Below, piece by piece: positions 1 through 64,000 of a stretch of 64,000 bases of DNA. The notes below the pieces were generated by a model. The model saw only the letters and a program-made list of their open reading frames with translations, was not told the origin of the DNA and ran no database searches. How positions within the stretch are numbered: position 1 is the stretch's first letter; every line of letters starts with the position of its first letter. Both the position numbers and the translations under genes were made by a program. Source of the stretch: Octopus sinensis (lineage: Eukaryota); assembly GCF_006345805.1 (NCBI RefSeq), contig NC_042997.1, forward strand, positions 97,030,001 through 97,094,000, read 5' to 3'.

Positions 1-28508: not shown

Positions 28509-28644
28509 CTGTGCACCAACCATTCCTTCTTTTAGTCGTGGAATATCGGTTTGTGAAACTTCCCAAACTTTGTCCAAGCTGCTGTTAAAATCGGTTTTAT
28601 TCACTCCAGTATATATACGAATTCTGTATGGTAAATCATTATGC
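28509..28644 (-). CDS. DPEP1: Membrane dipeptidase (peptidase M19, DPEP1-like) coding exon: (G)HNDLPYRIRIYTGVNKTDFNSSLDKVWEVSQTDIPRLKEGMVGAQ
   Basis: Minus strand TTTTGTAG|G CAT AAT GAT ... GCA CAG|GTAAAG; 136 nt, phase 2 to 0. Contains the HND metal-ligand motif and the TDIPRL..G.VGAQ motif of renal dipeptidases. Symbol is family-level, not tested orthology. Confidence 0.93.
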
Positions 28645-29782
28645 CTACAAAAATAAATAAGTGATAAATAAATAATAGTATAAATATGATATAATAATTT
28701 TACTGAAAGATATTCACGCATACTTTGAAAATTTGCATTTATTTTCATAAAAGAACAAAGTATCTATTCCTCCAAAGATAATAATAACTTCAAAAATAGA
28801 AAAGCAGGTGGTTTTAAAAGAAGGCTTAGAAGCTGAAATACTATTAACAACTGAAAGCAATAAATACACACTTTCATGATAAATGGAATAATAAATTGAT
28901 TCTTCTTTTCTACGGGAAAACTTAATTACATTTCGCTATTCGGTGCATTACAATCTTTGAGAAATACTTTTATGATATTTAATTACGACTTTTTTCTGTT
29001 TCCCCGGTTCAAATACTGCTGAGATCAACTTCTCTTTTAATTTCTCCGACCACTTAACTGCTGTAGTCAAATGAAATCCTCCATCGAATACCATACTTTA
29101 TTGTCAGTAAAGCAGCGTGCTTTTGTTAGAAATTAATTTGTTTATTGTTCTAAAAAGACAATGAATTGTCGGCGTCGGTAAAACGTCGAATGTTCATTTT
29201 AGTGTCAATCCTCTACGTCGCATGTTTGAATTTTGCCTCATTCAACTTTGTCGTTCATCTTACTGAGTTTGATAGAACAAAATACTTGTAAAGTACTGGA
29301 GTCGATTTAATTAAACAGCCCCCGCTCCAAAATATTGCTGGTCTTACGCGTAAAACGGTATTTAATTAAATAACACAAGGGATTTTTACTCGTCACTCTA
29401 CCGATTACAATTTCTAACGCTTTTTTACGATATGTACAAGGCTTGAAATTTTGTGGGGAGATGTTAGCTGATTACATCACGACCCCAGTACTCGACTATT
29501 ATTATTAAATCGATATATGAACTATTAGCATTATTATTAATAAATCGATATATGAACTTCGAATGCAAGGTCAAACTGAAGTGTTTGACCCGAACAAAAA
29601 AACATAGTGTAATAGGTGTACAACAACATGTAGTAAACGAATATGAAAAAAAATGCGCGCTCAGGAACGGGGGATGGGGGAGAGGACTCGGAAAATTTAC
29701 ATCATCACCATGACCTTTAAACTCCAGTATTTGACCCGAGCAACAAAAAAAGTTTTAAATAGTGTAAGGTCGACTTGGCCTT

Positions 29783-31436
29783 GGTGAACTGGGCACCAAC
29801 AGTGCCGGCAGCGTCGAGGCAGCCCGATGCTGCTGTCTCTTAAGGTAACCATACCGTGAGGGCGGGCGACCCCGGTACTACCTTGTTGTGGTGAGAAAGT
29901 TTACACCCTTTGAGAGAAGAGCAGTTAGTGATGGCATGTCCAACTCGCGCAGGTCCCTCTCGTACGAGAGTAGCCAAAGGTACCGAACCCCCACCCCCCG
30001 GCTGCCGTGAAACCGGAGCCCCGAGATGTTGTTGGGTCATCTCGAGTCGTGCGATAGCCCACCCCGGAGAATCGGCCACGATCGGGGCACCCGTCGGGTA
30101 CAAGCCGACCAACTAGGCGCCGGCCCGTAACTGGTTGCCGTGGGTCCGCACCGGCGTCGAACCCGGGATAGTACGGTTACCTGGCGACACAGATGGCACC
30201 TCCCCACCCAAGTATACCGGGCGTTTAGGTAAGGTCGTAATCGTAGCCTCTGTTGGTGCAGATCAGTGTGGAGACATACTCCCTGGACGGGTGGTTCGTC
30301 CACGAAAGCCGGACGTCCCGCAATTGTATGTAGACTCTCACTTCACCTGTGGTGGACGGGTGTTAATGTGTAGTCATGTGTTGAAAGCCCCATCAGAAAC
30401 GCGACTTATAGGGTCCCTTCCTTTCGATCACACCAATTATAGCCGCACCCGGGGATGGTTAGATGGATCCGACATGCGCACAGCCACCGACCACCATAAA
30501 ACACTGGGTGATTAGGTGCGGTTATGATACGTGCATCGAGGGGTTTGCAGCCGATCCCGTAGGCGAATGTATTCACCCTTTGGACGCATGATTCCGTCCA
30601 CAAAAGCCGAGGCCCCACTTGACCTCCGCTCAGTCGCCGAAGGCCTACGAAAAATAGGCGGTGGTGCTGCCCACTATAATATACCAGAGCATCCCGATGA
30701 GCGCCAAGTTTCGGATTGAGTGGCTCCGTCCACTATAAAACACCGGGGTGTTGGGGCAGATGACCCTTCTGCTCCGGTCACGCCCTTCATGTCGCACTAG
30801 TTGGGAAGCTCTTTCCTTTGACGGGTGGCACCGCCCACCTTAATACACCGGCACCCCAGGGTCCCCTCCGCCCATTACTGGCCTGCACGGGCGTTAGGAT
30901 TCGGTGCTGGAGAGAGCCACGGTCACCAAAAGTAGGGGCCCTGATGTGCGGCCAATTTTTCCCGGGTCTGCCGTTGGGGTTCCCTACTGCCTCGAAAGCG
31001 ACCTGCACACAGGAGAGGTCAAGCGTCGGAGAGCACCAAGCTCGATCGACCCCTCCTTGTGAGTCCCCCGCTGACACTAGGTTGCAGAGGCGATCATGCA
31101 TCTTAGCCCGCACGTTAGTTGGGCGGCCTGCCAGTAGGCGATGGCGTATCTCTCAAGGCGCGACGGCACCGTCCACGGTTAAAAAAACGGGACCGGCTTC
31201 GACTTATTCGTGTGCGCGTTAGACTCGGCTCTGGTGTATTGCGACATCACCACCCGATGGACAAGGTGCACGTGTAACTATTTGACGTTATGCATCGGGA
31301 AATAACCCACGTTACAAATGGGGATGAGCGCCGCCGCTGTGCCCTGTAGTAGCCGTCTTGGAGACCACAGAGCACCGCTGCGGTACTCTTTCCCTAGAGG
31401 GAAAGAGTGCCTTGCGGTACGTGCAGTTAGCCATAT
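29783..31436 (+). other. Unclassified GC-rich, highly structured, apparently non-coding insertion
   Basis: Hand counts of four sample lines give 45-63% GC against visibly AT-rich flanks. Dense local stems have G-U pairs on the + strand; repeated pseudoknot modules; only short ORFs with no recognisable protein. Confidence 0.75.
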
Positions 31437-31443
31437 GCCTCGT

Positions 31444-32000
31444 CATCTAATTAAGTACATCTAATTAAGTACCAGTGAAACAATGGAAATCGATGTAATT
31501 GACTAAACCCTCGCCAAAAATTTCAGACCTTGTGCCTTTAGTAGAAAGAATAGTTACTGTGTTCGTCCGTCTTAAACGCACTCTGAGTTCAAATTCTGCC
31601 GGGGTTAATTTTGCCTTATTATTGTTAAGGCAACGAGCTCGTAGAATTGGACATTCTGCGTTCAAATGCTGCCGCATTCGACTTTGCCTTTTAACCTTTC
31701 GGCGTCGATAAAACAAGCACCAGTTGACTACTGAGGTTGATTTAATCGACTTATCCCGTCCCCCAAAAGTGCTGGCCTTGCACCAAAATTTGAAAATATT
31801 ATTAATGCGGTGAGCTGGCAGAATCGTTAGCACGCCGGACAAAGTCCTGAGCAGTATTTGTCCATCTTCACGTTCTGAGTTCAAATTTCGCAGACTTTGC
31901 TTTTCATCCTTTCGGGATCATGAAATATGTATCAGTCGGGTACTGGGGTCGTGATGTAATCAGCTAACATCTCCCCACAAAATTTTAAGCCTTGTACCTA
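31444..32000 (+). mobile_element. Cluster of family A SINE pieces (tail at 31444-31550, further copies to about 32000)
   Basis: TAATTAAGTACCAGTG...CCTTGTGCCTTTAGTAGAAAG tail and GAGCTGGCAGAATCGTTAGCACGCCGG heads. Confidence 0.8.
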
Positions 32001-34048
32001 TTGTAAAAAAAGCATCAGAAATTGTAATCGGTAGAGTGACGAGTAAAATTCCTTGTGCTTTTTAATTAAATACCGTTTTGTACTGAGTTCAGATCCTTTT
32101 ATTGTTCGTTCACCTTTCCTCTTTCCGCTACAGCTGTTATCGATATAATCAACCAATTCCCTATGTCTTAATGTGTCAAGGTAAGAAATAAATATTACTC
32201 TGGGGGTGTTACAGAACGAAAAAAAAAGATAGTATACGGGACAACATATCTTATCGTATTTAATGGGGTTTTTTTTCTTTTTGTTCTGAGTTCAAATCCC
32301 TCTGATAAAGACATTTTTTTTATCGTTCTGAGTTTTATGAAAGAAAAACAGTGACGTACTAGAATCTATATAATCATCTATACCTCCAACCAAAATATGA
32401 GAACGTTTATCTATCAATGTTAGAAATTGAAAATTATTGTTGAAAGCAGTAAATGGCAAAACTGATAGAGCGTCAATCAGAAAATGCATTTTACTCCGTT
32501 CTTGTCGAGTGTCAATCAAAAAGAGATAAGAATAATTTAATAACAGTTGAATAATTCTGAAAACTGCAGAACACAAACCATACTTAAGTTGGTAAGTGAA
32601 AAAGTCCTTTAGCATAAATTAGATGGCGATTTACTGACGATGGCGAACATCTATGGTAAACAACTTCGGGTGTGCTTTTGGTCTTTTAAAACCTTAACTT
32701 GGGTATAGTCCATTCACAACCGTCATGCCTTCTCGACGACAAATAGATACAGATTTTTGTGTGAAAATAATTCAGGTATTCCCGTAATTTTATTTTCAGT
32801 AACTGGATTGCTGCCGCGCTGGGGCACTATCAAAAAAGGTTTAGTCGATCGAAGTGATCACAGTCATAACTTTTTATTTTTAGTCTGATAGCTGATCCAT
32901 ACATCACTTTTTGTTGAGCTGTTAAGTTACGGGGGACATAGACACACGCCAGTTGTCGAGTAAGGAGAGACAAACGCAAACACAAATACTTAGATACACA
33001 CACGCAAAGATACAGATACAGACACAAGCACACAAATACAGACATACACACACATACACACACAATCATGGCTGGTTTCTGCACAGTATCCGTCGACCAA
33101 ATTCATTCATAAAAACGGTTTTGTTGTAGATGATACTTCCCCAAGGTGCTACTCTATGGAACGGAACCCGTAATCACATAGATACAAAGATCTTGTTAAC
33201 TACAGCCATACGTGTACCATGCCTCATAAGAGAAATTTAATTAATAATCTTGAAAATTCCATACATTTTATTTTGGTGAGAATGAGCTACACAATCGTCA
33301 TAGAATCCACCTCAATGGAACGTGCCTTGACAAAAGCTAAATGAAAATATTTCCGTTCAAGAATTGAATGAGTTGCACAATGTTACCGTGATATGATGAC
33401 GATTTCTTTCGTAAGCACAGAGCAACTGGTTTTCGTCGAAGAATGAGACAGCGAAAATTTAATGACATTTTGAAAGATAATTAGTTCCATTAATTTGTTA
33501 TTATTTAGCCTCAATTAATTTATCATGGAGTAGAACGCTGAGCATTCCAGCCAAGGCTATCCCGTCATTTATATAGGATTAGTTATATAAGGCTCTATTA
33601 TGTACAGTTCCTTTACGGAAATTAACTGATAGAATCGCTTGCACGACGGACAAAGTGTTTAAGAGTCGATAGTAATCCATCATTTGAATTAGATTCGACC
33701 TCTATTTCTAGCAGATTGAGAGACAACTTAGATGCTACCTTAATGTTGTTGAGTGTGAATAATGGACTTAAGCAATCCAGCTATGACCATTTCATCATTG
33801 TTCAAAGGTACATCATCCATGTCAGCATCATTTTCATTAATCTTTTAAAAAATGATAAAGCATCAGTAATCAACTTAGGGTCCACAAGATAGCACTGGTT
33901 GTCTCTTAGCTGTGTTCAAAATATCAAAAGGCTTTTGTTCAAAATATAGATACAATTATAGTTACATACCTTCCAACTAAGAAATAAAACTGGGAAAATG
34001 AATTTGTTATTACTTTATAAAATCGGCTTGTTGGATATATGGCTTTCA

Positions 34049-34449
34049 CTAAGGCAGTGAGCTGGCAGAATCGTTAGCACGCCGGGCGAAATGCTCAGCG
34101 GTTTTTCGTCTGCCGTTACGTTCCGCCGAGGTCGACTTCGCCTTTCATCCTTTCGGGGTCGATAAATTAAGTACCAGTTACGCACTGGGGTAGATATAAT
34201 CGACTTAATCCGTTTGTCTGTCCTTGTTTGCCCTCGCTGTGTTTAGCCCCTTGTGGGTAGTAAAGAAATAGGTATTTCGTCTGCGGTTACGTTCTGAGTT
34301 CAAATTCCGCCGAGGTCGACTTCGCCTTTCATCCTTTCGGGGTCGATAAAGTACCAGTTACGCACTGGGGTCGATGTAATCGACTTAATCCGTTTGTCTG
34401 TCCTTGTTTGTCCTCTCTATATTTAGCCCCTTGTGGGCAATAAAGAAAT
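34049..34449 (+). mobile_element. Family A SINE with duplicated core and 14-bp TSD
   Basis: ATATATGGCTTTCA at 34035-34048 and 34450-34463; two internal core units. Confidence 0.92.
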
Positions 34450-34904
34450 ATATATGGCTTTCAGAAGCATCGGCTCCGTGGAAAAAATGTTGAGAACCAG
34501 TACAACAGGATACAAATGGAGAGCGGTGTTAACTGATATTTTTAGTAGGTTACATCACAACATAGAGGCTTCAAGATTGTCTTGTAAAGTGAAGTAGTTC
34601 TAACTCATATCATAAGAAAGCTTTCCCTACAAACTTCCATAACATGGTTGTCAATAGAAACATGTGGTTTTGCAACACAGAATTAGAACAAAAGTCTCCG
34701 AAATGCAAGCCTTCAAAAGAATAGAAGATTGTAATAAAATGAGAAAGATAAATGTACGCTATTGACGTTGCTTGATCCCGGGTCTCATTTACATATAAAA
34801 TAAGCAACCTCTATGAAAGTCTATTACAGTTCAGTACCCTCCATCCCAATTCGCTGATGATAATGAAAAGTAAACAAACTCAAAGAAAACCATATATATA
34901 TACT

Positions 34905-35045
34905 ATGGGCTTCTTCCAGCCTCCGTCTGTCAAATCCACTTACAAGGCTTTGGTCGGACTGAGGCTAAAGTAGAAGACTCAAAGTGCCACACAGTGGGAC
35001 TGAACCCTGAACCATGTGATTGGGAAGCAAACTTCTTACCACACC
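34905..35045 (-). mobile_element. tRNA-derived SINE family B fragment
   Basis: Matches the reverse complement of the 59318 element head (GGGCTTCTT...CAAGGCTTTGGTCGG...GGGACTGAACC). Confidence 0.8.
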
Positions 35046-35639
35046 TACACCTACATCTATTTGCAAAAATTCAATTTTTCTGCAAGTTATGAGGAAACAA
35101 AATTTTAGTGATCGGAACACTTGTGTGGGTACGTCGCTTTAAATAATGTTTTGTTTTGAATAAATTTAAGTAGACCAAGATGCGTCAAAAGCTGAAATAC
35201 AAAGACCTTCCTCGTTGTTGTTGTTATTGTGTGTTTGTTTGTGTTATTTGTTTGATTTTTGGTTTTTTTCTTTGTTCAGCTTTTGTTTTCGAAAACTATT
35301 CTTGAAATACATTGTAATTTATTATAAGAATGTCTGTAGGAAAATAGATTTCGCAATGCGAAATTATGAAAAATTTTCAGGTCAGGCAAGCACACTCTTT
35401 GTTTAGTCCCATGTTTCATTTACAAACCAAATAGGCAACATCTCCATAATAGTGTTTTTTGGGGCTCTATGGAGTTGCTATTGTGGTGTCGTTTTTTCTT
35501 TTTATTGTTTTATCTGGCTAAAGGTCGCGGATCATTTGGTCCCTGACAACACAGGAAAAATAAATGTTTAAATTTTGTTTCTATATTATTGACTATCGCA
35601 GTATGCAAGGTGTTTCAACATCATATATGTTTTATATAC

Positions 35640-35995
35640 GGGCGAAATGCATAGCCGTATTTCGTCTGCCGTTACGTTCTGAGTTCAAATTCCGCCGAGG
35701 TCGACTTTGCCTTTCATCCTTTTGGGGTTGATAAATTAACTACCAGTTACGTACTGAGGTCGATATAATCGACTTAATCCATTTGTCTGTCTTTGTCCTC
35801 TCTGTGTTTAGCTCGTTGTGGGTAGTAAAGAGATAGGTATTTCGTTCAAATTCCGCCGAGGTCATCTTCGCCTTTCATCCTTTCGGGGTCGATTAAATAA
35901 GTACTAGTTACGCACTGGGGTCGATGTAATCGACTTAATCCTTTCTCTGTCCTTGCTTGTCCCCTCTATGTTTAGTCTCCTGTGGGCAATAACGA
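35640..35995 (+). mobile_element. 5'-truncated family A SINE with duplicated core
   Basis: Same two-unit layout as 34049-34449. Confidence 0.85.
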
Positions 35996-38900
35996 GATTA
36001 ATATAAAAGTAATTTCCATTTAAGGCTACATAGTTGACTTTTTCACCATGTGGCTTTCTCGCCTTTCTGGAACGTCTTCCTATTCATCGAATTGGTTCAG
36101 CCCTACTTCAAGTAATTCTTATGTCTATGGTTCTCAACTGCTTAAATTGTAAACAAGATGCGCCCGTAAATCACAAGCAGCCTCAAAAAAAAGTTTAAGA
36201 AACATTAGAATCGCTTTTGAACACAGTTAATTCCAAGAAAATCCGAATAATTAACTCAAATTTTTATCGAGCCTCTGCTTTGTGTCAACTCTTGTATCAG
36301 GAATTTGATTTTCATTATCGACCACATAATATTTTATTATTCATGAACTCATTTCGCTGTCTCCGTTCTTTGACTTTTCAAATTTGCACTTATATCTTCT
36401 CTCTGTTGCCAACACAGTTGAGCAAAAAAGATTGATAAAAGCGTTTGAATTGCATCGAAAAGGTCCCCACTAATACAGAATGGTTGGCAGCAGGTACTTC
36501 AACCAAATTGAAAGAATGATTATCACAGATCGAGAATATAGTTAGACTACTACTACTACCACTACTACTACTATAACTACTACTACTACTTTGTGTTGTT
36601 ATTTAACCCCACTGATGATCGGAAGGGTTTCAGACAGGGCCGTTTCGTCTTTTTTATTCATTTATTTATTTATTTTTTAATCTTTCGTGTTTAATACAGT
36701 AATATGTAATTTGATGGAGAGTTTGGAGCTGCTGTTTCTAATAAGTCGAGACACCGTGTAGATGGTTTCTTTTTTCTGTAGTATATTGATAATTGAAGAT
36801 GTTTTACTATCATTTGTCTAACCATGTTTGGTATTTTGATTAAAATATTTTTGCGTGTAGAGGAACTAAAATACCTTGAGGATTTTAATTTTGTGTTTTA
36901 CCATTCTATCCCTTCTACCATATTTTTTAATGATGTCTTACATTTTCCGATGTCCCTTAATCTAAGTCACGTGACTAGTAAACAATGCATGACTAGTAAG
37001 CAATGCAGGGCTACTACATATTTTATGAAACCCTGAAGGACAAAATGCAAAGTCGACTTCAAGTATATTTGGATGACGCTCCCATTTGCGAGTCCGGAAC
37101 CGAATCCAATTCGGACCAAAATTTCACCATTTTATAAATTCCACTGCCTTTGTTGCAAATAAAAATAGCTATTATTGCGAGTTCTTATATATACTAGGCT
37201 ACAAAATTATGAATAAAAGAAATGACAGTGAGACGCCATGTATTTCTCTATGGAACCCAATAATAATTATGATATCGTTTTCTTGCGACCAGAGGTAAAA
37301 CATTAACATTTTAGGGAATGAAATACGGGATGTTGTGGTGTTTCGTGTTTTACTTTAGAACATGAGCATCGTTATAAATACTGGTCTTAACTTGGAGCTG
37401 CAATTAACAAGCCAATTTGTTCAATCTTGACTCTTTTTTTTTCCCCTATGTTCCTCTATAATATTTGTAATACTGGTGAGTTCCCACGCTCGTCTGATGG
37501 TGGAGTAGCCTCTAAACACCTTATCTACTGTAGTTCATCTAGAGCAAATGTTCTCAGTCCATTTTGACCAAAGGTCCCCTTTTGACCCTTGAAGTCACAA
37601 ATGCACCACCCCCCAGAAAATATTTTTATTTTTCAATATACTACTTATTTTGACATCAGCAGATAATGATTAAAAACTAAAGGACGTCATTTTACATATG
37701 CGCTTGCACACAGTCTGGAGTACAGGTGTACAAACTGAAATACAAAAAGACGAAATAATGAATTGAAAATCTGGTAATTGCGTTTATTTCCACCACGCGA
37801 CACTTATGAGATCACCGTGTCGTCTATTGAAAGAATGCTCTTTGGTACAAAAGAGCCCCTTTGCTCCAAAGCGACCCCATTGAGCGCCCCACTCGAGCGC
37901 CCTCCTCGAGCGCCCCCCTCGAGTGCTCCCCTCGAGCGCCTAACCCACCCCCACCCCTGTTGAGAACCTGTGATCTAGAGTAAACAAACAATGAGAATTC
38001 AGTGTTTCCTGCTAAATTATATTTACATAACTGAAAGATAACAAAAAGGACTCGTCAGCTTTATAATTTTGTAACTTCCACATGCTCACAACAGTGGATT
38101 GTTCTTGCTTTATGATACCAGTTTACAGTAAAGAGGACCAATAATTTCGTGAGTTTACTGTACGATTGATAGGGGACGAGACTGTATTCTCTCCGCTTGT
38201 TTCCCAGTATACTACTGAGCTATCCAAGTTACAGTTTCCAGTTTCAAACAGAATAATTCTTTGTACCTTTCATCGTTTGCATTGGGAAAAATAGAAAAGA
38301 CAAAATAGATGCAAAGGTAAAAATTTATAACCACATGTGATCAACATCACTTATTAAATATTTCAAATGCTTTATTCATTTCTTCCTTTCGCATCTAACT
38401 GTAACGTATATTTTATGAAGGAGAAATAAGCTTTTGCAATATTTATTTTCCTATTTTAGAATACCATTCGACTTCAATAGAATCTACTTGTTGAAGTTTA
38501 AGTTATACACAGTCAAAGAAAATTAACATTTTGTTTTATTATGAATGTAAATGAGTAAAATATTACATTTCATCACAGAGTCGCTAGTAAACGAGTAAAA
38601 TCGATGCCCATAAAGAACTCACACTAAATTTAGTTATCATGTACAAGAGTTATAGGCAGCATCGCAATGAAATAAACTTGCGATGTATCTATATTATTAA
38701 TGTTTTTCTACATACCATAGCGACAAGAAAATTAGCATTTTTAAAATATCATGTATCATTACAGAGTCGTTCATGAATGAGTAAAATGCGCAAGTCACGG
38801 TCACAACATGAACTTACTCACTAGCAATCATACTTCAGCTGGTCCACGAGCAAAGCTGACAGAGTTGCCTTGGGTTGTAGTCATAAAGCTCAATATTGGT

Positions 38901-39216
38901 GGGATTTCTCCTTGCTTCCTCAACGTTCCATAAATTCTGCATGTAATTCTATCAAATATTTTTTACTTATACTGAGCACGTGTGCTTTATAATAGCGAGC
39001 TGTACCTGCACATACAACCTGCGTAAACAAGTAGTATGTTCCAGTACAGTTACTCTTAACACAAATGAAACCCAGTCAAGTGGAGTGAGGATAGTCATAG
39101 AAACTGAGCTCTGTTATGTGCTTGATCAGGTAAACCCGTTGTTGACACCACAGCTAATAATCACACTCCCTTAATAACTAAGATAAGCCATCTCATATAT
39201 ATATATATATATATAT

Positions 39217-39564
39217 AAATTAGAGATAAAACCACTACTAGGCAAATCAAACAATGAAAAACATAAACCAAAACATTAAAATAAATATAATTAATATAAT
39301 ATACAAAATATATAAAATATAAAATTTAATATTTAAGTTATTTAAATTTAAAATTTTAAATTTATATTTATAAATTTTTATATTTTTTAAATATTTTTTA
39401 AATTTTAAATTAATAATTTTTTTTATTTTTTATATATATAACTATCAAAAAGTATTAAAAAGTTTAATATATTTTGTATATTATATTAATTTATGTTTAT
39501 TTTTATGTTTTGGTTTATGTTTTTCATTGTTTGATTTGCCTAATAGTGGTTTTATCTCTAATTT
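39217..39564. mobile_element. AT-rich fold-back element beside (TA)n
   Basis: AAATTAGAGATAAAACCACTA(C/T)TAGGCAAATCAAACAATGAAAAACATAAACCAAAACAT arms, about 60 bp nearly identical and about 95 bp similar. A short copy of the arm lies at about 63542-63568. Confidence 0.85.
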
Positions 39565-39644
39565 AATTTATATTTATACTGTGAAATTGGATTTAATCCT
39601 AAATCTATTTTTCCCCTTTAAGTTTGGATTTACTCCTTATTATC

Positions 39645-39720
<76 letters not shown>

Positions 39721-40189
39721 GTTATATATGATATGTGTGTGTGAAAGAAAGAGGGAGAATGTGATAGTATGCCGACGTCAAGTGTTAGGTATATGTAATT
39801 TGATAGATAAATATGCGATATTGTGACTAAAATAGTATTGCTAAAAGTAACAACGATTTTTTATCTCTAGCACAAGGTTAGAAAACGTATTTTAAATATA
39901 TTCTGTTTAATTGACCTAAATATTTAGTGAATAAGGAAAGGCAAATTCAATTTCATCATGATGTAAACTGTGAACATAAAGGACGTAAAAATATACCACA
40001 AATCCGTATATTTTGAAATAGGTATATAAGTCAATTAAATTGATCATAATGATAGTTTGATACATTTTTATCAATAGCAGAAAGATGAAAGATAGATCTG
40101 ACACAGAAAGTAATTTAGCCTGGAACGTAAAAGGAACATATTTAAATATACCTATACATGTTGCAAAGTAATGTAAAATTGCGAAATTT

Positions 40190-41020
40190 TGCGGGGCTGC
40201 GGGGTAGTCGATTACATCGATCACAGAATAAGTAAAAACTTATTCCATCGACCCCGAAAGGATGAAAGGCGAAGTCGTCCCCGGCGGAATTTGAAATGAG
40301 AACGTAAAGAGACGAAAGTAAAGCCGCTAAATATTTTGTGGTACAGTTACGATTGTCAGTTCATCATCATTTTAAAAATGAATTCAGATTTTGGCACAAT
40401 GTCAGCAACTTTAAGGGAGAGAGTAAATCAATTACATCAACCCTAGTACTCAATTCGTATTTATTTTAACTGCCCCGAGATGGACGAAAGGCAAGACTGA
40501 AATAGGAGGAATTTGAACTCAGAACATGAAGAGCCAGAAGTGCTGCTAAGCATTTTGTCCAACGTGCTAACGATTCTGCGAAGCTCGCTGCCTTATCCAC
40601 ATATAATAATATATCTTTTTGCTATAGACAGAAGCCTAAAATTTTGTGGAAGCCAGTTAGTTGATTATATCTATTTCAGTGCTCAGCTGGTACTTATTTT
40701 ATCTATGCCGAAAAGACGAAAGGTAAAGCCGACCTCGGCCGAATTTGAATTCAGAACGAGAAGCCAGAAGAAATGCCGTTATGCCTTTAGACCGGCATTG
40801 TAACGATTCTGCAAGCTCGCCTATATAAAATAATCCTTTCTATAATAGGCACAAGGCCTGCAGTTCTGTGGGAGGGAGGTAGTCGATTACACCCACCGCA
40901 GTGCTTGACTAGTACTTTTTTCATCGAACTCGGCGGAATTTGAACTGAGAAGATAAAAACGGACGAAATGCTGCAAAGCACTTGCCCGGCGTGCTAACGA
41001 TTCAGCTAGTTCGTCGCTTT
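40190..41020 (-). mobile_element. Four same-orientation diverged family A SINEs
   Basis: Repeated CGACCCCGAAAGGATGAAAGGC...GGCGGAATTTGAA...CGTGCTAACGATTCTGC units. Confidence 0.85.
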
Positions 41021-41776
41021 TGTCTATATGAAATAATGGAATGTATTATGAAGCAGACTATACATAATTTCCTCAGATTTTACTGTTTAAGATAAGCATC
41101 CGAGGAAACTACTTAGACTCTGCGTTAGTATATGATAATCCATAAAGTTGAAACACTTAAATATATTTTATGCCCTGAAGAAGAAAAGTTTAACGTTTCG
41201 AACCTCCGTTAATGATTTTATATTTCCGTTGGTGAGTTTATACCTCCTTTGATGAGTAGAAGTGTTAATTTTTTCCTATAAATTTTTTCTTTTCTTTCAG
41301 GCAATACTATTTTTTTTGCTTTAAATATTCTTTACTTCGCTCAAAAGTCTAATGTATTACTAACAACTTTTCGGCGGATGGTGCAAGTTGCTCTATCGTT
41401 CTCTTATGCCAAACAGCTAAGTTGCAGGGACGTAAACAAACGAGCACTCGTTGCCAAGCGGTGGAGGGGACAAGCATAAAGATATACACGCACACATATC
41501 GTATATATGATTTTTCTCAATGCAAAAATATTTCTACTTGGGTATTTAACGCGAACTACATTGAATACGTAAGCACTAAATTATATATCATAATATTATT
41601 CTGCTTCTTTCTTATTGGTTTTTCCATGTATTACGCTTAAATCAACAAAGGAAATTATAAGTCGAACATAGAAATATACATAGAAAGAGTGGAAAAGGGG
41701 AGAAAAAGGAAACAAAGAGGAATAGTGGAATCAGTGAAAAAATAGAAAGGGAGAGAGAAAAAGAGAGAGTCTATAT

Positions 41777-41841
41777 TAGACAGACAGGCAGACAGACAGG
41801 CAGGCAGACAGGCAGACAGACAGACAGACAGATAGATAGAT

Positions 41842-41890
<49 letters not shown>
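41777..41890. repeat. (GACA)n-(GATA)n compound microsatellite
   Basis: Directly visible. Confidence 0.9.
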
Positions 41891-41891
<1 letters not shown>

Positions 41892-42344
41892 TTGCTGTGA
41901 CAATACAAGTTCAAACGTTCATCTTTGTCTTTTTAACACCATTCTATGTTATGTGTTAACGAAAACCGTCATTCATAGTATGTTTTAAAAACCGTTATTC
42001 ATAAGAGTCACATCAATTTTATTTTTTTTCAAATAATAATTATTTCTTTCGCTCCTACCAGTCTATGCATATCATATTTCTTATTCGTGTTATGTTGATT
42101 TCTAAGAGAAACTTGATATATATTCGTGGTGACACAATTTTTGAATTCCTAGTGTAATGTTCTGTTATTGACATATTTATAAAGAATTCAAAGTATAGCA
42201 TAAATGTAAATGTTGCCGGTTTTGTTTTGTTTTGTTTTGTTTTTTTTTTTTTGTTTGTTTGTTATTTTCAGTATAAATCGTTTTGTTTACGTTTTGAAAA
42301 TATGTCCTCTGGTACATTGGTTGGCATCCTTTCTGTCTCGGGAA

Positions 42345-43320
42345 ACAATGGAGTTGCGCATGAAGTAGTCTGGTACATTACTATGACAATAACGACCGAC
42401 ATGGGTGGTCACTTCGAATCCAGTCTTTCTGACCTACTTAACCCGCTACTTAACCACCTCATGCCTAACGGAATGATAGAAAATGTTCATCGACAACTTA
42501 AAGCGGATCTTTTCGGTTTGAACGGCAGTTTTTCTAGCGGCGTCATATGAAATTGTCACCCATAATTATGAGCCTAGTATCGATCTATTGCATTTCAATC
42601 TGTTTTAGGGTTAGGGTTAGTTAGGGTTAGGGGTGGAGGAAAAGGTATCTTTTTTTATTCACAAATGTAAATAAACCCAATCTGTTTCTTAAACGAGGGA
42701 CATATTCATACGGCACAGAATGTTTTTTACCTCAATAAACGTCAGTGATTGGTTGAAATTGCAGAAATTGAAGAAAAAAACAACAAATATCTTACAAACT
42801 ATAGAATTTTCTCAATAAAGCCAAGAGAAAAAGATGTTTTATAAACACATTCTAGCAGTATACGAAGTTTAAAATTTTTTAGTTACCTAGAAATTATGTT
42901 AAAAACTGCCGTTCAAACCGAAAAGATCCCTTAAAGCAGCACATTCCGATTCGGATAGATAGTTAGAAGCCCAGACGAGTGTGTTACTAGATTTACGTGC
43001 TGTTGTGAAGGAAGACTTATGTTATTCCCCGGCAGAATTACTGTATGGTCCAGCACTTAAACTGTCTGATCAAATATTGGCTGCAGTTACTCAGCAATAT
43101 GATCCTACCAACTATATTCATCAGTTCCGAAATTACAAGGCAGAATTACCTGCGTTAATAACGAGACCGCAGTCGTTTAACTCACGTATTTGGACTTACG
43201 TATTTTTACGTAACGATGCAGGTAAGCATCTTTGCAGGCAGTTTATTCCGGCCCATACCGTGAGTTAAAGGCTAAACCAAAGTATATGGCGTTGAACATT
43301 CAAGGGAGGCAGGAAACTCA
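42345..43320 (+). pseudogene. Gypsy/Ty3 integrase remnant interrupted by a MITE
   Basis: TITTDMGGHFESSL...PNGMIENVHRQLKA | AH...VLLDLRAVVKEDLCYSPAELLYGPALKL; joins across the MITE after the TSD is removed. Confidence 0.85.
42505..42929. mobile_element. MITE with 29-bp TIRs and 8-bp TSD (Merlin-like by GG termini and 8-bp TSD)
   Basis: GGATCTTTTCGGTTTGAACGGCAGTTTTT (42505-42533) / AAAAACTGCCGTTCAAACCGAAAAGATCC (42901-42929); TSD CTTAAAGC at 42497-42504 and 42930-42937; internal TTAGGG-like tract. The superfamily is inferred. Confidence 0.9.
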
Positions 43321-43339
43321 GTGTTGATCGACTTTTCGG

Positions 43340-43494
43340 GTAGACAGATAGACAGGCAGACAGATTGATTGATTGTCCCTTGGATTGCCTATGTAGATTT
43401 TCACATCCCCTCAAGAATCAAATGTTTCAGAATGATATACATTTTCATCATATAATTTTCAAAACAACCGTGGATTTTCCACGGATACTGCTAG
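43340..43494 (+). mobile_element. Helitron 3' end
   Basis: Hairpin CCGTGGA-TTT-TCCACGG (43468-43484) followed by ATACTG-CTAG|T (43491-43495). Confidence 0.65.
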
Positions 43495-43566
43495 TTGTTA
43501 ACTATTGTTCTTGGAAACGACTTCGAACCAGCAGCAACTTGTGAGAATTTGGAGGGAAAAACTGCA

Positions 43567-43615
<49 letters not shown>

Positions 43616-44825
43616 GTACATCAATTTAGGTTAATCGAAACCGTTTTATATGCTTAAACTTCAAAACACTGTCAGCTTTGACCTCATATTCTAAAGTCGG
43701 ATCACTTCATTATACAGCAGCATATTTTCGGTGTTAATATTAAATTGCCTCCTATCGGAATTTATTTGACACGATACGACCAGTTTAAATAAGAAGGTGG
43801 CCATTTTCCTCGTTTAAATAGTTTTGCTTTCTCGCCTTTACTACAATGGCTGGCTGTTCTTAGGGATATCTCACTTCTGCTGAGTCATTATTCACTCGAA
43901 GTACGCAATGAAACAAGATACGTTGGGAACTAATGCGGTCCACAGCGAAGTGGGAAAATACAAAGCAGGAACATGATTCAACTAGACAAGCAAGTTGTTG
44001 GTCTTATAACTCGCCACGAAGACAACCAACTCCATACTAGCCAAAGTTTTGTCTTTAGACCAAGCTTCGGTTAATCTCTTTGCGAATCGGTTCACTCCGG
44101 AACCCTGACTGGATATTATATGGGACAGAATGACAACCAAGGCTAAAGGTACTCTGGCAGTGATGAATGTTTATATCGGAAAGAAAAGTAAAACACATAG
44201 AATCAATACTCTTAGTTATGTTCTAACTTCGAAGCCTATAGGATTGACTTTATTTTCAGCTTTCTGGGGTAGATAACATATGTAGTAATAATATGATGAT
44301 GCAATTTCCATCAATGAACTTTATCCCCACACATGTATAATTCAAGAAATATTTATGAGGGTTGTAAATTAAATAGACATTAAAATGGAAAATAATCTAA
44401 AACTCTTTAAAACGAATTTTATCGAAGCTCTTTTTTACATCAAATAACAGGAAAAAAATATATTTCTAAATGATTCAGATGGCTTTATTGTGTCCACAGG
44501 TAAAATATTCTTCTCTTTAGAGATTTTCTATAAGCACTTTGTATGAATAAATTTTTACTCAGACATCACACAGCGATAAAGATTTTGCCAAATAGTCAAT
44601 TTATTCATATAGTTGATGGCGCCAAGTATCTTGTGAGCTGTCCAGTATCTACTATATATATTTTTATATATATATATATATTTTTTAAACTTCTGTTGTG
44701 AGCATTTCATTGAACAGAGTTCAATCTATAGAATTAATTCAGAAATTTTTCTTCTTTATTTTTCTATTTCTCTCTCTTTGTCATCTCTTTCTCCTTTAGT
44801 CACACTGTTTACATACGTGTGTGTG

Positions 44826-44879
<54 letters not shown>

Positions 44880-45185
44880 TCAACTTTCCCAGCTCTCAAC
44901 AATTGTAATGAGCAGCAAAAGTAACAAGTACATGAAATGGCGTTAATTGATTATAAAAGACATAAAATATTACGATTCGTCCAACTCTTTCTTCCGAAAT
45001 TTATTTTTTTTTAATATTTCTCATTAACTAACTACTCAAAGAAAAGGAAAACAATTTAAAGAGCAAAGCGAGATGACATGTTTTGCTCATGAACACAACG
45101 CACGGGCAGATCTAGGAACTGAAATCACGATCTTACGATCGTGAGCGCAACGCCAGGCATCCTCAGACACACACACACAAATATA

Positions 45186-46030
45186 CAGGGTGCCATTTCA
45201 TAGTCTAAATTTCGCGTATGCGCATTGTTGGTCTTTGATTTTGTCGACTACATAGTATAGTAGGGTCAGTTTGGCACCTTCTGTGAGAAAGACAGCACAA
45301 TGACGCAATTCACTCTGCCAAAAATTTGGAAACAACATGCTGTACTACTTGGCATTCATGCCGGAAGCTCCAATACGAATATTTCAGTGTTGGGTGTTAA
45401 TCTGAGTCCTCAAAACATGTATCGATGTGATAAAAACAAACATCCAGTCAACATCATGGTGTTTGGAGTGATCACTAGTGATGGCGACTTTATGCCGCCA
45501 ATCATCTTCTTACACGTCCTCAGACTCAATACTGAGGCTTACAGCAAGTGCCTGGAAGTGGTAGTGCTGCCCTAGGTCAAGGGAGTGGCTGCTGAAATAT
45601 CTTATATCTGGCAACAGGACTCTGCACAAACAGGAGAAGCCAGTCATGGCGGTCAGACAATTTCTGCGACCACATCACCCCTAACATCTGGCCGCCTGAC
45701 TCCCCAGACTACAATTCCCTTGATTATTGTGTGTGGGGCGCAGTTGAGCGAGAGACCAACAAAACTCCTTGTAACACCAAAGATGAACTGATGGCAAAGA
45801 TTATGGCAGCATTCACCAACTTAAACAAGAATACCGTCCAGAAGAGTCACAGGAGATTCCGATGTCTTCTGGAGGTCGTGGTTGAAGTCAATGGCGATTT
45901 TATTGAATAAATTTACTATTTAGTATTACAAGAAATTTCTATGTAATTTTGGTAAATACGTGTGTTAGACTGAGTTGTTAATGCTATTTTCATTTTTGAG
46001 TAATTTAGACAATTCATTCAGCGCAACCTG
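45186..46030 (+). mobile_element. Internally deleted Tc1/mariner-superfamily transposon (maT-like)
   Basis: TA|CAGGGTG...GTCTAAATT and AATTTAGAC...CAACCTG|TA degenerate TIRs. Remnants MVFGVITSDG, WQQDSA, WPPDSPDYNSLDYCVWGAVE. Confidence 0.85.
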
Positions 46031-46115
46031 TATATGTGTATGCATGTATGTATGAGGGATATGTGCGATTTACATTTACAATCGCACAAATGACTGAAAC
46101 AAGTAAAAGAGTAAA

Positions 46116-46151
<36 letters not shown>

Positions 46152-47467
46152 GTGTGTATGTATGTATATATGCACCGTTTTTCTTGGATAAGACACTTCA
46201 AGTTATAAATCCAGACAACAATTAGCGCAGTATATTCTAAAGAAACAAAATAAATTATTTATTCTGAAAACCGAGTAAAATGTAAGTGCCTGTGCTTTAA
46301 CAAAATTTGGTGTACCTCTACCGGATATACCCAATATGAATTGTCTGCTGACTTTGTTTACATTCCAACAATGGAACTGTTTGTGTGTGGGGGGGCGTGT
46401 GTGTGTGTGTGTGTGTGTTTACGTGCAGGGTGGTGGGGACGTGTATACTTGTACCAGCTAGTTAAGTGCTAGGACACAACTTATAATTAGTATGACACAT
46501 TTGTAATAAAAGTTTTATTTATATTCATGAACCCTTTTATCAAAGACTTATTGTATGAAAATATTTTTTTTTATTTAAAACATAATAGTGGTTCAGTGAC
46601 AAAATTTAATACTACGCTGCCTGATATAAGCTCGCTACTAACTTTACATTCCTACGTTTCAGAATAATTGACAATTTTTCACTACTTATGCGGCTTTTGG
46701 TCACCACTGTGGAAATTAGCGGTGCAACTATGACCCTCTTATATTCAAAAGTAGAGTGCTTGAGTAAGAAAGGGAGTGTTCCCTTATTTCTTTACTTTTA
46801 AACTAATGTTTAATGTGAAAATGTTTGTTGACAGTGTCACACATACCTGAATTTACGCATCATTTTATTTACTGTTTATTACAAGCATAAGCAAGGTTTT
46901 TTGAGAAACGGGATGCATGAGACTTGTTAAGTGTTCCACTCAGAAAGTCTTTCGGGCTACAGTTTGCCCATGACAGGTTTAATTGTATATATTTTAATTG
47001 TTTGTTTATTCATACGTTTCGTCTCATTCGATACCCTGGCCCCAATGTTTGTTTTGTCAGTTCACGTATCGTCCCCTCTTTTTCTCAACCTCATGGTTAA
47101 TAAAGAAATTGACTGGTTTATTACACACTTGTTAACATATTGATTCCTATTGTTACCTATAGCAGTGATTCCCAACCTGAGGCCGTGGCAACGTGTAATG
47201 GAGCCACGGCAAAGTTTAGGAAATGGGAGGGATTCAATGACTGGCATGACACAACTGCCATTCTGCTTCTTCCTAATATTTTTTTTTCTGTAACTCTTTA
47301 AAATTTACACTCAAAAGAATACAGACACACAATGCATTTTCTTCATCATAAGATCCATCATGACAGAAAAACAAAGGATTTATTTGAGAATTGAATGATA
47401 ACACTGTGTAACACAATTTTGTCCTTGGGTAGCAACTGTTATTTCCTATTTGCTTATCCTGAGAGAG

Positions 47468-47524
<57 letters not shown>

Positions 47525-47630
47525 GTGTGTGTGTGTAAGTGTGTGTGTGCGAGTGTGTGTATGTGTGTGTGTATGTGTGTGTGTATGTGTACAAATGTAT
47601 ACTCTCTTTACTCTCTTTTACTTGTTTCAG

Positions 47631-47676
<46 letters not shown>

Positions 47677-47690
47677 CGTTATTGTTACGA

Positions 47691-47905
47691 AGACGGCGAG
47701 CTGGCAGAATCGTTAGCACATCGGGCGAAATGCTTAGCGGTGTTTCGTTTGTCCTCACGCTCTGAGTTCAAACTTCACCGAGGCCGACTTTGCCTTTCAT
47801 CGTTTTCAGGTCGATAAATTAAGTACCAGTTGCGTACTGAGGTCGATCTAATCAGCTAGTCCATACCCAACAAATCTGAGGCTTTGTGCCTCCAATAGAA
47901 AGGAT
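47691..47905 (+). mobile_element. Family A SINE
   Basis: GACGGCGAGCTGGCAGAATCGTTAGCAC head plus core, after (TAT)n. Confidence 0.85.
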
Positions 47906-48724
47906 TATTATTATTGTTGCTGTTGTTGTTGTTGCTGACATAGCTGTAGGAGTATTTTTGGAGCGCTGTAAGTTTATGACTAATTCAATTGTCTTAAAAG
48001 ATTCTATACTGTATTTTGTTGGAAAAATGGCTAATATTTCCTTCAAACTTTGCTTTTGTTACTTTTATTCAAACAGCAAAGAATTCCTCTCAACACATGG
48101 CTATGATGCTCCCTGCTCAGGCTTAGAGATGCACATAATTATCAGCCACTGAGAGACATGCTCAAGTGGTTAAGGTCAAGCGACTAACAAGCAAGTTTGT
48201 GGTATTGAGCAGAATATTTGCTATAATGATATTTCTGCTTCAGCACCTCAGCGCTGAATCTATCTGAAATGTAATGGAAAATAGGTCAGTTTCAAAACAT
48301 TGATATCCAGATCGCAAAAACAAAGTTTGAAAGGAATAGTAGTCATTTCCTTTGATTTCTAGACAGAAGCAAATAGGAAATACCATTTATTGACCAAAGA
48401 CAAAAAACAAATTTGTTTCAGTGTAATTTATCACTAAGTTTAATTATTAAGTGAGCAATGGAAAGTCTTATATGAATCAAATATTATATTACTTCTTTCA
48501 CAGTTTATACATTCGGTGACAATTTCTTGCACTTATCTCGGTAAGTCAAGTTTTAAAGTATCTTTCTTATTATCAAAAGCTCACAACTGCTTAGAAATAG
48601 TATGTAGAAGTCGTCGTTTGCCTCTGATAACCATTGACCCTGATACTGAAAAACTTGCAAAACTGCATCAACCGCAAAAGTCGCACCGAATAAATTCAGT
48701 AAAATGGTAATATGATACGTATGT

Positions 48725-48774
<50 letters not shown>

Positions 48775-49259
48775 TGTGTATGTCTATGTTTGAGTGTGTG
48801 TGAGAGTGTGTGTGAGAGTGTGTATGTGTACACATGTATATACTTGCTAAAGGATTATAATTTTACGCTCTAAATTAATCATCTTTTTAGAAGTTATTAA
48901 TTTTCAGGAGGTCAAAAGAAGCAGTTATGCATTTCATATCAGAAAAATAATGTATGATTATAAACGATTGTTTTATTGAACCACTAGAATGTTGTTTTGT
49001 TTTTGTGAAATAGAATAAATAACAGCGAATAAATGTGCAAAAGTCACTGACATTTCTATGAAGTTTGTTATGTTTATGGTAGAAAACCGGATACATTTGG
49101 AAAATATTTTTTTTAAATGTCTATGTATTATAATAAATGTTTGTTCCAAAATTGTTTTCCTAACAAATATTTAGTTTCTAATTAAACATTTATCAGAAAA
49201 TTAGTTTCCAATTAAACATTTATCAGAAAATTAAAATATTTTTTCACTAATGTTGGTGT

Positions 49260-49720
49260 TTGATAGTAGGTTGTGAGCCACTCATCGACACCACTCTCCT
49301 TGCTGAGGACGGTTTCCGGGTCATCGCTACCATCGTAAAGAAAATTATCTTCAGTCCTATCGATCGCTTCAATTCAATCCGCTGTCTGACTTACTGTTTA
49401 CCCTTTTTACAGTCACACATGAAGATTTTACCCATCGACATACGTGTGCAACTGTACTCCAATCATTCTGTTTAGATAATAATTTTCCACGTGAAATCCA
49501 CTAGTTGTGCTCTTTTGATATAAAATATTTTTAGACGAGCAAGCCGAAATCTCGAAGTCACTGCTGACTTTTTCCTTATCAAAGAAAAATTCTAATGCCA
49601 AATATGCCGAAAAAAAGACAAAATTGTCAATAACCATTATAATTTATGCGTCTCGAAACAAACCGATAGAAATTTCTAAAAAATCCGTTATTACCGCATT
49701 GGTCCCAATTTCGGGGTTAA
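49260..49720 (-). mobile_element. Possible piggyBac-like left-end remnant
   Basis: Minus strand TTAA|CCCCGAAATTGGGACC at 49720-49701 and an acidic EDNFLYDGSDDPETV remnant. Other end not found. Confidence 0.35.
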
Positions 49721-49924
49721 TTCATAAGAATTTTCCCCTCTTCAGCGATAAATACGTGAGATATAAATGAAATCCTTACTCATACTCATGGAAAAAGTAA
49801 GCACTAAGTCCTGAGCTGCCCTTATTTTGTAAATTATTTATAAATTTAACCTTTAAAGGTATTTTTTTATATGCTGGCCATTGATAAAAAATTTTTCTGG
49901 AAAAACAATTTTATCCTACATTAG

Positions 49925-49989
<65 letters not shown>

Positions 49990-50944
49990 CTTATATATCA
50001 ATTGATAAATGCCAAGAGAACAGGAGTTTCATTAGCTTACAGCCGTTTCTGCTATAAGATGTCGTATGTGCATTTACTTCTGAGAACACACTTTACTTAT
50101 AACAGAAATGTCAGTAAGCTCACTCTGTACTGACCTGGTTGTTAGCTGTAGCGCATAAGTATATTGAGTTCTAACAACTGGTTATTGCTATCAATATATC
50201 TAAGTGGAATCATAATATGTATGTCTGTATGTATATGTCTGTATTTGTGTATGTAAGTATGAACATGTTATATTAGATCTCTCTTGAGTGACACTGTTAA
50301 TATGTAAACCAGTACAACCTGTTATATGGTCGAGTTGTCGACCACTAAACCGACACTCCATAGGTTAGCCTAAACATGTGTAATGCTAGAGACCCAGTAA
50401 TACAAAACAAAATCCTCTCTAAAATCAGATGAAGCCAATGTTGGGTAAATAGTTATCTAACATTAGTGTGCAAGGATATAAAAATGTTGGAAGTCTCTGA
50501 AAAGAAAAAAGCAAAGTTGATTTGAATTCCGAATGCAAAAAGCCAGAAGAAATACTGCATGGTATTTTAACCGACTCTAACACTTCTGCTCAGTCACCGA
50601 TCTGATAAATTGAAAGCATATATTTTGGTGTCGCCTTATACGAGATTCGCATCGCCTCCTATGACTAGAAATGATAGACGAGTTCGTTTTTGTTCACTAA
50701 ATGAAGAACAGACCTAAGCTCTTTAGGCATTGTGAAGGAATTTGGTGAAAATATCGCTTTAATATATAACTGTTGCTATATAAATGGTTGGTTTTCAGAA
50801 ATGTCTGTAGTCCATAACCAGCACTGCAAGCGTTCTATTCGATTGCTAAATTTGCGAAAACACGGAGCAAAGGAATACTACAAATGGTGTAGCACCGAAT
50901 AAAATAATTTACAGAATTTATTTTCGATCCCTTTTTATATTCGG

Positions 50945-51205
50945 CAGTACGGACATGTAATATGAATGTTGCAGGAAAGAATTGCAAAGCGAATTCTTCA
51001 AGGCAACCCAACCGGTAGGAGAATTTGGGGGAGACTAAGGAAAATATGCTTGGATGATATTTGTAGACTCAGTCACATTTGGGAATCCAGCCGGAAAGTG
51101 TAATAATTGTTACATCAGATAGAACCTACGGAATAGATGCCTGAAGACTCTACCCATTACTCTCCCGAGAATAGTTGGAGGAAAAGATGGATGGATGGAT
51201 GGATA
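50945..51205 (+). mobile_element. Decayed RTE-clade LINE 3' end with (GATG)n tail
   Basis: QYGHV...QERIAKRILQGNPTGRR..GRLR..CLDDI...LGIQPE remnant. Confidence 0.65.
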
Positions 51206-51791
51206 TTTTCGATCTTCTGTGTTCTGTACTCAAATCTTGACAGGATCTTTCTCGAATCGCTATCGTTTATGGGAATTATATAACAGTTATTTCAATTAAA
51301 TCGACTAAACAACATCCTTAGTAATTCACTAGCTTTGTGCCAATAAAGCAAAATTGATAATAGAATCACTTAAATCCATATTCTAAAACAACATTAAGAC
51401 AAGGCAATATCTCATAAGTTTCAAGAGAAATCGATAGAAATCGACAAAGGAAACAGAATAAATCAATATCTTAATGCTAAGAGATTTCAATATTTATCTA
51501 CGTATGCGTTTCTGTAAAATGTTTTTGAATAAATTCATGAACAACAACACGGACAAGGGGGATTTGTAGCTGATTTTCATAAAACCAATGTTTTTCTAGA
51601 ATAGTACAACGACTATATATTACTCGGAAAATTGTTTACCCATTTCAAACAGCTCACTTGCAGTATCTCCGACATAATCGTGCGGAAAATACAATGTGTT
51701 TTCCGGCACATTGTTGAAGTGGGGATAAAAGAAATCGGAATCGGAATTAAAATATATTGTTGTTAATGTAGCCTAAGTGAATCTAAAAATC

Positions 51792-51853
<62 letters not shown>

Positions 51854-51867
51854 TGATGATGATGATT

Positions 51868-52430
51868 TCAAATTTTGACACAAGGCCAGCAATTTCGGGA
51901 ATGGGGACAAGTCAATTACATCGACGCCAGTCCTCAATTGCTACTTGTTTTATCGATCCCGAAATGATGAAGGGCAGGATTTGAACTCAGAACGTAACTA
52001 CGGACGAAATGCCGCTAAGTATTATGTCCAGCGTTCTAATGATTTTTCTAGCTCGCCACTTAAACAATAGTTGTTTTGTACTATAAGCACAAGGCCTTAA
52101 ATTTTGCGAGTAGCTAGTTCATTACATCGACTCTCGAGCTCAACTGGGTATTCATTTCATCGACCCCGAAAGAAAGAAAAAACCAAGTCGACCCCGGCGG
52201 AATTTGAACTTAGAATGTACATACGAAATACTGCTAAGCATTGTGTTCTGCGTGCAAAAGATTTGGCCAGCCCGTCTCCTTATTAATAATAATAATAGTT
52301 CTTTCTACTAAAGGGACCAGACCTGAAATTTTGGGTGGGGGCTAGTCGATTATATCGACCCCAGTATGTAACTGGTGGTTATTGTATCGACCTCGAAAGA
52401 ATGAAGACCATGATCAACCTCGGCAGGATA
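51868..52430 (-). mobile_element. Three diverged family A SINEs
   Basis: Reverse-complement core and head motifs, separated by (AAT)n. Confidence 0.8.
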
Positions 52431-52495
52431 TGAATCTTTGTAAAGATAATAATCGAATAACCGCAGAATATGCAGTAGTGTATTTATACAGTAAA

Positions 52496-52884
52496 TCTAT
52501 ATATATAAGGCTGAAGTTGTCTGTGTATGGCAGGTTTGGTAGCCTTCAACTAACACTATCTCCTCCGAGACCTTGCGGCGCAAGTTGACCAAAATTGAGA
52601 GTATGATGGAAGAAGGCTCGCTCTTCATTCCATAGCAGATAAAACTCAAATCGGACCATGTTAACACCAAAAATTATTTACATAAAAAACGTGCTTTTTT
52701 CTATGAAAATTCCTATTTTTTACGATTTTTTGACTGGCGTGTCGCCATTTTTCGGTGTATTTCAACCAGGAAAATGTTCACTTAAAGAGAATAACAAATT
52801 GCATAATGCAAAAGTTTTACTTTTCAAAAATTCCAATTCTAAAGGGTCGATACAAACCCGAGCAACGCCGGGCGATGCTGCTAG
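52496..52884 (+). mobile_element. Complete non-autonomous Helitron
   Basis: A|TCTATATATATAAGG...CCCGAGCAACGCCGGG hairpin (52857-52872)...GCTAG|T; inserted between A and T, no TSD. Confidence 0.85.
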
Positions 52885-53706
52885 TATGATATAAATTCAT
52901 ATAAATTTGGAACTGTATTCAGATGATAATTATCAATCTATCATGAAAATATTGTAGCTATTGTTGTCTGAAGTGATTGGGAGATTGTGTAATTCCAAAT
53001 TGGATACATGGAATGAACCGAATAAGTTCATCAATTCTTTAAGCATTTGAATACTGGAGAAAGTTGCTAGCTTTAGCCTCCATCCCGTTTTCTTTCCCAG
53101 AAAGCCTAGGAATGGCTATGCCCAATACGGATCTAGAAATTCAAAGTTGAAAGAATGAAATCCAAAATTTTGGGTGGGAGTTTATTCTAGATACTTTCTG
53201 TTCATGAAGAATTCAGTGAGCCTTTTTAAGTGAGAGCCAGAGTGAGGTCGTCGGAAGGTGAGTTAGACTTGTCAAAATCAGATTGATGGTTATGACAGAG
53301 CTTGCGACTCTGATGGAGGAAGGGAGGAGATCTCTTGTCGACTGATGCTGCATGGGAAATAAGAAGAGTTAAGACTGAGACTGTTGAGATTACACCTTGA
53401 AACCAACATAAACAGTTAAACAAGCAATAAACGAACTCCAAAGTAATTAACAGCAGCCTTAACAACAATGGACACGCTACACTTAATGTCATAATAGTAA
53501 ATCTAAGAAGAAGCCAACGAAGGAGCCTCTAAGCGGTGACTCAACCTACTAGAAATATAAACCAAGCTCCTTCAAATCGCTACCTACCATCGTAAAATGA
53601 AAGGACATTTGGTTCAATAATAGAACTATGCCTGAAAACAAGATGGAATAGGCATCTCTGGACTGTTGTTGACCATAGTTTGCCTCAGTCAGAACTAATA
53701 TGGGGA

Positions 53707-53864
53707 TACATTATTTACATTATTTACATTCGACGGATATTTGGCCTCATCTTGTTTGTTGTTAACCACTACGCCATATGCCCTTGTGCATATGGCGTAG
53801 TGGTTAAGAGCGGGGGCTACTAACCCCAAGATTCCGAGTTCTATTGCAAGCAATGACCTGAACA

Positions 53865-53919
<55 letters not shown>

Positions 53920-54097
53920 GCATCGAAAAATACCTTAGGAATGAGAACCCAGGTTCGAAATTTCCCCAAGACACCTGAAGAGGGTGTATCAGCCGAAACG
54001 TTGTGTTATCAACAAACAAGATGAGGACAAATATCCGTCGAATGTAAATAATGTAAATAATGTACATAATTCCTCATCTCTTGAATACAGAACTGTA
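53707..54097 (+). mobile_element. tRNA-headed, hammerhead-containing non-autonomous element with an inverted, internally deleted copy at its 5' end
   Basis: Head GCATATGGCGTAGTGGTTAAGAGC...; (AAT)n; GACAC-CTGAAGA-...-GAAA-CG-TT-GTGTT at 53970-54007; inverted arms 53707-53761/54010-54064 and 53762-53781/53788-53807. Confidence 0.8.
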
Positions 54098-55583
54098 ATA
54101 TGAGGATAATCAACAACAACAATAACGTAACGACCTTAAATAACATACTTGCACAGCAACAGGGCATAGTGTTATTGTAAACAAAGCTGTGAGGAAATGT
54201 AAGAATTTGGCAATGACTTGTTAACAAAATTATTGGTCGGGAACATAAAAAATGCAAACACGTATGGTGTTATGTTTTCAGAAAAAAAATGTCAATTCAA
54301 TCAGAAAAAAATGTTCGCCTGTTTTAGACTTATTTGCTAACTTTACAACTAGAAACATTGGTGTTTGTTTGAACAAGGTTATAATAATTGTAGGTTGGCT
54401 CTCAGCACGAAGTCATCAGTTGTACTATTTTGAATTAAAGTTCGTACATACACAGTACTTGTTTATATTATCAATGTGTAAAAAGAAATAATGGCCAGCA
54501 GTAAAAAAAAAAGACAACGTACGATTTTTTTGTTTAAATAGAAGAAAATAAGAGTCGGTGAATTATTACTCGTTCAGTTTAAAGTACCTCATAATTTAAG
54601 ATAACCCATTGTACTCTATTGGGTTTGGGTTAAAGGCTAAACTGAGTAAAAAATAAAATAGTTGAGCTATGGCTACTAATTACAACTAATAAGGTAAGGC
54701 ACCGTGTATTATTTTCTAACAATCAAAAACATGGCTCAGAGTTTATTAGTTTTTCATTGGCTGAAATAGCATACATGACAACGGGAGAAACTAAAATGGC
54801 TGTTGTTGTCTGTCGCAATAGCAAAAAAGAAGGTAGCTCACTGACAAGTGAAACCAACGTGCTAGCAGTCAAATAAAGTCATAACACATGCGTTACGCAC
54901 TTTTCGAAAATCAGCATTCAAATGACTCAAAAAGCAAACAAGTTCACAAAACTCGAGATATATTTTCTCCATCAACACCACAACCTCGATCACCTCCTTC
55001 TTCCATTAGACACTAGGAATCAGCTATTTTATACTAAAGATAAATTCAAACGCACAATACTGTTTTGCCTGGAAACGTCACAAGCATATACTTAAAACGT
55101 CTAGCGTCTGATGGAATTATTGCAATCAGAATCGCCTTCAACTTCCGTAACAAAACTATCAAATCGCCAGAAACTAAAAACTGGTGGAAAAATCATAAAA
55201 ATACAAAACCTCCAGAAAAGTAACATGACAAAGAAATTCTGATAATTATCCTGAACCTCTATATCGCTTACAAACTTCACACAGAAAAACTTATGATGGG
55301 CCCGGCACATACTCAAAAGACATGCACAGCGTCGTACACGGATTACGGTATATTTACACGTTTCTTCTATTTTCTTTAGTCGGCTTCACAGCTACCTTAA
55401 CTCTGCAACAACCACCGAGAAAACCAGCTCCATGATCACTTTTAAAAGAGTAGTAGCTACCAGTTCCATTGCCTACCTTCTTAGTCGGAATAACGAAGAA
55501 TTTCAAATGCAGCCAAATAATGCACTCGATAACATCAAATACAACCAAATGTCGCAACCACAACGACGGCATAAAATAGACAT

Positions 55584-55630
<47 letters not shown>

Positions 55631-55639
55631 ACACACACA

Positions 55640-55700
<61 letters not shown>

Positions 55701-56734
55701 GAAGACAAAAAGACTAGGTATTACACAAAACTTCTAGAACAATCACAGCATACGTGTGAGATTTAGTAATGATAGTAAAACAACGCACAAAAATATTTGG
55801 AATACCCACATGTACAAATTTTGTCCAACTGAAAGAAACAATACGCATTAAAGTACAAAAATGCACTGGATCCATCTTAGATCATGCGCACTATGCATCA
55901 GACCCGATACGCAGATCACCCACAAAACGAAACAAAAATGCAAAAGATGAAAAACGAGAATAAGAAAGACGTAACAACCAGAGAAAATAAACATGTTGAA
56001 ACCGGTGGAGCAGAAAAACATTGGTTGAATCTAAAAATAAAAACAGAAATCAAATTAATACACGACTTAAATGTTGTTGGGGCCGCAAAATAAATTCAGC
56101 CGCTAACTTTATAGCAATTTAAGAATATTAAAGAATTTTTTAACCAATTTCCTAAAAATATATTTATTTAAGCAGATGTTATATTATCCTCTTGACTTGA
56201 AAAGGAAGAAAATCATAGATTCTTTGAATTCAAAAAGTTTATTAAGAGAACACGTTTTTTATATAATTTTACTTTATGTCTAAGGAGTCCTCATTACCCG
56301 CAAGAATTTTATTTTTACTTCACTTGGGGTAATCTACCCCGGTTCGCCGACACCTGTTATAGAAGACCGAAGACATCTATTCCCCACTGACGGGAGATTT
56401 TTAATTACAGTCCTAAAATACACTTTATGCTTATCATCACTGGTGCCGATGATATTTACCAACTTGCCTGGATCAAAGTATCGCTAAAGTTAGAATACTG
56501 GAGAACGAACGATGTTCTATATTTCGTACACTGTAAGTGACTACGATATCAGGAGCAATAAAATCTGCGAGAACTTAAAATCTAAAGGGAGAATGTTTGT
56601 ACAAAGCTGATGAAAAGCCACCGACCACAGCAAGAATATCTACATCCGCTGAGTTCCCCAAAGAGTAATTTGTGAAGGTTTTGAGGGAGTTCCTAGAGAT
56701 TTCATCGCAAAAGCTCAGAGCACCTGTACCAGGA

Positions 56735-57045
56735 CAATGAACCGATCCATAATTCCGTTCTGACAACCAACTACTTAACAGAGATGGGCTTCAAAACAGT
56801 CCGTCATCGTCCCTACAGTCCAAATTTTGCTCTTTATGACTTTTGCTTGTTGCCTGACCTGAAGGAGTAGTACCTCGGGAGCAATCGTTTTGGAGACATT
56901 GAGAAGATGAGGTAGGCTGTGACAAGGGTCCTGAGCATCTTCACTTTGGAGGACTTCCTTGAAGCTTTCATGATATTGCTGGAGCGCTACGACAGGCACA
57001 TTGACATCAGAGCATTCTACTTTCTCTGTACTTATTTCAGTCATT
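56735..57045 (+). pseudogene. mariner transposase C-terminal remnant
   Basis: YLTEMGFKTVRHRPYSPNFALYDFCLLPDLKE*...RFGDIEKMR*AVTRVL...LERYDRHI (YSPDLAP-type motif). Confidence 0.8.
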
Positions 57046-57104
57046 TGACTGCGGTCATGCTGGAGCACCACCTTTAGTCGAGCAAATCGATCCCAGGTCT
57101 TATT

Positions 57105-57406
57105 CTTTGCAAGCCTAGTACTTATTCTATCGGTCTCTTTTGCCGAACCCCTAAGTTACGGAGACGTAAACACACCAGCAGCATCGGTTGTCAAGCGATG
57201 TTGGAGGGGACAAACACAGACACACAAACACACATATATATACATATATACGACGGGCTTCTTTCAGTTTCCGTCAACCAAATCCACTCACAAGGCTTTG
57301 GTCGGCCCGAGGCTATAGAAGACACTTGCCCAAGGTGTCAAGCAGTAGGACTGAACCCGGAACCATGTAGTTGGTAAGCAAGCTACTTACCACACAGCCA
57401 CTCCTA
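57105..57406 (-). mobile_element. tRNA-derived SINE family B
   Basis: Reverse complement AGGAGTGGCTGTGTGGTAAGTAGCTTGCTTACCAAC...GGTTCCGGGTTCAGTCC...CCTTGGGCAAGTGTCTTCTA. Confidence 0.9.
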
Positions 57407-57449
57407 AATGTCTCACCAGAAAAAAGTTTCAAAACTTCTGGAACGCATT

Positions 57450-57499
<50 letters not shown>

Positions 57500-57526
57500 A
57501 TATAACCACGTGTATATATAATAATA

Positions 57527-57572
<46 letters not shown>

Positions 57573-57589
57573 GCAATAATCTGATAGCT

Positions 57590-58050
57590 CTGCGTCGGCA
57601 AGAATTGAAAAGATATAGAAAAAGTGAAAGGAGTGCAGTGAACTTGCCGTGTGGAGTGGTATATCCAACGTTTCGGATTCAAACCTTCGTCAGGTGGGGG
57701 AGGCAGAGAAAAAGAGAAGAAAAGGAGAAAAGCCAAAAAGAGTTTCCATCCTTTCAGCTTCAAAAACTGGCCACAACTGATAATGGACGCAGAACAACGC
57801 GGGCTACTAACGTGAAACAGTAGTTTTAGGAGAGGGCGGGCAGAAAGGAACAGGGAAAGGGTGATGGAGAGAGTAGAGGTTAGTAAATACGAGAATATTG
57901 CGGAAGGAATGTGGAAGGAGGATTTAAAAGGGTAAAAAAGAATTAAGAGGGGATGAAAGGATGAAAGGAAAATACCTGTTGAGGACATAGTGCCAAGATC
58001 AAATATGAGACGTGTATATGTATATAAACAAACATTTGCTTTGTTTTTAT
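57590..58050 (-). mobile_element. PLE 3' end / pLTR fragment with degenerate hammerhead core
   Basis: Minus 57697-57665: CCAC-CTGACGA-A-GGTTTGAATCC-GAAA-CG-TT-GG. Confidence 0.55.
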
Positions 58051-58105
58051 AAGGCACTGTACATACAAAAAGACTAATCAAGATAAGACGCTACAGATAA
58101 GAAGT

Positions 58106-58312
58106 TAATTTATTTTCGAATGCAGAGACGCCGTTAGAACAGCAAACACATTAGGTAAATTACACTTAATGGTAAAGTACTTGACCGAAGTCTTCAACAG
58201 ATGTGGGTTCGAATCCCATGGCAGCATGTTGACAAATTTTTCCGCTTCGAAAGGGTGATTTACCCAATGTTTCTGCTGTTCTAAAGGCGCTTCTGCGCTC
58301 GAAAGTAAATTA
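58106..58312. mobile_element. Short fold-back element enclosing a tRNA-like segment
   Basis: 55-bp arms 58106-58160 / 58258-58312 with 46 of 55 positions complementary; TGGGTTCGAATCCCA B-box/T-arm at 58204-58218. Confidence 0.7.
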
Positions 58313-58315
58313 TCA

Positions 58316-58369
<54 letters not shown>

Positions 58370-58452
58370 AAGGGCAAAATTAATTAATTAATTAATAATT
58401 TTACCAAGTAGTTCGGTATGTTAAAAGAACCATTATCGGTAAACTTATACAA

Positions 58453-58851
58453 AAATTCTATAATTATGAGTATAATTATAATTAGGGTTCAGCAAAATTT
58501 GCTTCACCACATTCCGAAATTTAGAAATAACAGTTAAACTACTATTTTACTAGCATAAGATATCGCCCAGGCAGCAATACTCAACAACTCACGCAGGTAA
58601 AGAGTAGAAATATGATGTTACATTTTTCTCGTCTCTCTTACTCCGAAACGCGTATACAGTTAATCAAAGCCGGGTAGATTCGTTATTTTTTTCCTCTTCA
58701 CCTGTGTGAGTTGTTGAGTATTGCTGTGTGGGAGATATCTTATGGTAGTAAAATAATAGTTTAACAGCTTTTTCTGAATTTCGGTATGTGGTGAAGCAAA
58801 TTTTGCTGAAAGCTAATTATAATTATGTTCATACTAATAATTATAGAATTT
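58453..58851. mobile_element. Fold-back element with ~150-bp arms, probably pLTR-derived
   Basis: Arms 58453-58604 / 58694-58851; the spacer holds a hammerhead 3'-half-like CCGAAACGCGTA. Confidence 0.8.
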
Positions 58852-59317
58852 ATATATATACAATTATGCATACACACATACATGATTGCTTCATCTTGTT
58901 AGATGCTTGCTGTCTGATTATTCAATGTTTTGGTAAATTGCCTAATGTCATTTGCTAATATACTTGGATATGACCGAGAAAACCAGCAAAAAGTTTACAG
59001 TGTACAGAGAAAACACAACAGTAAAACTTATCATCTCCACAGTCGTTATTGTCTGACATTCCTTCGTAACGTACACATACATACGCACATGCAAATACTC
59101 TGAAGTTTATTCACTTGTTAGCAGATTTTCTGCTTCATCCCGCACTTTTATAAATAACTCTCATCACTTATTATGCTTCATGGCGCACCAAGTTCAGTAG
59201 ACGAGACGACCAAGCAAAAGTTTGTATTGGGTTACATTTTACCACATGTGTTCACAAGCGACCGATAAATTATGCAAAAAATGCAACTTTTCGTTTAGCT
59301 TATAGCACAGACATATA

Positions 59318-59501
59318 GGCGCAGGCGTGGCTATGTGGTAAGAAGTTTACTACTCATCCACATGGTTCCGGGTTCAGTCCCACTGCGTGGCATCTTGAAC
59401 GAGTGTCTGTTACTATAGCGTCGGGCCGACCAAAGCCTTGTGAGTAGATTTGGTGGACGGAAACTGAAAGAAGCCCGTCTTGTGTATGTGTGTGTGTGTG
59501 T

Positions 59502-59536
<35 letters not shown>

Positions 59537-59700
59537 ACCCCCGCCCGGCGCTTGACAATCGGGATTGGTGTGCATACGTCCCAGTAACTTAGCGGGTCGG
59601 CAAAAGAACCCGATAGAATAAGTACTAGGCTAAACAAAACAGTCCTTGTGTCGATTTATTCGACTAAAACCCTTCAGGGCGGTGCCACAGTATGACCGTA
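59318..59700 (+). mobile_element. Full-length tRNA-derived SINE family B
   Basis: GGCGCAGGCGTGGCTATGTGGTAAGAAG...GGTTCCGGGTTCAGTCCC head, internal (TG)n, 3' region matching 57105-57200. Confidence 0.9.
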
Positions 59701-60905
59701 TGATAAAAGAATGTGTTCCAGTATGATAAAAGAATGTAGTCAAACATAATTATAAACAAACGTACGTAAGTTCAAAACAGACATGCCTACATACACAACG
59801 ACATTCGTGCTTGCAAACATATATTATATATACACGTGTGTGCATGTATACCTCTATGCATATACAACCATATAGCTCATTTTCTGAAAATTTAGCCTAT
59901 AAGCAGAACAATGAAATTCAAGAGACAAATCTATACTTTTATTGTTAAATTCCAATCCTAGAACATTGTTCCTTTGTTTGAAGCCAGTTGTTCTCTGTAG
60001 GAATAATTTAAAGACTAAAGAAAATGCGAAAGAGACCGACTCAAAGAGCTGCATACAAATATATAAAGAGCAAATTTCATTGTATTTTCGATAATTACAT
60101 TTTTGTAATTGAGCATAGAAGCAAAATCTTTTCCTAGGGCACTGTACATACAAAAAGACTAATCAAGATAATTTCCTTGATTATCAAAGTAAAGAAATAA
60201 ATATACGTAGATAACACACATATATACCCACAAACACATAGAGATAATACACTTTCATTCATACATACATACATACATACATACATACACACGTGCATAC
60301 ATACATGCATACATACATACATACATACATACATACATACATACAGGCATATTTACATACTTTACATACATACATACATACATATATATACATACATTTA
60401 TACATACTTACACACATACTTATATATATATATATATACATACATATATACACATACATATATACATACATATAGAGAAAAGAAAAGATAGAGATTAAGA
60501 AAGAGAGAGAGACAGCGACAGACATACAGACAGATTGATAGACAGACAGACACAGATAGGTATACAGATAAATAGAAACATGTATACATATCTATATACA
60601 TATAATAGTACATATACCTATACATACACAAACACACATACATATATTCATACATGCATACACATATATGCACACATACATACACACATACATAGGTGTA
60701 TGAGTGTGTGTGAATACCACCATCAGTCTATACAGATATGTTCATACCTTTCGGGGAATATTTATCTGAATAGAGATAAAATTGTTAGTTAAATTTCCAT
60801 AATATTAAATTTCCAACTTCTACAAACAAAGATGATTAACCTTCATTGGAAATTTTACTTTTATTTAGTACTCATAAAAATGCCTTCAATTAAGCATGTA
60901 TGTAA

Positions 60906-61334
60906 GTAAGGAGACTCCGGCAGAAACCGAGGCTGCGATTTAAGGACTGTGTTAAGTCCTCGTTAAAGGCCTTTGATATGCAGGACACTGACTGGGAGAA
61001 CAATGCCTGTCATCGCCACAGATGGAGGAAGCAGGTTAAGGAGGGGATCGACACTTTTCAGAGAGCACGTATCCAGCATGAAGAACTTAGGCGAGCTGTG
61101 CGAAAGCGCACGGCTCGTATAGTGAATGGGGAAAGCTTGGTCTGCAATGTTTGCAGTCGTGTGTGCTTGTCAAGAGCAGGGCTCATTAGCCACCAACGGA
61201 GCCGCAAATGCAAAATATAAGTTAGTCCTAGAGCGCACAATGATCCTGAAGGTCGGCAATGGTCCTCCTCGGTCACGAGTGGACGGCCATCATGTATGTA
61301 TGTATGTATGTATGTATGTATGTATGTATGTATG

Positions 61335-61366
<32 letters not shown>

Positions 61367-61395
61367 TGTATGTTTGTATGTATGTATGTATGTAT
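60906..61395 (+). mobile_element. 5'-truncated RTE-clade LINE with (TGTA)n tail and 11-bp TSD
   Basis: LRFKDCVKSSLKAFDMQDTDWE...RHRWRKQV...CNVCSRVCLSRAGLISHQRS (C2H2-like); CATGTATGTAA at 60895-60905 and 61396-61406. Confidence 0.9.
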
Positions 61396-62634
61396 CATGT
61401 ATGTAATTTGTACTCTGTTATTTAGTAATTTATTGAAGGGCTGGCTTCTATGCAACAATACTCCATCATTGTACTTTGGATAACAACACAAGTATAGGAT
61501 TACATTGTAACCTTCAGCAAAGTATTTTTATGTCTTGTCATTGTTCTGCTACCGACGGAATTTCCTGACATTTATATGCATTCATGTATGTACGTGTGTA
61601 TGTATATATATATATATATGTGTGTGTGTATGTATACACATACATACATATATATATACATACATATATATACATATATATATATATATACATACATATA
61701 CATATATATATATATATACATACATATATATATATATAATAACAAAATAATAAATAAAACATGCATATATACATACACATATGCACTACCTACATCTATA
61801 TGTATATATACAGGCATATATGGGTATAGGACAACAAAAAATAACGTCGAACACAATGAGAAACGAAAACATAAGAACAAAACCAAGGAAATGGACATTT
61901 TTCTTAAACAACGGGAAAATAGAGTACAAGACATACAATACAAGGAACATTTCTCTTCTTCAGCCGCCTCTATTTCATCTACTCCGCATTTCGAAGGTAA
62001 AGGCGAGACACGACTTCGTTGAAATAGTCCTTCCCGCAAAGCAAATTAAATAAAATTTGAGATTTTTTTGCGGGAAGGGGGTAAAAGTGATAACAAAAAT
62101 AGGACAGTGAAAACAATACAAATAAAAACAGTAAAATACAGCACAGGAGAATAACAGTAACACGAACATTAAGGGCTGTTGAACGTTTCGAGAACGGCGA
62201 GAGAGACAGAGAAAGCCGTCTACACTTGGTGGAAGCAGGGTCAGAAAGGCAGTAGTGGCCTTCTCGTCGCTGACACGCGACGGGAGGGGGGAGGGGGGGA
62301 GAATGAGGAGGAGGAGGTGGTGGTGGTGGTGGAGGAGGAGGAGGAGGAGGGGGTGGTGGTGGTGGTGGTGGTGGAGGAGGAGGAGGGGTGTAAGGGAAAG
62401 GGAGAGAAAAAGGGAAGAGTTGTAGAGAAAACCAGAAAGAATGAAGGATGAGAGTGGGAGGGGGTCAGAAAGGTTAAGAGTGCGCATCATTATTATTATT
62501 AAGATAAAACTTACTTAGAAGTGGTTGCATGGCGTTCTATCATGTAATAACAAAATAATAAATAAAATATGTGCATGTATACATATATACATACATATAT
62601 ACATATATACATACACACACACACACACATACAT

Positions 62635-62687
<53 letters not shown>

Positions 62688-62712
62688 AATGCATATATAT
62701 GCATACATGTAG

Positions 62713-62995
62713 AGGTGCAATGGCTCAGTCTTTAGGGTAGCGGACTCGCGGTCGTAGTATCACGGTTTCGATACTACGTTGTGATTTTTTATTGAGCGAA
62801 AACACCTAAAGCTCCGCCAGTGGGGGGTCGCGATCACTGCTGTGCTCTTTCGCCACAACTCACTCTTTCTTCTGTTGACCTGCTCGCTTAGCCAACGGGG
62901 TGCCGTCATTTGTAGGCTAAAACAATGCGAAGCGCATTGTGACCAGCGCTGTGTAGCAACATCTGATAGTCTGGTCAGTCAAGGTGATCACGGTT
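62713..62995 (+). mobile_element. tRNA-derived SINE family D (3' part also at about 19951-20022)
   Basis: GGTGCAATGGCTCAGT...GGTTTCGAT head; shared CTGCTC.CTTAGCCAACG...GGCTAAAACAATGCGAAGCGCATTGTGACCAG segment. Confidence 0.75.
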
Positions 62996-63102
62996 ATATA
63001 TATATATATATATATATACGTACACATATATATATACATATATATATATATATACATATATATATGTATGTATATATATATATAATATATATATATTATA
63101 TA

Positions 63103-63140
<38 letters not shown>

Positions 63141-63177
63141 TATATATAATGTGTGTGTGTGTGTGTGTGTGTGTGAA

Positions 63178-63516
63178 GGCGCATGGCTCAGTGGTTAGAG
63201 CGTCGAGCTTACGATCGTGAGGTTGTGAGCTCGAATCCCGGACCGGGCTGCGTGTTGTGTTCTTGAGCAAGGCACTTTATTTTCACGTTGCTCCAGTTCA
63301 CTCAGCTGTAGAAATGAGTTGCGACGTCACTGGTGCCAAGCTGTATCGACCTTTGTCTTTCCCTTGGATAACACTGGTGGCGTGGAGAGGGGAGGCTGGT
63401 ATGCATGGGCGACTGCTGGTCTTCCATAAACAACCTTGCCCGGACTTGTGTCTAGGAGGGTAACTTTCTAGGTGCAATCCCATGGTCATTCATGACCGAA
63501 GGGGGTCTTTACCCTT
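63178..63516 (+). mobile_element. tRNA-derived SINE family C
   Basis: GGCGCATGGCTCAGTGGTTAGAGCG (A box), GAGCTCGAATCCC (B box), TTCTTGAGCAAGGCACTT core-like segment; no intact acceptor stem. Confidence 0.85.
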
Positions 63517-63811
63517 TATATATATATATATATATTATATTAAATTAGAGACAAAACCACTATTAGGCTTTATTCCCTAATATTTATTATATATATATAT
63601 ATATATATATACAAACATACATATAATTTACGTTGACGACGTAACTGTTACGTACCTAATAAATGACGTATATATATATGTATATATATATATGCAACAT
63701 ACATATAATTTACGTTGATGACGTAATGCATTAGGTATGTATTATAAGTGCTCGGTTTTGCTCACCACTAAAACTCTGGCTTGAACTGCAACTGATATCT
63801 ATCTACCTATC

Positions 63812-63877
<66 letters not shown>

Positions 63878-64000
63878 CGGGAAGCTTTACGAAAATAAAC
63901 AAAAGATGAAGGCAGGTGGAGTACAAACAAACAATTGTATTAGTATGGCGCTCAGGAATAGAAATAAAACAAGTCTTTTTACGTTTCGGGCCTATATATA

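What the first reader, a model, noticed from the sequence alone, without database searches (positions are those of the whole stretch)
29783..31436. 1.65-kb GC-rich, ORF-less, densely folded RNA-like island of unknown family inside the dipeptidase locus
Composition switches sharply from AT-rich to about 55-60% GC with abundant CpG. Stems read by eye on the + strand: TTGGTG/CACCAA (29781-86/29794-99); GGCAGCGTCG/CGATGCTGCT (29807-16/29825-34, two G-U); nested AAGGTA/TACCTT + TACCG/CGGTA + GGG/CCC (29842-29884); palindrome CTCTCGTACGAGAG (29957-70); CGAGATG/CATCTCG (30022-28/30038-44); a 13-bp GGTACTCTTTCCC/GGGAAAGAGTGCC stem (31382-94/31399-411, one U-G) extended by ACCGC/GCGGT. The imperfections are mostly G-U on +, which would be A-C mismatches on -, so the + strand (antisense to DPEP) is the likely folded RNA. 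No recognisable protein, TIR, LTR, poly(A) or collinear rRNA core. Inference: a retro-copied or endogenised large structured RNA (virus-, satellite- or viroid-like, or a new ncRNA), or a new non-autonomous mobile element. Contamination or an artificial insert is not excluded.
Basis: partly seen in the sequence, partly recalled or inferred. Interest (0 to 1): 0.9.

Follow-up and report, generated by a model that had tools for sequence, protein, structure and literature searches.

The report
GC-rich non-coding insert splitting a SINE
A 1.66-kb GC-rich, gene-less stretch is a genuine insertion into an old short repeat about 1 kb upstream of a dipeptidase-like exon. Apart from one terminal palindrome it folds no better than shuffled sequence, so it looks like unclassified mobile DNA rather than a large structured RNA.

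Summary
The composition island is real: 57.8% GC against 34% in the host, and it is the only long run above 50% GC in the 64 kb. It is non-coding. Stop codons number 108 in six frames against about 115 expected, there is no 3-base periodicity, and Pfam, Rfam and the DNA searches find nothing.

It is an insertion. Sequence on its two sides is adjacent in the window's other SINE copies, and the flanks rejoin best at 29782|31443 (T|T, no duplication needed).

The headline claim, "densely folded RNA", fails. But 300-nt windows give z between -1.8 and +1.7 on both strands. The full-length z of -3.2 falls to -0.8 once the 3' palindrome is removed, and that palindrome is just as strong on both strands (z -6.0 and -6.2).

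Two copies weakly resemble a viral frameshift site in Rfam, but a pseudoknot reading shows no covariation.

Best reading: one copy of an unclassified non-autonomous mobile element, Helitron-like or solo-LTR-like. No cephalopod genome could be searched, so copy number and family remain untested.

The parts
29783..31442 (.). The inserted GC-rich, non-coding DNA. It is 1660 nt if there is no target duplication. The right end is 31436 if 31437-31442 (GCCTCG) is a decayed copy of the target GCCTT.
   Evidence: GC 0.578. Best rejoining of the flanks against 11 SINE copies is 29782|31443. Unique within the window. No Pfam family in any of the six frames at E <= 10. No Rfam family at E <= 1.
29767..29782 (+). 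Left target: the piece of an old SINE that ends at the insertion point (AGGTCGACTTGGCCTT).
   Evidence: 15 of 16 identical to the SINE copy at 14747(-). Only 1 of 200 shuffled queries scored as well, and only in the + orientation. It aligns in register with 12 SINE copies.
31443..31560 (+). Right target: the same SINE resumes (TCATC...) exactly where the left piece stops.
   Evidence: Local alignment score 91 against the window's SINE copies; 0 of 200 shuffles reached it. Alignment; blast hits.
31372..31424 (.). Subterminal palindrome: a 13-bp core (31382-31394 / 31399-31411) extended by outer pairs, ending 18 nt before the right junction.
   Evidence: MFE -34.6 kcal/mol with z -6.0 on +, and -31.8 with z -6.2 on -; 0 of 200 shuffles did as well. 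It is the only inverted repeat clearly beyond chance.
30190..30226 (+). Motif copy 1 of 8.
   Evidence: CM R1 23.7 bits; alignments A4 and A6.
30286..30318 (+). Motif copy 2 of 8.
   Evidence: CM R1 21.5 bits.
30477..30513 (+). Motif copy 3 of 8.
   Evidence: CM R1 29.4 bits.
30584..30616 (+). Motif copy 4 of 8.
   Evidence: CM R1 22.5 bits.
30657..30693 (+). Motif copy 5 of 8.
   Evidence: CM R1 33.9 bits.
30716..30752 (+). Motif copy 6 of 8, the best-scoring copy. As it stands: TTGAGTGGCTCCGTCCACTATAAAACACCGGGGTGTT.
   Evidence: CM R1 38.5 bits. Direct-repeat pairs with >= 18 of 22 matches: 4 observed against 0.03 in shuffles, reached by 0 of 100.
30821..30857 (+). Motif copy 7 of 8. It overlaps the weak Rfam RF01079 match at 30812-30850.
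   Evidence: CM R1 36.2 bits. RF01079 18.6 bits against a gathering score of 50, E 2.4.
31159..31197 (+). Motif copy 8 of 8. It overlaps the weak Rfam RF01079 match at 31151-31190.
   Evidence: CM R1 25 bits. RF01079 16.4 bits, E 8.7.
31444..31471 (+). Perfect 14-nt tandem duplication (CATCTAATTAAGTA x2) one base after the right junction, inside the SINE.
   Evidence: TRF score 58, 100% matches.
28509..28643 (-). Neighbouring gene: a dipeptidase-like exon (HNDLP...GAQ) followed by a GTAAAG donor. An in-frame ATG lies at 28748.
   Evidence: The six best of the seven PDB matches are dipeptidases, aligned to their residues 20-63 or 36-79, with best E 0.06. Translation and donor site. Not detected by Pfam.

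Best explanation
The island is one copy, or one fragment, of an unclassified non-coding and therefore non-autonomous mobile element. It landed inside an older SINE about 1 kb upstream of a dipeptidase-like exon.

Shown: it is an insertion, it carries no coding remnant, and its only strong fold is a strand-symmetric palindrome 18 nt from one end. Its interior holds eight same-orientation copies of a ~37-nt motif.

Inferred: it was delivered by a transposition mechanism that leaves little or no target duplication. The two best-fitting kinds are these:
- A rolling-circle (Helitron-like) non-autonomous element, in which the subterminal palindrome would be the end signal. This fits insertion between T and T without duplication.
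- A solo LTR. This fits TG at 29782-29783, CA at 31432-31433 and a possible 4-5-nt duplication (GCCT). The repeated TATA-containing motif would then be promoter or enhancer repeats.

On either reading the palindrome and the motif act at the DNA level, or as ordinary transcription signals. They are not a large folded RNA.
For: - Insertion: the left flank ends with a 15/16 match to the SINE family, and the right flank resumes at the very next SINE position. The best rejoining is 29782|31443 (mean score 47.8, against 39-40 for joins that remove a GCCT duplication).
- Foreign composition with edges sharp to within about 20 nt.
- Non-coding.
- Subterminal palindrome with z about -6 on both strands.
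- Dispersed direct repeats far beyond chance, all on one strand and confined to 30190-31197.
- T|T insertion, no duplication and a 3' stem-loop are listed features of Helitron-like elements (PMC11417382). Helitrons and Ty3-like LTR elements are both annotated in Octopus vulgaris (PMC13282606).
Against: - No second copy or fragment in the 64-kb window, and none in any collection searched. These collections cover the host lineage only thinly: a control with a Penelope-like ORF found just 11 relatives.
- No canonical termini. There is no TC...CTRR. The candidate 13-15-nt terminal inverted repeat is not significant, and the palindrome lies before it rather than after it.
- On the LTR reading, 3 nt separate the CA from the candidate duplication.
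- Dinucleotide odds ratios are all within 0.86-1.13, so there is no strong compositional signature of any source.
Confidence: 0.5

Rival explanations
1. Non-coding DNA captured during repair of a chromosome break, with no transposition machinery of its own. The source could be a piece of the host's own GC-rich spacer DNA (an rDNA intergenic spacer with repeated promoter-like units, for instance) or foreign DNA.
For: - The flanks rejoin without any duplication.
- A perfect 14-nt templated-looking duplication sits one base from the junction, in an otherwise diverged SINE.
- No termini of a known transposon class.
- The island is unique in the window.
- Dispersed repeats that contain TATA-like cores are the sort of thing spacers carry. 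That comparison is from general knowledge and was not tested.
Against: - No rRNA or other known RNA gene fragment adjoins it.
- No source sequence could be found.
- A bacterial source is unlikely, because 1.66 kb of bacterial DNA would almost always carry recognisable coding sequence.
- The subterminal palindrome is better explained as an end signal of a mobile element.
Confidence: 0.2
2. One reading: a retro-copied or endogenised large structured RNA (virus-, satellite- or viroid-like, or a new ncRNA) read on the + strand.
For: - All eight motif copies are on the + strand.
- Two of them weakly match Rfam RF01079, a putative viral frameshift site.
- Four copies can be drawn by hand as a small two-stem pseudoknot, with one double change (CTG/CAG in the copy at 30657-30693).
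- The full-length + strand has z -3.2.
Against: - The fold excess disappears without the terminal palindrome (z -0.78), and that palindrome is strand-symmetric.
- Local windows are at chance, and hairpins are no commoner on + than on -.
- The pseudoknot gives 71% paired cells against 71.1% in shuffles, and a covariation score of 0.152 against 0.137, reached by 159 of 500 shuffles.
- The Rfam matches are far below threshold (E 2.4 and 8.7). No ribozyme, tRNA-like or other family was found.
- It is not rod-like: no long-range self-complementarity.
- There is no poly(A) and no long target duplication, as a LINE-mediated retro-copy would have.
Confidence: 0.07
3. Not biological at this locus: an assembly chimera, a contaminant, or an artificial insert.
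For: - The flanks rejoin exactly, with no duplication.
- No relative was found anywhere.
- Dinucleotide odds ratios are near 1, and the stop-codon count is as in random sequence.
Against: - Internal structure is clearly non-random.
- No match to plasmids, phages or E. coli.
- Host sequence continues in register on both sides, which a simple chimera would not give.
Confidence: 0.1
4. Resident host regulatory DNA, a GC-rich promoter or first-exon region of the dipeptidase-like gene, rather than an insertion.
For: - It lies about 1 kb upstream of the first recognisable coding exon on that gene's strand.
- It contains TATA-like cores.
Against: - It splits a SINE precisely.
- CpG is not enriched relative to base composition.
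- No signal-peptide-like ORF with a donor site was seen on the minus strand.
Confidence: 0.05

Closest known systems
Helitron-like rolling-circle elements (HLE1 = canonical Helitron; HLE2 = Helentron/Helitron2), non-autonomous copies
   Same: - Insertion without a target duplication.
- Insertion point between T and T, as described for HLE2.
- A strong stem-loop a few nucleotides from one end.
- No coding capacity, as in non-autonomous copies.
- Size in range.
   Different: - No 5' TC or 3' CTRR (HLE1).
- No significant 12-16-nt terminal inverted repeat.
- The stem-loop lies inside the candidate right repeat rather than after it (HLE2).
- No family copies and no Rep/helicase partner could be looked for.
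Solo LTR of an LTR retrotransposon (Ty3-like elements are annotated in octopus)
   Same: - ORF-less and 1.65 kb long.
- TG at the left end and CA near the right end, within an 8-nt imperfect inverted terminal match.
- A possible 4-5-nt target duplication.
- Internal same-orientation repeats with TATA-like cores, as in U3 regions.
   Different: - The CA is separated from the candidate duplication by 3 nt.
- The duplication is imperfect, and the flanks rejoin better without it.
- No canonical AATAAA signal was seen by eye.
- No partner LTR or internal region was available to compare.
Rfam RF01079 (RF_site3, putative RdRp ribosomal frameshift site)
   Same: Two of the eight motif copies align end to end with the 39-nt model. 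Four copies can be drawn by hand as a small hairpin plus a downstream 3-bp pairing.
   Different: - Scores are 18.6 and 16.4 bits against a gathering score of 50.
- There is no open reading frame to frameshift.
- There are eight copies rather than one.
- No covariation beyond shuffles.
This is a resemblance only.
3' ends of stringent-type non-LTR retrotransposons (CR1/L2/RTE-like)
   Same: A stem-loop close to one end and no poly(A); such elements are often 5'-truncated.
   Different: No reverse-transcriptase or other ORF2 remnant in 1.66 kb, and the element itself has no short tandem-repeat tail.

Membership tests
   300-nt windows give z from -1.8 to +1.7 except at the 3' end. Without the palindrome, z is -0.78. 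Host controls give z from -2.1 to 0.
   The palindrome has z -6.0 on + and -6.2 on -. Hairpin counts are no higher on + than on -.
   Rfam gives 0 hits at E <= 1 and only chance-level hits at E <= 10. The motif pseudoknot shows no covariation beyond shuffles. Covariation across species is not testable here.
Viroid-like or deltavirus-like circular RNA | Rod-like or branched self-complementarity, and self-cleaving ribozymes | tested here: not met
   There is no long-range inverted similarity. Long-range pairs are as in shuffles on the + strand. No ribozyme family was found in Rfam.
Helitron-like element, HLE2 | Insertion between T and T without target duplication | tested here: met
   The best rejoining of the flanks against 11 SINE copies is GCCTT|TCATC at 29782|31443. 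A decayed 5-nt duplication cannot be excluded.
Helitron-like element, HLE2 | Terminal inverted repeats of about 12-16 nt | tested here: inconclusive
   A by-eye candidate exists: 29782-29796 against 31421-31433, 11 of 13 matches plus a 2-nt gap. The best local alignment of the two ends, however, is no better than random pairs drawn from the island (16% of them score as high).
Helitron-like element, HLE2 | [quoted passage not shown] | tested here: not met
   A strong stem-loop exists, but it lies before the candidate right repeat. Definition taken from PMC11417382.
Helitron-like element, HLE1 | 5' TC, 3' hairpin plus CTRR, insertion between A and T | tested here: not met
   The ends read GG(TG)... 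and ...CTCG, and the junction is T|T. Only the hairpin is present.
Helitron-like element (either group) | Family of copies sharing both ends, and an autonomous Rep/helicase partner | not testable with these tools
   No cephalopod genome collection was available, and the window holds one copy.
Solo LTR | 5' TG ... CA 3' with short inverted ends | tested here: inconclusive
   TG lies at 29782-29783 and CA at 31432-31433, with a 6-of-8 inverted terminal match read directly. This is not statistically distinguishable from chance.
Solo LTR | 4-6-bp target duplication directly abutting the ends | tested here: inconclusive
   GCCT occurs at 29778-29781 and at 31437-31440, but 3 nt lie between the CA and the right copy. 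Joins that remove a duplication score lower (39-40 against 47.8).
Solo LTR | Related full-length element with two such LTRs around gag-pol | not testable with these tools
   No second copy in the window, and no host genome to search.
LINE-mediated retro-copy or processed pseudogene | Poly(A) or simple-repeat tail, and a 7-20-bp target duplication | tested here: not met
   Neither end has a tail. There is no tandem repeat in the island and no long duplication.
TIR DNA transposon | Significant terminal inverted repeats and a class-specific duplication | tested here: not met
   The 147-nt inverted repeat further out (29352-29498 / 31933-32079) consists of SINE 3' parts, not element ends.

The most novel reading that the evidence does not exclude
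The island is the DNA copy of a previously undescribed non-coding RNA, or of a mobile element that works through one. On this reading its + strand carries an array of eight small pseudoknot-like modules, each a 4-5-bp hairpin whose loop pairs with a CGG a few bases past an A-rich stretch. These resemble viral frameshift or exonuclease-stalling knots, and the array ends in a long terminal hairpin. The present data neither support nor fully exclude this, because eight paralogous copies are too few for a covariation test.
Probability: 0.05. Interest if true: 0.75.

Novelty: new member of a known kind. Interest (0 to 1): 0.3.

Why it matters
If the best reading holds, this is one more unclassified repeat in a cephalopod genome that is about two-thirds repeats. 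It has modest local interest because it sits about 1 kb upstream of a dipeptidase-like exon and is bracketed by an inverted SINE pair.

It would matter more in two cases. If genome-wide copies showed a new terminal architecture for a rolling-circle or other element class, that would be worth describing. If it proved single-copy and foreign, it would be a candidate horizontal acquisition.

The main value of this check is negative. GC richness plus stems found by eye does not make a structured RNA. The shuffled controls and the strand-symmetry test remove that reading.

Tried and rejected
- Rfam at E <= 1 over 29000-32200 gave nothing. At E <= 10 over the island it gave only sub-threshold hits.
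- tRNA and tmRNA scan: none.
- Pfam on the ten longest open frames, and on all six X-marked frames at E <= 10: nothing.
- Sensitive blastn against plasmids, phages and E. coli genomes: nothing.
- Word-indexed protein search with the 152-codon frame: nothing.
- Exhaustive phmmer with the 132-codon frame: one hit, which is an ORF read through a tandem satellite with six repeated stretches. I rejected it as an artefact.
- Exact look-ups of four island ORFs in public assemblies: none on record.
- Eight exact-pattern scans, four of viral contigs and two each of metagenome and prokaryote genome contigs: zero hits.
- Attempt to fetch the orthologous locus through the dipeptidase exon: no candidate proteins. 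The window's own Penelope-like ORF is not on record either.
- Literature searches on octopus repeats, cephalopod rDNA spacers and the Logan run accession behind the 99% Penelope-like relative (sought to name the host species) gave nothing specific.
- Tandem-repeat and bacterial promoter/terminator scans were uninformative.
- The 147-nt inverted repeat further out was considered as transposon ends. I rejected this because its arms are SINE 3' parts.
- The pseudoknot model for the motif was tested and is not supported.

Full report
**1. The observation**

The composition switch is real and sharp. GC is 0.578 over 29783-31436, against 0.335 and 0.353 in the flanking 10 kb. In 40-nt steps the change happens within about 20 nt at each edge. 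No other stretch of the 64-kb window stays above 0.5 GC for more than about 200 nt.

"Abundant CpG" is only a consequence of base composition. CpG observed/expected is 0.93 in the island and 0.89 in the whole window.

The island is non-coding by every measure available:
- It has 108 stops in six frames. About 115 are expected from its base composition (my own calculation).
- The longest open frame is 152 codons, which is about what chance gives. There is no 3-base periodicity.
- No Pfam family matches the ten longest open frames, nor any of the six X-marked frames at E <= 10.

**2. Folding**

Their number is close to chance, though. Stems of at least 6 bp (G-U allowed, loops of 3-14 nt) number 69 on the + strand against 60 +/- 12 in shuffles, and 90 on the - strand against 67 +/- 13.

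The energy tests agree:
- Sliding 300-nt windows give z from -1.8 to +1.7 on both strands. The exception is the 3' end (31133-31582), where z is -2.5 to -2.75 on + and -1.9 to -3.3 on -.
- The full length gives z -3.2 (+) and -2.3 (-).
- Six host stretches of the same length give z from -2.1 to 0.
- With the last 66 nt removed, the + strand gives z -0.78 against shuffles that preserve local composition.

The whole excess therefore comes from one element, the palindrome at 31372-31424. It is equally strong on both strands, with z -6.0 and -6.2. Rfam has no match at E <= 1, and there are no tRNA-like genes.

**3. What is non-random inside**

- Pairs of 22-mers with at least 18 matches number 4, against 0.03 in dinucleotide shuffles. 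None of 100 shuffles reached that.
- The pairs resolve into eight copies of a ~37-nt motif at irregular spacing, between 30190 and 31197.
- A covariance model built from the eight copies finds only those eight in the whole window, all on the + strand.
- In the alignment six columns are invariant, four of them the tetranucleotide CCAC.

At E <= 10, Rfam places two copies on RF01079, a putative viral frameshift site. The scores are 18.6 and 16.4 bits against a gathering score of 50, with E 2.4 and 8.7.

Following that lead, I drew the motif as a small two-stem pseudoknot. Four copies keep both stems and one shows a double change. The formal count gives no support, however. Paired cells are 71.0% against 71.1% in shuffles, and the covariation score is 0.152 against 0.137, reached by 159 of 500 shuffles. 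Single copies fold no better than shuffles. The motif is a sequence repeat of unknown role, and the RNA-knot reading remains only a lead.

**4. It is an insertion**

The right flank from 31443 is a clear member of the SINE family that fills this window, with a local score of 91 that no shuffle of 200 reached. The last 16 nt of the left flank match the same family 15 of 16, in the same orientation, a score reached by 1 of 200 shuffles. The two pieces are adjacent positions of the SINE.

I scanned all joins of the two flanks against 11 SINE copies. The best is 29782|31443, reading GCCTT|TCATC, with no duplication needed. Its mean score is 47.8, against 39-40 for joins that treat GCCT as a target duplication. 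The insert is therefore either 29783-31442, or 29783-31436 followed by a decayed 5-nt duplication.

One base after the junction the SINE carries a perfect 14-nt tandem duplication, in place of its usual hairpin segment.

The two ends of the insert share no significant inverted repeat. There is no poly(A) or tail. The island has no other copy or fragment in the window.

**5. Context**

A dipeptidase-like exon lies at 28509-28643 on the minus strand. The six best of the seven PDB matches are dipeptidases, aligned near their N-termini, with best E 0.06. The exon ends CAG|GTAAAG, and an in-frame ATG lies at 28748. The island is therefore about 1.1 kb upstream of this exon on the gene's strand, and antisense to it if read on +. 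No further dipeptidase exon was found between 24 and 37 kb.

**6. Relatives**

None was found. The full list of searches is in the tried-and-rejected field.

These collections barely cover the host lineage. As a control I searched with the window's Penelope-like ORF. It found only 11 relatives, one of them 99% identical on a 1.2-kb Logan contig. Absence of relatives is therefore weak evidence about copy number.

**7. Interpretation**

The anatomy has five parts: a clean insertion, little or no duplication, no coding capacity, a strand-symmetric palindrome 18 nt from one end, and internal same-orientation repeats. It fits a non-autonomous mobile element best, and I put that at about 0.5 overall. 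Within that reading there are two main candidates.
- A Helitron-like element has the best partial fit: a T|T junction, no duplication and a subterminal stem-loop (criteria from PMC11417382). It lacks the canonical ends, and the stem-loop is on the wrong side of the only candidate terminal repeat.
- A solo LTR is the other candidate, based on TG...CA, a possible GCCT duplication and TATA-containing repeats. The ends and the duplication do not abut cleanly.

The rivals, with my probabilities:
- Break-repair capture of host spacer or foreign DNA: 0.2.
- Assembly artefact or artificial insert: 0.1.
- Structured RNA copy: 0.07.
- Resident promoter region: 0.05.

**8. Verdict**

This is a real but ordinary-looking feature of unknown family. 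The striking part of the finding, a dense RNA fold, is not supported. The decisive evidence is copy number, shared ends, an empty orthologous site, reads spanning the junctions and stranded expression. It needs cephalopod genome and read data that these tools do not hold.

Noticed in passing
window 29352-29498 and 31933-32079: A 147-nt inverted repeat, 92.5% identical, made of two SINE 3' parts in opposite orientation that bracket the island. The arms are far more alike than other SINE copies in the window (67-80%). In a transcript they could pair as a long double-stranded RNA, a possible A-to-I editing substrate in a coleoid.
   Followed up: partly
window 31444-31471: A perfect 14-nt tandem duplication (CATCTAATTAAGTA x2) one base after the right junction. 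It replaces the hairpin segment that other SINE copies have there. It may be a repair footprint of the insertion event.
   Followed up: partly
window 29573-29620 and 29719-29766: A direct duplication about 146 nt apart (73% identical over 48 nt) in the AT-rich left flank. The second copy runs into the SINE piece that abuts the island.
   Followed up: no
window about 2000-8000: A block of TA-rich microsatellite-like sequence with 5-18% GC. It yields long spurious Tyr/Ile-rich ORFs on both strands.
   Followed up: no
window 16600-18908 (+): A Penelope-like retroelement. The ORF at 18114-18905 is 99% identical to the product of a 1.2-kb Logan contig (SRR9105617). It has a weak GIY-YIG match, and its relatives carry PF01541 and PF26215. 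This suggests a young, possibly expressed family. A second similar stretch lies on the minus strand near 21-23 kb.
   Followed up: partly
window 28509-28748 (-): The dipeptidase-like exon is preceded in frame by an ATG and a hydrophobic stretch that could be a signal peptide. It may therefore be the first coding exon. No close protein is on record in the 5.8-billion-protein collection.
   Followed up: partly

What the first reader, a model, noticed from the sequence alone, without database searches (positions are those of the whole stretch)
30660..30856. Three covarying copies of an H-type pseudoknot module, plus two partial copies
Three non-tandem copies share N-GTGG-N6-CCAC-N'-WTAAWAYAC-CRG: GGTGG TGCTGC CCACT ATAATATAC CAG (30660-30687), AGTGG CTCCGT CCACT ATAAAACAC CGGGG (30719-30748), GGTGG CACCGC CCACC TTAATACAC CGG (30824-30851). 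Stem 1 is NGTGG/CCACN', whose outer pair varies compensatorily (G-U, A-U, G-C). Stem 2 pairs the hairpin loop with the downstream bases (CTG/CAG, CTCCG/CGGGG, CCG/CGG) across a conserved 9-nt A-rich loop 3. A fourth copy keeps the loop and stem 2 but not stem 1 (CACCG ACCACCATAAAACAC TGGGTG, 30485-30510); a fifth is degenerate (about 30193-30221). From memory, the architecture resembles the tandem pseudoknots in tobamovirus-type 3' UTRs (TMV ...AGUG-UUUUU-CCCU-C-CACU-UAAAUCGA-AGGG) and other minor-groove-triplex pseudoknots. That suggests repeated translation-enhancer, nuclease-blocking or protein-binding modules (inference). Weaker alternative: the 15-nt loops ending ...TAATATAC resemble CRESS/HUH nick-site loops (NANTATTAC) less one T.
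Basis: partly seen in the sequence, partly recalled or inferred. Interest (0 to 1): 0.88.

Follow-up and report, generated by a model that had tools for sequence, protein, structure and literature searches.

The report
Pseudoknot-like repeats in GC-rich insert
A short hairpin-plus-A-rich motif really is repeated inside a 1.65-kb GC-rich, non-coding insertion in an AT-rich animal genome, but the copies are diverged duplicates within a decayed tandem repeat, and although they could fold like a known viral pseudoknot, nothing shows that they do.

Summary
The three copies (30660, 30719, 30824) exist as described, all on the + strand, and are not chance. A three-copy 25-mer family reaches 20/25 against a shuffle maximum of 18. 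The anchored descriptor gives 3 hits against 0.002 expected.

"Covarying" is overstated. There are two double-sided changes, which is not above shuffles. Stem 1 is absent from copies 4 and 5.

The copies are sub-modules of unit C in a decayed threefold tandem repeat: A 30120-30399, B 30400-30645, C 30641-30890. This repeat lies in a unique 58% GC segment (about 29783-31435) with no coding signal, apparently inserted into a SINE copy.

The only pseudoknot-type Rfam family touched is RF01079, the luteovirid frameshift pseudoknot. It is hit by three modules at 12-19 bits against a threshold of 50, with the same stem/loop partition. There is no slippery site, no ORF, no tRNA-like end and no tobamovirus family hit.

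Nearest-neighbour energies give the pseudoknot no advantage over the plain hairpin, and a 13-bp helix between copies 1 and 3 competes. Consensus folding of the three units favours the + strand but depends on the alignment. No relatives were found anywhere.

Best reading, at about 0.35: relic strand-specific RNA modules of the inserted element. A DNA-level repeat core and neutral decay remain serious rivals.

The parts
29783..31435 (+). GC-rich (58%), non-coding, single-copy segment ('island') that holds everything below; apparently an insertion
   Evidence: GC is 0.58 against 0.34 for the window, with sharp edges. It is unique in the window. Stops occur at random-expected density in all six frames and there is no Pfam hit. 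Joining the two flanks restores a continuous match to SINE profile positions 93-199, at 34.4 bits against 24.3 for the right flank alone.
30120..30399 (+). Tandem unit A of a decayed threefold repeat
   Evidence: The A/B local alignment scores 81; 200 shuffles gave mean 27.6 and maximum 44. A profile of the units finds exactly these three.
30400..30645 (+). Tandem unit B
   Evidence: The B/C local alignment scores 52.
30641..30890 (+). Tandem unit C, which contains the three copies of the finding
   Evidence: The single-sequence fold z-score is -2.6 on the + strand and +0.3 to +0.4 on the - strand.
30660..30687 (+). Module c1: stem 1 at 30660-30664/30671-30675 (outer pair G-U), loop TGCTGC, A-rich tract 30676-30684, CAG at 30685-30687
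   Evidence: The hairpin is -5.5 kcal/mol. In the minimum-energy fold its 5' half pairs with c3 instead.
30719..30748 (+). Module c2: stem 1 AGTGG/CCACT, loop CTCCGT, tract ATAAAACAC, then CGGGG
   Evidence: Stem 1 pair probability is about 0.55 in context. It hits RF01079 at 12.3 bits.
30824..30851 (+). Module c3: stem 1 GGTGG/CCACC, loop CACCGC, tract TTAATACAC, then CGG
   Evidence: The hairpin is -7.4 kcal/mol. It hits RF01079 at 18.6 bits.
30480..30510 (+). Module c4, the positional homologue of c2 in unit B. It keeps the loop letters, CCAC, the A-rich tract and TGGG, but has no stem 1.
30193..30222 (+). Module c5, the positional homologue of c2 in unit A. It is degenerate and has no stem 1.
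30285..30312 (+). Positional homologue of c3 in unit A: a different 5-bp stem (GGACG/CGTCC), a 7-nt A-rich tract, then CCGG
   Evidence: This is helix 6 of the consensus fold.
30582..30612 (+). Positional homologue of c3 in unit B: the same GGACG/CGTCC stem with a different loop, ACAAAAG, then CCGAGG
31151..31193 (+). Marginal sixth copy outside the tandem units. It has the same loop letters and an A-run followed by CGG, but stem 1 is disrupted.
   Evidence: Model R1 gives 7.9 bits (E=8.2) and R2 gives 5.6 bits. It hits RF01079 at 16.4 bits.
29767..29782 (+). Left flank: a 16-nt stretch matching SINE profile positions 93-108 in 15 of 16 letters. It ends in GCCTT.
31436..31556 (+). Right flank: begins GCCTC (a possible target-site duplicate), then resumes the SINE through to its 3' part

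Best explanation
**Shown.**
- The three copies are diverged duplicates of one module of about 30 nt.
- They are the three sub-modules of unit C, the last unit of a decayed threefold tandem repeat of about 250 nt (30120-30890).
- That repeat lies in the middle of a single-copy, GC-rich, non-coding 1.65-kb segment that sits inside a SINE copy.

**Inferred.**
- The module is a strand-specific RNA element inherited from the transcript of whatever was inserted. It is a 5-bp G/C-rich hairpin with a 6-nt loop, followed by a single-stranded 9-nt A-rich tract and CGG.
- With no slippery site and no reading frame, it cannot act as a frameshifter here.
- In a non-coding RNA, repeated modules of this sort would act as a reiterated structural or protein-binding platform.
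- At this locus it is most likely a decaying relic. Units A and B have already lost stem 1.
For: - **The repeat is real, strand-uniform and local**.
- **Nested tandem structure**. Pairwise identity is 60-68% in the two module cores against 39% in the rest of the units.
- **Same register throughout.** Stem 2 pairs in 14 of 15 cells, with one C-G to U-A double change in c1. The outer pair of stem 1 is G-U, A-U or G-C.
- **Orientation.** The G-U pairs and the order hairpin, A-tract, CGG only make sense on the + strand.
- **Closest Rfam family.** For three modules the only pseudoknot-type Rfam hit is RF01079, which is listed among Rfam's pseudoknotted families in PMC3549841. Its partition matches the solved potato leafroll virus pseudoknot. 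[quoted passage not shown]
- **Accessible tracts.** The A-rich tracts are predicted unpaired, mostly with P>0.7.
- **Single-sequence fold.** Unit C folds better than its shuffles on the + strand only (z=-2.6 against +0.3/+0.4).
- **Consensus fold.** On the L-INS-i alignment the three units beat column shuffles on the + strand (z=-3.1, core -4.4) but not on the - strand (-0.6, -1.5).
Against: - Covariation for the two-stem model is not above shuffles.
- Stem 1 is missing from c4 and c5. The positional homologues of c3 use a different stem and lack a matching stem 2.
- Nearest-neighbour energies with a 7-9.6 kcal/mol pseudoknot penalty give the pseudoknot no gain over the hairpin alone, within about 2 kcal/mol.
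- A 13-bp c1:c3 helix (-25 kcal/mol) replaces stem 1 of c1 and c3 in the minimum-energy fold.
- The consensus fold uses the G-run after c2 and c3 in a nested 8-bp helix that excludes stem 2.
- The consensus-fold signal disappears with other aligners (z=-1.2, +0.2, -1.9).
- Units A and B, the 771-nt A-C repeat region and the left part of the island (29770-30119) have ordinary folding energies. The whole island reaches only z=-2.6 on the + strand, from 24 shuffles.
- The Rfam scores are 12-19 bits against a threshold of 50.
- There is no evidence of transcription, and no relative in any collection searched.
Confidence: 0.35

Rival explanations
1. The motif is a DNA-level repeat core. The island is a mobile-element-type non-coding insert, such as a solo LTR or a non-autonomous transposon. 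Its internal tandem repeats carry a reiterated protein-binding site: a G/C-rich quasi-palindrome (GTGG-N6-CCAC, with CCGNCCAC resembling zinc-finger GC/EGR-type sites) abutting a TATA-like box. The pseudoknot potential is incidental.
For: - The island is an insertion with a possible 5-8 bp target duplication inside a SINE.
- It is non-coding.
- Degenerate tandem repeats with better-conserved cores are typical of LTR U3 regions and transposon interiors (general knowledge).
- The half-sites are conserved, with a variable spacer of fixed length.
- A perfect TATAAAA lies in c2.
- What c4 and c5 keep is the sequence core, not the stem.
- Most of the island has ordinary RNA folding energy.
Against: - No significant terminal inverted repeat.
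- TG..CA ends appear only if the edges are shifted by 2-3 nt, and then the flanking duplicate no longer matches.
- No second copy in the 64 kb.
- No polyadenylation signal.
- A DNA site does not explain the + strand-only fold signal or the three hits to one pseudoknot family.
- The resemblance to transcription-factor sites is from memory and untested.
Confidence: 0.3
2. The pattern is a neutral relic. An old short-unit duplication, followed by a 250-nt triplication, is decaying without any constraint. The well-matched 25-30 nt patches and their pairing potential are survivorship plus selection by the reader's eye.
For: - Units are only 43-50% identical overall.
- Covariation is no better than shuffles.
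- Generic pseudoknot descriptors occur 2.6 times per shuffled island.
- The consensus-fold signal depends on the alignment.
- The site is intergenic, repeat-rich DNA.
Against: - Identity is concentrated in two cores (60-68%) against 39% elsewhere.
- c1, c2 and c3 match each other at 20-22 of 28 positions with unalignable spacers between them. Uniform decay would not give this.
- All copies keep the same orientation and the same register.
Confidence: 0.2
3. The island is an endogenous copy of an RNA-virus or subviral non-coding region of tobamovirus type, with a tandem pseudoknot domain.
For: - The pseudoknot-like architecture is present in three modules.
- The GC content is foreign to the host and the segment is inserted.
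Against: - No hit to any tobamovirus pseudoknot or tRNA-like Rfam family at E<=10, and no tRNA-like structure.
- The modules are not contiguous.
- There is no viral protein remnant in six frames.
- No relative turned up in viral, metagenome or prokaryote collections or in protein databases.
- There is no poly(A) at either end.
Confidence: 0.05
4. The segment is a CRESS-DNA/HUH replication origin, or a delta- or viroid-like circular RNA copy. The basis is the TAATATAC-type loops, the 1.65-kb size and the 58% GC.
For: Only the size, the GC content and the near-nonanucleotide letters in c1 and c5.
Against: - No NANTATTAC on either strand, and no Rep or capsid remnant.
- No ribozyme family at E<=10.
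- The fold is branched, not rod-like (median pair span 49 nt), and z is only about -2.6.
- No antigen-like ORF.
Confidence: 0.02

Closest known systems
Luteovirid (polerovirus/enamovirus-type) -1 frameshift-stimulating pseudoknot: Rfam RF01079 'RF_site3'; the solved potato leafroll virus and beet western yellows virus pseudoknots
   Same: - Stem 1 is G/C-rich and 4-5 bp long.
- The hairpin loop is 6 nt, split as a 2-nt loop 1, the 3-nt 5' strand of stem 2 and a 1-nt junction.
- An A-rich loop of about 9 nt follows stem 1, then CGG forms a 3-bp stem 2.
- The loop letters of c3, c4 and the sixth copy coincide with the model.
- It is the best and only pseudoknot-type Rfam match for three modules.
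- The geometry agrees with PMC5416846.
   Different: - Scores are 12-19 bits against a 50-bit threshold.
- There is no slippery heptamer upstream, no overlapping reading frames and no RdRp.
- There are five to six copies in non-coding DNA of an animal genome instead of one copy in a coding overlap.
- Stem 1 contains U-A and G-U pairs rather than G-C only.
- The last bases of the A-rich loop are CAC rather than A.
- Tertiary contacts are untested.
Tobamovirus-type upstream pseudoknot domain (tandem pseudoknots before a tRNA-like 3' end)
   Same: Several small H-type pseudoknot candidates lie on one strand of a non-coding stretch.
   Different: - The candidates are not contiguous or coaxially stacked. 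The spacers are 31 and 75 nt, and the copies in the other units lie hundreds of bases away.
- There is no tRNA-like structure.
- No Rfam hit at E<=10.
- No adjoining viral gene.
preQ1-I riboswitch aptamer (bacterial), an H-type pseudoknot with an A-rich tail in the stem 1 minor groove (resemblance recalled from memory)
   Same: A short hairpin is followed by an A-rich tail, and a 3-4 bp second stem forms between the loop and the 3' end.
   Different: - No preQ1 family hit at E<=10.
- The host is eukaryotic and there is no downstream gene.
- The copies are reiterated.
- The motif scan of one genome per prokaryotic species gave only 6 single chance matches.
Internal tandem repeats of mobile-element non-coding regions (LTR U3 enhancer repeats, transposon-borne satellites) and reiterated RNA elements in retroelement 3' regions
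   Same: - The segment is a non-coding insert with composition foreign to its surroundings.
- It has a possible short target duplication.
- It carries a degenerate tandem repeat whose cores are better kept than the spacers.
   Different: - No terminal repeats, no canonical ends, no second copy in the window and no associated genes.
- Family membership cannot be tested without the host genome.

Membership tests
Luteovirid -1 frameshift pseudoknot (Rfam RF01079) | Covariance-model score at or above the family's gathering score (50 bits) | tested here: not met
   Scores are 18.6, 16.4 and 12.3 bits, with E-values of 1.5-7.
Luteovirid -1 frameshift pseudoknot (Rfam RF01079) | Slippery heptamer X XXY YYZ a few bases upstream of stem 1 | tested here: not met
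   None lies within 19 nt upstream of any of six modules.
Luteovirid -1 frameshift pseudoknot (Rfam RF01079) | Lies in the overlap of two reading frames (protease/VPg and RdRp) | tested here: not met
   Stop-free stretches across the modules are mostly 14-63 codons. The longest frames are 132 and 152 codons and have no homologues. There is no Pfam hit in six frames.
Luteovirid -1 frameshift pseudoknot (Rfam RF01079) | Architecture: stem 1 of 4-5 bp, 6-nt hairpin loop (2+3+1), A-rich loop of 7-9 nt, 3-bp stem 2 | tested here: met
   It is met in c1, c2 and c3. Stem 1 is absent in c4 and c5.
Luteovirid -1 frameshift pseudoknot (Rfam RF01079) | Minor-groove base triples and loop 1 to stem 2 tertiary contact | not testable with these tools
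   This needs probing, melting or a solved structure. Secondary-structure energies alone give no gain over the hairpin.
Tobamovirus-type upstream pseudoknot domain | Match to the Rfam upstream-pseudoknot families | tested here: not met
   There is no such hit at E<=10 on either strand.
Tobamovirus-type upstream pseudoknot domain | Consecutive, abutting pseudoknots directly upstream of a tRNA-like 3' end | tested here: not met
   Start-to-start spacing is 59 and 105 nt with unrelated spacers. ARAGORN finds nothing and there is no tRNA-like Rfam hit in the island.
Tobamovirus-type upstream pseudoknot domain | Adjoining viral coding sequence | tested here: not met
   There is no coding signal or protein homology.
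CRESS-DNA / HUH replication origin | Nonanucleotide NANTATTAC in the loop of a stem-loop | tested here: not met
   It is absent on both strands of the island, as is TATTAC.
CRESS-DNA / HUH replication origin | Rep (HUH endonuclease/helicase) gene or remnant nearby | tested here: not met
   There is no Pfam hit in the ORFs or in six-frame translations with X at stops.
Delta-like or viroid-like circular RNA (cDNA copy) | Rod-like or highly self-complementary fold | tested here: not met
   The minimum-energy fold is branched, with 64% of bases paired and a median pair span of 49 nt. The whole-island z-score is about -2.6, and most segments are near 0.
Delta-like or viroid-like circular RNA (cDNA copy) | Self-cleaving ribozyme | tested here: not met
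   No ribozyme family is hit at E<=10.
Solo LTR or non-autonomous transposon with internal tandem repeats | Target-site duplication at the edges | tested here: inconclusive
   GCCTT and GCCTC flank the insert, or TTGGCCTT and TATGCCTC if read as 8 bp. The joined flanks restore SINE positions 93-199.
Solo LTR or non-autonomous transposon with internal tandem repeats | Terminal inverted repeats or TG..CA ends | tested here: not met
   The best end-to-end inverted alignment is at chance level (P=0.44). TG..CA appears only with edges that spoil the duplication.
Solo LTR or non-autonomous transposon with internal tandem repeats | Other copies in the genome, some with coding parts | not testable with these tools
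   There is no second copy in the window. No eukaryote DNA collection is searchable here.

The most novel reading that the evidence does not exclude
The island is a DNA copy of a so far unknown non-coding RNA, either a subviral or virus-associated RNA of an invertebrate or a host long non-coding RNA. Its core is a tandem array of compact triplex pseudoknots of the luteovirid kind, reused outside any reading frame as a reiterated structural or protein-binding platform.
Probability: 0.08. Interest if true: 0.7.

Novelty: new member of a known kind. Interest (0 to 1): 0.3.

Why it matters
If the modules really fold as luteovirid-type pseudoknots, this would be a first case of that compact triplex fold reiterated in a non-coding context in an animal genome. 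It would also point to an unknown donor RNA. As the evidence stands, it is a well-defined but orphan repeat motif inside an old insertion. Its main value is as a concrete target: a short descriptor plus a 250-nt unit that can be searched for in the host genome and its transcriptomes.

Tried and rejected
**1. Rfam searches.**
- At E<=1 over 4.5 kb there was nothing.
- At gathering thresholds over the whole window there was only a borderline tRNA-like hit at 58164-58219.
- At E<=10 the other hits (two snoRNA families, a viral intronic RNA, a lncRNA fragment) are noise.

**2. Coding origin.**
- Ten ORFs and all six frames with X at stops gave no Pfam family.
- The 134-aa and 126-aa ORFs gave no homologue among 5.8 billion clusters or in viral contigs.
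- The 108-aa minus-strand ORF hit one FG-GAP-type repeat protein at E=3e-6. This is a 19/51 match counted five times over the target's own repeats, so it was rejected as spurious.
- The period-3 test was uninformative, because the control ORF also failed it.

**3. Relatives by DNA.**
- Motif scans gave 3 viral, 4 metagenome and 6 prokaryote-genome loci, each with a single chance match and no other similarity to the island.
- A two-copy pattern found only unrelated phage tandem repeats.
- The second-core pattern gave 0 hits.
- blastn against the plasmid and phage collections found nothing.
- A literature search for the motif letters found only primers.

**4. Rod-like or viroid-like fold:** rejected.

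**5. Terminal inverted repeat, LTR ends, poly(A), telomere-template letters:** none found.

**6. Further tandem units.** A profile search found none left or right of A-C.

**7. Host identity.** A near-identical Penelope-type ORF occurs in a Logan assembly of run SRR9105617, but that accession appears in no paper searched. The mollusc assignment therefore stays unverified.

Full report
**Setting.** The window is AT-rich (34% GC) eukaryotic DNA. It is full of microsatellites, copies of a tRNA-derived SINE and a Penelope-type retroelement.

The finding lies in the only GC-rich stretch, at 58% GC, from about 29783 to 31435, with sharp edges. CpG is not depleted either inside or outside it (observed/expected 0.93 against 0.86-0.94), so it is not a CpG island in a methylated background. 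The stretch is unique in the window.

**The island is non-coding.**
- The longest ORF is 134 aa.
- Stop codons occur 15-28 times per 580 codons in all six frames, which is what 58% GC predicts.
- Ten ORFs and all six frames (X at stops) hit no Pfam family.
- Three ORFs have no credible homologue in the large protein collections.
- No Rfam family reaches E<=1, and there is no tRNA or tRNA-like structure.

**The island is an insertion.**
- The 16 bases left of it match positions 93-108 of a profile of the window's SINE copies in 15 of 16 letters.
- The right flank resumes the SINE.
- Joining the flanks gives one continuous match to positions 93-199, at 34.4 bits against 24.3 for the right flank alone.
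- GCCTT on the left and GCCTC on the right look like a short target duplication.
- I found no significant terminal inverted repeat, no LTR-type ends compatible with that duplication, and no poly(A) tail or signal.
- The class of the insert stays open.

**The observation.** They are not chance:
- No dinucleotide shuffle of the island gives a three-copy 25-mer family better than 18/25, against 20/25 observed.
- The GTGG/CCAC-anchored descriptor gives 3 hits against 0.002 expected.
- A sequence-free descriptor with an A/T-rich third loop gives 3 against 0.34 (P=0.003).
- A fully generic descriptor of the same dimensions gives 6 against 2.6 (P=0.047).

Note, however, that small pseudoknot-shaped matches as such are common in GC-rich sequence.

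A covariance model and a sequence-only model built from the five copies find those five, a marginal sixth at 31162-31193, and nothing else in 64 kb. All are on the + strand.

**What the copies are.** They are not independent.
- Local alignment shows that 30158-30326 and 30444-30621 are homologous over about 170 nt (score 81; shuffles mean 27.6, maximum 44).
- 30487-30632 and 30726-30874 are homologous as well (score 52).
- This defines three head-to-tail units: A 30120-30399, B 30400-30645 and C 30641-30890.
- The units are only 43-50% identical, too diverged for Tandem Repeats Finder.
- Identity is concentrated in two cores (60% and 68%) against 39% elsewhere.
- c1, c2 and c3 are three sub-modules of unit C.
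- c2 corresponds by position to c4 (unit B) and c5 (unit A).
- c3 corresponds by position to 30582-30612 (B) and 30285-30312 (A). These two carry a different 5-bp stem (GGACG/CGTCC), a shorter A-rich tract and then CCG.

So there are two levels of duplication, and 'three copies' samples only the best-kept unit.

**Test of the structure.** On the five copies the two-stem model has 77.5% of cells paired and two double-sided changes. Neither exceeds shuffles.
- Stem 1 holds in c1-c3 and is absent in c4 and c5.
- Stem 2 pairs in 14 of 15 cells at one fixed register, but largely because CCG and CGG are conserved letters.
- The one true compensation is C-G to U-A in c1.

The energetics are as follows:
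- In isolation each of c1-c3 folds into the stem 1 hairpin, at -5.0 to -7.4 kcal/mol.
- Adding a 3-bp stem 2 with a 7-9.6 kcal/mol pseudoknot penalty gives energies within about 2 kcal/mol of the hairpin alone. Any advantage would have to come from tertiary contacts that I cannot compute.
- In context, the 5' half of c1 pairs with c3 in a 13-bp helix (-25 kcal/mol). Only c2 keeps stem 1, with P about 0.55. The A-rich tracts stay single-stranded.

**Is there RNA structure at all?** The evidence is mixed.
- Unit C folds better than its shuffles on the + strand (z=-2.6) and not on the - strand (+0.3 to +0.4).
- Units A and B, the left part of the island (29770-30119) and the A-C repeat region as a whole are ordinary. 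The whole island reaches z=-2.6 on the + strand, from 24 shuffles.
- RNAalifold on the three units gives a multi-hairpin consensus with 17 double-sided changes.
- Because that structure was derived from the same alignment, I tested it against column-shuffled alignments. This gave z=-3.1 on the + strand (core columns -4.4) against -0.6 and -1.5 on the - strand.
- With three other aligners the + strand z is -1.2, +0.2 and -1.9. The signal is therefore suggestive but not robust.
- The consensus uses the G-run after c2 and c3 in an 8-bp nested helix that excludes stem 2.

**Closest known family.** At E<=10 the only pseudoknot-type Rfam family touched is RF01079, a putative RdRp -1 frameshift site.
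- It is hit by c3 (18.6 bits), by 31151-31190 (16.4 bits) and, in a short search, by c2 (12.3 bits).
- The family is listed among Rfam's pseudoknotted families (PMC3549841).
- That partition matches the solved potato leafroll virus pseudoknot. [quoted passage not shown]

Membership fails, however:
- The scores are far below 50 bits.
- There is no slippery heptamer upstream of any module.
- There are no reading frames.
- The tobamovirus comparison fails on every defining feature that I could test.
- The CRESS alternative fails on the nonanucleotide and on Rep.

**Search for relatives.** None was found.
- Motif scans of the viral, metagenome and prokaryote-genome collections returned only single chance matches.
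- blastn against plasmids and phages found nothing.
- Protein-guided scans found nothing.
- No collection of eukaryotic DNA could be searched, so copy number in the host is unknown.

**Verdict.**
- Firm: a real, strand-uniform module of about 30 nt, reiterated by nested duplication in a decayed threefold tandem repeat inside a non-coding GC-rich insertion.
- Likely but unproven (about 0.35): it is an RNA-level hairpin or pseudoknot module inherited from the inserted element's transcript, and is now decaying.
- Serious rivals: a DNA-level repeat core of a mobile-element-type insert (about 0.3) and neutral decay (about 0.2).
- The tobamovirus-type reading is unlikely (about 0.05).
- The claimed covariation does not carry the weight put on it.

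Noticed in passing
window 29352-29497 and 31934-32079: A 147-nt inverted repeat (92.5% identical) brackets the island plus its flanks. The right arm is the 3' part of a full SINE copy plus about 75 nt beyond it, so this looks like an inverted segmental duplication rather than two independent SINE insertions. No clear target duplication lies outside the arms.
   Followed up: partly
window 31382-31411: A perfect 14-bp hairpin (GGTACTCTTTCCCT / AGGGAAAGAGTGCC, 2-nt gap) lies about 25 nt before the right edge of the island. It explains the low fold energy of 31181-31465 on both strands.
   Followed up: partly
window 31444-31471: An exact 14-nt tandem duplication (CATCTAATTAAGTA twice) lies in the SINE flank just right of the island.
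   Followed up: no
window 30983-31282: This is the only 300-nt stretch of the island with a period-3 composition signal above all 200 shuffles. It overlaps the longest stop-free frame (30764-31219, 152 codons). The ORF there has no homologue, and the control ORF failed the same test, so the meaning is unclear.
   Followed up: partly
window 17138-18908: A Penelope-type retroelement remnant with RT-like and GIY-YIG-type parts. Its homologues carry PF26215 and PF01541. Its reading frame is split over three ORFs, meaning two breaks. A 99% identical product occurs in a Logan assembly of run SRR9105617.
   Followed up: partly
window 2875-8075: About 5.2 kb of (TA)n-rich microsatellite, with GC down to 5%.
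   Followed up: no
window 14358-14768 and 34121-34450: SINE-derived sequence is amplified as tandem arrays, with periods of 145 and 180 nt at 90-92% match.
   Followed up: no
window 29655-29693: A 39-nt GC-rich patch (TGCGCGCTCAGGAACGGGGGATGGGGGAGAGGACTCGG) lies about 90 nt left of the island, separated from it by SINE-like sequence. Whether it once belonged to the island is unknown.
   Followed up: no
window 58164-58219: A borderline tRNA family hit (29.7 bits against a threshold of 29) that ARAGORN does not call. It is probably the tRNA-derived head of a SINE.
   Followed up: no
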